Source: Candidatus Poribacteria bacterium (GTDB taxonomy: Bacteria; Poribacteria; WGA-4E; WGA-3G). From it: a stretch of DNA of 64,000 nt. Position 1 is the first letter of the stretch. Each line of letters opens with the position of its first letter. A program made the translations under genes and the position numbers. The stretch lies in the NCBI GenBank assembly GCA_964291315.2, contig OZ219753.1, positions 1,984,001 to 2,048,000 of the forward strand. Direction: 5' to 3'. The notes under the pieces are model-generated. The model ran no database searches, had not been told where the DNA came from, and saw nothing but the letters and a program-made list of their open reading frames with translations. This document shows positions 1 through 64,000 of this stretch, piece after piece.

Positions 1-68
1 ACACTTGTTACTGAAGAAATTGACGAAATCCTCGGACCCCGACCCCAACTGCCAGCGAAACCGGTCAT

Positions 69-893
69 ATGATTTGTCGCGGGAAAACACTTACTTTAGG
101 TACAAATACACACGTGATGGGCATCTTGAACGTCACACCCGACTCCTTTTCTGATGGCGGGAATTACCTTGATGTCCAAAAAGCAATCGCACATGCTGAA
201 ACCATGGTCACCCAAGGCGCTACCCTCATCGATATAGGCGGCGAATCTTCGCGCCCCGGGGCACCATCCATATCGGTCGACGAAGAATTGGCACGAGTAA
301 TCCCCGTGATTCGTGCGCTCGCTGACGCTCTTGATGTTCCACTCTCTGTTGATACCCGGAAAGCAAAAGTGGCACAGCGCGCTCTTGAAGTTGGAGCCCA
401 TATTGTTAATGACATCACCGCACTATCTGGCGATCCAGACATGCCAACAATCATCGCTAAAATGGAAGCAGGGGTTGTTCTCATGCACATGAAGGGAACA
501 CCGCGCACAATGCAGCAGGCCCCAGAATACAACGATGTCGCTAGCGAGATTTTTGCATGGCTTGAAGAAAAGATACGAAACGCTGAAGCACAAGGAATCG
601 ATCCCGAACGCATTATGATTGATCCCGGTATCGGTTTTGGCAAAACCACGGAACACAACCTTGAAATTCTCAAGCGCCTCTCCGAATTTAGAGCATTGAA
701 CAAACCACTGCTCATCGGAACTTCACGGAAGTCTTTTATTGGAAACGTTTTAGGATCTCCGGTGACCGAACGCCTCGACGGCACAATTGCAACAGTATGC
801 TGGGCAATTGCACACGGAGCAGACATCGTGCGCGTCCACGACGTCAAAGCAAACGTTCGAGCTGCACAAATGACAGATGCTCTCTATAGATAA
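69..893 (+). CDS. folP: dihydropteroate synthase
   Basis: MGILNVTPDSFSDGG, IDIGGESSRPG, IDPGIGFGK, GTSRKSFIG, IVRVHDV motifs. Confidence 0.97.
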   Translation: MICRGKTLTLGTNTHVMGILNVTPDSFSDGGNYLDVQKAIAHAETMVTQGATLIDIGGESSRPGAPSISVDEELARVIPVIRALADALDVPLSVDTRKAKVAQRALEVGAHIVNDITALSGDPDMPTIIAKMEAGVVLMHMKGTPRTMQQAPEYNDVASEIFAWLEEKIRNAEAQGIDPERIMIDPGIGFGKTTEHNLEILKRLSEFRALNKPLLIGTSRKSFIGNVLGSPVTERLDGTIATVCWAIAHGADIVRVHDVKANVRAAQMTDALYR

Positions 894-897
894 AACG

Positions 898-1290
898 ATG
901 CACCACCAAAAAATTCAGGGAATCGGTATTGATATTGTTGAGGTCCAACGAATCCGAGAAGCCTCCCAACGGTGGGGGAAACGTTTTGAACAAAGAGTCT
1001 ACACGAAGCAGGAATTGGCCTATTGTGGTAACACAACAACCCGATATTGGCGCCTCGCCGCACGATTCGCTGCCAAAGAAGCAGCACTTAAAGCACTCGG
1101 CACCGGTTTGATAACCGGCATGCGTTGGCACGACGTAGAAGTCCAAGCAAATGCCCTCGGCAAACCGGAACTCATCTTACATGGTGAAGTCCAACGGTAC
1201 GCCAAACAACATCATATCAGCTCGATATTTGTCTCTATGTCCCATACAAATGCTTACGCTGTAGCACAGGTAACCCTTTGTTCTGATTAA
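898..1290 (+). CDS. acpS: holo-[acyl-carrier-protein] synthase
   Basis: GIGIDIVEV, LAARFAAKEAALKALGTG, GKP, SMSH motifs; ATG 898 chosen because 877 overlaps folP. Confidence 0.95.
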   Translation: MHHQKIQGIGIDIVEVQRIREASQRWGKRFEQRVYTKQELAYCGNTTTRYWRLAARFAAKEAALKALGTGLITGMRWHDVEVQANALGKPELILHGEVQRYAKQHHISSIFVSMSHTNAYAVAQVTLCSD

Positions 1291-1356
1291 ATTGGTATAC
1301 AGCCCTGGCCCAACCTCCACATTTTCACAATGTTAAGGTCTGATGTGAGGTAAAAT

Positions 1357-2454
1357 GTGAAATACATTCACAGTTTGATCGCTTTTCTGCTCTATTTTTC
1401 GGTTTGCAGTAACAGTATTGCGTCGGTGGACACAAGAGCAACAGCCGATGGATTCCTCAAACACCTCGTTGGCGCTGAATATCACGGAATGGGCGGCAGT
1501 TTCGCGGCGGCAGCCCGCTCAGCAGATGCCCTCGGCAGCAATCCTGCAGGTATCAACGCATCACAAGGAAACAGATTTGTTCTTCATACAATCCGTTTTC
1601 CGCGAACAATTGCATACATCTCTAAACCGAACCTTGACTCTAATTATGAAGACTACAGCCAGTTTGAACAGCGCGCCTCTGGCATTGAAATGCTCAATTG
1701 GGTGGCACCAATCGGTAAATTCGGCACGATTGGGTTAGCAATCGCTTTCGGGCAAGAGGGCGGCTTCCGGCGCGTCAACTATCTCGGAAAAGCAATCAAC
1801 AGTTTCCCGCAAAACAATCTCGCTGTTGGCTTCGGCTACGCTCTAAACATCCTTCAGAACACAGCTATCGGAGGTGACGCGAAATGGCTCCGTTCAAAAG
1901 TAACAGATGTTGACGCTAAAGAACACCTTGGACACGGTTACGCTTATAACGTCGGTATTATTCAGCGATTTAGCAGCGGAATTCAGATCGGCATCGCAGT
2001 GCGGAATTTAAGCAATGGACTCTCTTTTTCTAACGTTGATATTCCCGATAGAATAGAACGGACAATTGTTGCAGGTGTCGCCTATCACCGCGAGATGTCA
2101 GATGTATCGCTGCGTCTCGGCTTAGATGCCCGCCCGCCCTTCCGTAATGGCGTTCAAGCAAGCGCAGGCGCTGAAATATGGTATAAAAACCGGATCGGTG
2201 GTAGAATCGGATATCTCATGCACACTGAAAAACGCTACGCCTCTGTACTTCTACTCCAAGGCGCTTCGTTTCAAACACAAGAACGACTCTGGGAAGCAGA
2301 AGGAATATGCTACGGTTTGGGGATCCGATTCGGTAGTATCACACTAAATGCCGCATATACGCCACAATTCGAACCTACGGTAGTCGGGGCAGAACGACTT
2401 CATACCGTCCAAGGCGATGCCATTTACACCCTTTCAATCGGACAAGCCTTTTAG
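1357..2454 (+). CDS. PorV/PorQ/FadL-like outer-membrane beta-barrel protein
   Basis: signal peptide; GMGGSFAA..S.DAL..NPAG N-terminal motif typical of PorV/FadL-like barrels; alternating beta-strands; terminal Phe. Confidence 0.7.
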   Translation: MKYIHSLIAFLLYFSVCSNSIASVDTRATADGFLKHLVGAEYHGMGGSFAAAARSADALGSNPAGINASQGNRFVLHTIRFPRTIAYISKPNLDSNYEDYSQFEQRASGIEMLNWVAPIGKFGTIGLAIAFGQEGGFRRVNYLGKAINSFPQNNLAVGFGYALNILQNTAIGGDAKWLRSKVTDVDAKEHLGHGYAYNVGIIQRFSSGIQIGIAVRNLSNGLSFSNVDIPDRIERTIVAGVAYHREMSDVSLRLGLDARPPFRNGVQASAGAEIWYKNRIGGRIGYLMHTEKRYASVLLLQGASFQTQERLWEAEGICYGLGIRFGSITLNAAYTPQFEPTVVGAERLHTVQGDAIYTLSIGQAF

Positions 2455-2470
2455 AAGCGCGGGGATGCGA

Positions 2471-3064
2471 ATGTCTGACGAATACAGAACAGTGACAGGA
2501 ATTGCTTACGCACATCATGTTGAGAAAAAATCGAGGTTTTTTGCTGAGGCAACCACTGCAAAAACGAAGGTAGCAGTGAAGTCCTTCCTCACTGAAGTCC
2601 AGAAACGTAACCCACGAGCCTCACACTACTGTTACGCTTACAGTATCAGTAAGCAAAACGCCCGACAAGAATACGCCACGGATGCAGGAGAACCGACATA
2701 CTCGGCGGGCCCCCCTATACTGGCCGCTATTCTTGCTTTTGATTTGTGTAATACCGTCTGCGTTGTCGCCCGGTATTATGGCTGCATTAACCTCGGTGTA
2801 GGCGGATTAATCCGAGCTTATGGACGATGCGCAAGAGAATGCCTCGAAAATGCCACCATCAAAACCGAGGTCTTTTATCAAAATTTATGCTTGGAAGTTA
2901 ATTACTCAACAATTGGTACCGTTATTACGCTGTGCAAACGATCAGGCGGAAAAGTAGTAAACATCAAATACAACCCGGATCCAATTATTGAGGTTCAGAT
3001 CCGGCAAAGCGCTCTTGAAAATTTCCAGTCACGACTTCACAGGATTGGAGTCATAACACAATAG
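2471..3064 (+). CDS. YigZ/IMPACT family protein
   Basis: EKKSRF, ASHYCYAY, DAGEP..SAG.PIL, VARYYG.INLGVGGLIRAY. Confidence 0.92.
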   Translation: MSDEYRTVTGIAYAHHVEKKSRFFAEATTAKTKVAVKSFLTEVQKRNPRASHYCYAYSISKQNARQEYATDAGEPTYSAGPPILAAILAFDLCNTVCVVARYYGCINLGVGGLIRAYGRCARECLENATIKTEVFYQNLCLEVNYSTIGTVITLCKRSGGKVVNIKYNPDPIIEVQIRQSALENFQSRLHRIGVITQ

Positions 3065-3112
3065 GTACCTATTTGCTCAGATGTAAGACTAGGTACGTCG
3101 GAGGAATTCGTA

Positions 3113-3553
3113 ATGAGCAATATACAAATAAAGTATACAACAACACATGAGTGGGCTGAGATTCTCGATTCACAAGAGTGCAGCATCGGAATTACCGAAC
3201 GTGGTCAAGAACTCTATAGCAACGCCGTTTTTATCGAATTGCCGGATCTACGTGAATTCGAACAAAATGAAATTATGGGATGTATCGAAACTTCTGACGG
3301 CAGGAATTTCTATATCCATGCCCCAATAAGCGGCGAGGTATATGAGGTCAACACCGCTCTCGAAGATGATATTGACCTTCTCAACCGATTCCCGGAAGGC
3401 GACGGTTGGATTTGTAAACTCCACATTGAGAATCAGAGCGAGATAGAGGGACTCCTCACGCTGCAAGAATACATGCTGTATGAAGAAGATGAACTCAATG
3501 AAGAGGAGTACCTGCCAGAAACTGATTTCTATGAACACATTGAAGACTATTAA
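3113..3553 (+). CDS. glycine cleavage H-protein paralogue lacking the lipoyl-Lys, with acidic tail
   Basis: YTTTHEW, IGIT, FIELP, APISGEVYEVN, LLN..PEGDGWI fit the GcvH fold; ESVK hairpin replaced by ETSDGR; RBS GGAGG. Confidence 0.85.
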   Translation: MSNIQIKYTTTHEWAEILDSQECSIGITERGQELYSNAVFIELPDLREFEQNEIMGCIETSDGRNFYIHAPISGEVYEVNTALEDDIDLLNRFPEGDGWICKLHIENQSEIEGLLTLQEYMLYEEDELNEEEYLPETDFYEHIEDY

Positions 3554-3697
3554 ACATAGGATTATCGCATTAGCAATTTATGAGCCCTATCCTAGCAGAC
3601 TGCCCTACGGAGGAAGTGGAGACCGCATTCGCTAATCGCAATATTGATCCACTGTCCGAACGAAGAAACCTATGATTAAGTCCCAAAAAGGAAAACT

Positions 3698-4537
3698 ATG
3701 GCACAGATAGAAAAAATTAGAATCGGGCACAGCCCCGATTCTGACGATGCATTTATGTTTTACGCCCTTGCAAAAGGCCTAATCTCAACAGAACCTTATG
3801 AAATCGTCCATGTTATCGAAGATATTGAGACTTTGAATCAACGAGCACTTGCTGCCGAGCTAGAAGTTACAGCAATTTCTGTTCACGCTTACGCTTACGT
3901 CGCTAAAGACTATACACTTATGCCATGTGGAGCAAGCATCGGAGATCGCTATGGGCCAATTGTCGTTGCTAAAACACCAATGGACACCCTTAAAGGGAAA
4001 CGCATCGCTATCCCAGGCAAAATGACAACTGCCTACCTTACTTTAAGCCTCTTTGAATCCAATTTTGAGGCAGAGACCCGCCCCTTCGATAAAATATTAG
4101 ATGCCGTACAACAGAATGAAGTCGAAGCAGGTCTTATTATTCATGAAGGGCAGCTGACTTATGCCCGCGAGGGACTCCATAAAATTATCGATTTAGGAGA
4201 GTGGTGGTATGAGGAAACTGGACTTCCTTTACCCCTCGGGGCCAACGTGATACGCCGCGACCTCGGCACGGAAAAAATTCGCCAGATAACAACACTGCTC
4301 AAACACAGCATTCAGTATTCATTAGAGCATCGAGCACATGGATTGGAATACGCGATGACCTATGCTCGAGATATGGAGACAGCACTCGCAGACAAATTCG
4401 TCGGGATGTACGTAAATGATTACACGCTCGATTATGGTGAGAAGGGGCGCGCTGGAGTCCGAGAGTTGCTCCACCGCGGCAATAGCGCAGGTATCATTCC
4501 ATATCCTGTAGATGTTGACTTTGTCACACTAGACTAG
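3698..4537 (+). CDS. mqnD: MqnA/MqnD family protein, likely 1,4-dihydroxy-6-naphthoate synthase (futalosine pathway)
   Basis: GHSPDSDDAFMFYAL, DIETLN, AIPGKMTTA, LIIHEGQLTY, DLGEWW..ETGLPLPLG, MYVN. Confidence 0.88.
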   Translation: MAQIEKIRIGHSPDSDDAFMFYALAKGLISTEPYEIVHVIEDIETLNQRALAAELEVTAISVHAYAYVAKDYTLMPCGASIGDRYGPIVVAKTPMDTLKGKRIAIPGKMTTAYLTLSLFESNFEAETRPFDKILDAVQQNEVEAGLIIHEGQLTYAREGLHKIIDLGEWWYEETGLPLPLGANVIRRDLGTEKIRQITTLLKHSIQYSLEHRAHGLEYAMTYARDMETALADKFVGMYVNDYTLDYGEKGRAGVRELLHRGNSAGIIPYPVDVDFVTLD

Positions 4538-4605
4538 CCATCTATTCTGTCTCCAACAAGCGAGGCACATACATCGCGCCCTGTTTCTTCGCAAAGGGAA
4601 CCACT

Positions 4606-4833
4606 ATGGATGCAAAACGCCGCAGATACTTCCATTTAGAAAATGTTAACGCCGAGAGACTAGCCTACGGTGTCCTCTATGACGAGGGAAATGTACAAAT
4701 CCTATGGCGAACCGACCAAGGGTACACAGCAGAACAATATTCATCTCTTACATTGGCCCTGGGCATGATGAAGGACATTGCTGTCCTTCGTTTTGAAGAT
4801 AACCGTAGAAAAAATAAAAACACAAGCACATAG
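4606..4833 (+). CDS. small hypothetical protein (75 aa)
   Basis: RBS AAAGGGA before ATG; fills the gap; R.F.L...A.GV.Y..G.V...W pattern. Confidence 0.65.
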   Translation: MDAKRRRYFHLENVNAERLAYGVLYDEGNVQILWRTDQGYTAEQYSSLTLALGMMKDIAVLRFEDNRRKNKNTST

Positions 4834-4852
4834 TAAAAGTACCAGCGGGGTT

Positions 4853-5725
4853 CTAACGTAGTCTTCGATCCGCTAATTTGATAATCTCGCCATTTTCCTG
4901 TGCAATATACATATACCCCAAACCATCTAACACAACGCCCTCTTGCTCATCGCCCGGTAGGAGGTATTGCGCTAAAATCGTGCCATCCCGTTTAAGTTCA
5001 ACTAGCAAATTGCTCGTATCACTGACTAACACGAGACAGTCGCCCTGCGCATCATAAGCCAACCCTGAAATATCAATGAAGTTCATTCGATAGACGTTGA
5101 TAATCATGCCTTCTGCCTCGCGCGACTTTCCAGAACGGAGCGGAACCACCACCTCACATACAACTGAAGGTTCATCCTCTGGTTTGAGACTAAAAGATTG
5201 GTTACCAACCCAAAAAGTCCCACCTTCAGGATGCAAAGTATCACGCACAAAGGCGATCGCTTCGATACCCATACCACCTTTTTTTAAGATATGTTCGCCC
5301 TCAAAAGTCCTGTTAATTTTGAACTCTCTCTGAATCGTTAATGTTCCTACATCTAGCTCTAAGATTATCTCGTCGCCTTCCACCGCGGCATAAAGCATAC
5401 CCGTATCCGGATCCACAGTAATCCCTTCAATGTCGCGCTCGCTCAGCTCTTTTGATTGAACAAGCATACCATCTAACCCAACTTCATGAACACTCCCTGA
5501 GTCATCAGCGATAAATAGAGTCCGGCGCGCCGAGTGATAGGTAATACCAGAGGGTTCAGCAATTTGCGACCTTGTAATATTACCTACCCAACTATACGGA
5601 AGCGCAACCGGACGCGAAACCGCTACACCTTTCGTTACGGAGTCCTCCATTTGGATAAGAAAATAAACGAGACCGACCCCGATACCAATAATAAAAATGA
5701 TTAAGAGCACACGTTTATAGGACAT
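4853..5725 (-). CDS. SdiA-regulated/YjiK-like beta-propeller with N-terminal membrane anchor
   Basis: EPSGITY, DIEGIT, GIEAIAF, DISGLAYD, QEGVVLD repeats; start moved to MSYKR (5725), followed by a TM helix. Confidence 0.8.
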   Translation of the reverse strand: MSYKRVLLIIFIIGIGVGLVYFLIQMEDSVTKGVAVSRPVALPYSWVGNITRSQIAEPSGITYHSARRTLFIADDSGSVHEVGLDGMLVQSKELSERDIEGITVDPDTGMLYAAVEGDEIILELDVGTLTIQREFKINRTFEGEHILKKGGMGIEAIAFVRDTLHPEGGTFWVGNQSFSLKPEDEPSVVCEVVVPLRSGKSREAEGMIINVYRMNFIDISGLAYDAQGDCLVLVSDTSNLLVELKRDGTILAQYLLPGDEQEGVVLDGLGYMYIAQENGEIIKLADRRLR

Positions 5726-6166
5726 TCGCCAATCCCGTTTCTCCGTTGTAAGACTTCTAACCTCGGTTAAATGCATCAAGGCACTCTCTGCAAAATTATG
5801 CTTGTAATATATCATGTTCCGCACCATTAAGCAACAAAAACGGGACAATTGCAGCACCATTGATTTTCTTTAACAGGACTTCCGGTTATGAAGATCTCTT
5901 TTCTGGATGGCCGAATTGGAAAACTAGATAACCTTATGATACGCAAGAGGCATAGGTTTCCAAAAACTATTTTCCCTTGACAAACTGCCTGTGATAATTG
6001 TATTTTAATTTAACTCACAATTTGATCGGCCAGCAATACAATAATGTTTTGCTGGCAAATCAACGTTTTCACACCTAGGAGAGGTCAGTGCTTTCTGATA
6101 GCACGCCTGAAACCGAAAACCGTATGTCCGAACTCGTATAGGGGATACGATAAGCAAGGATCGGTT

Positions 6167-7582
6167 ATGACTAACATGCCGAGGCTCGTCGTTGAAGTCT
6201 TTGAACATGTGAATTTTCAAGGACGCAAAGTAACGCTCATTAAATCGGTGCCAAATACTGGAGAGATTGGTGCACAAGACATTATCTCCTCAGTTAAGAT
6301 TTATAAAGGCCCTGGATTTAACGCGTCTCCGAACTATAAAGCGATCTTTCACGAGCATGAAGACTATAGAGGCCGCAGACTTGTACTCCCCCCAGGGTTC
6401 TATCCGAATATTCATGATATCCCTTACAATTTTGGAGACGCTATTACGTCTATCAGCTTTAGTCCATCCGCACATCCAACCCCGCCAGAGTACGGGGCTG
6501 TGCCGGTTATTATCGAAGTGTTTCGTGATGTCGACTATAGTGGGCAACGCAGCGTTATCATGCGCGACGTCAGTTCGATGTTTGACATCGGTATGAACGA
6601 TACGGTTTCGTCCATCCGTATCCAGCGGGGACCCAGTTTCCCCTTCAGCGGATGTCATGTTATCTTTTATGAACACGTCAATTTTGAAGGGCGACGCCTG
6701 AACCTAAATTTAAGCTCGCGGGAATTCCAATTAGCACTTCCCAAGCTTAGAGATCTCCCGCATCAGCAATCATTTTCGGATATCATTTCGTCTATAAAAA
6801 TTGTTCCGTTAGGAGTATTCCGAGTCCTAGTTGTCGTTGGGGATAAACGGACAGGAGAGCCCGCCGTATTAGAATCGCTTACCACAATTGAAGGACTAGA
6901 ATTCCAATTCACGACCGTTCATGTCAACGACAACCCCGACAATTATGGCGACCCTAACAATGCTATCAAACTTTCAAGCATCACGCTTTCAGATTATGAT
7001 ATTCTCTGGTTTACTTGGAACGCACCAGGACATGACGGGGCATATTTCATCGAAGACGCGGATCAGGCAATCCGTGACTTTGTACGTAAAGGCGGAATCG
7101 TCTGGGCCTCAGCAATGGATAACAATATCATACCACCCGATGGCGTCCATACTACCGAACCCCAATGGCGCGGGGACTGGCTGCCAGTCAACCGGCACCC
7201 GTTGCGTGTTGTTAACTCCAACGATAGCAACGTTCAAGTTACCGGGGATGGGCAAAAAACCGGACTGTTTACCTGGCCCCATAAAGTTAATGTAGATACA
7301 CTTGTAACCGACGATCATTGGATAACAGAAGACAAAAGCTATCGAAAATTAGCAGTCAGAGAAGATAACGGCGATGCAGCAAGCCTCCAATTACAATGGG
7401 GCGAAGGCCATTATGTCACTTTTGCTGTAGATACTCGCGACGCCTATCGCACAACGATAGCCAAACCACTCATTGAGAATGCGCTGTGTTATTTAGCGAA
7501 CCTCGCATGGCAGACTTCTCCTCGTCAACCGCTCAAGGGGCGATACCGGACGCACCTCAGCAGCGATACAATCTTCCGGTGA
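6167..7582 (+). CDS. beta/gamma-crystallin domain protein (4 Greek-key motifs) with C-terminal GATase/ThuA-like alpha/beta domain
   Basis: four F/Y-E-H-x-N/D-F/Y-x-G ... D-x-x-S/T-S motifs; C-terminal YDILWF...AIRDFVRKGG; RBS AAGGA before ATG 6167. Confidence 0.8.
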   Translation: MTNMPRLVVEVFEHVNFQGRKVTLIKSVPNTGEIGAQDIISSVKIYKGPGFNASPNYKAIFHEHEDYRGRRLVLPPGFYPNIHDIPYNFGDAITSISFSPSAHPTPPEYGAVPVIIEVFRDVDYSGQRSVIMRDVSSMFDIGMNDTVSSIRIQRGPSFPFSGCHVIFYEHVNFEGRRLNLNLSSREFQLALPKLRDLPHQQSFSDIISSIKIVPLGVFRVLVVVGDKRTGEPAVLESLTTIEGLEFQFTTVHVNDNPDNYGDPNNAIKLSSITLSDYDILWFTWNAPGHDGAYFIEDADQAIRDFVRKGGIVWASAMDNNIIPPDGVHTTEPQWRGDWLPVNRHPLRVVNSNDSNVQVTGDGQKTGLFTWPHKVNVDTLVTDDHWITEDKSYRKLAVREDNGDAASLQLQWGEGHYVTFAVDTRDAYRTTIAKPLIENALCYLANLAWQTSPRQPLKGRYRTHLSSDTIFR

Positions 7583-7651
7583 TTTTTTTGTAGGCACCCT
7601 CGCATAAGGCGTACCAGTGCCCTCGTTCCACCCCATTATTAGGAGAATTGA

Positions 7652-9952
7652 ATGCGTTTCATTGCTGTGATCGTCTTTTTAATCGCTGTCGCTATTACTG
7701 TTGGATGGTTTGCTGTCCAAAACCTTGATAATTTTGGACAGAGCGGCGTGATGCGGATATTAGGCTCTGTGATGCTCGTGTTGATTGCTATCCTCGCAGC
7801 GTTCATTGCTATGGTGGTCCGCTACCGGATACCTAAAGCCGATGTCGCACTCGTGCGAACAGGAGGCTCTAAAGAAAAAATCAGTATCACCGGAGGACTC
7901 TGGGTTAACACTATTATCCATGAGATTAAGGAAATCTCTCTCAACACCATACGCATTGAAGTCATCCGTGAGGGACCAGAAGCCTTAATTACCTATGACT
8001 TCAACCGCGGCGACGTAGAAGTTGTATTTTATCTTAAAGTTGAACCCAATCAGACCGATATCTTGCGGGCAGCGCAAGCACTAGGTGATAAATCCATGAC
8101 ACCAGAAACCGTGCGTGAGCTGATCGAACCTAAGCTCGAAGGAGCTTTGCGGAGTGTCGCCGCAGAAAGCGAAATCCAAGAGCTCCTCCAAAAACGCCAA
8201 GAATTCGCTGACAAAGTTCAAAGCGCTTGTGGTGAAGACTTAGAGATCCAAAACGGACTGACCCTTGAAACTGTCTCCGTTATCCGCGTAGACCAAACAC
8301 CTGTTGAGACACTAGACGCTGAAAACCGTTTCGATGCAGTCGGTATTCGGGAAATCACTGAAATTACAGCCGATCAAGAACGAGAAAAAGAACGTATAGT
8401 CTTGGAAAAAGAGGTCGCTATCGTCCAAATCGAGGTCGACGCACGTATTCAGAAACTCGAGGCAGAACAACAACAGGCCTGGGCCGAATCTGACCAGCAG
8501 AAAAATATCGCTATTTACGCCGCTGAACGAGAAGCCGAAACTCTCAAGTTCCAATTTGAAATGGAACAAGGGGTACAAGAGCGCGAATACGAAATGAAGC
8601 AAGAAGTCGAACGAGCCCGTATTACCCAAGAACAGATCGTCGAAGAACGTGAAATTGAAATGAATCGCGACATCCAAGTCGCCCGCGTCCAACAAGAGCA
8701 AATTGTCGCTGAACGAGAGATTGAGAAGAACCTTATCGTAGAAACACAACAGATTGAACAGTCCAGAGTTGTACAACTCGCCGAAATCCAGCAGCATCTT
8801 ACTGTCCAGATCCAGAAGATACAACAAGAACAAACAATTGCTGTCCGCGACATAGAGAAGGAATTGGAAGTTGAAAAAGCCCGTATTTCCCAAGAAGAAG
8901 GAGTCTCTTTACGAGATATCGAACGAGACTTGATAGTGCAGACAACGCGCTTTGGTCAAGAACAACAAGTGCAACAACGCGAGATTGAAAAAAATCTCGT
9001 CGTCGAAACCGCACAGATCGACCAAATGCGACAGGTCGAACTTGCAGAAATCGCTAAAACTTTGACAGTCGAACAATCACGGATTGCCCAAGAACAACTC
9101 GTAGCTGTCCGAGATATAGAGAAGGAATTGGAAGTTGAAAAAGCCCGTATTTCCCAAGAAGAAGGAGTCTCTTTACGAGATATCGAACGAGACCTGATAG
9201 TGCAGACAACGCGCTTTGGTCAAGAACAACAAGTGCAACAACGCGAGATTGAAAAAAATCTCGTCGTCGAAACCGCACAGATCGACCAAATGCGACAGGT
9301 CGAACTCGCAGAAATCGCTAAAACTTTGACAGTCGAACAATCACGGATCAATCAGGAATTACAAGTTGCCTTAGTCGATGAGGATCGAAAAATTGATGTT
9401 GCCAATAAACAACAAATGACCGCTTTCGCCGAGAAAGAGCAGCTGGTAGCTGAATCTGAACGTATGGGAGCAGAAGTGAACGTGACCGCCACAGAACAAG
9501 TAAAAGAGGCGGAGTGGCAGCGTGAAGTCGCTATTATCGGCGCCGAGGCGCAAGCACAACCAATTGAACGCCTCGCTGATGCTGTGCTCGCCGAAGCGCG
9601 AGCAAAAGCACAAGGTGAAATGGCGGAATACGAAGCCCGAAATGTTGCTGAACAGCGTGTCCTCGTGCAAGAAGCCATTATGGAACTCATCAATGAGTTC
9701 CCTGATATTGCCGAACAATTGATGCGACCTGTAGAAAAAATTGATAGCATCAAAATCTTGGATATGGGAAACAATGACGGCTCGCGCGGCATTAACCGAA
9801 GCAATATGGGGAAACTCGCAAACGCCTTACTTGATACCGGCGCCATCTCTCCAATGCTTAAAGAACTCTTTAATTTCGCTGATGTTGATGCCCAGCAAAT
9901 TACTGATAAAATTGCTGAGTATCTGGCAGATCTTGTTAATCGCCCAAGTTGA
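7652..9952 (+). CDS. SPFH/band-7 flotillin-like protein with expanded coiled-coil repeats
   Basis: 2 N-terminal TM helices, ALVRTG, EGALRSVAA, NGLTLETVS..DQT, PVEKIDSIKI flotillin C-terminal motif; RBS AGGAG. Confidence 0.9.
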   Translation: MRFIAVIVFLIAVAITVGWFAVQNLDNFGQSGVMRILGSVMLVLIAILAAFIAMVVRYRIPKADVALVRTGGSKEKISITGGLWVNTIIHEIKEISLNTIRIEVIREGPEALITYDFNRGDVEVVFYLKVEPNQTDILRAAQALGDKSMTPETVRELIEPKLEGALRSVAAESEIQELLQKRQEFADKVQSACGEDLEIQNGLTLETVSVIRVDQTPVETLDAENRFDAVGIREITEITADQEREKERIVLEKEVAIVQIEVDARIQKLEAEQQQAWAESDQQKNIAIYAAEREAETLKFQFEMEQGVQEREYEMKQEVERARITQEQIVEEREIEMNRDIQVARVQQEQIVAEREIEKNLIVETQQIEQSRVVQLAEIQQHLTVQIQKIQQEQTIAVRDIEKELEVEKARISQEEGVSLRDIERDLIVQTTRFGQEQQVQQREIEKNLVVETAQIDQMRQVELAEIAKTLTVEQSRIAQEQLVAVRDIEKELEVEKARISQEEGVSLRDIERDLIVQTTRFGQEQQVQQREIEKNLVVETAQIDQMRQVELAEIAKTLTVEQSRINQELQVALVDEDRKIDVANKQQMTAFAEKEQLVAESERMGAEVNVTATEQVKEAEWQREVAIIGAEAQAQPIERLADAVLAEARAKAQGEMAEYEARNVAEQRVLVQEAIMELINEFPDIAEQLMRPVEKIDSIKILDMGNNDGSRGINRSNMGKLANALLDTGAISPMLKELFNFADVDAQQITDKIAEYLADLVNRPS
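8840..9348 (+). repeat. near-identical tandem duplication, period 264 bp (88 aa = 4 x 22 aa)
   Basis: 8840-9084 repeated at 9104-9348; the four differences spotted are synonymous. Confidence 0.95.
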
Positions 9953-10024
9953 TTTTCATTCACAGCTCCGAATAAACGCTCCGTGGCGTGATTTCCAGTT
10001 TGGTATTTCTCACGGAAAGAAAAT

Positions 10025-11329
10025 ATGCACTACCAGAAACCGCAGACTTCAAAAAGGCGACTCAGACGCCAGCGATGTCGCACCTGCAGATCTGATAACG
10101 GAAAGCGCATCTGTCCCGCACTTAACGGTATTCTGATTTGTCCGGAGTGTTGTAGAGCCAAAAGAGCAAAGATTCCCGGATGCGACGAAAAATGTCGCTA
10201 TTACTCGCCTCTTATAGTATCAGGCGAGACCCACCGACCTCCCGACTTCCCAATACACCGCTGTCTTGTAAGCCGTTCTAAAGACACCGGCATGGTGATT
10301 GTGGTCGGCACCCGCAAACGCCCAGATGGAAATTTGAAGGCGATGTTTGTTCTCCTTGATTTGTGGAAAAAGGGGATACGAGACTGTTTTTTTGACGCCA
10401 ATCTTTCTGAAAAACAATTTGAACGCGTTTCACAAAAGATCGCAAAGCGCTATAATCTCATAGAACCGATGGACCCCGCAGACGCAGATGAACCCGAAGA
10501 ACTAGTCCGTCTGCCGAAAGATACACTTGTTATTGAAGCAGACGACGCCATTCACTTAGATAAGGGGGTAAGAATTGTGGAGCATGAAGACGCTTCTGAA
10601 GGGCGCGCCATCAACAGTATGCATGGTGCACGGGCAATCCATGAAATTTACATCCCAAAAACAGGCAATTGGTACGTCTGGCTTCGTGTCCTCTTCGGAA
10701 AAGGAGACGACTCTTATTGGATTGGTATAGACGACACAATCGCCTATCCTTGGGACCGAGGCGGCGGTACAGGAGCAATAAGAATTTGTCCAGAACCAGA
10801 CGATACGACGAAGTGGGGACGTTGGCTCTGGCACACCGGACTCGAAAGTGTAGTCAATAACAATCACAAATTGAGAACACGCCCAGCATTTTTCAAAGTT
10901 AAACACACAGGCTATCATCAGCTCTGGTCAAAGGGCAGAGAAGAAGGTTCACGCCTAGACCAAATTTTGCTCACCCGCTCCCGTAACTTCAACCCCGAGG
11001 TCGAGACCGATGGAAAATCAATCGGTGTTAGGCATTCACAGCAATTCTATGAGTCGGTTCCCCTTCAGGAATGTCAGAAACTCATCCGGCACGCGGCCGA
11101 AATCGCGACGATTGCCGGTACCGAATTACCGTGGGAATTTAAATACGCCCTTCACGATGTCTGGGGCAACATCACCCAGTTTCCACAGACCGAAGGCTCC
11201 CTCTACAAATGCCCTAAATGTGAAGCAGATCTGCCGCAACAAGCGGTGGACCTTATGATACAACATGCCCAATCGGATGATATCCAATTCTATATCTTAT
11301 GCCGGAAGTGCGGAGGCGAGTTTGATTAA
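10025..11329 (+). CDS. hypothetical protein with Cys-rich N-terminus, inserted beta-sandwich (CBM-like) domain and C-terminal zinc ribbon
   Basis: CxxC..RICPA..ICxxCC..CxxxC; central VIEADD..ASEG..YVWLRV..DDSYW..REEG.RLDQILLT; CPKC..CRKC. Confidence 0.75.
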   Translation: MHYQKPQTSKRRLRRQRCRTCRSDNGKRICPALNGILICPECCRAKRAKIPGCDEKCRYYSPLIVSGETHRPPDFPIHRCLVSRSKDTGMVIVVGTRKRPDGNLKAMFVLLDLWKKGIRDCFFDANLSEKQFERVSQKIAKRYNLIEPMDPADADEPEELVRLPKDTLVIEADDAIHLDKGVRIVEHEDASEGRAINSMHGARAIHEIYIPKTGNWYVWLRVLFGKGDDSYWIGIDDTIAYPWDRGGGTGAIRICPEPDDTTKWGRWLWHTGLESVVNNNHKLRTRPAFFKVKHTGYHQLWSKGREEGSRLDQILLTRSRNFNPEVETDGKSIGVRHSQQFYESVPLQECQKLIRHAAEIATIAGTELPWEFKYALHDVWGNITQFPQTEGSLYKCPKCEADLPQQAVDLMIQHAQSDDIQFYILCRKCGGEFD

Positions 11330-11372
11330 GCCTCCAAGGTCACCCTTCTGCATCTTCTTCCAATTCGCATCA

Positions 11373-13475
11373 ATGAGGATCTTCCAAACTCTGATTGCCT
11401 ACGCTACCTTCATTGTTCTATTCTCCTCGTCAAGTATAGCGGCACCTCCAAACCCCTATCTCTATTTCGAGGAAGATTCAGCAAGTGGAGAGTTGATCCC
11501 TAAAACACCTCAAAGTAGAGCAGAGTTTTTTGAGGCACTTGACGGATGCTGCCTTGCCAACGAGCAAGCAGTTTTACAACCTGACGGCATAGAATATGTC
11601 CTTGCACTAAAAGTGGATTTTCCTGATATGCCCGGACGTAGAGAAGGAGCAGCATTCGATAGATACCTCTTCGCTACAAAAGGCGTATCTATGAAAACCT
11701 ACTATCTCGAAAATTCTTACGGACAAATGGATATACAGCCGGGTCCAATGGAAGGCGTTGTTCCAGCTCACAATAGGTGGGTTCGCGCAAAAAAACCGAT
11801 CGCATATTACGGGGAAGGACTCAGAATCCAAGAGCGGTACCGTGAGTTAGTCAGAGAAACATGTGAAGCAGTGGATTCGATCGTCGATTTCTCGCAATAT
11901 GATCGAGATAACGACGGGGTTGTCGACCATGTTTTCCTAATTCATGCTGGCAATAATCAGGCCGTCTCTGGCGTTACTGACGATATCTGGTCGATTCTAA
12001 CAAAGGGAGTCAACGGCTTTTACGACGGAGTCCGCGTGGATACTGCCGCAGTCGTTGCAGAGGAACCTGATCTTGAGCATCCACATTTGGGAATCTACTT
12101 TCACGAATTTTTCCACGACTTCGGGGCACCCGACGTTTACGGACTTAGTTTCACAGACGCTCGAGACCACAAATGGGGGTTGATGAGCCAATTCGGCCCC
12201 TATCAAGGCCCAGGAGGTTTGGGGATTAGACCAAGTCACATTATAGGATACCTCAAATGGGATTTCGATGCCAGACCCCAAAATGGACGCCTCGGCTGGA
12301 TTCAACCTGTCGAGATAACACAGAACCAGAAAATTGACGTGCCAAGCTTTGAAATTGCCCCTGGAACCAATAAACTTTTCAAAATTGATATTCGTTCATC
12401 ATCACCGCCTCTTCGAGGCGAAGCCACAGAATTCTTTCTCATAGAAAATCGGAACAAAACCTCAGGAGCAACCTTTGATACCCACCTACCTGAATCAGGT
12501 ATACTTATCTGGCACATCGACGAAACAAACCCTTACCCGCTCGGGAGTATCGATGCTTCTCAACAAATATGGCTCGAAGATCCAACAGACCCAGACCATC
12601 TCGGTATTAATCAACAAGGGGATGATGCCTTTATAGACTTGCACGCGATTACCGAAGGGGCCGCTTATTCTGCAGATGATGAACAGACAGCCTTCACACC
12701 GGGGACGCTTCCAAATAGCAATGCTAACGACGGCTCCATTACAGGTATCTCTATCACTAACATCGGGGCAGAAGGATTGACAATTCCAATTTGGGTCTTT
12801 TTCGGTGATACGTACGAGCCAAACGATATGCTTTCAACCGCGTTCCCGATCACATACGGGGCAACCTACGAATCTTTCCTGTTTAGTTCGACGGATACAC
12901 GCGACGTATACAAACTCGAAGCCATCAGGGGCATTACTATTTTGGTGACGCTCGCTGACATCCCTCCGAACAAAAATTATCGATTATCCCTCCATACCAC
13001 AACAGGCAAGACAAATGCCATAGCGGAAAACGCTACCAACATCGCTGGATTGAGATTGCTCTATCAACCTGATACTACAGGAACATTCTATCTCGTTGTA
13101 GAATCAGATGGAAGTTTCAGTAGTGTTGATTCTTACCGACTCCGTGTAGAACAACTCCAAGCTGAAGCTCTCACCATTAAAGATATACGGGTCTATCCAA
13201 ATCCAATCCGTTCAGGCGAGGATGTAGTAACTTTTGACTATCGTTTGTCTGCTTCCCAAGTAGCAGATAACGTCAACCTTGAAATTTTTATCCCCACAGG
13301 CAACCTCGTTTACAGCGAGACGCAAGCAAATGTAGCCGCACAAGGGAAGTTTGAATGGCGCGCCACAACCCACACCGGTACACCTCTTGCTTCAGGCATC
13401 TATATATACCGTATTTCGGCCAAACAAGTGGGGCGCATGGTTCAAGAAATTGGAAAGTTAAGTGTTCTGAAATGA
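11373..13475 (+). CDS. secreted M6 (immune inhibitor A-like) metalloprotease with PPC-like domain and T9SS/FlgD-like C-terminal domain
   Basis: signal peptide; VDFPD, YY.ENSYG, DFSQYD.D.DG.VD..F.IHAG, HEFFH.FG.PD.Y, EFFLIENR, GILIWHIDE; C-terminal YPNP..ASGIYIY..K. Confidence 0.9.
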   Translation: MRIFQTLIAYATFIVLFSSSSIAAPPNPYLYFEEDSASGELIPKTPQSRAEFFEALDGCCLANEQAVLQPDGIEYVLALKVDFPDMPGRREGAAFDRYLFATKGVSMKTYYLENSYGQMDIQPGPMEGVVPAHNRWVRAKKPIAYYGEGLRIQERYRELVRETCEAVDSIVDFSQYDRDNDGVVDHVFLIHAGNNQAVSGVTDDIWSILTKGVNGFYDGVRVDTAAVVAEEPDLEHPHLGIYFHEFFHDFGAPDVYGLSFTDARDHKWGLMSQFGPYQGPGGLGIRPSHIIGYLKWDFDARPQNGRLGWIQPVEITQNQKIDVPSFEIAPGTNKLFKIDIRSSSPPLRGEATEFFLIENRNKTSGATFDTHLPESGILIWHIDETNPYPLGSIDASQQIWLEDPTDPDHLGINQQGDDAFIDLHAITEGAAYSADDEQTAFTPGTLPNSNANDGSITGISITNIGAEGLTIPIWVFFGDTYEPNDMLSTAFPITYGATYESFLFSSTDTRDVYKLEAIRGITILVTLADIPPNKNYRLSLHTTTGKTNAIAENATNIAGLRLLYQPDTTGTFYLVVESDGSFSSVDSYRLRVEQLQAEALTIKDIRVYPNPIRSGEDVVTFDYRLSASQVADNVNLEIFIPTGNLVYSETQANVAAQGKFEWRATTHTGTPLASGIYIYRISAKQVGRMVQEIGKLSVLK

Positions 13476-13502
13476 ACGTCACAAATTCTTCACATATATT
13501 TC

Positions 13503-13531
13503 TTGACTAAAAATTGCAGTTATGCTATTTT
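13503..13531 (+). promoter_or_regulatory. sigma70-like promoter
   Basis: TTGACT-N17-TATTTT with extended TG. Confidence 0.5.
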
Positions 13532-13693
13532 AAAAAATAGAACCTGCTTTAGGCATATCCTTTGTATCTTACTTTGACGTGCCTGCAATTGCCGTAGGGG
13601 ATTCGCATGATCATAATTGGAAAGACTACACGGTAGAAAACGAAATATAAACCTGTCATTTATAAAATGGCAACCAAGGAGGCAATATTATCA

Positions 13694-14746
13694 ATGAAAT
13701 GGATGAATAAATTCACAACACTCAATCTCCTCTTGCTATTCGCGCTAGCGTTTAGCGTTGCTGGATGCGGAACAGCACTTAGCAACTTGGCACCGATCCG
13801 CCCCCTCCATAACATAGCGGATGCCATAGCCGAACAAAACGCAAACCCGAATGAAGAGGTGGTCGTCCCTGCTGTTCCCTCACAGGCTGTCGCTAAGCCG
13901 GTACTAGACAAGTATGGCCTGGAAACAGTCGGGTTCTGGGTTGGGAAAGCACGTAATACCAACCTGGAGGCGGTAACCTACGTTTTGGCATTTGACGAAT
14001 ACGCACACGCTAGTGACCAATGGGATAGTTTCCTTAACGAATGGACAGAAACCCAAGCCCAAATCGAAGCAGGAACCGGTGAAGATAGGAAGATTGTTGA
14101 CGTCGTTATGATGTCTGATCAACCAAAACTGTTTGACGTGCAGGCCAGACAACCGATCTTGACAAAAACAGTGGACGGCATTACTGTTTCTATCGCATAT
14201 TGGAGGCGAGCAGATCTCGACCGGAAGTACAATCGCGGAAATGCTTTCTCGCCCTTTTACGAAACTGAAGCACTCCACCAAGGCGACAAAACCGATGTGT
14301 TTTATGTCAAAATTACTAACAATAGGGAGCACCACATCGTTTTTGATGTCAAAAAATGCCGCGTCATCGACCAAGGTGAAAATCTCTATAACGGAATGAG
14401 CTATGATGACTTAGAGGAACGTTTCACGTACATGGCACGCGCCACAGGACTCTATGTGAAAAATGGGCTCGAAACCGCGCGACGAATCTTAATGGAGAAA
14501 CGAATGCCTATCGTGGAAAAACAGGTGGGCGCACGCCGAACAGGTATCCAACCCGGTGAAAGCGCTGAAGGCTTCGTACCATTCACCCAAACAAAGCCGG
14601 CCGCTCTTGAATTGAAAGTTATCCTACCGATTGAGAAGGCACCGCCCCCAGGAGGCGCACAGCGCTATCAAACAGTAGAATTTGAATTTCCTTTTACGCA
14701 TGATAGAGGGATCCGAGTCGCACAACCATCCCCGAAGCGGTATTAA
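13694..14746 (+). CDS. hypothetical lipoprotein
   Basis: RBS AAGGAGG; lipobox VAG/C after a hydrophobic stretch. Confidence 0.8.
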   Translation: MKWMNKFTTLNLLLLFALAFSVAGCGTALSNLAPIRPLHNIADAIAEQNANPNEEVVVPAVPSQAVAKPVLDKYGLETVGFWVGKARNTNLEAVTYVLAFDEYAHASDQWDSFLNEWTETQAQIEAGTGEDRKIVDVVMMSDQPKLFDVQARQPILTKTVDGITVSIAYWRRADLDRKYNRGNAFSPFYETEALHQGDKTDVFYVKITNNREHHIVFDVKKCRVIDQGENLYNGMSYDDLEERFTYMARATGLYVKNGLETARRILMEKRMPIVEKQVGARRTGIQPGESAEGFVPFTQTKPAALELKVILPIEKAPPPGGAQRYQTVEFEFPFTHDRGIRVAQPSPKRY

Positions 14747-14787
14747 ATCCCTGAGATAAATCGTGCTACATGTCATATCCACATCTT

Positions 14788-14822
14788 AGGCTGTCTACGG
14801 CACACTATGCCGCAGACAGCCT
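14788..14822. terminator. hairpin between convergent genes
   Basis: AGGCTGTCTACGGCA-cacta-TGCCGCAGACAGCCT. Confidence 0.7.
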
Positions 14823-16787
14823 TTAGTCTTCCACAATCTCACAGTCTGGGAGCGAATCCAAAAACTGCTTTCCATAATTTCGCGTTCTAATTCGCGGATC
14901 AAGAATAACGACAATACCCTTGTCCGTTTGTGTTCGGATGAGCCGACCAAACCCTTGTTTTAAGCGGAGTATCGCCTCCGGCAAATTAAATTCAAAAAAT
15001 TCGTTACCGCCTCTCTCCTTAACCTGTTTCACACGCGCCTCCATTACCGGATGTGTCGGTACCTCGAACGGAAGTCTTGTGATAATAACGTTGCTGAGTG
15101 CTTCACCCCGGACATCAACTCCCTCCCAAAAACTAGAGGTCCCAAACAGAACCGAATCAGTATTCTCACGAAACGCTTGAAGCATATCTGTCCGTGAAAG
15201 CTCCCCTCCTTGTTTGAAAGTATCTATACCGAGTGTCTCAAGATAAGGAGAAATAGCATCGTACACCTCATCCATCATTTTGTAACTCGTGAACAAGACA
15301 AACGCCTTACCGTGAGTCAATTTCAAGTAGTGTCTGATTTTTCGAATCGCTGCAGGGACAAATTCACGACTATTTGGATCCGGCATGTGCCGCGGGATGT
15401 GAATCTGTACCTGCCTCTTGAAATCGAAAGGTGAGTGCACAAGCAATTCACGACATATGTTTATTCCTATCCGTTTTTTAAAGTAAGCAAAGTTGCAATT
15501 TGTGGAGAGCGTAGCACTCGTCATCACAACACTGTCTTTTAATTCGAAAAGATGATCCTCCAGCACCTGATTTACGTTCACCGGGGTCGCATTTAATAGA
15601 ACCCGCGCAGTTCGTCCCCGTGCAGATATTTCAACCCAATAGACGTAGTCTGGGACATCCTGGCGGATTATCATATCTAACTCGTCGCTCAGACGTGCAC
15701 AATAGCTGCTATGTGCAGCAATTTCTTGCTCATCGTCCTCCGTTGAAGCATCGTCATGCAGACGTTTCAACGTCTGTTGAATATCCGCAAGCGGCGCGTC
15801 CAGCACATTTTCAACAAAATTGCTTTGATGAATACGCTGTGTGAGGGTAAAACCACCCCCTTCCCTATCAGAACCTTGCACAACATCCGTAATCATCCGA
15901 AAAAGAATATTAGACTGCGCGCGAGCTTCTTCAACCTCACTTTTCAATTGTTGCGAATCGAAGAGTTTCGCTACATTGAAAAGCGAATTGAGAAGCCAAT
16001 TGACGCGCGTACTACTGAAGTTAATAGTCGCATGGGTAGTTGCTATCGCTTCCAAATGGTGTGCTTCATCGATAATAAGGTGATCATAATCGGGTAAGAG
16101 CCCTGCCGCATTTCCGTTCTCTTTGCGAATAGCCAGATCACTAAAGAGAAGATGGTGATTTACAATTAGAAGGTCGGCAGCCTGCATCTCCCGTCGAACG
16201 TTGAAGTAGAAACAGGTATTATAAGTTTCACACTGCCGCCCAAGACAATTATCTCTGTCGGATGCCACCTTATCCCAAACCTGGGAGTTTGGCTGCCACG
16301 GCAGATCCGCTGTGCTGCCATCTACTGTCCAATTGACCCACTCCTCAATTTCAGCAACTTCTTCAACTTCTTCTAACGTATCAAACAAACCTTGTTCATA
16401 ATTAAGCAGATTCTTCAGACGTCTCCGCGATAAATAATTACGGCGTCCCTTGGCAAGTACCATACTGAAATCGCGTGGAAGTATACGTCGCAGAAATGGA
16501 ATATCTTTTCTGACGAGCTGTTCTTGCAAGCTGATAGTATTCGTCGAAATAACGACTCTCTGATCCGCTTTAAGCGCAAAAGAAATCGCCGGTATGAGAT
16601 ATGCAAAGCTCTTACCCACACCCGTTCCAGCTTCAACGATCAGGTGTTCGGAATCTATGAACGCCCGAGCCACCTCATGTGCCATTTGCAACTGCTCATA
16701 GCGAAACTCATACCCATCAAGGTGTTCCGAGATGAGTCCGCCTGGACTAAAAATCTCTCTGAGGGTAAGAGGAGTTGATGATGTCAT
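14823..16787 (-). CDS. DinG/YoaA family ATP-dependent DNA helicase (Fe-S)
   Basis: EAGTGVGKS, DEAH, TSATL, LFTSY, FWEGVD, QGFGRLIR; Cys cluster CLGRQC..C. Confidence 0.95.
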   Translation of the reverse strand: MTSSTPLTLREIFSPGGLISEHLDGYEFRYEQLQMAHEVARAFIDSEHLIVEAGTGVGKSFAYLIPAISFALKADQRVVISTNTISLQEQLVRKDIPFLRRILPRDFSMVLAKGRRNYLSRRRLKNLLNYEQGLFDTLEEVEEVAEIEEWVNWTVDGSTADLPWQPNSQVWDKVASDRDNCLGRQCETYNTCFYFNVRREMQAADLLIVNHHLLFSDLAIRKENGNAAGLLPDYDHLIIDEAHHLEAIATTHATINFSSTRVNWLLNSLFNVAKLFDSQQLKSEVEEARAQSNILFRMITDVVQGSDREGGGFTLTQRIHQSNFVENVLDAPLADIQQTLKRLHDDASTEDDEQEIAAHSSYCARLSDELDMIIRQDVPDYVYWVEISARGRTARVLLNATPVNVNQVLEDHLFELKDSVVMTSATLSTNCNFAYFKKRIGINICRELLVHSPFDFKRQVQIHIPRHMPDPNSREFVPAAIRKIRHYLKLTHGKAFVLFTSYKMMDEVYDAISPYLETLGIDTFKQGGELSRTDMLQAFRENTDSVLFGTSSFWEGVDVRGEALSNVIITRLPFEVPTHPVMEARVKQVKERGGNEFFEFNLPEAILRLKQGFGRLIRTQTDKGIVVILDPRIRTRNYGKQFLDSLPDCEIVED

Positions 16788-16868
16788 ATCTTATCTTTCG
16801 CAGGGCATCGATTGCGCGCGAATCAGCTTCTGGTGAGAGCAATCGAAAATCAAACCGTGTCCAAGGCA

Positions 16869-18218
16869 TCACTCCGTTTGATCCTTTAGTTTCACTGCTA
16901 TCTTCTGTGTCCCGTGGCTACTTTTAAACTCAAGGGTGAATTCCTCAAGACCCTGTTGCATCTGTAGCAATGCTTCAAAATCCCGAGCACTCCTAACATT
17001 ATGTCCATTCGCCGCAATGATAAGCGCACCCCGTGGAATAGGACTATTTTCTCTGACCCTGTCGACGATAACGCCTCGATCCTCGCCAGTTAAATACGTA
17101 TATCTTTCAAAATCACCCTTCTCCAATTTCCTCACTGTTAGGCCAAGGCGCCTCCACGTCACTGAGTCAGTTTCAATCGGTCTGCCCGCTTGTAGAGCAG
17201 GCATTTCAGCTATTGTTACAGTAAATACCCGTTCTTGACCACCTCGGAGCACCGTAATTTTTGAATTCTTACCCACTTGTGATTCGGCAATCCACATTTT
17301 GAATTGGTTGACGCTGTCTGTTTTTCTACCATTATATCCAACGATGATGTCGTCTCTCTTGAGACCACCAAGGTGCGCAGGCATATTTTTTAAAACACTC
17401 CGAATCCGAATTCCGTGTGCTACTTCTTGCATACGAATACCAAGGAAACCACGAATGACTCTTCCATTCGCAATCAGTTGTGCCCCAATCTTTCTAACCA
17501 GATTACTGGGAATTGCAAAACCGGCACCGGCTCTGACCGCCCCTGTGGCAGGCGTGTCATCAGATCGCCGTATTAGCGCATTGATTCCAATAACTTCACC
17601 GCTAATATTGAGCAACGGGCCTCCACTGTTTCCAGTATTAATCCAAGCATCTGTCTGAATAAAATCTTGATACCGAATCATACCATATTCTGGAAGAATT
17701 ACACGTTCTTTCCCGCTTACAATGCCGGTCGTCACTGTGTGATTCAGTTGAAACGGATTGCCAATAGCAATTGCGAACTGCCCAACCTGCACCCGCTCTG
17801 AATCTGCTAATCGGAGAACCGGATATTCTCTCTTCGCCTCAATTTTTAAAACAGCAATATCGGTGTTCGGATCCGTTCCAACTAACTTTGCCTCAGATGT
17901 ACTGCCACCCAACAACCGGATTCTAATTGCTGTTGCATCCTTCACGACGTGATCGTTTGTGAGAACATAACCATCTCTCTGAAAGATGAATCCGGAACCT
18001 TCCTGTTGAAACCGCTTTCCATCGACCCAACGTTCAGCGCTTACACCAACAATCGCAGGTTTGCTCCGTTTCGCAATTCCAACAAACGCACTTTCGATTG
18101 AAGCCAATACCTCAATATCTGTTAGCTGGGTGGTCGCACGACTACAAGCAGAAATGATGAGACTCATGCCAATCAAAAAAACTATCAAATAAAAACTAGG
18201 ACGGATATTTCTTTTCAT
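16869..18218 (-). CDS. HtrA/DegP-like serine protease with PDZ domains (lipoprotein)
   Basis: GSGFI, TNDHVV, DIAVLKI, IQTDA.IN.GNSGGPL; lipobox ISA/C. Confidence 0.93.
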   Translation of the reverse strand: MKRNIRPSFYLIVFLIGMSLIISACSRATTQLTDIEVLASIESAFVGIAKRSKPAIVGVSAERWVDGKRFQQEGSGFIFQRDGYVLTNDHVVKDATAIRIRLLGGSTSEAKLVGTDPNTDIAVLKIEAKREYPVLRLADSERVQVGQFAIAIGNPFQLNHTVTTGIVSGKERVILPEYGMIRYQDFIQTDAWINTGNSGGPLLNISGEVIGINALIRRSDDTPATGAVRAGAGFAIPSNLVRKIGAQLIANGRVIRGFLGIRMQEVAHGIRIRSVLKNMPAHLGGLKRDDIIVGYNGRKTDSVNQFKMWIAESQVGKNSKITVLRGGQERVFTVTIAEMPALQAGRPIETDSVTWRRLGLTVRKLEKGDFERYTYLTGEDRGVIVDRVRENSPIPRGALIIAANGHNVRSARDFEALLQMQQGLEEFTLEFKSSHGTQKIAVKLKDQTE

Positions 18219-18399
18219 CGGTTCCCCCTTTTAGGAGCAGGTAATGCATGGCACAATATTAATTTGCATGCCCCTATACTACATTGACATTGCGCGGTCG
18301 AAACCTCGCCTACGATTATTGCACTCTATTTGGCGTTAACTGGCTCAATTTGATACTCAGACTAGTGCTTCATAGATTATCTTTATCTCTGTATAGTCT

Positions 18400-18428
18400 A
18401 TTTTAGCACATTTCTCAGAACTTGTCAA
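18400..18428 (-). promoter_or_regulatory. sigma70-like promoter for the HtrA/DinG genes
   Basis: TTGACA-N17-TAAAAT with extended TG on the minus strand. Confidence 0.6.
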
Positions 18429-18438
18429 ACATTTTTCG

Positions 18439-20052
18439 CTATCGCCAAATAGCCAACTTTTCCAGATAGGTGTGCGTTTCTCCTCCCGCTATTACTGTGA
18501 TGTGGCACACATAAATTCCCGGAGACACGGCTAAACCGTAAGAAGTCTGCTGATTCCACCACGTTCGCCAAACACCCGGATTTAACCGATCGGAGACACC
18601 CTCAATCCGCTTTATCAGATTACCCTCTGAATCATAAATTAACACCTTTAGGTCGGTTATATCTACGTTTGCTTCGACACGGAATTCGGTTAAACGGTCT
18701 GAACGCGCAGGATTGGGGAATACCATCACTGCTTTCCACGCAAATGCTTGGCTTAACATAACGGATTCTGCAACCGAAACTGCACCCAATGGATAGCGTG
18801 CTATTGCCTGAAGTGTGTTCACTCCAGGCTGAAGAGGGACCGTTGCAGTGTAGGTCCGCGTTTCTCGGTTGAGTGATGCTTCTGCTCGACTCGGATGAAT
18901 AACGATGTCAATTGGAAAAACGGAATAAAACGTTCCGGTAATCTCCAACTCACTTTCCTGAGTTGTTAGCGGAAGCTGTAACGTTATCTGTGGTGGCTGC
19001 CGCGCCGGATGAAACATATCCGTGAGAAGAGTATCCACCGTAACAAGCACAAGCTGCGTTACCTTTCTCACCAGACTGAAATTTACCTTATCAGCAGTAT
19101 CGGCAGACGTGTGATAAAACGGGTTAGCCTCGTAATTTTGCGAAGCCCGCCACGGAGTGGAACTCTCAGTTAACGTAACCGCATTGTAACCGTTATCCCA
19201 AAACGGTTTATGGGAGGAAAAATCAACGAATTCATCCTGGGTCCGACGGACTTTCAAAGCAAGGTCATACCATGCATTCGCGATTATCAGCGCGCGGCCC
19301 ATCCACGCAGAATCATTATTGGTAACAATTTCAACCAAATCGCTTTTCCAATTGAAACCGAGCATGTCTAAGTTAAAAACGCCCACAATATTTTCACGTT
19401 GACGCTTGATATCTGCCCCACTCCTTCGCCCTATAGCAGATATCTCTTGAACATAGTAACGACTGCCGAGAAAGCCGAGCTCCTCACCACCCAACGCCAC
19501 AAATCTTAACTCATGTTCGTATTCATATTGACTTAAGATATTTGCAATCTCCAGCATCGCAGCGACACCTGTGCCGTTGTTATTCGCTCCCGGTGCCGCA
19601 GAAGCTAAAGGGTTCCAATTCGGTTCCCTTCCCGCTTGTGTATCGTAATGCGCACAGATAACAAAGACGCGGTTACTAGATGAAGTCTGGCGTGGCGGTA
19701 GAACAGCTACTATATTTTTAATACCACCAAAAGTCTGTTCCCTAACCTCCATACGTGGGGAACGCAAAAACTCGTTCGTAATATACCGTACCACATTCTC
19801 TGTCGCTTCGCGATGGTGTGTGCTGCGCGTTCGAAGGGCCTGTAAATTACGGACTGACGCAAAATTTTCTTGCAACGCTGTTACCCGCGCTTCAAGAGCT
19901 TCAGATTGCACTAACGTGAGTAGTTCATCACCTCTGAGCAAAAAAGTATCATCCGCTGCTTTTGTAGTAGAAATGAGGATACATAACGAAATAAGAAAAA
20001 GGGCGCACCTACTTATTTGAATTCGCCAGCAACCTCTTAATTGGCTTGACAT
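18439..20052 (-). CDS. secreted M28 peptidase-family protein with T9SS/FlgD-like C-terminal domain
   Basis: AHYD, PGANNNGTG, GEELG..GS, NLDM, YHT..DT; C-terminal FPNP..W..GIY..KLA. Confidence 0.87.
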   Translation of the reverse strand: MSSQLRGCWRIQISRCALFLISLCILISTTKAADDTFLLRGDELLTLVQSEALEARVTALQENFASVRNLQALRTRSTHHREATENVVRYITNEFLRSPRMEVREQTFGGIKNIVAVLPPRQTSSSNRVFVICAHYDTQAGREPNWNPLASAAPGANNNGTGVAAMLEIANILSQYEYEHELRFVALGGEELGFLGSRYYVQEISAIGRRSGADIKRQRENIVGVFNLDMLGFNWKSDLVEIVTNNDSAWMGRALIIANAWYDLALKVRRTQDEFVDFSSHKPFWDNGYNAVTLTESSTPWRASQNYEANPFYHTSADTADKVNFSLVRKVTQLVLVTVDTLLTDMFHPARQPPQITLQLPLTTQESELEITGTFYSVFPIDIVIHPSRAEASLNRETRTYTATVPLQPGVNTLQAIARYPLGAVSVAESVMLSQAFAWKAVMVFPNPARSDRLTEFRVEANVDITDLKVLIYDSEGNLIKRIEGVSDRLNPGVWRTWWNQQTSYGLAVSPGIYVCHITVIAGGETHTYLEKLAIWR

Positions 20053-20231
20053 AAAAATAAAAATCTTGTACCCTATTTAACAGTTTCTTTTATTTTACTA
20101 GAATTTACTGCGATTGTAAACAGAGATAACGTTGTCTTTCCGGTATTTAGTTCTATGCAGTTTTCGTTTAAATATTGTGAAATAGGGCGGGGTTTGGAAA
20201 TCCTCCCCACAAAATACGGAGATAGACGAAA

Positions 20232-21185
20232 ATGCCAGCGAATTTACCGCCAACCTACTATAAGCTCAAACACCAACATGAAGCCGCTAAAACAGATGAA
20301 GAACGCCTCGATTTGTTAGAGGAAATGCTACGCATCATTCCTAAACACAAAGGTTCAGAAAAAGTGGTTTCCGACATCCGGCACCGTATCGCTAAAATCA
20401 AACGGGGCACAGCAACCACAAGTGGCAAAAGTGCAGGCAAGAGAAGCTATAGTGATCATATTCCAAAGCAAGGGGCCGGACAGGTAGTCCTTCTTGGGCC
20501 TCCAAATGCTGGCAAATCACAGTTACTTGCGAATTGGACAAACGCCAAGCCAGAGGTTTCACCAACACCTTATACAACAACAGCACCAACAGTCGGAATG
20601 CTGCCCTATGAAAATATACAATTCCAGATCATTGATACGCCCTCAATTACGTCGGACTTCGTTTTGCCGACAGTACTGACACTCACCCGCAACGCAGATC
20701 TACCTCTACCCGTTATAAGTCTCGCTAGTGATAATCTATTGGACGACCTTGATGTAATCGTAGCACTTCTTGATAACGCAGACCGTGAGACACATGAGAA
20801 CCAAACCCTTATTGTTGCAAATCAACTTGACGCTGCAGGAGCGACGGAAAGGTTAGATATTCTCAAAGAATTTTATGGAGACGTATTTCGGTTTTGCCCA
20901 GTTTCTGCCGAGACCGACGATGGCAAGGATGCTCTATTGCAAGAAATCTATACGGAATTGGACATCTTGCGCGTCTACCCTAAGGCACCAGGAAAACCGA
21001 CAGACCATGATGAACCGATCGTGCTCTCAACCGGAGCAACTGTGCTTGAGGCAGCACGGAGTTTACACAAAGACTTTGCTGAATTTAAGTTCGCACGAAT
21101 ATGGGGCCCCAAATGGCACAACGGACAATCCGTCAGTCGCAACGATGTGCTTTACGATGGAGACGTGGTTGAATTCCATCTGTAA
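20232..21185 (+). CDS. OBG/DRG-like GTPase with TGS domain
   Basis: MPANL, PKHKG, GAGQVVLLGPPNAGKS, PYTT, L.DGDVVEFH TGS end. Confidence 0.88.
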   Translation: MPANLPPTYYKLKHQHEAAKTDEERLDLLEEMLRIIPKHKGSEKVVSDIRHRIAKIKRGTATTSGKSAGKRSYSDHIPKQGAGQVVLLGPPNAGKSQLLANWTNAKPEVSPTPYTTTAPTVGMLPYENIQFQIIDTPSITSDFVLPTVLTLTRNADLPLPVISLASDNLLDDLDVIVALLDNADRETHENQTLIVANQLDAAGATERLDILKEFYGDVFRFCPVSAETDDGKDALLQEIYTELDILRVYPKAPGKPTDHDEPIVLSTGATVLEAARSLHKDFAEFKFARIWGPKWHNGQSVSRNDVLYDGDVVEFHL

Positions 21186-21214
21186 TTCTTCTGAAAAAGA
21201 GGACTTGTAAATAA

Positions 21215-22768
21215 ATGTTGAGACCAAAAACGATGTCTCCATATTTCATATTCTCCGTCCTTATACACCTAGCACTGTTATTGGTCATATGGCAGACAAC
21301 CGCTAAGCCAGGCCGACTTCCACCCTTTTACCCCAAAATAGAAGCTTTGATCACACACATCAAGCAACCCTTACCGCCTCCCAAGCCGCTTGTTATTGAA
21401 CCAGCCGTCCCTATTGTGGTAGAAGAAACCGAGCCGCCGCTGCCCAAACCCAAACCCGCTTTAAACACAACTTGGCAAATAGGGAAACGAGAGACAGCGG
21501 AGGTTCCAAAAATTGAAACACACAAACGGAAAGGACTAAATCGCCCGCGAGAATCTACCGGGACTGCTCTGTTTCAGTCTAATCCGGGCGTCCGGAGACG
21601 GACTGAAAACACCATAGCAGTGAATATCCCTAATCAAGCGATAGCTCGACCATCGCCCCCAGAACCAGACTATATGGCTCCACAGGGCGAAACGAAACCT
21701 ATTGCTTTAGACGCGAACGATGTCCTAAGTGATAGCTCCCCCACGGTCAATGCCCCAAAGATTCACTACGGCAGCCAGCGCGGGGACGCTCTCCAAGCCA
21801 CAGGAATCGGAAACTCTTGGGGCGGCAGCAGCACTACTAGTACTGTGAATGTTGGAGGCGTTTTTGTCGAAATGATGAAGGACCTTTCTCGGACATTGGT
21901 TGACGCAAGCACAACAGCCAAAGTTGATGTCGTTTTCGTTATCGATGAAACCGAAAGCATGCTAGACAATATCCGAGGTATCCGCGCCTATGTGGATTTC
22001 CTATTTGAAGCGTTCGAACGTGAAGGACATGACGCTAATTTTGGACTAGTAACATTCACGGATAAGACAAGGAAATTTGGACAAACTGACAACCTCGGAA
22101 CGTTCAAAAACTGGCTTTTTGACATCAAGGTTGACGGCGGCGGCGACATCGCCGAAGCTGGGCTAGATGCAATTATGACTGCCGTGAAAGAAATGAAATT
22201 CCGAAAAGGCGCGCAACGATTCATTGTGTTGGCGAGTGACGCTGCCTTCCACGACGCCGACTACGATGGGAAATCTGTCTATAGTTTGGATCACGTTATT
22301 GAAACACTACAAAATAGGCAAACCCGAGTCGATGTTATCGGGCTTGATTATCTGCCGATTCGACAGATCGCATTAGCAACCGGGGGAACCTGGCGCGCTA
22401 TCCCCGGCCGGGGCTACCTTGAATATATCCCGCCGTTAACGCTAACCGTTAAGTTGTTTTCTAAATTAGGAACGCTTAACCTTCAAACAGGACGGATTGA
22501 TGACAAGATAACCGTTTTTATTACTAATCCGCCACGCCCGAAACGACTCACCTTGACATGGAAAGTGCTGAATCCCCTGGGCGAAAGGGTGTACGGCCCC
22601 TTTAACGAAGAGAAAATTATTCAAGATGACGGCTCAACTCAAATAGTATTAACACCGAAAATTAATACTGAACTGTTTCATACGCTGCCAGGCGTTTACA
22701 CCATCATTTATCGACTCGAAAACGAGCACGGGCATCAAAGCATCTTGCGGCGTACATTGACTTTCTAA
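21215..22768 (+). CDS. membrane-anchored Pro-rich VWA domain protein
   Basis: N-terminal SVLIH TM anchor; Pro-rich linker; DVVFVIDETESM MIDAS; GGGD..E.GLDA. Confidence 0.85.
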   Translation: MLRPKTMSPYFIFSVLIHLALLLVIWQTTAKPGRLPPFYPKIEALITHIKQPLPPPKPLVIEPAVPIVVEETEPPLPKPKPALNTTWQIGKRETAEVPKIETHKRKGLNRPRESTGTALFQSNPGVRRRTENTIAVNIPNQAIARPSPPEPDYMAPQGETKPIALDANDVLSDSSPTVNAPKIHYGSQRGDALQATGIGNSWGGSSTTSTVNVGGVFVEMMKDLSRTLVDASTTAKVDVVFVIDETESMLDNIRGIRAYVDFLFEAFEREGHDANFGLVTFTDKTRKFGQTDNLGTFKNWLFDIKVDGGGDIAEAGLDAIMTAVKEMKFRKGAQRFIVLASDAAFHDADYDGKSVYSLDHVIETLQNRQTRVDVIGLDYLPIRQIALATGGTWRAIPGRGYLEYIPPLTLTVKLFSKLGTLNLQTGRIDDKITVFITNPPRPKRLTLTWKVLNPLGERVYGPFNEEKIIQDDGSTQIVLTPKINTELFHTLPGVYTIIYRLENEHGHQSILRRTLTF

Positions 22769-22944
22769 TTTTTTAATTAGTATCTCAAAGACAATATGAA
22801 CCGTAATAATATCGACCGCTTTTGACTAAGAAATAGACTTTATGTTTCAGATACTCTTGTAACTGAAGAAAAAAGTCTGCAATCTCAAAAAAAATGATAT
22901 AATAGACATCTGAAGGTATGTTCAGTTGGAGTGCGGAATTGAAA

Positions 22945-24141
22945 ATGAAAGACGTGATCTTTGAACAGTGTCGGCGTAATTTTGACGACATCGTTGCTAT
23001 CCGACGGGATATTCACCAATATCCTGAACTGGGTTTTGATGTGCATCGCACCGCCAGTATTGCTGCGGACGCGTTGCGTGCGCTTGACATTCCTACTAGA
23101 ACCGGTATTGGTAAAACAGGGATCATCGGGGACTTGGAAATAGCAGGTGCCTCAAAACGTATTGCACTCCGGGCGGACATGGACGCGCTTCCTATTCAAG
23201 AACTAACGGATGCTCCTTATAAATCGAAGATTGACGGCAAAGCACACCTATGTGGACACGACGCACACACTGCAATGCTCATCGGTGCAGCTCGAATCCT
23301 TTCACACCTCCGAGAGGACCTCAAAACGCACGTTAGATTTATCTTCCAACCAAGTGAAGAAGCCTTACCCGGCGGCGCCTCCGCGATGATAGCCGACGGG
23401 GCACTGGAGAATGTAGACGAAATTTATGGGATACATGTCTTCCCGCTTTATGCTGTTGGCGAATATGCAACATGTGTCGGTCCAATGCTCGCGCAATCGG
23501 ACACCTTCCAAATTACAATCACCGGCAGAGGTGGACACGCTGCATTCCCACATCTTACTATTGACCCGATCGTTATTGGTGCCCAGTTTGTGACGGCGGC
23601 ACAAGCGATTGTCGCTAGAAATGTCAATCCGCTAGACTCGGCTGTTATTAGCGTTACGCAATTGCACGGTGGAGATGCCAACCTGAAAAATGGGCTTGCA
23701 GGCGCTGCTCTTAATGCCATTCCAACTGAAATGCTCATAGGTGGAACGGTACGCACGCTTCAAGCATCAGTACAGAAAAGCTTACGTGGACAATTAGAAC
23801 AGCTCCTCACCGGCTTGGTAAATGCTCACGAGGCAACTTACGCTTACACATATCAAGAGGGATATCCTGTAACATACAACCACGAACCTTGTGTCAACAC
23901 CGCCTTATCGGTAGCAAGAGAACTGGTTGGTGAACACAATCTCATATTCCCAATGTCCCCGATATTAGGGGGAGAAGATTTCGGCTACTATTCACAGAAA
24001 ATTCCGGCATGTTTCGTCATGGTAGGTGCAGGAAATCACAGAAAAGGCATCGTGAATATGTGCCATCATCCACAATTTGATATTGACGAAAATTGCATGA
24101 TTTACGGTATGGCACTGCTTGTAAGTCTCGTTACACATTAA
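22945..24141 (+). CDS. M20D amidohydrolase
   Basis: RRDIHQYPELGF, LRADMDALP, CGHDAH, FQPSEE, GGHAAFPH, GEDF, HHP.F. Confidence 0.93.
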   Translation: MKDVIFEQCRRNFDDIVAIRRDIHQYPELGFDVHRTASIAADALRALDIPTRTGIGKTGIIGDLEIAGASKRIALRADMDALPIQELTDAPYKSKIDGKAHLCGHDAHTAMLIGAARILSHLREDLKTHVRFIFQPSEEALPGGASAMIADGALENVDEIYGIHVFPLYAVGEYATCVGPMLAQSDTFQITITGRGGHAAFPHLTIDPIVIGAQFVTAAQAIVARNVNPLDSAVISVTQLHGGDANLKNGLAGAALNAIPTEMLIGGTVRTLQASVQKSLRGQLEQLLTGLVNAHEATYAYTYQEGYPVTYNHEPCVNTALSVARELVGEHNLIFPMSPILGGEDFGYYSQKIPACFVMVGAGNHRKGIVNMCHHPQFDIDENCMIYGMALLVSLVTH

Positions 24142-24194
24142 ACATTCGCCAAAAAAACGCCTGTCTATACGACACAGGCTCCAGAACACAATAC

Positions 24195-26516
24195 ATGGAT
24201 CTCATGATGCAAAGATTGTTCAGTTATCTTTTTCTCTTAACGTTATCGTTTCCTATTCTAATCGTAGCCTCTCGGTATACCTCCGCACAGGTCGAGCTCA
24301 TACCAAACAATCCCATGGCAATTCGTACATTGGATCCTATTGAAACCGCACACGACTATTTTCATGAAAGACAATACGCGGAAGCGATTAAGGCATACGA
24401 AGAATTGCTTGAGAACGGTATTCCAAAAGCAAACAATACTTATAAACCGCTTCGGCAGAACCAGAAGAGTTCTATCCGATTAATGCTTGCGAAAAGTTAC
24501 GCTGAAGTTGGCGAGGATCCCGCTGCAAAGCGTATCTTTAGAGAAATTGTTGCCGAGAATCCGGATGGATCTTATGCCACACAGGCGGTTCATTGTTTAG
24601 GCAATCTCTACTGGCAACGTTATCAGTTCAGGCAAGCGATTTTAGAATGCCGGCAGATTTTAAAACAGTACCCTAATACGACCGCTGCTGCTACAGCCGC
24701 CTATCTTGTAGCACAATACCAAGACACAGAAGGCAAAACCGAAGAAGCAATAGAAAGTTATAAGTACTTCCTCGACAATTTTTCCGGTTCTCCGTATCGC
24801 ACAAGCGCGGTGAATAACCTAATTCGACTTTATATCGCCGATGCACGTTATGCAGAAGGCGAAAAACTCATTCAAAAGCGATTACAAAGTTCACCAAGAG
24901 ATCTCACGCTATTAGAACAGCTAGCAGAACTTTACCAACAGCAAGGCGAGTCTCCAAGGGCAATTGAACTCTATCGTCAGGCGATTGGAGAAGATCCAGG
25001 TAATACCAAACTTCACAGAAAATTAGGTGATCTCTACGCGAAGATCGGCGAAACTACGCAAGCCATGACCGAATGGAAAAAAATAGTGGCAAATGAGACA
25101 AACCAATCAGACCGCCATCAACAACTCGGGGCAATCTATCTCTCTCATAAAATGTATAGAGAAGCAATTGCAGCCTATCAACAAGCTATCCGCTTGACTC
25201 CTCAAAATGTCTACCTTTATACCCAGTTGGCAGCAGCATACAAAATTCAAGGGCAAAATGAACACGCTGCGGATGTTTATGTTAACGGCTTGCAACACGT
25301 TGGACTAGCAGAGAACCAACGTGAACCAATCTGGGAAGCAATGCTCGATATTTATGAAGGCACACACCATAAAGCACTGCAAGATAAACTTATCCTACAA
25401 CTACAAAAACAGCATTTACAGAAACCACAAAATCCAAACGTTACCATGACGTTAGGAGAACTCCTTTTCCATGCGGGCAAAACATCAGAAGCACTCGAAA
25501 TGTTTGGGCAACTCCACCAAAGTCATCCGACCTACACTGACATCGCCTTGGAGAAGTACGCCCAGGTATTAGAGCGTAATGCCAGCTCACAAGCCGAAAA
25601 TTTCTACAAGGCACTCATAAACGGCTCCGAAAATAGAACACGCGTCAGAAATGCCCATGTGAAACTCGCACTATTCTACAAAAAAACAGAACAGTGGGGT
25701 AATGCGATCGCACTTCTGAAGGAACTTGTCAAAAATCGTGAGGCTTCTACCCAAAACAGGCTGCTACTCGGGCAACTGCAATTACACGGCACGCGAGAGC
25801 CCAAAGCCGCACAAATGACGTTTCAACCATTGATAACGCAACGCTTAGGCACTCAACAATTGATAGAAGCACAGTTGGGTTTAGGTGAGTGTCATATCCT
25901 ACTGAAACGCTACATGCTTGCCCGAAAAACACTGGAACCCATTGCCAACAAAGCCAATCGTTACCAAGCAACAGCTCGAAAACTAGTGGGTGATTCTTAC
26001 TTCTTCTCCGCAGACTTCGATCAGGCCCTCAAGGAATATAATCGGGTCGTTCAAATATCAAAATCTGACCAACTCACAAACGATGCACTTGAAAAAATAG
26101 TCCTTATTCAGAACCATCAGGACTATCTCAAAATCCCCCTCACAGATTATGCCACTTCCCTGCAACTCTATCTCAGCGGGAAAACAGAAGCAGCACTAGA
26201 GCAGTGCGATCGGATACTAGAACTCTATCCGCAAGCCACTATTATTGATGATATATGGCTTCTCATAGGTAATATCTACCGTGAAACGACAAAAAATACC
26301 GAAGCAGTCAATGCCTACCAGCACGTCATTGACCTCGAAAGTCCGCTTGCCCCAAAAGCACTCGTAAACATTGCTGAAATTTATCGACAGCAACGCGATC
26401 TAACTAATGCCGCCGCAACCTACACAATGCTCATCACAGACTATCCCGAAAATGTTATTGTTGTCCACGCGCGACAGCAACTTGACGAGATCACCAAGCT
26501 GCAAACCAAAAGATAG
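24195..26516 (+). CDS. secreted tetratricopeptide repeat protein
   Basis: signal-like N-terminus; many TPR units (A..LG..Y...G...A...Y); start uncertain. Confidence 0.88.
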   Translation: MDLMMQRLFSYLFLLTLSFPILIVASRYTSAQVELIPNNPMAIRTLDPIETAHDYFHERQYAEAIKAYEELLENGIPKANNTYKPLRQNQKSSIRLMLAKSYAEVGEDPAAKRIFREIVAENPDGSYATQAVHCLGNLYWQRYQFRQAILECRQILKQYPNTTAAATAAYLVAQYQDTEGKTEEAIESYKYFLDNFSGSPYRTSAVNNLIRLYIADARYAEGEKLIQKRLQSSPRDLTLLEQLAELYQQQGESPRAIELYRQAIGEDPGNTKLHRKLGDLYAKIGETTQAMTEWKKIVANETNQSDRHQQLGAIYLSHKMYREAIAAYQQAIRLTPQNVYLYTQLAAAYKIQGQNEHAADVYVNGLQHVGLAENQREPIWEAMLDIYEGTHHKALQDKLILQLQKQHLQKPQNPNVTMTLGELLFHAGKTSEALEMFGQLHQSHPTYTDIALEKYAQVLERNASSQAENFYKALINGSENRTRVRNAHVKLALFYKKTEQWGNAIALLKELVKNREASTQNRLLLGQLQLHGTREPKAAQMTFQPLITQRLGTQQLIEAQLGLGECHILLKRYMLARKTLEPIANKANRYQATARKLVGDSYFFSADFDQALKEYNRVVQISKSDQLTNDALEKIVLIQNHQDYLKIPLTDYATSLQLYLSGKTEAALEQCDRILELYPQATIIDDIWLLIGNIYRETTKNTEAVNAYQHVIDLESPLAPKALVNIAEIYRQQRDLTNAAATYTMLITDYPENVIVVHARQQLDEITKLQTKR

Positions 26517-26635
26517 GCACAATCCAGTTTTTTCTTGCCGATTTGCCCGAAGTGCGCTATACTTAACACAAGGTCGATACTATACTATCAAATCGGATAA
26601 TTTCTACCCGTTTCGCACTGTGAAAGGACAATTAG

Positions 26636-27925
26636 ATGGTTCAACCCAACACACCACGCGCTTTTCATGTGATGACAAAGCCGATCGGTCCGATATGCAA
26701 CCTAGATTGCGAATACTGCTTCTATCTTGAAAAAGAAGAACTCTACCCCGAAACGCGCTCTTTCCGCATGACCGACGCAATTTTGGAAAACTACGTCAAA
26801 CAATACATTGAAGCACAGCAGATCAACGAAGTTACGTTCGCATGGCAGGGCGGCGAACCTACGCTCATGGGTGTGGATTTCTTCCGAAAAGCGGTTCGGT
26901 ATCAGCAGAAATATAAACGCCCCGGCATGCACATTCAGAACTCTTTTCAGACCAACGCGACACTCCTCGACGACGAATGGGCGGAATTTTTCAAGCGAAA
27001 CAAATTCTTGATCGGGGTCAGTATCGACGGGCCTCCAGAAATACACGACAAATATCGCTACGACAAACGCGGCAGACCATCCTCCGAACAGGTAATTCGC
27101 GGATTGCGCATCTTGCAGAAGCACAAAGTAAATTACAATGTGCTGTGTGTCGTCAATAAACACAACGCCGAATACCCGAAAGAGATCTACAACTACTTCA
27201 AAGGTCTAGGCGTAGAGTTCATTCAGTTTATCCCTGCTGTCGAACACTTCGGTGGAAAAAATGTGTCCCCGCGCTCTGTTACAGCACAGCAATATGGCAA
27301 ATTCCTATGCACAATTTTCGATGAATGGGTCGTGAGTGACATCGGAAAAATTTTTATCCAGATTTTCGACGTCGCCTTAGAAGCCTGGTTGGGTTACAAC
27401 CCCAGTCTTTGCGTTTTCAATGAAACGTGTGGTGATGCCCTTGCAATTGAGCATAACGGGGATCTCTACTCCTGTGACCACTTCGTTACATCTGACTATC
27501 ACATTGGTAACATATCGGACAACACCATCGCGGAGATGGTAGATTCACCACTCCAGCGCAAATTCGGCACAGATAAACGGGACACGCTTCCAGAATACTG
27601 CCGGCGCTGTGAGGTCAAGTTCGCCTGTAATGGAGGCTGCCCTAAGAACCGTTTTATCAAAACCCCCACCGGTGAAGACGGATTAAACTATCTCTGTGCC
27701 GGTTATAAACAATTTTTCAACCACATTGACGCACCTATGAAGATGATGGCTTCTGCACTGCAAATGGAACAACCGGCAAATAGTATTATGCCGATCATGC
27801 GGCAACGTCAGGAAGAAAAAAGAGGACTGGTCCGCTCAACAACCTCACGAAAAATTGGGCGCAATTCGCCCTGCTCATGCGGCAGTGGGCGTAAATACAA
27901 GCAATGCTGCCTGAACAAAAAGTAA
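26636..27925 (+). CDS. anaerobic sulfatase maturase (radical SAM/SPASM) with C-terminal SEC-C motif
   Basis: CNLDCEYC, WQGGEPTL, YSCDH, C..C.....CNGGCPK, GRNSPCSCGSGRKYKQCC. Confidence 0.95.
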   Translation: MVQPNTPRAFHVMTKPIGPICNLDCEYCFYLEKEELYPETRSFRMTDAILENYVKQYIEAQQINEVTFAWQGGEPTLMGVDFFRKAVRYQQKYKRPGMHIQNSFQTNATLLDDEWAEFFKRNKFLIGVSIDGPPEIHDKYRYDKRGRPSSEQVIRGLRILQKHKVNYNVLCVVNKHNAEYPKEIYNYFKGLGVEFIQFIPAVEHFGGKNVSPRSVTAQQYGKFLCTIFDEWVVSDIGKIFIQIFDVALEAWLGYNPSLCVFNETCGDALAIEHNGDLYSCDHFVTSDYHIGNISDNTIAEMVDSPLQRKFGTDKRDTLPEYCRRCEVKFACNGGCPKNRFIKTPTGEDGLNYLCAGYKQFFNHIDAPMKMMASALQMEQPANSIMPIMRQRQEEKRGLVRSTTSRKIGRNSPCSCGSGRKYKQCCLNKK

Positions 27926-27980
27926 CTCTGCCCGCGGTAGAAGCACTTTCCTAAAACAGGAACAATTGACCTGAAAGCAA

Positions 27981-29306
27981 ATGAAAATGAAGCATCCGGA
28001 ACAATATTATTTATGGCCGCCCCCGAATGATAATATATCATGTGAGACTGATGTTCTGCCTGCAAATGATGAAGCGTCGTCCTCTACAGATGTGCTACAT
28101 CCGTACCTACATAAAATATTTGAGGTAAGTGATAAGTATCTGAAGAACATCTTCAACGAACGACTCCTGAATGAATTTAGAACGGACTGCTTTCGCTATA
28201 TTCGGGGGGACCGGGATCTCACTATAGAACAGTTTGTCGAAGCCTACTACGGTTTCGTAAAGAGGGAATATCAAAAGCAATACACCGGAGCTCATCCGGA
28301 GCTAAATCAATCCATTTTTTCCGAACCTCACATACCGAAAGCGTTGTGGGGTAACTGCCTTGATTTTTTGCAGCGTATGGACAGTGAAAGTGTTCAGTTG
28401 ATGGTCACTTCTCCTCCATATTACAACGCAAGGGATTATTCCCAATGGGAAACTTTGGATGACTACTTGGATGAAATGTCTTGTATTATCAAGGAATGCT
28501 ATCGAGTTTTGGATAATCATCGCCCCTTCGTTTTTAATGTAGGTGATATATTCGACAACGACAATAGAAATACTAAATCGTCTTGGGGGAAGCGACGAAT
28601 ACCTTTAGGGGCATATTTCACGACAATATTTGAAGAACACGGTTTTCAATTTGTGGACGACTTCATCTGGGACAAGGGAGAAGTTCAGACCCAAAGGCAT
28701 AAAAATGGAAACAAGCCTTACCCGTTATACCAATATCCAATTAATTGTTATGAACATATTTTTGTTTTCTATAAACATCGATTGGATGAAATGCCTTATC
28801 CGTGTCCTATATGCGGTTGTTTGAAAGTCAATGGAAATGCGTATTCTAAAGTGGGCGTCAAATCTTGGGAGTGCAAGAATTTAGAGTGCTTCGAGCGATC
28901 GGCAGGCAATCGTGGTAAACGCTTTTCAGCCCGGACCCAGTTAATGACAGGGTTGCAACAAGCCACAAATCTTGTGAGTGAGGACTTACTACATAGATGG
29001 CGCCGCGACATTGTCAAACTTGCACCAGTGATAAAAATAAACAGTAAGGGAGAGAACACCCTGGGACATACTGCCCCCTTCCCTAGGGAAATTCCTGAAT
29101 ACGCAGTACAAGTATTCACTGGGATGAATGAATCCGTTCTTGATCCCTTTGCAGGTTCATTTACGACAACGATAGAATCATTCCATCAAGGACGAAACAG
29201 CATCGGAATAGAACTAAATCGAACGATGTTTAGAGATGCCGTATTGACGCGATTTTCTAGAACTCTCGGCATAAAACCGAAAGAGGTGGAACGTGCATGG
29301 ATCTGA
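27981..29306 (+). CDS. beta-class DNA amino-methyltransferase (likely N4-cytosine) with Cys-rich insert
   Basis: motif IV TSPPY precedes H.APFP and motif I VLDPFAGS; CPICGC..WECKN.EC insert. Confidence 0.9.
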   Translation: MKMKHPEQYYLWPPPNDNISCETDVLPANDEASSSTDVLHPYLHKIFEVSDKYLKNIFNERLLNEFRTDCFRYIRGDRDLTIEQFVEAYYGFVKREYQKQYTGAHPELNQSIFSEPHIPKALWGNCLDFLQRMDSESVQLMVTSPPYYNARDYSQWETLDDYLDEMSCIIKECYRVLDNHRPFVFNVGDIFDNDNRNTKSSWGKRRIPLGAYFTTIFEEHGFQFVDDFIWDKGEVQTQRHKNGNKPYPLYQYPINCYEHIFVFYKHRLDEMPYPCPICGCLKVNGNAYSKVGVKSWECKNLECFERSAGNRGKRFSARTQLMTGLQQATNLVSEDLLHRWRRDIVKLAPVIKINSKGENTLGHTAPFPREIPEYAVQVFTGMNESVLDPFAGSFTTTIESFHQGRNSIGIELNRTMFRDAVLTRFSRTLGIKPKEVERAWI

Positions 29307-29940
29307 CAGCGACAAACTCGTAACTGGACTTTATGGAGAAATGCGTTTGGCAATGGAACTGCATAAGCGTGGCTGGCAAGTCTATAGGGCCTATATAGAC
29401 GAGAAGTTCGATTTTGTCATTCTGAAAAGTTACTGTGAATGCTGCAAGTCATTCAAAAACGCCTTAACGCGCGAAGAATGTTATAAAGGCCACAAACGTA
29501 AAGCGGTAACGCAGCTTTGTGAGACATGTGAACAAGACAGCTTGAAAATGCTCGTTAGATTTATTCAGGTTAAAACTTCAGAGGGAGTTCCTCCAAAACA
29601 GGCAAATTTGGGAAAAGAACATTCCAAAAAATTTAGTTTCCATCCTAAAATCCGTTATCATTTAGCAGACTCGAGAGTGTTTTACGTGTGGATACAAATC
29701 TGGGACCAAGATACACATGACATCAACTACTACATTTTTAAAACTTCGGATGTCGAGCGTTTTGATGATTTGGACCTAGATACCTATCAAATAACCGACA
29801 ACCAAAAAACTACACTGACGATAAACAAAGCAGGGAAAGTGTTAAATAAGGGTAGGAAATATAATTTTGAGGCGTTTGAAGATTTTCACAACAATTTTGA
29901 TTGTTTGGAAGACGTAATAGATGGTGATTCTTGGAAATGA
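29293..29940 (+). CDS. putative PD-(D/E)xK endonuclease, probable restriction partner
   Basis: GE...A.EL..RGW.VY, FDFVI, IQVKT; CECC..CETC insert; GTG start overlaps the MTase end by 14 nt. Confidence 0.65.
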   Translation: MHGSDSDKLVTGLYGEMRLAMELHKRGWQVYRAYIDEKFDFVILKSYCECCKSFKNALTREECYKGHKRKAVTQLCETCEQDSLKMLVRFIQVKTSEGVPPKQANLGKEHSKKFSFHPKIRYHLADSRVFYVWIQIWDQDTHDINYYIFKTSDVERFDDLDLDTYQITDNQKTTLTINKAGKVLNKGRKYNFEAFEDFHNNFDCLEDVIDGDSWK

Positions 29941-30124
29941 CTACAACTGCTAAAATTTAGCAAACGCTAAGTCCTTTCGTAACATTTTTCTGAAAAATCA
30001 ACTGGAGGGATGACATCAAACAGCATTAGTTAGGTTATAATCTCCAATTTTAGGGATACAAATATCCATTGCTTTAGAAGAGGCGTTTCAATACGACCTT
30101 GTTCTGCAATAGGCGGTGTCAGAA

Positions 30125-30763
30125 ATGTCAAATACGTTTAATCTAAAAACTTTTCAAGAAGTATTCGACTCTTATTTTTGGAAATGGTGGTGCATTTGTT
30201 CTATCCTCTATATTTCCTTGTTCGGCATCTATGCCGTAGCGGCAATCGGGCTACTAACAACCGAAACAGAATTACCTTCGTTCCTCTACCGGTTCATAGC
30301 ACCGTTTGAATATGCTGGCGGAATGGCTGACATTCCAATTGGGGGAAGAGAATTTGGTTTTCTCACGTTTGGTGCTGTTTCTGTCGGTATCTTTGCTATC
30401 GGTGCTGTTTCTGTCGGTATCTTTGCTATCGGTGCTTTTTCTGTTGGTGTCTTTGCTATTGGTGCTTTTTCCATGGGCATCTTTGCGTTTGGTGGCAACG
30501 CTGTCGGTATCATCGCCATCGGATCGGGGACAAGTCTTACCGGCTATTTTGATCGGAAGGCATCAAAAGCGCGAGGAAGATTTGACATCGGTAAGGCTGT
30601 TGGTGTTGTCGCCATAAGTCCTGAAGCTTACGGTGTCTATACATTATCTTATAGTGGTTCGGGTGCCTTCAGTTTCTCGCCATCGTGTCAAGACGTGGTA
30701 GCGGTTTCATTTTTTTCCAGATGGTTGCCAAAATTCAAGAGGGCCTTTCACAGTCCGGGTTAA
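30125..30763 (+). CDS. membrane protein with Gly-rich 10-aa repeats
   Basis: TM segment plus (GAVSVGIFAI)n repeats. Confidence 0.75.
   Translation: MSNTFNLKTFQEVFDSYFWKWWCICSILYISLFGIYAVAAIGLLTTETELPSFLYRFIAPFEYAGGMADIPIGGREFGFLTFGAVSVGIFAIGAVSVGIFAIGAFSVGVFAIGAFSMGIFAFGGNAVGIIAIGSGTSLTGYFDRKASKARGRFDIGKAVGVVAISPEAYGVYTLSYSGSGAFSFSPSCQDVVAVSFFSRWLPKFKRAFHSPG
30371..30520 (+). repeat. 30-bp tandem coding repeat x5
   Basis: GGTGCTGTTTCTGTCGGTATCTTTGCTATC exact twice, then three decaying copies. Confidence 0.9.
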
Positions 30764-30884
30764 TGTTTTATGTGGGTGTATAATTTTAGGTCGCGCACAG
30801 CTTTCTGCTTTACGACACTTGACACAAATTAACACTTTCTGTCCGTCTCTATGTGTATGATGTATCTGTTTTTTGATGTTAAAA

Positions 30885-32516
30885 TTATCTGTTTTCACTG
30901 GACAAAGGAGTCAAACTATTCTCACGCGGGACATAAAGGAATGCGTTTCTACCAACAAAATATTGGGCGTAGACCTTTTCCCAATCGCTGTTTGTCAGCT
31001 TCCAGCCTGGCGCAGGGCCGAGTTTGAAATAGACAATATCTGCTTCCTCAAGACTCTGAAATGGATAGTCTCCAATTGGAGCACCGCGATGCTGAGATAT
31101 AAAAATCACGGCATTGTGAATATCGCGAGCTTCCACCATAGGCGGTAACCTTTGGTAAACAGGGCTCCAATTCTGGTATACCTTCCCGATACGGATGTAA
31201 CTCCATACAAGGTTAACACTGAGTAACAAAAAGCAGATTCCAACACCAGTTGCAAGCCCCGGCCCGTCATGTAATTTGAACCGCTCATAGAGGATAAACA
31301 TGCCGCGTGCTACCAACGGGATGAAGGCAAGGAATATCGATTCAGTATAGTAACGAGCGTTTACAGGTGTAAATCCCCAGGTTGAACCTTCAAAATAAAA
31401 GAAAGCATAGAGCAGCAGATTCCCGAGAATCAAAGCAAAGCATACTACATCGTACCTGTTACGCGAACGGTGGAAGAGGGGGATCAACATGAGGCACCAA
31501 GGCAAAACCAACGGTACGAAAGCAACTAACCATGTTACTGACAATTCAATATCTTTAAACAGATCATGGTGATAGATTCCCCAACCGAGAGCGTTGAAAC
31601 TAATACACGGGAGAATGTGTCTCCACGTTCTCTCGATTGCCCATGCAGGTGTAAAAATGAACGCCTGTTCGATATCAGGTTCATAGCCCTCCATCCGAGC
31701 ACCGAATCCGATTTTGTCGTAGGGCTGCGCAACCGTGTGTGTGAAAGTGAACGGGTCTCCTGTGAAATGTCCGTTCCATGCCATACACATCCCCAGCATT
31801 ATGAAAAACGGGATGAAAAAGAAGCCTGAACGTTTCACTGTGGCGAAAAACGCTCGTCGATCCTGCCATTGAGTAAAAAGATGATAGATCGTTAATCCGC
31901 CTCCGACAACCCCAAAGACAACCGCAGAAAGCGGACGCGTATTAAACACATACCCCAACGCAAATCCTGAGAGCAGTGGATAGCTTATCCGAACCAGGCG
32001 GGAAGCATTACTGCTGCAATTCAACGCCTTAAGAAGCGCGAATAGGTAAACGGAAAGATAGAAACGACTCACGGGCTCACTGAACCACGTTGAGCCCATA
32101 CCAAGTGTTGCAGGTGAAATCAGCGCGAGCCCCGCTGTTACGAGTGCAAGTCCGCTATGAGTATTGCCATATATCTCTTTTACAAACAGATAGAGGAACA
32201 GCAGCGCACCGCCTGTCGCAAGCGCGGGAATCAGCCACGGCGCGCCGATAAACACCCCAAACATCAGCATCAAGGCATTTCCGAACGGATATTTTGAATA
32301 CCATTTGTCGTTTAAAACATTAATATGCGGTGAAGAAGAAAAACCGTGTTCTAACGGCGCGGAAAATGAGAGCTTGCCTTCCGCAAACAACTTCGCTTGA
32401 AATAGATATGAGACAGTATCTGGTTCAAAGTAGGAGAACTGAAAGTAGATACCACACAGAATCACTGAGAATAGTATACCGAGTATAGAAATGATGAAAA
32501 TCGGTTTAACCTTCAT
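30885..32516 (-). CDS. GT-C type (ArnT/PMT-like) integral membrane glycosyltransferase
   Basis: PD..SY.FQAKLFA.G, WYSKYPFG, multiple TM helices, TRP, ARYY. Confidence 0.75.
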   Translation of the reverse strand: MKVKPIFIISILGILFSVILCGIYFQFSYFEPDTVSYLFQAKLFAEGKLSFSAPLEHGFSSSPHINVLNDKWYSKYPFGNALMLMFGVFIGAPWLIPALATGGALLFLYLFVKEIYGNTHSGLALVTAGLALISPATLGMGSTWFSEPVSRFYLSVYLFALLKALNCSSNASRLVRISYPLLSGFALGYVFNTRPLSAVVFGVVGGGLTIYHLFTQWQDRRAFFATVKRSGFFFIPFFIMLGMCMAWNGHFTGDPFTFTHTVAQPYDKIGFGARMEGYEPDIEQAFIFTPAWAIERTWRHILPCISFNALGWGIYHHDLFKDIELSVTWLVAFVPLVLPWCLMLIPLFHRSRNRYDVVCFALILGNLLLYAFFYFEGSTWGFTPVNARYYTESIFLAFIPLVARGMFILYERFKLHDGPGLATGVGICFLLLSVNLVWSYIRIGKVYQNWSPVYQRLPPMVEARDIHNAVIFISQHRGAPIGDYPFQSLEEADIVYFKLGPAPGWKLTNSDWEKVYAQYFVGRNAFLYVPRENSLTPLSSENR

Positions 32517-32542
32517 TCAGTCTCCGAAAATCAGTGAAAAAT

Positions 32543-32571
32543 TTGACATTCGCCTATCAATTGAGTATAAT
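32543..32571 (+). promoter_or_regulatory. sigma70 consensus promoter of the his leader/operon
   Basis: TTGACA-N17-TATAAT perfect match. Confidence 0.85.
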
Positions 32572-32641
32572 ACCATCAAAGTAAATTAAAATCATTAAGA
32601 CTTTTTAACAGCAAGTTTCAACTTGCAAGTGAAAATCAAAA

Positions 32642-32692
32642 ATGTTAGACATTAATACTTTTAATAGGCATCGCCACCATTCGCATTTCTGA
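32642..32692 (+). CDS. hisL: His-rich leader peptide MLDINTFNRHRHHSHF
   Basis: ATG...CAT CGC CAC CAT TCG CAT TTC TGA: 4 His in the last 7 codons, upstream of hisZ-hisG-hisS; functional analogue rather than proven homologue of enteric hisL. Confidence 0.8.
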   Translation: MLDINTFNRHRHHSHF

Positions 32693-32835
32693 GTAGAGCG
32701 GATGAGGGAACATGCTATACATTATTGATACAAAGCAAGTTCAACTTGTTAGTCTCCAGTAAGCGATCCGCTCTTCTCAGTGCTGCACTACTAGTGCGCG
32801 CTAAATATAGGGCATTCGGTTTACTGTTTTTTTTT
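32689..32835 (+). promoter_or_regulatory. transcription attenuator (antiterminator 32689-32703/32766-32780; terminator 32757-32826 plus U-tract)
   Basis: CTGAGTAGAGCGGAT pairs with ATCCGCTCTTCTCAG (14/15); alternative long hairpin CAGTAAGCGA...TCGGTTTACTG followed by T9. Confidence 0.78.
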
Positions 32836-32969
32836 AATTTTTTCGTCCGTAAAGTTTCCCGTTTTTGCCACCGTCAAAAACGGAGAGAAACCTTCACCTT
32901 AGAAATCAAAACTGGAGTTTTTTGCGAACAACACCTGGAGTATGTACCGCTTAGATACATGAACAAAAA

Positions 32970-34406
32970 ATGGAAAAATTTAACAAACCTGATGGAACGA
33001 GCGATTTTTTGCCTGAACAGATGAACCAGCGGAATTTCGTCGAAAAGATCGTTCGTGAAACCTTTGAAAATTACGGATACGCACAAGTTCAGACACCGAT
33101 CTTTGAGTCCTTCGCGCTTTTATCTGCGCAATCCGGTGAAGAAATTCGGCACAAGATGTTCACCTTCGTCGGTTCAGATCGTGTAGATTACGCTTTAAGA
33201 CCAGAAATGACCGCACCCGTCTGTCGACTCATCGCTAACCAGAAACTTGGACACCTTCCTTTCCCTTACAAACTCTACTACATCGGTCAATGTGTCCGAC
33301 AAGAACCAACTGCAGACGGCGCTGAAGTAAAGAGAGAATTTCGACAGGCCGGTATCGAGCTCATTGGACCGGCTTCTGCACCTGCCGATGCAGAGATCAT
33401 AGCGATCCCCATCCGTATCCTTGAAAAACTCAATATTCCACACACAAAGTTAAAAATAGGCAATACTAGAATCTTTCGAGAAATTTTCAAACAAGGCAAG
33501 ATTGATACCAAGGATCACGGCGAAATTATATGGGACATCGACTATCTTGCGCGTCTCCGGGCCGAAGCACAGCTGTGGAATCTGGAAACACTCCGCGACG
33601 CGCTTAATATGTTGAGACGATCACAGGGAACTAACTACAAAGGGAAATACAAGATAGAAGCCGCCGCAGTTCAGGAATTAACGGAAGGTAGCGCTCCCTC
33701 GCTCGCTGCAAAATTGCCTCTGATCGCAGAAGAAACCTATAAAGCACGGTGGTGTCGTTATTTCAATATCTCTGAAGCAGCTGCCACAGCCTGTATAAAT
33801 GTCTCGAAAATCTCGGGAGACAAAGACACGGTTATGGCGGCGTGGAAAGCATCTTTCAGTGAAACACTGCAGTCCGCCCACCAAGAACTCGTCGCACTTT
33901 GCGATTCCCTAGAAAACTACGATATTACAGATTTTGAAATCAACTTAGGTATTACGCGCGGGTTTGATTTTTATACCGGGATGGTATTTCAGATTGAATT
34001 ACCCGGAAAACATCGCCCCCTCTGTGGTGGTGGACGGTACGATGGTCTTGTTGAATCCTTCGGGGGACCATCGACACCCGGGGCAGGATTCGCATTCCAA
34101 TTCGATGCACTTGTAGACGCATTTGCTGACATAGGGAAAATAACCCTTAACAAAGGAAAAGACTATTTCATCGCAGCAGAAACATCAGAACGTGTTGCTG
34201 AGGCACAGCGACTTGCAGAAATGCTACGGAGAAAGGGCAAGAACGTGGAAGTGGATCTGATGGGGCGCGACCTTCAAGCACAAGAAAACTACGCGAATCA
34301 AGCAAGCTACGATTACCTCATTCGTCTAGACTCTGATAATTCGATCCGCCGAATTCAAATCAAAACAGGCAAGACACAAGTAGTCACTGTTCCTGAGCTT
34401 CTATAA
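32970..34406 (+). CDS. hisZ: ATP phosphoribosyltransferase regulatory subunit (HisRS paralogue)
   Basis: LRPEMTAP, REFRQAGIELIG, FYTG, GGGRYDGL; motif 3 lacks the catalytic Arg (FQFDAL); precedes a short hisG. Confidence 0.8.
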   Translation: MEKFNKPDGTSDFLPEQMNQRNFVEKIVRETFENYGYAQVQTPIFESFALLSAQSGEEIRHKMFTFVGSDRVDYALRPEMTAPVCRLIANQKLGHLPFPYKLYYIGQCVRQEPTADGAEVKREFRQAGIELIGPASAPADAEIIAIPIRILEKLNIPHTKLKIGNTRIFREIFKQGKIDTKDHGEIIWDIDYLARLRAEAQLWNLETLRDALNMLRRSQGTNYKGKYKIEAAAVQELTEGSAPSLAAKLPLIAEETYKARWCRYFNISEAAATACINVSKISGDKDTVMAAWKASFSETLQSAHQELVALCDSLENYDITDFEINLGITRGFDFYTGMVFQIELPGKHRPLCGGGRYDGLVESFGGPSTPGAGFAFQFDALVDAFADIGKITLNKGKDYFIAAETSERVAEAQRLAEMLRRKGKNVEVDLMGRDLQAQENYANQASYDYLIRLDSDNSIRRIQIKTGKTQVVTVPELL

Positions 34407-34433
34407 AGGAAAATAGAAAGAGAAAAATCTACA

Positions 34434-35213
34434 ATGCAAACAGAATCGCAACCAATACTGAAACTACTTTTGCCCAAGGGCAGTCTGCAGGCAGAGACCC
34501 TTGAAATGTTTCAGCGTGCAGGCTATGAACTCAACGGATATACTGCAACCGACCGATCCTACCGTGCAACCTTCCGCGACGATAGCAATTTTCAAATCAA
34601 GATTTCACGCCCACAAGAGATACCTGTCTACGTCGGCATGGATGATTGTTACGATATTGGAATTACCGGTCAAGATTGGGTTGAAGAAACTGACGCTGAT
34701 GTTGAGGAAATTCTGCCTTTAGCCTATGGACACATTGACATCATCCTTGCTGTCCGAGAAGAACAAGACAATATTAATACATTCGAGGATTTGATACATC
34801 TCGCTGATAGGAACATCCGCATCTCCACCGAATATTTGAACATCGCAGAGAAGTATATCCTCGAAAAGACAGAAAATAAAATCGCCCCGGCGATTCTGAC
34901 ACCTTGGAAACGCCTGAATACCACGGGGTCTTATCAGTCACCTATCACGCTCATGCTGTCCTTCGGGGCAACCGAAGGAAAACCACCAGAAGAAGCTGAC
35001 GCTATCATTGACAATTCAACGGCATCACGGCGTACTATCAAGGCAAACACACTCAAGGAAATCGAGCTCCTACGCGAATCCGAGTCTACACTCATCGCGA
35101 ATCCAAAGGCACTCAGAAATTCATGGAAGAACAAAAAAATTGAAGAGCTTAAGCAAACACTCCAAAGAGGATTACGTAGACGCAGGAGTCAAGCGCTCCC
35201 CGGACACATTTAA
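34434..35213 (+). CDS. hisG: ATP phosphoribosyltransferase (no C-terminal regulatory domain)
   Basis: LPKGSL, RPQEIP, DIGITG.DW, STEY, SFGATE, ADAIID. Confidence 0.9.
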   Translation: MQTESQPILKLLLPKGSLQAETLEMFQRAGYELNGYTATDRSYRATFRDDSNFQIKISRPQEIPVYVGMDDCYDIGITGQDWVEETDADVEEILPLAYGHIDIILAVREEQDNINTFEDLIHLADRNIRISTEYLNIAEKYILEKTENKIAPAILTPWKRLNTTGSYQSPITLMLSFGATEGKPPEEADAIIDNSTASRRTIKANTLKEIELLRESESTLIANPKALRNSWKNKKIEELKQTLQRGLRRRRSQALPGHI

Positions 35214-35224
35214 AGGAACAAATT

Positions 35225-36556
35225 ATGACAGCACCTCTCATTAAACCGCGTGTCCCCCGAGGAATGCGGGACATTTTACCGGAGCAAATGATTCGGAGAC
35301 AATACGTCATAGATGTCATTCGCGGCGTGTTTGAAGAATTTGGGTTTGAACCTTTACAAACCCCCGCACTTGAATTATCCGAAGTACTCACCGGTAAGTA
35401 TGGCCCAGACGCAGAAAAACTCATCTATCAAGCCCGACACATCGGTGGAAAGGAAGACATTTCCCTGCGTTATGATCTCTCAGTCCCGCTCTGTCGCGTT
35501 GTTGCTATGCATCCACAATTGCCCAAACCCTTTAAACGTTACCAGATTGATCCCGTCTGGCGAGCAGAACGTCCACAAAAGGGACGTTATCGTCAATTCT
35601 TCCAATGTGACGCAGATACGGTTGGTACCGAAAGTATGCTCGCTGACGCTGAAAACGTTAATCTCATCTATCAGGTGCTAACACGACTCGGATTTGAGCA
35701 ATTTTTGATTAATATCAACGATCGGAGGCTCATTACCGGGATTGGGCAATTTGCCGGCGTGCCTTCAAAACAACTCGGCGGACTTTACCGTTCTATTGAT
35801 AAATTGGACAAAATTGGACTATCAGGAGTTAGAGCGGAATTAGCGGAAAACCAAATTTCAGAACCCATGATTGAAAAACTACTTACACTCCTCCAGATTG
35901 AAGGCGACGCAGAGACTGTCCTGAGTGCATTCTCCGCACAACTCGGTGACTCCGAACAGGCAAGCGAGGGAATCGCAGAACTGGAAGAACTTAATACTTA
36001 CCTCACAATACTTGGGGTCCCGGACGAATTTTATAGGATAAACGCCTCAATGGTACGCGGTTTGGAATACTACACCGGCCCTATCTATGAGACGGTTATT
36101 GAAGAACCGAAAATTGGAAGTATCACCGGCGGCGGGAGATACGATGAACTCATTGGAAGCTTTAGTAAACAAAGTTATCCAGCAACAGGAACCAGTTTCG
36201 GCATAGAGCGCATTATTGACGTAATGGAGGAATTCGATATGTTCCCCGCTGCCCTCGGAAAAACAGTCACACAGGTATTAGTGACTGTCTTCGACCCGCA
36301 ACTTGCGCAAGAATCTCTAAGACTTGCAGCACTTCTGCGCAGCAACGGCATCCGAACAGAGCTCTATTGCCGCCCGACACGCATCAGCACGCAGATGAAA
36401 TATGCCGATAATAAAGGCATACCGTACGCTGTTATCCTCGGATCTGATGAAGTAGAAGCTGGCACGGTTGCAATCCGGAACCTCACAAGTAGAGAACAAC
36501 ATGTTGTCAAGCGTGAGAAACTTGTTGAACACATTCAACAAGTGACACGCATATAA
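35225..36556 (+). CDS. hisS: histidine--tRNA ligase
   Basis: PRGMRD, LRYDL, WRAERPQKGRYRQFFQCD, RGLEYYTG, GGGRYD, SFGIER. Confidence 0.96.
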   Translation: MTAPLIKPRVPRGMRDILPEQMIRRQYVIDVIRGVFEEFGFEPLQTPALELSEVLTGKYGPDAEKLIYQARHIGGKEDISLRYDLSVPLCRVVAMHPQLPKPFKRYQIDPVWRAERPQKGRYRQFFQCDADTVGTESMLADAENVNLIYQVLTRLGFEQFLININDRRLITGIGQFAGVPSKQLGGLYRSIDKLDKIGLSGVRAELAENQISEPMIEKLLTLLQIEGDAETVLSAFSAQLGDSEQASEGIAELEELNTYLTILGVPDEFYRINASMVRGLEYYTGPIYETVIEEPKIGSITGGGRYDELIGSFSKQSYPATGTSFGIERIIDVMEEFDMFPAALGKTVTQVLVTVFDPQLAQESLRLAALLRSNGIRTELYCRPTRISTQMKYADNKGIPYAVILGSDEVEAGTVAIRNLTSREQHVVKREKLVEHIQQVTRI

Positions 36557-36581
36557 ACGGTTCACAGCCTCAAACCAGGAG

Positions 36582-37775
36582 ATGAAAATGAGACAGTTGT
36601 ATCAACATTCCAATTTCATTCGCTATCTCTTTTTGATCCTTTGCATTGTTCAAGCAGTGCAATTGACAAGCGCGGGGTGTAGTCACACCCAACCTTACTA
36701 CCACACCGATGTGCCTGAAATAGAGAGACGTGATAGCAAAGCAAACGGAGTACTTCATTATCGTCTTTTACTACTCGGTGATGGTGGTAAACCAACACCG
36801 GATGAACCTGTTCTGAAAACGCTCCGCAAATGGGCAGAAAAAGATGCTACGAAAACAACCATCGTCTTTTTAGGAGATAACATGTATCCCGAGGGTATGA
36901 CAGAACGCAAGAAACATCAAGCAACAGAGCGACTCATGCCACAACTCACCGTTGTCAAAACCGCCGGGGCCCACGGGCTCTTTATTCCCGGAAACCACGA
37001 TTGGTCAAACGGAAAAGCGAAAGGATATAGTGCCCTTCTTGCACAAGAAAAGTTTATCAACGATGCGCTAACCCAGAAACCAACGTTTCTTCCCCCCGGC
37101 GGTTTGCCTGGGCCAGCCGTGCTTGAACTGCCAAAGGTCAACCCTGCAGTCCGACTTATCGTTTTGGACACACATTGGTGGCTCCATCTGCATGAAAAAC
37201 CTCAGAAATCACCAGAATCGGTTATCAAAGAACTTAGCGCCCTATTGGACACAGCATTGCCGGTGGTTGTTGTAGGGCATCATCCGTTGGAAACTTACGG
37301 ACCACATGGAGGCTTCTTTGATTGGAAGTCCCATCTTTTCCCCGCTAGAGAGATAAACAAGTGGCTCTGGATTCCCATGCCTATACTCGGATCCGCATAC
37401 CCTTATTGGCGGAAACACTTGTACAAATCCGATCAGGATATGAGCGGCACACATAACAAGTATATGGTGACACAGCTGAATAGCGCATTTGCCATTCGAA
37501 ACGCGACTCATCCAAACCCACCCCTTTTAATTTATGCCTCCGGACACGATCATTCGCTACAAGTCCTAAAAAATAAACACGTGGACTATCTGCTTATTAG
37601 TGGAGCTGCTTCAAGTCAAAAAGTGACGGAAGTGACATCTGGAGAAAATACTATGTTCGCGCATGAACACACAGGTTTCATGGCAGTGGATTTTTTCACC
37701 AATGGACAAGTCTTGCTACGCGTAGTTGAACCTGAAGGTAAAGGGGTATTATTTCACCGATGGCTGACCTTTTAA
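36582..37775 (+). CDS. exported calcineurin-like metallophosphoesterase
   Basis: GDGG, FLGDN.YP.G, PGNHDW, GHHP, SGHDH; signal or lipobox AG/C. Confidence 0.88.
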   Translation: MKMRQLYQHSNFIRYLFLILCIVQAVQLTSAGCSHTQPYYHTDVPEIERRDSKANGVLHYRLLLLGDGGKPTPDEPVLKTLRKWAEKDATKTTIVFLGDNMYPEGMTERKKHQATERLMPQLTVVKTAGAHGLFIPGNHDWSNGKAKGYSALLAQEKFINDALTQKPTFLPPGGLPGPAVLELPKVNPAVRLIVLDTHWWLHLHEKPQKSPESVIKELSALLDTALPVVVVGHHPLETYGPHGGFFDWKSHLFPAREINKWLWIPMPILGSAYPYWRKHLYKSDQDMSGTHNKYMVTQLNSAFAIRNATHPNPPLLIYASGHDHSLQVLKNKHVDYLLISGAASSQKVTEVTSGENTMFAHEHTGFMAVDFFTNGQVLLRVVEPEGKGVLFHRWLTF

Positions 37776-37854
37776 GACGCTTCTGACAAAATTGTTTCCT
37801 AGCTCTTAACATCAGTTTCAGACCTTATTTATGATTCCTTGCTATGTATGCGAG

Positions 37855-38184
37855 CTACGTTTCTGCTTTGGGATTCTGGCGGGTGTACCTTAAAAATTCT
37901 AGGTCTCGTAAATACGGCTCCACCTCCTCTAATTCAAAACGAACCTCTTGTAGTTCTTCAGAAATCTGCTTTAAATCCGAATTTACCCGATGGTAAGTTT
38001 CTTGAGCTTTGCCCGGGTCATACCCTGATCGCTTCAGAAAATATGATGTTCCCAACCACACACACACGAGTGCCGTAATTGTTGTCGTCCCCATAACTAT
38101 TGCAACAATAGTGGCTATCGCAACCGTAAACTTGACGATAAGGAAAAACAACACGCCTAGAACAATTAGTAGTAACAACGCCAT
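37855..38184 (-). CDS. small membrane protein with C-terminal coiled coil
   Basis: RBS AAGGAG; TM helices, CVWLGTSY, heptad tail. Confidence 0.75.
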   Translation of the reverse strand: MALLLLIVLGVLFFLIVKFTVAIATIVAIVMGTTTITALVCVWLGTSYFLKRSGYDPGKAQETYHRVNSDLKQISEELQEVRFELEEVEPYLRDLEFLRYTRQNPKAET

Positions 38185-38207
38185 CTCTATCTATCTCCTT
38201 TATTTCC

Positions 38208-38435
38208 TTATCCTTTGGCAATTTTAATAAGTCGCTTCACTTCATTTTTGAGAGAAGTCATTTCTTGTTGAATCGCGTTCACTTTTTCCTGCAGTGCCTC
38301 TACTTCACGTTGCGAAGCTCCGGTTCTCAAGCCTTTTTTCTTCGCAGCGTAGGAGGTCCCCATCCAGACGCATCCGAGAGTTGTCAACATAATGCTTCCA
38401 AATACGATAGCAATAATCAGGACAATTTGCGCCAT
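38208..38435 (-). CDS. small membrane protein with C-terminal coiled coil (paralogue of neighbour)
   Basis: RBS GGAGG; TM helix, CVWMGTSY, heptad tail. Confidence 0.75.
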   Translation of the reverse strand: MAQIVLIIAIVFGSIMLTTLGCVWMGTSYAAKKKGLRTGASQREVEALQEKVNAIQQEMTSLKNEVKRLIKIAKG

Positions 38436-38766
38436 TTTTTTAAATTCCTCCAACTTTTGAATAAAGTATTAATCTTACCTGTTAGAGTCAGTAAAATGAT
38501 AAAAGGATAGTAAAAAGTAAGGATATAGTAAATTCCAGATCCACTTGGATACCACGAATAGGCCTGATTAAAGACATCATTCCGAACAGAAAATATACCC
38601 ACAAAAAAAAAGCATCTAATACCTTTCGAGGCTCGGTATTATCTAAAGGTCTGTCTTATGCCTTTCATCTAAAAACCCCTTATTTTCCTTTACCATATAG
38701 CATTTATAAAGCAAAACGAAAACTTTGTGGGTTTCTAAATCTGCAAGAAAGACCTAAAATCTCTTC

Positions 38767-40158
38767 TTAGGGGTTATTACACAGCTCATATACTAATTGT
38801 TCTAGCGTACATATCGCATCCGTTTGACTTGTTTTCAATTTAGTGTCCACTTCTAAGGTTTTCTCAAGTGCAGCAGCGAGTTCCTCGCTTGTGAAAGCGT
38901 GGAGGGTCTGAAAAATTTTGTAGGCGACATAAGGATTCTGCTTCAAGATGTTATGGGTAGCAGACTTAGGTAGCAGACTCCGTATTTCTTCAGAAATCGG
39001 TTCGAATATGTTTTTTTTAAACTCTTGGAGTGGCATGCGACTGCGTAACGGGCGAAGTCCTCTCTTCCCAGCGATTAACTTGGCTTGGAGGGCAAGTCGG
39101 AACTGGCGAGCTATCGTAGCATTAACCGGTATCGGCTCTTGACCACTCGACAACACATCGTGGAGACTTTTCAGTGCCTGCCTGGCTGAACGTTTTCCGA
39201 TCGCATCCGTTAAATCAAAAATACTGTCATGCACATTCTGAGTCACAACGTTTCGGACATCTTGTTCATCTACCTGACGCTTATCACCAACAAAATCTAT
39301 AATCTTGTTGAGGGCCTCAGCAGTAGCATGCATATCACCCCCAGTACGGTTACGAAGTTGTGAAAAAGCACGTGGCGTTATCTGTTTATTGAATTCAGAA
39401 AGCTTCTCTGAAACTTTTGTGTAGAGTGGGTCGCGATTCAATGAGTTCGCAGATCCCGCTAGTGCGAAAGACCTATAGCGTCCAACACTCTCAATCGCTT
39501 TAACAAGTCTGTTCCGTTCATTCACCTCGCCCCTCACAGCAAATATTAGGACACTGTTCTTGGGTAAGTCGCCTTGAAGCCATTCAAGGAGCAATTCAAC
39601 ATCATCGACAGCATCTACTGCTATGGAGGAAAGATCAAGTTGCTGGGTGATTTGTGGTAGACGCTCCAAGAATCCGCGTTCTTCATCGGTCAACTTCGTT
39701 CCCAACTCATTAACAAAAGCATTAACGGCATTTGTAAAGTCAAAATGTCGTTCAGCAATCTGATGCGGTGTGACCTCCAAAAGTTTTGCCAATGTAGAGA
39801 TACATTTTGGTGCATCTGTGGACTCAATCTTAAAGGCGTTTCGGAAAACTGTTATAGGTTTTGAACGTTGCTGAGTTTTAAATAGACCAGCATCACGAAC
39901 CACCACAACCCGCCACTTCGACATGACAGGATAGGTATCCACCTGACTGAGAATTTCTTGGACTGTGACATCTGCCCCTTCCAAGAAAGAGAGATTGAAG
40001 TCCCGTGTCTCAGGCGTAAGGAGGTGCTCAAGCATCTGTTTGAGGGTGCCTTCAACCAGAAAACTTTCCTCACCACAGAGCAGATATACCGGAAAAACTT
40101 TCTTTGACCGGATTTCACGCAGGATATTAGGCGGTGTTCTAGTCTCTTGTTGTCTCAT
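38767..40158 (-). CDS. holA: DNA polymerase III delta subunit with internal insertion
   Basis: PVYLLCGEE.FL, DFN...G, PVMSKWRVVVV, IFDL.DAI, D.KLKT..LE.L. Confidence 0.85.
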   Translation of the reverse strand: MRQQETRTPPNILREIRSKKVFPVYLLCGEESFLVEGTLKQMLEHLLTPETRDFNLSFLEGADVTVQEILSQVDTYPVMSKWRVVVVRDAGLFKTQQRSKPITVFRNAFKIESTDAPKCISTLAKLLEVTPHQIAERHFDFTNAVNAFVNELGTKLTDEERGFLERLPQITQQLDLSSIAVDAVDDVELLLEWLQGDLPKNSVLIFAVRGEVNERNRLVKAIESVGRYRSFALAGSANSLNRDPLYTKVSEKLSEFNKQITPRAFSQLRNRTGGDMHATAEALNKIIDFVGDKRQVDEQDVRNVVTQNVHDSIFDLTDAIGKRSARQALKSLHDVLSSGQEPIPVNATIARQFRLALQAKLIAGKRGLRPLRSRMPLQEFKKNIFEPISEEIRSLLPKSATHNILKQNPYVAYKIFQTLHAFTSEELAAALEKTLEVDTKLKTSQTDAICTLEQLVYELCNNP

Positions 40159-40187
40159 CTGAGCAAACTGCTCCCCATTGCGACTGC

Positions 40188-40373
40188 TCAGGCTGCGTTA
40201 TCACCATCAGCCTGCTTGCGCGTCCCCTCGGTAGCAAAGGTTGAGAAGCGCCTTGTAGCGTTCAGTGTACCGCAACGCGGGCACTTCGTAGTAGGTGGAT
40301 CAGCATCATTCACACGTTGAAGTAATTCAAAATCAACTGTGCAATCATGGCAACGGTATTCAAAAATCGGCAC
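40188..40373 (-). CDS. FmdB-family zinc ribbon protein
   Basis: GTG-PIFEYRC..C...FE....CP.CG..RRFS. Confidence 0.8.
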   Translation of the reverse strand: MPIFEYRCHDCTVDFELLQRVNDADPPTTKCPRCGTLNATRRFSTFATEGTRKQADGDNAA

Positions 40374-40383
40374 TGTTTTTCCC

Positions 40384-42816
40384 CTAAGCCACAACAGGAC
40401 GGATGATCAACTTTATCTTCGTCCCCTTAGGCGGGATCACGTCGGTGTTGACACGGTAGGTTCGGTCATCGCTGCCAGTCGATAACGAATGATTAAAAAG
40501 AGAATCAGGATCACGGTAAACTGCAACAATGTTATGGTAGATTTGCGCTGTGAATTGGTTGTTGCGCAGCCGGCCACCATTGAAAATCCAAGGAGTCTCT
40601 TGCATCGGTTGTTCTGTAAAACTATTCCATATCAATTCTCTTGCCGGACGTGAAACGACTTCGGCACCACGATTCCATTCCACCCAGATTTCAACAGGCG
40701 AACCCATAGGAAGACGAGGATCGCCTACAGCCTCAAGATTCATACCCGCTTCATAATCCAACGCAGCAAGGGCTGCGAATATATGGAGCGGTTCTGCATC
40801 AATGATTAAAATACTCTCATGCGTTTTCCCAAGCTTGCCGCACGCAAAAAACTCAACATTAATATCTGATCCTATAATGTTAATTTCACCTGGAACTGTT
40901 ACTTCACGCTTACTCGCATCAAAAACCACATTCCCGAGCTGATAAATGTTTTCACTAAGTTCATGAGGGTCTACTAACTCTGTATCTGTGGCTGCAATAG
41001 ATTGTGAGTAGACAGTAAGTTTTTCCGAAGCAATATTATCCGTTTCATCCGTATCCATAATATCTATGCGGGCTCTAAGTTCTATTTCGCCCTCTGTTAT
41101 AGGCACCCAATCAGCTGAGACAACAGTCTCTCCCAGCCTTGGAGTCCAAAGCACTTCAGTAGTAGCAACTCTCTCCTCCTGAACATAGAACTCTATATTT
41201 AAATTTCCGTCGAAGGGCGCCCCATTGTTCCGAAGCGTTGCACTCAGGCGAACGGGTTCGCCGACGCGCGGAGAAGGCGGGGAAAACCGGAGACTCCGTG
41301 GCATAATACCAATGTTTGGCTTTGTTGGACCCACCAATGCATGACTTAGAGTCATCACGGCAAAACAGGTGGATAAAAAATCGCTCTCAGAGCCACGCCA
41401 CCTTCCATCAGATTCTTGTTGCGCCACCATCATTTGGGCAAACTTATTATACCAACTGTAACCAGCAAGTGTGTCTAAAGTAGGAGGGATATCACAGAAA
41501 CGCTGCAACGAAAGTAGATAGTAGTAAAGCCAAGAATTAGAACCCGGATTCCGCGTTAAAGTCCAATGCTTTTTCACCCATCCGATGCCTTTCCGAATCT
41601 GAGGGTCATCGATGGGGACACCACATGCACGGAGAGCCCACAGCCCCGTCGCAGTCATACTTCCATAGACACCGATTGCCCACGGAGAACCTGCGTCAAC
41701 TAAGTTATACAGCCACCCTCCTGTTTCCGTTTGATTCCTACGAATCCACTGTTCCGCGCGTGCCCACGTATCTGGCGGAATATCAAGTCCCCACTGCTTT
41801 GCAGCATACAGAGCATAGATAACCATGTTCATGTGCGCACCATCAGCCGAATAACCGTATCCCCAACCGCCGTTGTCCCGTTCATCAGCAAACTCACTAC
41901 CCTTAATAGGAAGTTGCTTTTTAACTAACTGATTAACGGCAAATTGGACACGATCCTTATAAGTACTATCTTGAGTAGCAACTAATACTGGAACAACTAC
42001 CGCAAATTGGTAAACATCAAATTCGTTCCAATTCCGCCCAAGTAGAAATTCTAAGCCTTTCTGGACTGACATGTCTAACGCGGTGTGTCCAGTCGCGAAT
42101 AGAGACTGCAATGCTAAGGAGGTCTCTTGCGTCTGATCCTCTCCGAAATTCCAAGAGGTTCCTGGAATAAAATTTTCAGCTAACCCTTTTAGACTCGCAC
42201 CGCAAGTGATGCAGTTTAGGATAATCTGAATTTCAGAGCCACATTGTAAACAGGTGCGACTATGCTTTCCTTGTTGTGCCTTTATCCAAGTGATCGCCTT
42301 CGTGATCGCCCCTTGAATCTGCTCCGGCGTAACAGGAGGAAATGTCCGTTTTTCTGCGACAAGCGTTGCATGTGCAATGTTATTTGTTGCATCTGTTTCC
42401 TCAATATGTTTAGCACCAGTCGGGTTAACAACCGCATAAATCTCCGTCCTACCCGGTGGAGGCTGCCACTGGGTCTCTACCTGTCCGATTTTGCCCGGTT
42501 TTAATTCCAAAATCACATCTTTACAGAGAATTTGGAGCGGGTGCGTCACTGGATCCCCCTCATAAAGGTCAACGACCAGATCCTCATTCATTGTCGGAGT
42601 CCCATTACCGATATTCTTTATCTCAACCGAGATAGTGATCTCTTCACCTTCAACCGGGTTGGAATTGGAAAAGGTAATACTATCCGCATCGACATAAAAA
42701 TCGGGGAGCTGCGCAAACCCAGCTGTAGCAAACAACCCAACAATAACTCCGATTATTAATCCGAAGTGTAGGCTTGGAAAACCTACACGCTCTGCCAAAA
42801 GCTGGAGTCTAATCAT
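40384..42816 (-). CDS. secreted multidomain protein: CARDB, prenyltransferase-like alpha/alpha barrel, CARDB, YdjY-like domain
   Basis: V.N.G..IEETD.TNN CARDB motifs x2; GGWGY/GGWLY/Q..DG.W barrel repeats; VEFFAC..GKTHES C-terminal domain. Confidence 0.75.
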   Translation of the reverse strand: MIRLQLLAERVGFPSLHFGLIIGVIVGLFATAGFAQLPDFYVDADSITFSNSNPVEGEEITISVEIKNIGNGTPTMNEDLVVDLYEGDPVTHPLQILCKDVILELKPGKIGQVETQWQPPPGRTEIYAVVNPTGAKHIEETDATNNIAHATLVAEKRTFPPVTPEQIQGAITKAITWIKAQQGKHSRTCLQCGSEIQIILNCITCGASLKGLAENFIPGTSWNFGEDQTQETSLALQSLFATGHTALDMSVQKGLEFLLGRNWNEFDVYQFAVVVPVLVATQDSTYKDRVQFAVNQLVKKQLPIKGSEFADERDNGGWGYGYSADGAHMNMVIYALYAAKQWGLDIPPDTWARAEQWIRRNQTETGGWLYNLVDAGSPWAIGVYGSMTATGLWALRACGVPIDDPQIRKGIGWVKKHWTLTRNPGSNSWLYYYLLSLQRFCDIPPTLDTLAGYSWYNKFAQMMVAQQESDGRWRGSESDFLSTCFAVMTLSHALVGPTKPNIGIMPRSLRFSPPSPRVGEPVRLSATLRNNGAPFDGNLNIEFYVQEERVATTEVLWTPRLGETVVSADWVPITEGEIELRARIDIMDTDETDNIASEKLTVYSQSIAATDTELVDPHELSENIYQLGNVVFDASKREVTVPGEINIIGSDINVEFFACGKLGKTHESILIIDAEPLHIFAALAALDYEAGMNLEAVGDPRLPMGSPVEIWVEWNRGAEVVSRPARELIWNSFTEQPMQETPWIFNGGRLRNNQFTAQIYHNIVAVYRDPDSLFNHSLSTGSDDRTYRVNTDVIPPKGTKIKLIIRPVVA

Positions 42817-42937
42817 AATATGTACCTCATAATCATAATATGTCTATCAGAGTTGTTATAATCATATTCGCGAGCCCTCTAAACAGATTCATATCCATCT
42901 TTCAACGAGGCGGATGTAGCAACTAATGAATCCTGAG

Positions 42938-43867
42938 TTAGTTTCCTGCCCAATAGCCGACGGAAACGGAAGAAGGCTGTCGGATAGGGTTCTTGAACAA
43001 AGCTTGCCCCGCTGAGCTCCATTTACTAATCTCGCCTTGGAAGGTCTCACCGAGTAAGTCCGCGATCCAAATATCATCATCCGCCGGTGAAAGTGCTATT
43101 GCCACGATTGCCATTCCCGCTAAAAACTCATTCTTCCTCGTTCCATCTGATCCCAAATTGATTAACTGAGATTGTTGAGAAACGACCCAAAGACTGCCAT
43201 CTATAGGATTAATACGCGGAGAGGTAGGATTCGGAATATCCGTAATTTCGACGAGTTTCTGACCGCTCGGCGAGACCCGCATGAGGACACTATGCTGACT
43301 ATCGGCGATCCAGGCATTCCCCTCGTAATCAACGCTCACCCCTTTAGGTTCTCCCATCGACGGAGCATCCGCTATCTTGTTTCCAGCAGCATCATAACGT
43401 GCGATCGGGCCTCGCGCGTTGGTTATCCAGGCCGAGCCGTCCTTAGGATTAACCGCCACAGCCGGTTCATGTGCAGGCACTGTGGCAATAACTTGTGTCC
43501 CATCCCCAGATATCTTCTTAACGGCATCAAACCCCGCAATCCATGCCGAGCCATCTACCGGGTTAATAGCTATCTGATTCGGACGTGTGATATCCGGGAC
43601 TTCACCAACCGTGCCACTGTTCGGATCATAGCGATAGACAGTATTCGCCGCCGAAACCGCAATCCAGACCACCCCATCGGCAGGATTCACCTCTGCAGCA
43701 CTCGCTTGTGTTAGGTTCGGAATGACGGTCGGATCTGCTTGTCCATCAGAATACAATTTATAAATCGTATCACCACCACTGACAACCCAACATTCACCGT
43801 TATATTGTCCGTAACTGGTAGCAACTGCTACGCCTAATAAAATTATTACCCAAAACGTCTTTTTCAT
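42938..43867 (-). CDS. secreted NHL/Vgb-like beta-propeller protein
   Basis: signal peptide; repeated P..(I/V)AVNP.DGS.WI units; RBS AAGGAG. Confidence 0.85.
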   Translation of the reverse strand: MKKTFWVIILLGVAVATSYGQYNGECWVVSGGDTIYKLYSDGQADPTVIPNLTQASAAEVNPADGVVWIAVSAANTVYRYDPNSGTVGEVPDITRPNQIAINPVDGSAWIAGFDAVKKISGDGTQVIATVPAHEPAVAVNPKDGSAWITNARGPIARYDAAGNKIADAPSMGEPKGVSVDYEGNAWIADSQHSVLMRVSPSGQKLVEITDIPNPTSPRINPIDGSLWVVSQQSQLINLGSDGTRKNEFLAGMAIVAIALSPADDDIWIADLLGETFQGEISKWSSAGQALFKNPIRQPSSVSVGYWAGN

Positions 43868-44488
43868 GGTTCATAACTCCTTGCTTTATGTGCGCTCTCT
43901 AAGTGCGCGATCTGTGATTCGTAAAAGCGTGCTTATGTGCTGCTCTTCCACTTTTATATCCTAACATAGTTTTCCTCAATTCGCAAGAATTTTGTGGAGA
44001 GATCCGATGCAGCTATTGTGTTTGAAGCGCTAACGCAGTTGAACATCTCACCTTTCTGACGTTTTTCTTGAAGTAATTGAGAAAACCGTTTATACCAATC
44101 TAAGCAAAAAGCACTTATAAATTATTGGACATCCCACCAGTTGTAGATTCCACGCTCATATATCTTCGGAAACCCCGGTTTCCATAATAGGCTTAACCGG
44201 CGGAGCTTCTGTATTCATAAAATCGTCTATCTTTCGCGGAGGAGAACATTGCATACAAGACTCACATTCAACAGCATCTTGACAATAGGCGAAATAATAA
44301 CTGCCACGCTCCTGACACTCACCGTTTTACCTGTTTTGTACTACACCCTCGAATTAAGTTAGCGAGTTTCCATCGACAAACGCCAAAATATTAGGAGCCT
44401 GTAAACTTTTTTGAAACTTTTTCCGTTGAAAAGTGTCTACTAACGTAACTTAATGTAAAACTTATAAAAATTAAGTGAGGGAATCGAG

Positions 44489-45220
44489 ATGAAACGCTTA
44501 CATTTCTACTGTCTAACTCTTGTGGTAGTACTCCTATTTGTTGGAATCAGTATGGTCAGCATAGCTGAAGTAGCTGTCTTACAAGTAGAAATTTCGGATG
44601 TCGTCAGCAACAGAGATGCCTATCAGATTCGACGATTATTAAAACCATGGGCTGATGCAGAGGACATTGTCTTTGAAATACCGGTTGATAAAAATGGAAG
44701 AAAAAGACTATTCACCACTCTTGTGAAGATCAAACCCAGACAAGGTCCCTCTAAATACAGCGAAACGCATACGTTTGATGTCTATGACATCATGCGCCAG
44801 CTTAACGACTCACGTTTCCGAGGCAGACATGGACTTGGATCTTCCCGCGTTCTAAAAAGTGAAGCGACCATCCGCGGAGACCTCTTTGCACATCCCGGCT
44901 TCGCCCGGAGTTACCTCCGAAACGTCCCATCGTGGAGACGCTGGCGACCAGACACCTCCAATATCCATCACGCTATGACTGTCGGGGATAAAAAACAGAA
45001 GTTTGTTTTCAGTAAGAATCCTGAATTCGATCAACTGCGGATCGACGCAGCGAATAATGACAAACCTGTTGAGGTACACGGCGTAATTGCTGGATTTGAT
45101 GGACCCTATCCGATCGTGTCAGTACACAAGTATAAGGTAGGCTATCACCTCAACAGAGGTACACCCAAAAGTGGGGCAAACGGAAAACCGACTTATGACT
45201 ACCTTATCGAGGAAAATTAA
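44489..45220 (+). CDS. hypothetical exported protein
   Basis: RBS GAGGG; signal peptide; no family recognised. Confidence 0.75.
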   Translation: MKRLHFYCLTLVVVLLFVGISMVSIAEVAVLQVEISDVVSNRDAYQIRRLLKPWADAEDIVFEIPVDKNGRKRLFTTLVKIKPRQGPSKYSETHTFDVYDIMRQLNDSRFRGRHGLGSSRVLKSEATIRGDLFAHPGFARSYLRNVPSWRRWRPDTSNIHHAMTVGDKKQKFVFSKNPEFDQLRIDAANNDKPVEVHGVIAGFDGPYPIVSVHKYKVGYHLNRGTPKSGANGKPTYDYLIEEN

Positions 45221-45247
45221 GAATGAGATATTAGTTCTCAATGCTTG

Positions 45248-46408
45248 CTAGGCCTGATATCCACCTGTGTTAAATAGCACAACACGCTCGGAAGGAGCAA
45301 TCATCCCCTTTGAGGTGAGTTGTTCGAGTGCCGCAACCGTTGCTGCCCCTTCAGGGCATGTTAAGAGTCCTTCAGTTGTTGGAAGCAGTTGCATTGCCTC
45401 ACGGATAGCTTCGTCCGTGACGGCAATCGCGGCACCATTGCTCTTACGAACGGCCTCCAAAATCAGGAAATCTCCAATCGCCTGTGGCACGCGTAAACCG
45501 TTCGCAACGGTTTGAGCATCGCGCCAAGGAGCTGCTTCGGCGGCACCTTCCTCCCACGCTCTAACAATCGGGGCACAGCCTGTTGACTGCACTGAGATAA
45601 TACGAGGCCTCTTCTCGTTGATCCAACCAATGGCCTCTAATTCTGAAAAACCCTTCCACATCCCTATAATTCCGGTGCCACCCCCGGTAGGATAGATAAT
45701 CACATCCGGCAACTCCCAATTGAACTGCTCAGCGAGCTCAAACCCCATTGTTTTCTTCCCTTCTACCCGGTAAGGTTCCTTAAGAGTCGATACGTCAAAC
45801 CACCCTTCTTGGTTCTTACGTTCTGCCACAATTCGACCCGCATCAGTAATTAAGCCATCAATCAGTGTCACTTTGGCACCTGCAAGTTGACACGTCCACT
45901 TATTGAATGCAGGAGTATCTTGGGGCATGAAGATATGGGCAGTCATTCCCGCGGCAGCAGCGTAAGCCGCAAGAGCGGTTGCCGCGTTACCTGCTGAAGG
46001 GATTGCCAACGCTCTGAGTCCGAGCGATTTCGCTTTGGATACCGCCATCGCTAAACCGCGAGCTTTAAAACTACCGGTGGGCAATCTCGATTCATCCTTC
46101 ACCCAAACTTCTGTGAGGCCAAACGCCGCCCCTAACTTTTTTGCGTAGATGAGCGGAGTCATCGTTTCTCCAAGTGTCACCCTGTCTTCAGGCATTGATA
46201 TAGGCAGAAGCTCCCCGTAACGCCAAAACGAAACCGGGCGGGATAGAAGAGCATCACGCGTCCATGTCGCCGCCAGCTGTTCAAGCGCGTAACGAGCAAA
46301 CAGGGGTTTCCCACAAACGTTACAGACATTCTGTGGCTCAGTGTGTAGATAGATTTCACCACACTTGCTACATTCAAGTCTTTTTAGCGTGTCATCCTGA
46401 ATATTCAT
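45248..46408 (-). CDS. thrC: threonine synthase
   Basis: N-terminal CxxC..CxxC, WRY.ELLP, PTGSFKARG (PLP Lys), SAGNA, EGKKTMG.E, YPTGGG. Confidence 0.88.
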   Translation of the reverse strand: MNIQDDTLKRLECSKCGEIYLHTEPQNVCNVCGKPLFARYALEQLAATWTRDALLSRPVSFWRYGELLPISMPEDRVTLGETMTPLIYAKKLGAAFGLTEVWVKDESRLPTGSFKARGLAMAVSKAKSLGLRALAIPSAGNAATALAAYAAAAGMTAHIFMPQDTPAFNKWTCQLAGAKVTLIDGLITDAGRIVAERKNQEGWFDVSTLKEPYRVEGKKTMGFELAEQFNWELPDVIIYPTGGGTGIIGMWKGFSELEAIGWINEKRPRIISVQSTGCAPIVRAWEEGAAEAAPWRDAQTVANGLRVPQAIGDFLILEAVRKSNGAAIAVTDEAIREAMQLLPTTEGLLTCPEGAATVAALEQLTSKGMIAPSERVVLFNTGGYQA

Positions 46409-46425
46409 CAAACTTCGGCTGCAGA

Positions 46426-47364
46426 TTACGATGCTTCAAGCAATTTGAGGCAGACCGCCTTCATACTATAGAGACGGTTCTCTGATTGATCAAAGATGAT
46501 TGAACGCTCATCATCGAGGAGATCCCCCGAAATTTCATACCCATGATGAGCAGGGAGACAGTGCATAATCCGACATTCATGCCCCTGCAGTAATTCAGCA
46601 TTTAATTGATACGGCATCATCTTTTCCAGTCGACGTTTCCGTTCCTTGGCAAAAGCCGGTTCTATAAAAAATTCCATATCGACCCACGTATCTGTGTAAA
46701 CAATATCACTTTCAGCAAGAACTTTTTCCAACACACCATCAATACCCGGAGCATCGGTGTCAACCTGTTTATAAAGTCCTTTCCGTGAAGCTTCTTCCAA
46801 CAACGCTTTATCAACAGCCGCCGGATTCACCTCCGGCGCAACGACCGTAACTTCAATGCCTACCTTCATGCCAGCAGCAATCAACGAATTGCAAACATTG
46901 TTATGCACACCGATAAAACACAATTTGACCCCTTCCAGTCTGCCAAGGTGTTCTTGTATTGTTATCAGATCCCCGAGGGCTTGGGTCGGGTGGTACCTAT
47001 CACAACAACCGTTAATTACGGGGACGGTTGCAGCAGCTGCCGCCTCAACAAGTTCGCAGTGTTTTACAAAACGGGTTAAGATAATATCAAAATAAGCCGA
47101 GATAACACGCATCTCATCACCAAGATCCGCTAAAATAAAGTTGGTCGTCCGCCAATCAAGATAGTGGGCATGGCCACCGAGTTGCGCCATGCCGATCTCC
47201 GCAGCACATCGTGTTCGCGTGGAGGTCTTTTGGAAAAGCAGGCAAAGACTCTTTCCACTGATAGCATGTCTGTATTTTTCAGGGTGTTTCTTTATTTTTA
47301 GGCTGTTTGCAACCGCCTCAAGAATATCTGTTTCCGACCAGGGTTTCAGTGTAATTAGATGCAT
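46426..47364 (-). CDS. argF: ornithine carbamoyltransferase (DME variant)
   Basis: KTSTRT, HPTQ, HCLP, QSENR; start moved to MHLIT with RBS GGAGG. Confidence 0.85.
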   Translation of the reverse strand: MHLITLKPWSETDILEAVANSLKIKKHPEKYRHAISGKSLCLLFQKTSTRTRCAAEIGMAQLGGHAHYLDWRTTNFILADLGDEMRVISAYFDIILTRFVKHCELVEAAAAATVPVINGCCDRYHPTQALGDLITIQEHLGRLEGVKLCFIGVHNNVCNSLIAAGMKVGIEVTVVAPEVNPAAVDKALLEEASRKGLYKQVDTDAPGIDGVLEKVLAESDIVYTDTWVDMEFFIEPAFAKERKRRLEKMMPYQLNAELLQGHECRIMHCLPAHHGYEISGDLLDDERSIIFDQSENRLYSMKAVCLKLLEAS

Positions 47365-47689
47365 AATTACCCTCCACAGTAGCGTACTTGAAAACCGACC
47401 CGAGAGTGTCGTACTCAGCAAATTAGACAACCACCATCGGGAAAAATAAGAAATTACAATTATACACAAGTTTCCAACATAAGTCAAGCGTTTTTTCTGC
47501 CTTGCTCAAAACCAGTCAAAAACCTATCATCGACAATTGAACGGCGCTGAAACCACCCAACTTTTTACTTGACCTTGCACAAAACACTGTGGTATTATAA
47601 GAAACACTAATGAAATACCAATAAACACCGAGGGAAATCTGTTGTCTATGGAAACCACTACCTAACGTTTTAGCACACGGAGCCGCTCA

Positions 47690-50122
47690 ATGATCTCATT
47701 CAATTACACCTTACGATGTTTCTGTCTGATTTTAATGCTGGCGCTCGTTACATTTACCGCCACCCCCGATGAAAAGGAGATTACCGACTTTTCCCAAAAA
47801 GGCACACTATTTTTAAAACAGTACTGTTTCAGTTGCCACGCCGGGGACCAACCTGCTGCCGCCCTCTCCTTAGATGCATTCACAGATAATTACTCTTTGA
47901 TTAAAAACCGTGATGTCTGGGAACGGGTTCTAGACATGGTAGCAACAGGCCAGATGCCACCATCAGATAGTGAACAGCCCTCAATAGGGACATCAGAATC
48001 GTTTGTTGAACATATTGAATCAATCTTTGAACACAGCGACCGCACAGCGAAACCAGATCCCGGGCGAGTTACAGTCCGCAGACTTAATCGAGTTGAATAT
48101 AAAAATACAGTCCGAGACCTACTCGGTGCCGATTTCAACCCGACCGAAAATTTCCCCGCAGATGATGTCGGACACGGGTTTGATAATATCGGTGATGTGC
48201 TCACTATGTCACCACTCCTAATGGAACGTTACCTTGAAGCCGCAGAGGCAATCGCGACACGCGTCATTTTACTGGACCCACCCCGTCCATCTAAACGGTA
48301 CCAAAGTGGGAATCGGCTAGATCCACGGCACGACAATGTCCCTGATCAACGTTACCGCCTGCTCGACCCAACCGCTATAGAAACGTGGAAATCTGGACCC
48401 TTTACAACCGACGCAAAATATTTTAAGATAGCTCCCGACGCACAAATCGTCTACCGCGCAACGCTTTATGCCGAAACAGACACCGAGACAACCGTGAATG
48501 TCGCCTTATTTATTCAGGGCGACAAATTAAAGAACACAACCCCCGCAAAAAAACTAACACGCTTAGTAGGAGTAGATCCCACGGCAGATAATAACATTAA
48601 GGTTTTGAAAACTTTTGAGATTACCGCCCGCAATAAAGAAAAAAGACAGACAATCGAAGTACTTATTACAAGCATTCCTAATATTGAAAAAGTCGGCATC
48701 GCAATGCTGAAACCAACAGAAGGAGAACCGCATGCCAAACTCCAAATTCGCACCCTCTGGGCAGAAGGTCCATTAGAAACCAGACCCGATTCTCATTTTG
48801 AAATTCTGGCATGTACACCCGGTATCTCCCAACCAGAACAAACCCGGGAAGTGCTAACCCGTCTGCTTCGCCGAGGGTATCGCCGGGTGCCGACTGAAAA
48901 CGAGATAGAACAACTCGTGCGGTTTGTCGCATCAGCCCAAGCCGATGGCACCAGATGGGAGGCAAGCATCCAAGAGGCAATTAAAGTCATACTCTGTTCA
49001 CCCAAATTTCTATTTCGATGGGAACTCAACAATCGTCCGAAAACTTCCGAGCCGTACCCAATTGATGAATTTCAACTCGCCTCACGACTCTCTTACTTCT
49101 TGTGGAGCAGCATGCCAGATGACGAACTCCTTGAACTCGCCGAGAAAAAGCTGCTGACGATCAACTTAGAACCCCAAATTAAACGCATGTTGACAGACCC
49201 AAGAGCATCCGAACTAGGACGCAATTTCGGAAAGCAATGGCTTCAAATTCAACGATTGTCAACCGCTACTCCTGATCTAGAACGATTTCCCACATTCACA
49301 GGTAGCTTGCGCACCGCTATGCTACAAGAAACTGAAATTTTTGTTCAGTCCATCTTCCGTGAAGATCGGAGCCTCCTTGACCTAATTGATGCCGACTACA
49401 CCTTCCTCAACCAAACCTTAGCAAACCACTACGGTATCGCGGATACACAAGGAAACTGGAGAGGACAAAAGAAAACCGTTCCCGGAGGTGAAGCAATCAA
49501 AGGCAGATCTTTCCGACGGGTTAAATTGCAGAGCACCTCGCGCGGCGGGGTACTTAGTCATGCCAGCGTCTTGACGGTGACCTCTAACCCAACACGCACC
49601 TCCCCTGTCAAAAGAGGCCGTTGGGTTCTAGAACAGATACTCGGTAAACCGCCACCACCGCCACCACCAGAGGTACCGGAACTGGAAGAAGGGGAGGAAG
49701 TTCACGGGAGCACCCTGCGAGAGCGCCTTGAGCAGCACCGAGCAGACCCGGCTTGCGCCAACTGCCACGCAAAAATGGACCCCATCGGGTTCGCACTCGA
49801 AAACTACAATGCAATCGGGGCTTTTCGATGGAAAAATGACGAACTAGATATTGATACAACAGCAGAATTGCCAGACGGAACAGTATTGGAAGGCATAGCA
49901 GACCTCAAAGAAGTCATTAAAAACAGAAAACTGCAATTCCTACGCTGTTTAACCGAGAAAATGTTAACCTATGCTCTAGGCAGAGGATTGGAATATTACG
50001 ATCGACCGACTGTTGAACACATCGTCGCACAACTCGAAGCCAGAAACTATAGGAGTTCGATCCTCATCACAGAAATCGCTAAAAGTGATCCGTTCCGGTT
50101 GCAACGCACCACAGAGGACTAG
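47690..50122 (+). CDS. DUF1592/1588/1587/1585/1595 planctomycete-type cytochrome c domain protein
   Basis: CFSCH..MPP, RRLNR.EY.NTVRDLLG, LASRLSYFLWSSMPD, TSPVKRG.W, CANCH, YALGRGL. Confidence 0.93.
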   Translation: MISFNYTLRCFCLILMLALVTFTATPDEKEITDFSQKGTLFLKQYCFSCHAGDQPAAALSLDAFTDNYSLIKNRDVWERVLDMVATGQMPPSDSEQPSIGTSESFVEHIESIFEHSDRTAKPDPGRVTVRRLNRVEYKNTVRDLLGADFNPTENFPADDVGHGFDNIGDVLTMSPLLMERYLEAAEAIATRVILLDPPRPSKRYQSGNRLDPRHDNVPDQRYRLLDPTAIETWKSGPFTTDAKYFKIAPDAQIVYRATLYAETDTETTVNVALFIQGDKLKNTTPAKKLTRLVGVDPTADNNIKVLKTFEITARNKEKRQTIEVLITSIPNIEKVGIAMLKPTEGEPHAKLQIRTLWAEGPLETRPDSHFEILACTPGISQPEQTREVLTRLLRRGYRRVPTENEIEQLVRFVASAQADGTRWEASIQEAIKVILCSPKFLFRWELNNRPKTSEPYPIDEFQLASRLSYFLWSSMPDDELLELAEKKLLTINLEPQIKRMLTDPRASELGRNFGKQWLQIQRLSTATPDLERFPTFTGSLRTAMLQETEIFVQSIFREDRSLLDLIDADYTFLNQTLANHYGIADTQGNWRGQKKTVPGGEAIKGRSFRRVKLQSTSRGGVLSHASVLTVTSNPTRTSPVKRGRWVLEQILGKPPPPPPPEVPELEEGEEVHGSTLRERLEQHRADPACANCHAKMDPIGFALENYNAIGAFRWKNDELDIDTTAELPDGTVLEGIADLKEVIKNRKLQFLRCLTEKMLTYALGRGLEYYDRPTVEHIVAQLEARNYRSSILITEIAKSDPFRLQRTTED

Positions 50123-50124
50123 CT

Positions 50125-51147
50125 ATGATACGAATTATGAAAAGTATAATTCTCCTGATTATCATAATTCTCCAATCCAGTTGCTATGCATCCGGTTATC
50201 AAACGGTAAACGAAAACCCTATCTTACAGTTGGAGGAAAAATACGCCGTCTACTTAGATTATACATGGACCGCAAAACATGCAGAGACACTCCTACGAGT
50301 CTTCAAATCCATATCTCCATGGACGCAACTACATTTTTCTCAATGGCACATCAGCAACAGTGACTTAGATAGTGGTATCAAGATAGAATTTAAAGATAAG
50401 TTAAAATTCGTTACGATTAGTAGAAATATCCTTCCAGTTGAGGGGGCTCAAAAAGTATCATCACCAAGCAAGCACCTTTATTATGCAGTCTTTGAGTTCA
50501 TAACAGATAATGGTACAAACAAACCTATGATAGAATTCATTTTGAAAAAACGGTATGGTATAGAGGTCCCCTCTTACGGTTTATTAAGCAACGGGTTGGC
50601 AGCTCCAACAGAAAAGCGTTATTCAGACTTTGAAAATGAAGATCTGATGCTAATTATATCAGTGCTTGAAGAATTTCCACAAGCATTTCATAAAACAGCA
50701 CAATTAAAGTATATAGTGCGTAGAATAGACAATCATAATAGGGGAATAAGTCAGGCGATAATAGGCGGTAATCGTATAGAATTTGCGGAATCTATCTTTG
50801 GTCGCCACAATTTTAATGACACCCGTCGCGTAATTGCACACGAAAAATCCCATTTTTTATGGGCTTACGTTTTTAATCAGCAAATTAAAACAGATTGGAC
50901 GAAACTTGGAGGCTGGCATCAAGATTCAAATAGTGAATCAGGTTGGTCAACCACTAAAAAGCGATCAGAGTTTGTATCAGATTACGCTTATGAAGTAAAC
51001 CCAAACGAGGATATGGCGGAAAGTATCGCACATTACATTGTAGATCCCGATAAACTTCGTTACTGTTCTCCTAACAAATATAAATTTATTCATGAACAGA
51101 TTATGCTTATGTATGGGGAACGTTACGCCCCATCTAATCTCATGTAG
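50125..51147 (+). CDS. AT-rich secreted putative zinc metallopeptidase
   Basis: signal peptide; AHEKSH (HExxH), FVSDYA...PNEDMAES. Confidence 0.7.
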   Translation: MIRIMKSIILLIIIILQSSCYASGYQTVNENPILQLEEKYAVYLDYTWTAKHAETLLRVFKSISPWTQLHFSQWHISNSDLDSGIKIEFKDKLKFVTISRNILPVEGAQKVSSPSKHLYYAVFEFITDNGTNKPMIEFILKKRYGIEVPSYGLLSNGLAAPTEKRYSDFENEDLMLIISVLEEFPQAFHKTAQLKYIVRRIDNHNRGISQAIIGGNRIEFAESIFGRHNFNDTRRVIAHEKSHFLWAYVFNQQIKTDWTKLGGWHQDSNSESGWSTTKKRSEFVSDYAYEVNPNEDMAESIAHYIVDPDKLRYCSPNKYKFIHEQIMLMYGERYAPSNLM

Positions 51148-51325
51148 ATTCAGCATCCATTTGGTATAAATCTCTGGACATAATAGTGAGTAAATTGCTC
51201 GTTTGAGTTGATTAACCCTTATTCAAAGAACGCACGTCAAATTATAATACACGAAACCTAAACTAAATTAACCTGACAAAAGTATCCATCTATCGTAAAT
51301 CGAACGTCAACGATTAGAGACGCTC

Positions 51326-52375
51326 ATGGGCACACTAAAAAAAATTACGCGTCGATCCCTGTTGCATAGTTTGGGCGTTAGTGCCACATTACCGTGGTTG
51401 AAAACGATAGGATCACTCGCGGCTGGGGCAGACACGTCAGTAGCGGAACAAACAGTTATCCGTTATCCTGATCCAGCTGTTGAAATCATCCATCAACGCT
51501 TCGCGAAATACAAAATTGGCAACGCTGTTGTCGAACGGTTATGGACCGGATCACGCTGGGCGGAGGGGCCTGTCTGGTTCGGCGATGGAGGCTTTCTTCT
51601 CTGGAGCGATATCCCGAACAACCGTATGCTGAAATGGCAGGAAGCCACCGGCGAAGTAAGTGTCTATCGCAAGCCCTCTAACTACTCTAATGGGCACACA
51701 CGCGACCGGCAGGGCAGGCTAATTAGTTGTGAACACGGTACACTGCGTGTCACACGAACCGAATACGATGGAACAGTTACCGCCCTTATAGACAACTTTA
51801 ACGGAAAACGCTTCAACGCCCCTAACAACGTCGTCGTCCACCCGGACGGACACATCTGGTTTACAGATCCCGGATACGGCATTCTCTTCAACTATGAAGG
51901 GCATAAGGCGGAATTTGAATTACCAACTTCCGTTTACCGTCTTAATCCGGACACCGGGGAAGTAACTGTTGTCACAGAAGAACTCGAAAGACCGAACGGT
52001 ATCTGCTTCTCACCGAACTATGATAAACTTTACATCGCTGATACCGGGGCACCCAAAAACATCAACATCTATGATGTAGTGAACGGTGAACGATTAAAAA
52101 ATAAAAAGGTGTTTGCCGATATGGCACCCGGTATTGCTGACGGTCTCCGGTGTGATATTGACGGAAACCTATGGGCAGGTGCAGGTTGGGTCGGGGCAGG
52201 CTATGACGGGGTTCACACGTTCGCACCAGACGGAACACTTATCGGTAAGATTCACCTCCCAGAAATCTGCGCAAACGTCTGTTGCGGCGGAGCCAAGCGA
52301 AACAGACTCTTTATGGCAGGTAGTCAATCTCTCTACTCAGTTTATGTAGAAGCCGAAGGAGTACCCTATTTTTAA
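51326..52375 (+). CDS. SMP-30/gluconolactonase family protein, Tat-exported
   Basis: WAEGPVW, WSDIPN, NG.TRDRQGRLISCEH, WFTDP.YG, PNGICFSP, DGLRCD; TRRSLL leader. Confidence 0.92.
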   Translation: MGTLKKITRRSLLHSLGVSATLPWLKTIGSLAAGADTSVAEQTVIRYPDPAVEIIHQRFAKYKIGNAVVERLWTGSRWAEGPVWFGDGGFLLWSDIPNNRMLKWQEATGEVSVYRKPSNYSNGHTRDRQGRLISCEHGTLRVTRTEYDGTVTALIDNFNGKRFNAPNNVVVHPDGHIWFTDPGYGILFNYEGHKAEFELPTSVYRLNPDTGEVTVVTEELERPNGICFSPNYDKLYIADTGAPKNINIYDVVNGERLKNKKVFADMAPGIADGLRCDIDGNLWAGAGWVGAGYDGVHTFAPDGTLIGKIHLPEICANVCCGGAKRNRLFMAGSQSLYSVYVEAEGVPYF

Positions 52376-52425
52376 CTTAAGGATCCCCTAAGCATATAAA
52401 CACTCTGCTTCAAGAAGGAGTCGTC

Positions 52426-53778
52426 ATGAACAATTCAAAACAACTTTCACGTCGAACATTTTTACGCGGTCTAGGAGTCAGCATTGCTCTGCCGTGGTTG
52501 GAAGTTATGGGGGGCCCCATAACTTCGTGGGCGAACAGCCCCACAAGCGGAATATCACACCACACACCTCCAAACCGGATGGCATTCTTTTACGTGCCGA
52601 ACGGAAAGATTATGGAGAGTTGGACACCTAAGCAGATCGGAGCCAACTATGAGATTACGGACATCCTGAAACCCTTGGAAAATGTCAAGGACAAGATGCT
52701 AGTACTCAGTGGACTGACTGCTGATAAAGCTCGTGCTAATGGAGACGGTGGTGGAGATCACGCTCGCGCAATGGCGGCCTTCCTTACAGGGGCACAACCG
52801 CGTAAAACCGACGGGGCTAACATTCAGGCCGGCGTTTCTGTCGACCAAGTCGCGGCATCGCATATCGGAAACCGAACACGGATGCCCTCCCTCGAACTTG
52901 GAATTGACCCCGGAAGAAGAGCTGGAAACTGCGATTCTGGCTACAGCTGTGTCTATTCATCAACACTGTCATGGCGTTCTGCCACGCAACCCATTCCCAA
53001 AGAGGTAAATCCAAAACTCGCTTTTGAACGACTCTTCTCCGCTTTGCCTGACACACAACGAGAAAAACGCGATCAACAACGAAAAAGCATCCTCGATTTT
53101 GTGAAACAGGACTCAACAGAACTACTCCGTCAAGTCAGCGGAAACGATGTCCGAAAACTCGATGAGTACTTCTCCTCTATCCGTGACATTGAATTGAGAA
53201 TTGCGGCGGCTGAAAAGTTTCCAACAATCAAAAGCCCAGACTATAACGCTCCAGAGGAGATTCCAGCAGATTATCAAGAGCACCTACGCCTCATGATGGA
53301 CTTGATACTGCTTGCCTTTCAAACAGATGTCACCCGCGTGGTAACCTTCGTCCTCGCAAATGAAGGAAGCAACAGACCTTATCCGTTTGTCGATGTCCCT
53401 GATGGACACCACTACTTGTCACATCACAGCGGCAATAAGGATAAGATAGAAAAAATTAAACGAATTGATGTTTTCCACTCCCAACAGCTCGCATACTTCT
53501 TGGAAAAACTTGATGCCACTGCAGAAGGCGACGGCTCACTGCTAGATCACGCAATGATTGCATACGGCAGTGGAAACGCGGACGGCAATAGGCATAGCCA
53601 CCACGACCTCCCTATTCTCCTAGCAGGAAACGGTTGTGGCACAATCAAGAGTGGTCGGCATATCCGCTATCCAAAAGAGACCCCTCTTAACAACCTCTGG
53701 TTATCAATGCTTGATCGAATGGATGTCAATTTGGCACAACTCGGCGATAGCACCGGTAGCTTACCAGAACTCTCCTAG
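52426..53778 (+). CDS. DUF1552 (HXXSHH) protein, Tat leader
   Basis: SRRTFLRG, YVPNG, SVDQVAA, SLELG, CDSGYSC, HHYLSHH. Confidence 0.93.
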   Translation: MNNSKQLSRRTFLRGLGVSIALPWLEVMGGPITSWANSPTSGISHHTPPNRMAFFYVPNGKIMESWTPKQIGANYEITDILKPLENVKDKMLVLSGLTADKARANGDGGGDHARAMAAFLTGAQPRKTDGANIQAGVSVDQVAASHIGNRTRMPSLELGIDPGRRAGNCDSGYSCVYSSTLSWRSATQPIPKEVNPKLAFERLFSALPDTQREKRDQQRKSILDFVKQDSTELLRQVSGNDVRKLDEYFSSIRDIELRIAAAEKFPTIKSPDYNAPEEIPADYQEHLRLMMDLILLAFQTDVTRVVTFVLANEGSNRPYPFVDVPDGHHYLSHHSGNKDKIEKIKRIDVFHSQQLAYFLEKLDATAEGDGSLLDHAMIAYGSGNADGNRHSHHDLPILLAGNGCGTIKSGRHIRYPKETPLNNLWLSMLDRMDVNLAQLGDSTGSLPELS

Positions 53779-53786
53779 CTCCTAAA

Positions 53787-53815
53787 AAGATGCGGGCTTA
53801 TACAGCTCGCATCTT
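53787..53815. terminator. hairpin between convergent genes
   Basis: AAGATGCGGGCT-tatac-AGCTCGCATCTT preceded by an A-run. Confidence 0.65.
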
Positions 53816-53889
53816 CCCACGCAAAGAAATTATGATAACGAGTATTAAAGCATCGCCTGATATTCCGGAATACTTCCGATGTAGGTCAG

Positions 53890-55800
53890 TTACCAATCCT
53901 TAAATGGGAATATCCGTGTCTCTGTCGCCATTCCATAAAAACTCCATAAACTGCCCGCGACAAACTCACCGAGGATTAAACCAAGGAAGAAAGGCACCGC
54001 CTTCCGATGCAATTGCAACCCGCCTTGTTTAATAATCAACCACTTTGCCGTAGTGCTAATCACAAGCGAGATCCAGAGCCAATTCATGCACCAATCCGAT
54101 GCACCCGAGACAGCATAACCGACAGCATGAAAGGGCCACCAAAAGAAACGCATCCGTAAAAACATCAGCAGAAATGTGAATCCCATACCGATCCCCATGG
54201 AGGTCACCTCAGGAATATTGGGACCCAGCGGGAAATTGAGCTGTTTTTGGAGCCTCTCAAAAGGGTGTCGGGCAAAACCTCCTGCCGCTCCAAAATGGTA
54301 GACATCGTGCAAATATGCCCAAAAAGAACCAACCGAACCCACAAGAACAGCTAAGAGCATTACCCAAACCAGCGGTCTTGGATTGAACCGGGCCCGCGAA
54401 GCAAGTTGGAAACCCTCTAACTGGTGTGGCATTGGATGACTACGGTGTGCACGATTGAAGAAAAAGAGAAAGGAGAGCGCCGTAAGATTCGGCCCTCCCA
54501 GGCCTCGCGAGCCAAGAATCGCCGGTAAGGCATAATCCGGGCCCATAAAATGGAGATCGTGTGCCGGGGCTCCCGACTCTACTCTCATCCTCGTGATTCC
54601 AATTGACAAAGCGAAATACATCACAAAAAAAGCAATACCTAGTAAAATACCGATACCTATTTTCATAGAAAACGCTATAAGATAGACACATCCCAACACA
54701 ATACCTGCGATTGCAGTTCGATAGCGCATCGGTTCAACCGATTCGTCGAGGTTGGAGTGACCCGTGAACGCCTGTCTAAAAACTTCCGAAAGATACTTGC
54801 GGCTTGCCCATATCGCAAAAATCGCAAGCCCGATATAGGCACCCAGCGACTGCTGCCGGTCGTAAGGAAAACCAGGTAGACCCCGAACACCCAGGACAAC
54901 CCCAACAACCCGTTGCATCTTACGAAACAGGTAAAAGAACCAGCAGGAAAACGACAAGTCCAGCGGCATAAAAAAACCTAGTCCAATTACAAACGGATAG
55001 ATCGAAAACGGTGTCCATCCAATAGCACTCCACGGCTTTTCGGTAAAAAAGTGACTGATATTTCTGAACCGAACACCGATAATGGGGATCGTCGGAAAAA
55101 GGTAACTGAACCCATTAACAAGATTCAGAAGTGATACGAGGATAAAGGCAGTCCAGAACGTTCTGCCCCGAAGAAAGTTAGCACCACTATTGCGCGTCAT
55201 TTCTAACGGCAGCTGGATAATAGGATAAGCAAGTTTTTCACGTTCAGTCCACTGCTTCCGTAGAACAACGTTGATGCACAACATCACAAACACAAGCACC
55301 ACAATGAAACTCGTCCACCATAGAGTCGGACCAAGCCACGCTTGTAACACCTCCGCCCGATAAAGTGTTGTTTGTCCTTCATAAAATCCCTCTAATATAC
55401 CCTTATCTTGCACCGTACCCCATGTTGGCATATATTGGTGGAGAAGTTCACGCCACTCATTTTCAGCCGTATCGTACCAGAATACATGTCCGATCATCGG
55501 GATCAACACTTGGGTATGGTCGTGGGAAGCAATAGCACTCGCCATACTGAGCATCACATAGATAACAAGCAGCTCGCCATGTGTCAATGCCCACTGCCGA
55601 TTTATCCGGCCCACAAGTAGATTTAGGAGGGTGATCATAAACACAAAGAAAACAACATTAAAAAACAGAGACATCGTCGTCGGAAAAAGCCCCCACCACA
55701 CCATTTCCGTGTACATAATCCAATAGCAGTTAATCGGGATAAGGATGAGTGCTAATACAACCGATTTTAGCGTGACCCCTCGAGTTAAAGTGTCAGGCAT
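53890..55800 (-). CDS. DUF6785/DUF6784-type polytopic membrane protein (OPT-like putative transporter)
   Basis: ELL.IY.ML, RKQW.E.EKL.YPI..LP, RMR.ESG, WWPFH..GY, PFFLGLILGE. Confidence 0.8.
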   Translation of the reverse strand: MPDTLTRGVTLKSVVLALILIPINCYWIMYTEMVWWGLFPTTMSLFFNVVFFVFMITLLNLLVGRINRQWALTHGELLVIYVMLSMASAIASHDHTQVLIPMIGHVFWYDTAENEWRELLHQYMPTWGTVQDKGILEGFYEGQTTLYRAEVLQAWLGPTLWWTSFIVVLVFVMLCINVVLRKQWTEREKLAYPIIQLPLEMTRNSGANFLRGRTFWTAFILVSLLNLVNGFSYLFPTIPIIGVRFRNISHFFTEKPWSAIGWTPFSIYPFVIGLGFFMPLDLSFSCWFFYLFRKMQRVVGVVLGVRGLPGFPYDRQQSLGAYIGLAIFAIWASRKYLSEVFRQAFTGHSNLDESVEPMRYRTAIAGIVLGCVYLIAFSMKIGIGILLGIAFFVMYFALSIGITRMRVESGAPAHDLHFMGPDYALPAILGSRGLGGPNLTALSFLFFFNRAHRSHPMPHQLEGFQLASRARFNPRPLVWVMLLAVLVGSVGSFWAYLHDVYHFGAAGGFARHPFERLQKQLNFPLGPNIPEVTSMGIGMGFTFLLMFLRMRFFWWPFHAVGYAVSGASDWCMNWLWISLVISTTAKWLIIKQGGLQLHRKAVPFFLGLILGEFVAGSLWSFYGMATETRIFPFKDW

Positions 55801-56019
55801 CTCGTTCTCCTATAATTTAGCGCACTATGTCTATTCTATTACCGAGCGGAGCATCTGTACAATCTCCTGACACCTTAACCGTGAAAGAACCTTGACACAA
55901 AATGAGGAACGTGAGGATAGATTTGAAGGGCATCATGAGCTTAGGAAAATCGTGGAGAGGAACGAAATTTTAACAACATGCAACACTGTCATAAGCTGTA
56001 CAGTTACCGGGCATTAATA

Positions 56020-56201
56020 TTTGCCTATGTCGTTAGACGGGCTTGCGGTGTAACCTAATCAACCGCTACCTCTCTGCCAATATAGCGGTTTTTCTTAGCA
56101 CCATCATAAGTAGCATCATCCTTATATAAGGCTCCCATGTAGGATTCGAGTGAAATGCTCTAAACACCGTTCTTCGTAAGGACCTGTTTTCAACAGGCAA
56201 A
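56020..56201. ncRNA. candidate ~180-nt end-paired structured element (ncRNA or MITE-like)
   Basis: ends TTTGCCT/AGGCAAA, AGACGGG/CCTGTTT and CGGTGT/ACACCG pair; internal AACCGCTA/TAGCGGTT hairpin; promoter adjacent. Confidence 0.4.
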
Positions 56202-56212
56202 ACTAACTTAGC

Positions 56213-56241
56213 ATATTAGCATAAGAACCGGGCAAGGTCAA
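56213..56241 (-). promoter_or_regulatory. sigma70-like promoter pointing into the structured element and the DUF6785 gene
   Basis: TTGACC-N17-TAATAT with extended TG on the minus strand. Confidence 0.55.
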
Positions 56242-56382
56242 GCATTTTTTTGGAATCTACATTATAGTTAACTAATAACTAAAAAAATATATTTTTTTAG
56301 TTCTCTGCACATTATGCCCCTTTCTGATCCAAAGTTATGTCTCTAATTATACGCAAAGAGTGAACTCAGGCTTGCATATAGC

Positions 56383-56411
56383 TTGATGCAAACGCCCAAA
56401 GGCGGTATAAT
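56383..56411 (+). promoter_or_regulatory. sigma70-like promoter of the dehydrogenase
   Basis: TTGATG-N17-TATAAT. Confidence 0.6.
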
Positions 56412-56442
56412 GCCTTATACCTCTCAATAAATGGAGATACGG

Positions 56443-57456
56443 ATGAAAGTCGTAGCAAAATTCGCTCCCGAAAGCGCGGGCTTAATTGACAAACCAGATC
56501 CCGTTGCTCAGGACGAATTCGTTGTCATCAAAATTCACTCAGCCCCTATGTGTACGGAATACAAAACCTTCAAAGATGAAGGTAAGAACGACAGCTTCGG
56601 CCACGAAGCCGCCGGCGAAGTCGTAGAAATCGCACAAACGGGCACCGTCAGGGTAGGTGACCGCGTTGTCGTGATGCCACATTACCCTTGTGGAAAGTGT
56701 CAACTCTGCTTAGCTGGCGAATATGCCCACTGTCAAAACGACCACAAAAACCCAAATATTCCCAAACAGACACGAGTGACAGCGACTTATGCACAGTACA
56801 TCCTTAAAAAAGACTGGCAGCTCGTGCCAATCCCAGAAGAACTCTCCTATCATCATGCGGGAATGGCGTGTTGTGGGCTTGGATCAACTTCTAATGCAAT
56901 GCGATTGATGAACGTTAACCCGCTTGATACTGTCCTAATTACTGGAATGGGCCCCGTCGGACTTGGAGGCGTGATTAATGCCTTGTATAGAGGAGCGCAA
57001 GTCATAGCTGTTGAAAGCAACCGATATCGCGCGGACCTCGCGAAAAAACTCGGCGCAGAGCATGTCATCAACCCGCAAGATGAGGACACTGCCAACCAGA
57101 TTCTGGAGCTGACCCAGGGTAGAGGTATCGACAAGGGGGTAGAATGCTCAGGCACTTCCGGAGCAGTCCAACTATTAATCGACGTAACACGCCCGAAAGG
57201 ACACATCGCTTTGATTGGTGGCATTCGTGAAGTGGCAATTCAGGGCGGCAATATTATCAACAAAGGCTTGACATTACACGGCACGCGGCATTACAATCTC
57301 ACAGACACACTCGCTATGATGCAAATGATTACACATATCAAGGAGCAACTGGATACATTCATCACGCACATATTCCCTATGAGCCAGATTCAGAAGGCAT
57401 GGACGCTGCAGTGTACCAATAATTGTGGAAAAGTTATCCTTGAACCATGGGCGTGA
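56443..57456 (+). CDS. zinc-binding (MDR) alcohol/sugar dehydrogenase
   Basis: GHEAAGEV, CGKC..C...C, G.GPVGL; RBS GGAG. Confidence 0.92.
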   Translation: MKVVAKFAPESAGLIDKPDPVAQDEFVVIKIHSAPMCTEYKTFKDEGKNDSFGHEAAGEVVEIAQTGTVRVGDRVVVMPHYPCGKCQLCLAGEYAHCQNDHKNPNIPKQTRVTATYAQYILKKDWQLVPIPEELSYHHAGMACCGLGSTSNAMRLMNVNPLDTVLITGMGPVGLGGVINALYRGAQVIAVESNRYRADLAKKLGAEHVINPQDEDTANQILELTQGRGIDKGVECSGTSGAVQLLIDVTRPKGHIALIGGIREVAIQGGNIINKGLTLHGTRHYNLTDTLAMMQMITHIKEQLDTFITHIFPMSQIQKAWTLQCTNNCGKVILEPWA

Positions 57457-57699
57457 AGAATTAAACAGGCTTACCTTAATCACTCACAGTGAATGGAGCC
57501 CCATATGCGTTCGCAAAAAATAAAAAATATATATGCCTCTCTCAACATCGCTCAATATGATGCCGCCTTCCCATTACTTTGGAGCTCCCTCGGGATTGGT
57601 AACATTTCTGCACAACGGGCGCTGAGCAGAACACACGCAAAACAAGGTAAATCCGTATAATCCCTTCTCTTCCACTTCCTGAAAACTCCTTCGCCTCGG

Positions 57700-58560
57700 T
57701 TAACGTAATCTCGCCCCATTCGCATCCCATATTTCAGCGTCTGAATATACCTGAGGGGGCTCTATAGCAGTTAGCATCGGTGTCCAATCTTCGCGAAATT
57801 GCTGTACCAACCTGACTGCGTTCCGATAAGCGACTCGCTCCTCCGTTTCCTCGTCAAGTTTTCCGGATTCGATCTGTGCCTGTACCAACCGGAAATCGTA
57901 GTACGGTAGATCACTGCCGAACAGGACTCTCTCGCTGCCGAGGGCGTTGACGAGATGAGCCAAATCCCAACTCGAATCCGCGCTTTCCGGCTTCTGTGCT
58001 ACGTCAAACCAGATATTCTCACACGCCCCGCACTGCGCGATCGCATCAAGGTGTCCAGCTTTGTTCATAGAAACGTGCCCAATAACAAACGTTACCGACG
58101 GGAATCGGCGCGCGTAAGCAGCAATATTCCGGGTGGACCCTGCCTGATGGAGCAGGCACAGCCCATTGTGCATCGCCACAACCTCAAGAAAATCGTGCAG
58201 CTCCGCGCCGAGCGAATGTCCAGACAATCCCGGATGGCACATAAAACCCACTAAGCCGTCTACCTGCATCGCCCTTTCTAATTCGTCAACGCCAGCTCGT
58301 TCGTGTCGAACTTCCGCGATCCCAAGCCCAATTGGAAAACGTTCAGGATACAATTGACAGGCACTCGCGATCGTGGCGTGTTGAGCACATGTGTCCAATA
58401 CACCCCGGGCTTGTGGGCTTCCAGCAGTCGGACACGGAATAGCACCAATGACACCAGCTGATGCCATCCGTGCCAAACATTTTCCAATGCTCTGTCCAAC
58501 AACCGGGGATCGCGATACCGTCATACCGATGTGGCAATGCACATCAAAATAGAGACGCAT
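57700..58560 (-). CDS. amidohydrolase-2 family protein
   Basis: DVHCH, HP, LLH, VIGH, LFGSDLP, NA..L. Confidence 0.88.
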   Translation of the reverse strand: MRLYFDVHCHIGMTVSRSPVVGQSIGKCLARMASAGVIGAIPCPTAGSPQARGVLDTCAQHATIASACQLYPERFPIGLGIAEVRHERAGVDELERAMQVDGLVGFMCHPGLSGHSLGAELHDFLEVVAMHNGLCLLHQAGSTRNIAAYARRFPSVTFVIGHVSMNKAGHLDAIAQCGACENIWFDVAQKPESADSSWDLAHLVNALGSERVLFGSDLPYYDFRLVQAQIESGKLDEETEERVAYRNAVRLVQQFREDWTPMLTAIEPPQVYSDAEIWDANGARLR

Positions 58561-58610
58561 GACTTTTCCTTTCCGTTTCCGTATCTAATTAAGACTTTTC
58601 TCTTGAACCG

Positions 58611-59378
58611 TTAGAATTCAGGAATAGCGGTATAGGTGTTGAAACCGCCCGTCCTGTCTTTACCTTGCAGCAGGTAGATAGCGTGTTTGCGCCGCCACGC
58701 TGCACCAGGGTAACGAACGTCCGCCGGCATATAGCGCATCGTGTAACCGCACCGGCGTTTCTGTGAGACATTCGGACTAGAATTATGGATTGTCCATGCA
58801 TCGTGAAAATGACACTCACCCACTTCCAATTCCAGATTAACCGCTTTCGATGTGTCTAAGTCCTCTTCCACAACCTCGCTGTTAAAAAGATTCTCGGATC
58901 GGTCTACCTCTTCATAGCGGCGGTCACGCAACATGTGACTGCCAGGGATAACACGCATACATCCGTTTTCAAGCGTCGATTCATCCACTGCCAACCACAT
59001 CGTGATAACGTGCATCGGCTCAAGAGAATTGCCCCAATACACCCCGTCTTGGTGCCACGGCACCGCCATACCGTCGTGCTCACGCTTGCTGATAAAATGG
59101 CTCGACCAGAGGACAATATCTGCCCCGATAAACCGCTCGATGACCCTTAGCACACGAGGATGAGTCAGGTACTTAAACAGAAACGGGTGTTCAAAGTGTG
59201 GCACATCCATCTGTTCCGGGCGCCTCCCCGCCGGCAAATTCTCGATCATATCGTCTACATAATCTCGGAGTGTATCCAATTCCGATTTTGTAAAAATACG
59301 CCCGAATGTGAGATACCCATTATCTTTGTAAAATTCCACCTGTTCGTCGGAAACAGTTGTTTCCAATTGCCAATTCAT
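58611..59378 (-). CDS. phytanoyl-CoA dioxygenase (PhyH) family 2OG-Fe(II) oxygenase
   Basis: Y..NGY, PWHQD, WLAVD.ST.ENGCMRVIPGSH, IH.S.PN.S..RR. Confidence 0.92.
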   Translation of the reverse strand: MNWQLETTVSDEQVEFYKDNGYLTFGRIFTKSELDTLRDYVDDMIENLPAGRRPEQMDVPHFEHPFLFKYLTHPRVLRVIERFIGADIVLWSSHFISKREHDGMAVPWHQDGVYWGNSLEPMHVITMWLAVDESTLENGCMRVIPGSHMLRDRRYEEVDRSENLFNSEVVEEDLDTSKAVNLELEVGECHFHDAWTIHNSSPNVSQKRRCGYTMRYMPADVRYPGAAWRRKHAIYLLQGKDRTGGFNTYTAIPEF

Positions 59379-59590
59379 GTGATACGCCCCTTGTTTTTAA
59401 CGTCTCGATACACAATATGCTGTAGATGTTTGCGTTTTTGTGTGACGTTTCCCAACCGGCCTAGTGTGAACACAAAGCTTGGCTGCCTCAAAAACACAAA
59501 AGGGACGTGATAGCGAACAGTTATAAAACCTACCCGCCATCGCGCCCCTTTCGTATATTTAGATCATATCAGACGTTAAGCCAGAAAACC

Positions 59591-61474
59591 TCACGGAGAT
59601 ACAGGCTTGACACAACGGAAGCCGAGGTCATTGCCCGTGCTCATCGCCGGAATCTGGTCACGATTCGACACTGTCACGGTGTCAGCAGCATAGATAAAGG
59701 AGCCACCGCGCAAAACACGCCGCGAATCAGTATCAGCCGTTGTGTAGGTATCTACTAACGACTGGAGCGTCTCCTCACCTGACAGCGGGTTCTCAGCCGG
59801 AGAACTCGCATAGAACTCCATATCATACGCATCCAGACACCACTCCCAGACATTACCTGCCATATCATACAGACCATAACCATTCGCCGCATACGCTCCG
59901 ATAGGGGTTGTGATACCGACAACCGAACCGTAGTTCGCATAGCTGGAATCTATCGTGTCGCCCCAAGGGTAGAGCTTGCCCGCTAAACCACCGCGCGCAG
60001 CATATTCCCACTCCGCCTCGGTCGGGAGACGCTTGCCTACCCACTTCGCATATGCCATCGCACCATACCAACTCACCCGAACAACGGGATGATTCGCATA
60101 CCCCAATTTCGCATGATACGTTCCGTCTACCAGTTCAATCTGTGAACCGCCACACGAGTAAGAAGAAATGTCGTTTCCGAGCTCACACCACATATGGCCA
60201 GCCTCTGCATGTTTGCCCATGGCATTGAGAAACGCGACGTATTCCGCGTTCGTCACTTCATTCACATCCATATAAAACGCATCTAAAGTGACAGCGTGAA
60301 CAGGACTTTCATCCCCAGCACCCGTGGTGCTGCCCATCTGGAAGGTACCCGCAGGGATCAGCACCATGTTCGACGAAGTAGTCGGATTTTGCTGAGATAC
60401 CCCTTGGAGTTGCTCCGAGCTTTGCTGAGTAGACCTCTGGAGTTCTGAACCTTCACCGTTACCTTGCCCACTATTATCTCCAGAAGATACCGACACCCAG
60501 CTAGAAGTGACGGTCACTTCACAACCGCTCGTACACAACATAAACCCATCCGCCTGGACTAACCGACCCTGCGGACGATCCGAGTACAGCAATTGAGCCG
60601 CCGCTACGGATGACTCGACTGCCTCCGAGACGAGACGAAACGACCGACCCGGATGAACCCAAAACGGAAACGTTCTTGTGCTGCTCTTCGGTTTTATCGC
60701 ACCATCTGCGTTTGAAATCTGAAAATAAATCCCGTTACTCGCCCACGAATGAAACACTCGTGCCTTACCAGGACGGATACGATAGCGGCCTCGGGTCCGA
60801 AAACCCTCCGGAATTCCTAGATCTGTGTTTGACTCCTTCCACGTGGAACGGACCACATACAGATCGTTATCCGTCGCGTTTATTACAAGGTTCTCTGTCC
60901 ATTCCGGAACAGCAGCCGTCTCTCCATCACTTTCACCAGCACTATCGCCGCCCTGATTATTCGCAGGAGATCTCGACTCACCATTCAGAGGTACCCAATC
61001 AGGAGTGACGGTCACTTGACAACCACTCGGACACTGCACAAAACCATCCGAGTGCACTAACTGATCACTCGAACGATCCGAATACAGCAGCTGATCCACT
61101 CCTACCGAACCATCAAACGCAGCCGAAACAACACGAAACGACCGACCCGGATGAACCCAAAACGGAGACGTCGACGTGCTGCCCTCCGGTTTTATCGCAC
61201 CATCTGCGTTTGAAATACGGAAATAGATGCTGTTACTTGACCACGAATAAAAAATACGCGTCTTACCAGGATTGATACGGTAGGGACCTCGCGTCCAGAA
61301 ACCAGCCGGGATGTCTTTGGTGCTATCCGCCGCCTTCCATGTAGCCCTGATCACATACACATCTTCCGGCGTATTGTTCGTTACAAGATTCATCTTCCAT
61401 TCTGCCGCTGCGAACGGGACGCTCGCAAACATGAATACGGCAAGCAGGGAGAGAACCAATACTGTCCTACGCAT
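59591..61474 (-). CDS. secreted protein: two tandem ~140-aa domains plus C-terminal FGE/SUMF1-like (CLec-fold) domain
   Basis: signal peptide; IPAGTFQMG, EVTN..Y, HPVV.VSW, RLPTEAEWEYAARG, GLYDMAGNVWEW, RVLRGGS, GFRC. Confidence 0.9.
   Translation of the reverse strand: MRRTVLVLSLLAVFMFASVPFAAAEWKMNLVTNNTPEDVYVIRATWKAADSTKDIPAGFWTRGPYRINPGKTRIFYSWSSNSIYFRISNADGAIKPEGSTSTSPFWVHPGRSFRVVSAAFDGSVGVDQLLYSDRSSDQLVHSDGFVQCPSGCQVTVTPDWVPLNGESRSPANNQGGDSAGESDGETAAVPEWTENLVINATDNDLYVVRSTWKESNTDLGIPEGFRTRGRYRIRPGKARVFHSWASNGIYFQISNADGAIKPKSSTRTFPFWVHPGRSFRLVSEAVESSVAAAQLLYSDRPQGRLVQADGFMLCTSGCEVTVTSSWVSVSSGDNSGQGNGEGSELQRSTQQSSEQLQGVSQQNPTTSSNMVLIPAGTFQMGSTTGAGDESPVHAVTLDAFYMDVNEVTNAEYVAFLNAMGKHAEAGHMWCELGNDISSYSCGGSQIELVDGTYHAKLGYANHPVVRVSWYGAMAYAKWVGKRLPTEAEWEYAARGGLAGKLYPWGDTIDSSYANYGSVVGITTPIGAYAANGYGLYDMAGNVWEWCLDAYDMEFYASSPAENPLSGEETLQSLVDTYTTADTDSRRVLRGGSFIYAADTVTVSNRDQIPAMSTGNDLGFRCVKPVSP
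60493..61402 (-). repeat. internal domain duplication, period 498 bp (166 aa)
   Basis: shared blocks such as CGACCGACCCGGATGAACCCAAAACGGA at 60641 and 61139; ISNADGAIKP, PFWVHPGRSFR, QLLYSDR twice. Confidence 0.9.
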
Positions 61475-61495
61475 TTTGTGCCTCCTTATTCTTAA

Positions 61496-62134
61496 CTACT
61501 TCATTATCAACATTTTACGGGTTGCGTTGAAAGAACCTGCTTCAAGTGTATAGAAATAGACACCGCTCGCAACAGATTCACCCGTATCGTTACGCCCATC
61601 CCAATACACCGCACGAGACTTGCTGCGGTAGGCACCGGGTGCCTGATGCCCTAAGGAGAGCGTCCGCACTAAGCTGCCATCAGCCGCGTAAATGGACACT
61701 TTGACTTCAGCGGCATCTGCAAGGTCGTATGGGATCCAAGTCTCTGGGTTGAACGGGTTCGGATAGTTTGTGAGCAGTGCAGACTGCTTTGGGATTGCCT
61801 GCTGCTTCTCGGATAGCAAGAGCAGGCGATCTGCGAGCTCTTGCTGTCTTGCATGCACGAGAGCGGGTTCCAGTTCACCGGATTCTGTGGGTTTCGCCTC
61901 GGGCTCTGTGATAAAGTGTAAGCCCACTGTCCCGTGAGGTTTCGCCAATCTACCCGGCTCCGTGGGTTTCGCCTCGGGCTCTGTGATAAATTGCCGGTCT
62001 GTTTCTACTTGCAGCGTAGCCGAGGGGCTCTCAAGACTCGTTTTTGCATTACTTGTCGTATAGAAAACGAAGCATAAGGCGATTGCAGCACTCGATGCTC
62101 CGACGACTTTGAGAAAAGGCATCCAATATTTCAT
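61496..62134 (-). CDS. small secreted protein, essentially a T9SS/FlgD-like C-terminal domain
   Basis: signal peptide; LLTNYPNPFNPETWIPY..WDGRND.GE.VASGVYFY..RKMLIMK. Confidence 0.85.
   Translation of the reverse strand: MKYWMPFLKVVGASSAAIALCFVFYTTSNAKTSLESPSATLQVETDRQFITEPEAKPTEPGRLAKPHGTVGLHFITEPEAKPTESGELEPALVHARQQELADRLLLLSEKQQAIPKQSALLTNYPNPFNPETWIPYDLADAAEVKVSIYAADGSLVRTLSLGHQAPGAYRSKSRAVYWDGRNDTGESVASGVYFYTLEAGSFNATRKMLIMK
61887..61990 (-). repeat. 29-bp exact direct repeat (period 75 bp) encoding FITEPEAKPT
   Basis: GTGGGTTTCGCCTCGGGCTCTGTGATAAA at 61887-61915 and 61962-61990. Confidence 0.9.
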
Positions 62135-62222
62135 GCTAAACTCCTTTGATACGACTGTGATGTTGATTAGACATCTCTTTCAAAAATCTTATTTTAATTC
62201 TAAAACTACTTAACCATGTGAC

Positions 62223-62251
62223 ATTATACCCTAATTTTAATTCTGTGTCAA
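62223..62251 (-). promoter_or_regulatory. sigma70 consensus promoter for the CTD/FGE genes
   Basis: TTGACA-N17-TATAAT on the minus strand. Confidence 0.75.
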
Positions 62252-62411
62252 CTTATTTCCAAAAAAAAACGCAAAAAATTGAGATTGCGCTCATGCGTCA
62301 CTAAAGTAGACCTTATAACGATATAATCAACGTAAGTTAGTTTAATAGGTTTTGATCGACACTGAACAACGCATCAGCGAACCTCGATGAAGGCATTCGA
62401 CCAATTTGAGT

Positions 62412-62440
62412 TTGACATCTGCCGGGGTTTGTGATAAATT
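62412..62440 (+). promoter_or_regulatory. sigma70-like promoter, probably giving a leaderless mRNA
   Basis: TTGACA-N17-TAAATT ends 7 nt before ATG 62448; no SD. Confidence 0.55.
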
Positions 62441-62447
62441 TCTGATT

Positions 62448-63596
62448 ATGAAAATTGTTGTTGCTCCTGATTCATTTAAAGGGAGCGTCAGTGCTCTTGA
62501 AGCCGCACATGCGATTGAGCAGGGGATCCGGCGCGTGTTTCCCGATGCCGTTATCGACAAAATCCCAATGGCAGACGGGGGCGAGGGAACTGTGCAATCG
62601 CTCGTTGATGCCACTGGCGGCCACCTGCGAACGCAGCACGTGGTCGGCCCTCTCGGAAACCAAGTCGAAGCAACATTTGGCATTCTTGCAGATGAGGAGA
62701 CAGCTGTTATTGAGATGGCATCTGCATCAGGACTCACGCTTGTTCCCCCAGACAATCGAAACCCGCTTCTCACTACGACTTATGGGACCGGGCAGCTTAT
62801 CCGCGCTGCGCTGGAAGTAGGGTGCAGACGTTTAATTATCGGTATCGGCGGCAGTGCCACGAACGACGGCGGGGTCGGGATGGCGGAGGCCCTCGGGGTG
62901 CGATCACTCAGAGCAGATGGAAAACAGATTCCGCGCGGCGGCGGAAACCTCCAGCAATTGCGGTCCATAGATATAACAAAGCTACACCCTGCGATTGCCG
63001 AAACCGAAACAGTTGTCGCCTGCGATGTCAACAATCCACTGACGGGCACAAACGGTGCCTCACACGTCTATGGACCACAAAAAGGGGCTACCCCTGAGAT
63101 GATTGAAACCTTAGATAGATGTCTCGCACATCTCAACGCAGTTTTAACCCAGACGCTCGGAAAATCCTTCAATGCCATCCCCGGCGCAGGAGCAGCTGGC
63201 GGATTAGGAGCCGGGCTTATGGCGTTTCTTAACGCAGAATTAAAGCTCGGCGTTGATATTATGATTGATGCCGTTAACCTCAAAAAACGGGTACAAGGGG
63301 CCTCCCTCATCTTTACCGGCGAGGGACAATTAGACTTTCAAACCGCGTTCGGTAAGACACCAATTGGCGTTGCCAAGATTGCAAAGGCACACGGGATCCC
63401 CGTCATAGCTATCGCTGGCAGCATCGCTGAAGGAGCTGAGGCAGTCTACGAGGCCGGTATTGATGCAATGTTGGGCATCCCCCAAGAACCGATGTCGCTT
63501 GAAGATGCTGTTAAAGCAGCAACACGGTTGATAGCAAACACAGCAGAACAGGCAGCGCGATTAGTTGCTATCGGGAATAGTGGATTGAAGGGCTAA
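62448..63596 (+). CDS. glycerate kinase (GlxK/GarK family)
   Basis: MKIVVAPDSFKGS, PMADGGEGT, IEMASASGL, GIGGSATNDGG, YGPQKGA, TGEG.LD.QT..GK. Confidence 0.96.
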   Translation: MKIVVAPDSFKGSVSALEAAHAIEQGIRRVFPDAVIDKIPMADGGEGTVQSLVDATGGHLRTQHVVGPLGNQVEATFGILADEETAVIEMASASGLTLVPPDNRNPLLTTTYGTGQLIRAALEVGCRRLIIGIGGSATNDGGVGMAEALGVRSLRADGKQIPRGGGNLQQLRSIDITKLHPAIAETETVVACDVNNPLTGTNGASHVYGPQKGATPEMIETLDRCLAHLNAVLTQTLGKSFNAIPGAGAAGGLGAGLMAFLNAELKLGVDIMIDAVNLKKRVQGASLIFTGEGQLDFQTAFGKTPIGVAKIAKAHGIPVIAIAGSIAEGAEAVYEAGIDAMLGIPQEPMSLEDAVKAATRLIANTAEQAARLVAIGNSGLKG

Positions 63597-63618
63597 TGTT
63601 CGAACCCCGCTGAAGATC

Positions 63619-63659
63619 GGAAAGACGGAAGAAGTCTGTTTCCAACCTTCCATCTTTCC
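63619..63659. terminator. hairpin between convergent genes
   Basis: GGAAAGACGGAAG ... CTTCCATCTTTCC. Confidence 0.5.
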
Positions 63660-63676
63660 ACTTTGCTACCTAATGC

Positions 63677-64000
63677 CTAATGTCCATTTGACAACGGCAG
63701 CACTGGTTTGTCCTTCAGAAAATCGTCTGTCTCTATTTGCCACACCTTCATATCTGCAGCGAGGGATCGGATGCAGTCAGCATGTTCAGGCAGATCGGCG
63801 AGGTTGGTCGTCTCCCACGGATCTTGCTCTAGATCAAAGAGCTGGAGGCACTCTGTGCCAGCTCCGGTCTCTTCAGAAACATAATAACGAATCAATTTCC
63901 AACGTTTGTCCTTGACCGTGCGCTGAATGTCTTTATACGCCGCGAAAACTGTGGTTCTCACCTGCTCTACGTCCCCTTTCATGAGCGGTACTAAACTGCA
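63677..64000 (-). CDS. sulfatase, C-terminal part (truncated by window edge)
   Basis: frame open to the edge; SLVPL, R.V...WKLI.Y, LFDLEQDPWETTNLA. Confidence 0.8.
   Translation of the reverse strand, partial: CSLVPLMKGDVEQVRTTVFAAYKDIQRTVKDKRWKLIRYYVSEETGAGTECLQLFDLEQDPWETTNLADLPEHADCIRSLAADMKVWQIETDDFLKDKPVLPLSNGH

Follow-up and report, generated by a model that had tools for sequence, protein, structure and literature searches.

In Escherichia coli, the his leader carries seven consecutive His codons, and the pheST leader (pheM) places a synthetase under a leader-peptide attenuator rich in the codons of its own amino acid. The logic of the enterobacterial type of his leader comprises a leader hairpin, an antiterminator and a terminator, with untranslated RNA terminating, as set out in the part of the source used here (PMC9413887). 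In bacilli, His leader peptides have been described upstream of hisZ and a hisS paralogue (PMC2965389, in part), and excerpts of two reports place Firmicutes His leader-peptide attenuators at the hisZ/hisS paralogue of the Bacillus cereus group and at the his operons of Eubacteriales and Erysipelotrichales (PMC2965389; PMC9413887). This kind of attenuator is well known; what is new is its occurrence in Poribacteria, for which no report of such a leader was found in the literature.

A conserved leader upstream of hisZ-hisG-hisS

The window, i.e. the whole stretch of DNA analysed, comprises 64,000 nt from a Candidatus Poribacteria bacterium (GCA_964291315.2, OZ219753.1, 1,984,001-2,048,000, forward strand). 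Judged by sequence comparison, a His leader with a putatively switchable terminator in front of hisZ-hisG-hisS (Table 1) is real and conserved across Poribacteria. The comparison set consists of 42 related loci with a HisZ identity of 58-81%, 41 of them titled Poribacteria and one 'uncultured bacterium'. With nhmmer, the window and 41 of the 42 loci each yield exactly one copy of the leader, which always precedes hisZ in the same orientation, and no further copy turns up in them; in the sole locus lacking it (L002), a contig end leaves 276 nt upstream. The distribution covers 44 loci, including two with hisZ homologues (L043 and L044) whose His-containing upstream ORF was rejected, its fold being no better than shuffles (z = -0.85). 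The assessable sequences number 41 (the window and 40 loci) and form clade A (the window and 28 relatives) and clade B (12 sequences). All 41 conserve the promoter, the leader ORF and a three-tier terminator hairpin with its U-tract. The whole leader fold of the window has a z of -4.6, and none of 200 shuffles folds equally well.

Table 1. Features of the leader and operon (window coordinates)
Feature	Position	Strand	Details
Sigma-70-type promoter	32543..32571	+	-35 TTGACA 32543-32548, 17-nt spacer, -10 TATAAT 32566-32571
5'-UTR hairpin H0, GCAAGU/ACUUGC	32611..32626	+	clade A only; from fold and upstream alignment
Leader ORF MLDINTFNRHRHHSHF, 16 codons	32642..32692	+	ATG 32642, TGA 32690-32692; His codons 32669, 32675, 32678, 32684
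Segment 1, His-codon strand of leader hairpin	32678..32690	+	from MFE; His-run pairing in 41/41
Segment 2	32689..32711	+	antiterminator 5' strand (32689-32703 and 32707-32711), also 3' strand of 1:2 hairpin; begins at leader stop
Hairpin H, CAAGUU/AACUUG	32735..32749	+	between segments 2 and 3; 99% of cells paired
Segment 3, antiterminator 3' strand	32752..32780	+	32752-32757 and 32766-32780; overlaps terminator 5' arm
Terminator hairpin, tiers T1/T2/T3	32757..32826	+	T1 base, 32757-32764 with 32819-32826; T2 middle; T3 apical
U-tract, T9	32827..32835	+	directly after terminator hairpin
HisRS paralogue of HisZ type, 478 aa	32970..34406	+	tRNA-synt_His match
hisG, ATP phosphoribosyltransferase, 259 aa	34434..35213	+	TIGR00070, 118.7 bits (cut-off 75.75)
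hisS, complete histidyl-tRNA synthetase with anticodon-binding domain, 443 aa	35225..36556	+	TIGR00442, 396.1 bits (cut-off 286.75)

The first gene of the operon falls just short of the curated NCBIfam cut-offs of both candidate families, with 284.4 bits against 286.75 for hisS and 232.2 bits against 271.65 for hisZ. At the site of FGIERI in the third gene, taken here to be motif 3-like (ERI), it reads FQFDAL and lacks the Arg; its product probably serves the short HisG as regulatory subunit. The genes are separated by 27 nt (hisZ-hisG) and 11 nt (hisG-hisS); hisG comes after hisZ in 42/42 related loci and hisS after hisG in 39/42, two of the three exceptions being cut by contig ends. Upstream lies a 543-aa ORF that has no family match and is missing from clade-B flanks.

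Perfect TTGACA-N17-TATAAT matches occur twice in the 64-kb window, as against 0.03 expected from shuffles. In an upstream alignment of 39 sequences (the window and 38 loci; L009 and L026, with too little upstream DNA, were left out), TATAAT is aligned in 38, the exception (L029) not being alignable, and TTGAC[AT] is found wherever the 113-nt slice extends far enough. H0, absent from clade B, carries a loop insertion of 30 nt in L001, L010 and L013-L015. The window MFE proposes a long-range pairing between the two GCAAG hairpins, which was rejected in favour of local hairpins because in L025, L027 and L030 the upstream stem letters are altered yet can still pair locally and the downstream hairpin is unchanged (judged by eye, not counted).

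Tandem codons of the regulating amino acid in a short leader ORF, as expected of an attenuator, occur in all 41 assessable sequences, each with an ATG-started ORF of 14-18 codons, 4-5 His and the same end point. Three to four consecutive His codons plus one further are found in 40/41, the window having only two consecutive. The general C-terminus of the peptide is HHH(H)-S-V-H-x-stop; before the stop, the 28 clade-A relatives read ...HHHHS(V)[HD]x and clade B ...HHH[SF]xH[ST], and the window copy, a member of clade A, reads HRHHSHF, with the degenerate His run H-R-H-H-S-H. The N-termini are wholly different between the clades, with frame, length and stop position unchanged, and indels in the clade-A ORF are multiples of 3; in L025 a 1-nt deletion makes the ORF read on to the next in-frame TAG. 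The uORF has an A-rich upstream context and no nearby Shine-Dalgarno sequence, which a crude count places at 21 of the 43 long ORFs of the window (about half); this lack and the degenerate His run of the window speak against an attenuator. His-codon runs number nine in the window; one is intergenic, at 56099, but no His-run ORF is present there.

Each of the 41 sequences has a predicted intrinsic terminator separating the leader ORF from the first structural gene: a hairpin with the same three tiers throughout, at -26.2 to -35.6 kcal/mol (-27.0 kcal/mol in the window, folded as 32751-32826), and behind it a run of six or more U. Six or more T directly 3' of the hairpin are seen in all 42 copies found. 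The base helix T1 is 98.5% paired, with 7/10 pairs changing on one side only, and in the apical helix T3 5/6 pairs change on both sides. No claim is built on the middle helix T2, since only 65% of its cells pair in the MAFFT alignment columns; with the inner terminator misaligned, RNAalifold recovers just three elements from that alignment, namely the base helix of the terminator, hairpin H and a small stop-codon hairpin. The stem letters of H are almost invariant, with one-sided changes only, and its loop varies from 3 to 22 nt in relatives.

Much of the original prediction, made from the letters of the window, is borne out by these results. Its perfect promoter, its 16-aa ORF with four His codons and its long terminator-like hairpin followed by T9 lie where it had placed them, and the ORF with its His run and the hairpin are kept in 41/41. 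An alignment of related loci, which it had proposed, shows the uORF, His run, stop position, terminator and gene order to be kept, hisZ-hisG-hisS following the leader as it had said, and the compensatory changes that it sought in the terminator helix are those of T3.

Alternative pairings and the predicted switch

In the folding models, the design of the leader is the classical four-segment logic. The 'minimal two-state design' of the original prediction does not hold: there are four segments, and in 41/41 the His codons are predicted to form a leader hairpin (1:2) with the segment after the stop codon, at least 50% of the His-run nucleotides pairing with the 42 nt after the stop (median 75%). 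In the window MFE, 32678-32684 pair with 32698-32704 and 32688-32690 with 32695-32697; the partner sequences of this helix differ between the two clades. The window copy is, by the same models, the most two-state-like of the family, its antiterminator forming with a probability of 0.98 in the absence of a ribosome.

The antiterminator was originally described as a 15-nt complementarity between the leader stop codon and the terminator 5' arm. It is present (32689-32703 with 32766-32780), at 14 of 15 positions and not all, and an equally good 15-nt inverted repeat appears anywhere in 32450-33000 in 7/500 dinucleotide shuffles. The 2:3 duplex of the window has an energy of -25.3 kcal/mol, and a second short helix of the antiterminator reaches the terminator base. 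Across the 41 sequences the antiterminator pairs in 89.0% and 91.5% of cells, as against 30-53% in slid controls. Three pairs are changed on both sides (17 cells), which 0/500 column shuffles reach; however, most paired positions are invariant, so that the covariation rests on about one or two evolutionary events. In clade B, the stop TAA goes with CUU, replacing TGA with CUC, and UUAG beside segment 2 and CUAA beside segment 3 are both present, neither occurring in clade A. The strand that can pair with the terminator arm contains the stop codon in every sequence.

The 2:3 duplex energy beats 95% of segment-3 dinucleotide shuffles in only 18/41 sequences, and 99% in 5/41; it is weak in clade B, where L040 does worse than its own shuffles. 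When partners are swapped across clades, the duplex is no worse for clade B, and a reversed segment 3 serves poorly as a control, one strand being rich in purines and the other in pyrimidines. Of the terminator, the antiterminator overlaps the middle helix but reaches the base helix only at its edge; with the paired segment-3 positions blocked, the base helix still folds in 9/41, including the window, by tools that do not extend to pseudoknots. A terminator-excluding antiterminator that a ribosome at the stop codon could cover is predicted, with partial base-helix overlap, and its exact pairing is moderately supported by the models.

In the full-length window RNA, the probability of the terminator base is 0.94 when free, 0.00 with a ribosome stalled at the His codons and 0.95 with one at the stop codon. 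Since such folds are clean in the window but mixed across the family, nascent RNA truncated directly behind segment 3 was folded as well, and the antiterminator core was counted at P >= 0.5. With the His run covered it forms in 41/41, and with no ribosome in only 7/41, the window among those seven; untranslated nascent RNA avoids the antiterminator in the other 34/41 because the His codons pair with the post-stop segment. The zero obtained for a stop-codon ribosome is a consequence of how the mask is constructed. At full-length equilibrium, His stalling brings the probability of the terminator base below 0.5 in only 16/41, so that a kinetic switch would be required. The masked folding that had been proposed, with a ribosome at the stop codon giving the terminator and a His stall the antiterminator, turns out as expected in the full-length window folds and, apart from the mask-built zero, in the nascent ones.

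Taken together, sequence and models make it highly probable that the leader is a ribosome-mediated leader-peptide attenuator that senses charged tRNA-His and controls hisZ-hisG-hisS. Where the transcript starts, that the uORF is translated, that transcription stops at the U-tract and that the system responds to histidine are all inferred. Transcription would start ~7 nt after TATAAT and yield a leader RNA encoding the 16-codon peptide with its four His codons. Segment 1, with the His codons, would pair with segment 2, which starts at the leader stop codon; as an alternative, segment 2 would pair with segment 3, the terminator 5' arm, as antiterminator. In relatives this antiterminator would consist of a helix between the stop-codon and middle-helix strands plus a short one of AGGG:CCCU type that extends to the base helix. 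Otherwise segment 3 would join segment 4, and the resulting terminator hairpin (70 nt, three tiers) would be followed by U9. Under a shortage of His-tRNA, the ribosome would stall on the His run and open 1:2; the freed segment 2 would form 2:3 once segment 3 is made, pre-empting the terminator and allowing transcription of hisZ, hisG and hisS. With ample His-tRNA, the ribosome would move on to the stop codon and cover segment 2, 3:4 would form and transcription would end at the U-tract. Without translation, 1:2 would hold segment 2, giving the terminator in most family members.

Other readings of the leader

The near constancy of the hairpin H stem in all 41 sequences, despite its variable loop, could point to a trans-acting factor (protein or RNA) that sets the switch on H (32735-32749) or on the invariant purine-rich block after the stop, instead of or besides the ribosome. 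The blocks G[AG]GCGG and CCGCUC are likewise invariant, beyond the demands of pairing alone, and the 5' UTR of clade A carries a second hairpin with the same stem letters as H. However, letter invariance could also stem from segments that each serve two alternative pairings, no candidate regulator gene is conserved beside the operon (the upstream 543-aa ORF, as described, has neither a family match nor a counterpart in clade-B flanks), and such a factor leaves unexplained why ATG, frame, His run and stop position are conserved; it is improbable. A composite regulator, in which H binds a trans factor (e.g. the downstream HisRS/HisZ paralogue) and GGAG forms a second, translational checkpoint, is unlikely, if somewhat less so; were it true, a single leader of 430 nt would gauge histidine supply at two or three levels. 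This GGAG is found 26-30 nt upstream of the hisZ start and is bridged by a hairpin of variable sequence.

A leader of about 250 nt in front of hisS and hisZ would be typical of T-box control in Firmicutes, as far as the cited extracts go (PMC2965389; PMC9413887), and an RNA sensing uncharged tRNA-His or a small ligand directly, with the short ORF incidental, would fit those two traits. Rfam has zero matches at gathering score across the whole 64-kb window, only chance snoRNA matches at E <= 10 over 32400-33100 and nothing relevant at E <= 0.1 in nine related loci; neither the T-box model (Stem I, specifier, T-box bulge) nor the His_leader covariance model RF00514 matches the window, 32400-33100 or the nine loci. 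As the uORF also stays open with its His run in 41/41 despite fully diverged N-terminal codons, a direct sensor is extremely improbable. A constitutive leader structure or partial terminator of fixed level, with the uORF acting only on translation or mRNA stability and not in histidine sensing, would account for two results, namely that the terminator is still favoured in 25/41 equilibrium folds with the His run masked and that the antiterminator duplex exceeds shuffles of matched composition by little. Against it, the folds of nascent RNA switch cleanly, the stop codon is in every sequence placed within the strand that complements the terminator arm, and runs of 3-4 His codons before histidine genes in 40/41 (the window with only two) are hard to explain otherwise, which makes this reading very improbable.

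Comparison with known attenuators

With 42 copies, the leader is a well-populated RNA family absent from Rfam, and with it leader-peptide attenuation reaches a candidate phylum of uncultivated sponge symbionts. Its annotation adds a short ORF and a premature terminator missed by gene callers, and it makes a clear prediction, testable in existing sponge metatranscriptomes that include Poribacteria (PMC5087111). If the models hold, the first pathway enzyme (HisZ/HisG) and histidyl-tRNA synthetase would be under one tRNA-charging sensor. Attenuation works only with ribosomes close behind the polymerase, and its conservation is therefore indirect evidence for coupled transcription-translation in Poribacteria; a conserved ribosome-dependent attenuator would give genomic evidence of their physical coupling in a phylum whose cells were once proposed to be compartmentalised, according to an excerpt of PMC5087111.

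Firmicutes His attenuators share with the Poribacteria leader a His-rich peptide (theirs with three to five His in a row), a terminator/antiterminator pair and a position before hisZ and a HisRS-family gene, within the parts of the reports cited (PMC2965389; PMC9413887). They belong to a different lineage, and a single Poribacteria leader covers hisZ, hisG and a complete hisS in one operon; its origin is presumably independent. T-box(His) leaders of Firmicutes have the same regulated genes, a terminator versus antiterminator output and a response to tRNA-His charging. However, the T-box binds tRNA directly and does not need translation, whereas the Poribacteria leader has a conserved, translated-looking ORF and no T-box match.

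The enterobacterial hisL (RF00514) is similar in its His-codon leader peptide, alternative leader hairpin, antiterminator and terminator, U-tract and termination of untranslated RNA. In contrast, the Poribacteria leader, from a different phylum, matches RF00514 in neither sequence nor structure, has 3-4 consecutive His codons plus one, ends in a 70-nt three-tier terminator, has an antiterminator strand starting at the stop codon and precedes hisZ-hisG-hisS, not a full his operon. The pheST leader also places an aminoacyl-tRNA synthetase under an attenuator of its own amino acid; amino acid and lineage differ, and in Poribacteria the synthetase shares its attenuator with biosynthetic genes.

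Distribution and operon context

The element preceding the hisZ-like gene (see table) is predicted to work like a leader-peptide attenuator and has the testable defining features of that class, an assignment that draws on sequence features, folds and comparison with known systems. With the HisZ-like protein as query, 44 loci were retrieved, 42 at 58-81% identity (41 titled Poribacteria, one 'uncultured bacterium') and two at ~40%, from one Thermodesulfobacteriota and one Deltaproteobacteria MAG. Scanned with a profile of the leader, the window and 41 of the 42 close loci each gave exactly one hit, which in every case precedes hisZ in the same orientation; neither the rest of the window nor the locus flanks hold a second copy. 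Assessable sequences number 41, the window and 40 loci, and divide into clade A (window, L001, L003-L011, L013-L030; n=29) and clade B (L031-L042; n=12); L002 has only 276 nt of upstream sequence, and L012 is truncated within the leader. No Rfam family matched in the window or in nine related loci. In the two distant loci (L043:2835-2985 and the corresponding stretch of L044), the hisZ homologue is preceded by a hairpin plus T-run and by a short ORF whose four His codons are not consecutive (MVRLKPHVHGNVYHGHLKAGP then stop in L043); this leader is unrelated in sequence to that of Poribacteria, and it does not fold better than its shuffles (z = -0.85).

Features of the leader region and neighbouring genes in the window
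Feature	Position	Strand	Remarks
Promoter	TTGACA 32543-32548, TATAAT 32566-32571	+	spacer 17 nt
Leader ORF MLDINTFNRHRHHSHF	ATG 32642 to TGA 32690-32692	+	16 codons
Leader hairpin (1:2)	32678-32684 with 32698-32704
Antiterminator repeat	32689-32703 with 32766-32780		complementary at 14/15 positions
Terminator hairpin	32757-32826	+	-27.0 kcal/mol, then nine T
Terminator-hisZ spacer	32836-32936
Spacer hairpin CCGUUUUUG...CAAAAACGG	around 32863-32887
GGAG-hairpin site	32937-32969		GGAG 32937-32940, 29 nt before hisZ ATG; hairpin 32941-32961 in the gap
hisZ-like gene	32970-34406	+	478 aa
hisG	34434-35213	+	27 nt after hisZ
hisS	35225-36556	+	11 nt after hisG
Metallophosphoesterase-domain gene	36582-37775		25 nt past hisS
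Divergent ORF	30885-32516	-	543 aa
Second promoter match	62223-62251	-	upstream of ORF 61496-62134 (-), FlgD Ig-like domain

The components put forward in the original prediction are all present: the perfect promoter, the 16-aa His-codon ORF, the long terminator-like hairpin with T9, the 15-nt stop-codon segment complementary to the terminator 5' arm, and the hisZ-hisG-hisS order. Across the 64 kb of the window there are two perfect TTGACA-N17-TATAAT matches, where shuffles predict 0.03. The divergent ORF, which has no Pfam or NCBIfam match, is kept beside the leader in clade-A loci (76-83% identity); no homologue was found in clade-B flanks.

Downstream of hisZ, hisG comes next in 42/42 loci, and hisS then follows in 39/42; the window's hisS is complete and has an anticodon-binding domain. 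L003 and L023 end too early, and in L010 (L010:5286-7038) a different 471-aa ORF (5623-7038) comes after hisG, with no hisS in the 3-kb flank. No other his genes lie within the window. The first gene product, a HisRS paralogue, is named HisZ-like by context: it falls just below both NCBIfam cut-offs (hisS, 284.4 vs 286.75; hisZ, 232.2 vs 271.65), lacks Arg at the site of the ERI of the third gene, which we take to be motif-3-like, and is long; compared with the neighbouring HisS it carries an insertion of ~100 residues, and its C-terminal domain can be aligned with the anticodon-binding domain. The metallophosphoesterase-domain gene keeps its position in many clade-A loci and may lie on the same transcript.

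Predicted leader peptide and competing helices

Conservation of the ORF and its His codons in relatives, proposed as a check, is borne out: an ATG-started His-run ORF of 14-18 codons with a common end point occurs in 41/41 assessable sequences. For the 28 clade-A relatives the peptide's end is HHHHS(V)[HD]x-stop, a motif present in the window in degenerate form (HRHHSHF); for the 12 clade-B sequences it is HHH[SF]xH[ST]-stop. Between clades the N-terminal codons are not alignable, yet the ORF keeps its start, its frame, its length and the place of its stop. Every clade-A indel within the ORF is a multiple of three; L025 has a single-base deletion, and reading continues to the next in-frame TAG. 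No Shine-Dalgarno was found near the ORF start, which lies in an A-rich context like that of hisZ; by a crude count, 21/43 long ORFs of the window are preceded by an SD-like motif.

The whole leader folds better than 200/200 shuffles (z = -4.6). One common three-tier hairpin forms in 41/41 sequences (-26.2 to -35.6 kcal/mol): T1, of 10-11 bp, adjoins the U-tract, followed by the middle helix T2 and the apical helix T3. The hairpin could be taken for the terminator of the upstream gene; that gene lies on the opposite strand, which rules this out. Within the leader, the His run (segment 1) pairs with the segment directly after the stop codon in 41/41 (median 75% of its nucleotides), with partner sequences that differ between clades. 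The strand from the stop codon (segment 2) can pair instead with the T2 strand of the terminator 5' arm (segment 3); a few nt further downstream, relatives have a short block of AGGG type that pairs with CCCU at the T1 outer end. A repeat as good as the window's 14/15 match arose anywhere in 32450-33000 in 7/500 dinucleotide shuffles.

Compensatory changes, expected in both helices, were found in part: both sides change in 5/6 T3 pairs and at three antiterminator pairs (17 cells; reached by 0/500 column shuffles). T1 has 98.5% of cells paired, and 7/10 of its pairs show one-sided changes only. The 18 antiterminator pairs are 89.0% and 91.5% paired on the alignment (slid controls, 30-53%). The principal two-sided change among them involves the stop codon itself, TGA/CUC in clade A and TAA/CUU in clade B; next to segment 2 clade B carries UUAG and next to segment 3 CUAA, both of which clade A lacks. 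Because these changes represent few events in evolution, the evidence from covariation is genuine but thin. The 2:3 duplex energy beats 95% of segment-3 dinucleotide shuffles in only 18/41 and is weak in clade B; shuffled strands also pair well because one is purine-rich and the other pyrimidine-rich. Swapping partners across clades gave no clear separation from cognate pairs.

When nascent RNA ends just past segment 3, the antiterminator core reaches P of at least 0.5 in 41/41 with the His run ribosome-covered, in line with the original prediction, and in only 7/41 ribosome-free, the window's copy (P 0.98) among them; zero antiterminator at the stop-codon state is a consequence of mask construction. 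These folds do not fit the 'minimal two-state design' originally suggested: free RNA avoids the antiterminator in 34/41, and the predicted behaviour is that of a classical four-segment attenuator, whose RNA would terminate when untranslated. At full-length equilibrium the window gives a clean switch, with P(T1) 0.94 in free RNA, 0.00 under His stalling and 0.95 with the ribosome at the stop codon. Of the 41 sequences, 39 have a P(T1) of at least 0.8 when free and 38 with a stop-codon ribosome, and His stalling lowers it below 0.5 in only 16/41, so the decision would have to be kinetic, as it is in known attenuators. The antiterminator overlaps only T2 and the T1 edge; with its segment-3 positions blocked, a base helix still folds in 9/41, including the window, in programs that do not model pseudoknots.

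From the U-tract to hisZ

The distance from U-tract to hisZ ranges from 31 to 540 nt among loci. Spacer hairpins differ between genomes, and tandem AACTGATAAC-like repeats in L006, L010, L014, L019 and L025 suggest repeated small insertions. No Shine-Dalgarno was found at the usual distance before the window's hisZ-like gene. Among the window and 42 loci (n=43; counterparts of the window site in L001-L030), GGAG lies 26-30 nt before hisZ with a 6-9 bp hairpin of varying stem sequence in 16, and 20-22 nt before it with a weaker hairpin in 7; 8 have no GGAG, and the 12 clade-B loci carry an ordinary AGGAG at 7-9 nt. By folding, this hairpin might place the remote SD beside the start codon, an arrangement with a precedent in phage T4.

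Comparison with known attenuators

In gamma-proteobacteria, control of his operons by leader-peptide attenuation is a classical case. What is new is its predicted occurrence in Poribacteria, for which the literature searched held no report of an attenuator; 'Poribacteria' with 'leader peptide' returned natural-product papers only, judged by titles. The leader family is clean and conserved, and ties a synthetase to the pathway's first enzyme. Such an attenuator would imply that transcription and translation are coupled in Poribacteria, where cell compartmentalisation has been suggested from the first description on (PMC5087111). The leader belongs neither to the T-box family nor to Rfam His_leader RF00514, which likewise finds none of the further His attenuators predicted in the B. 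cereus group, Eubacteriales and Erysipelotrichales (PMC9413887). The bacilli leaders (PMC2965389) are predicted before hisZ and before a hisS paralogue, and the Poribacteria element likewise stands upstream of hisZ and a HisRS-family gene.
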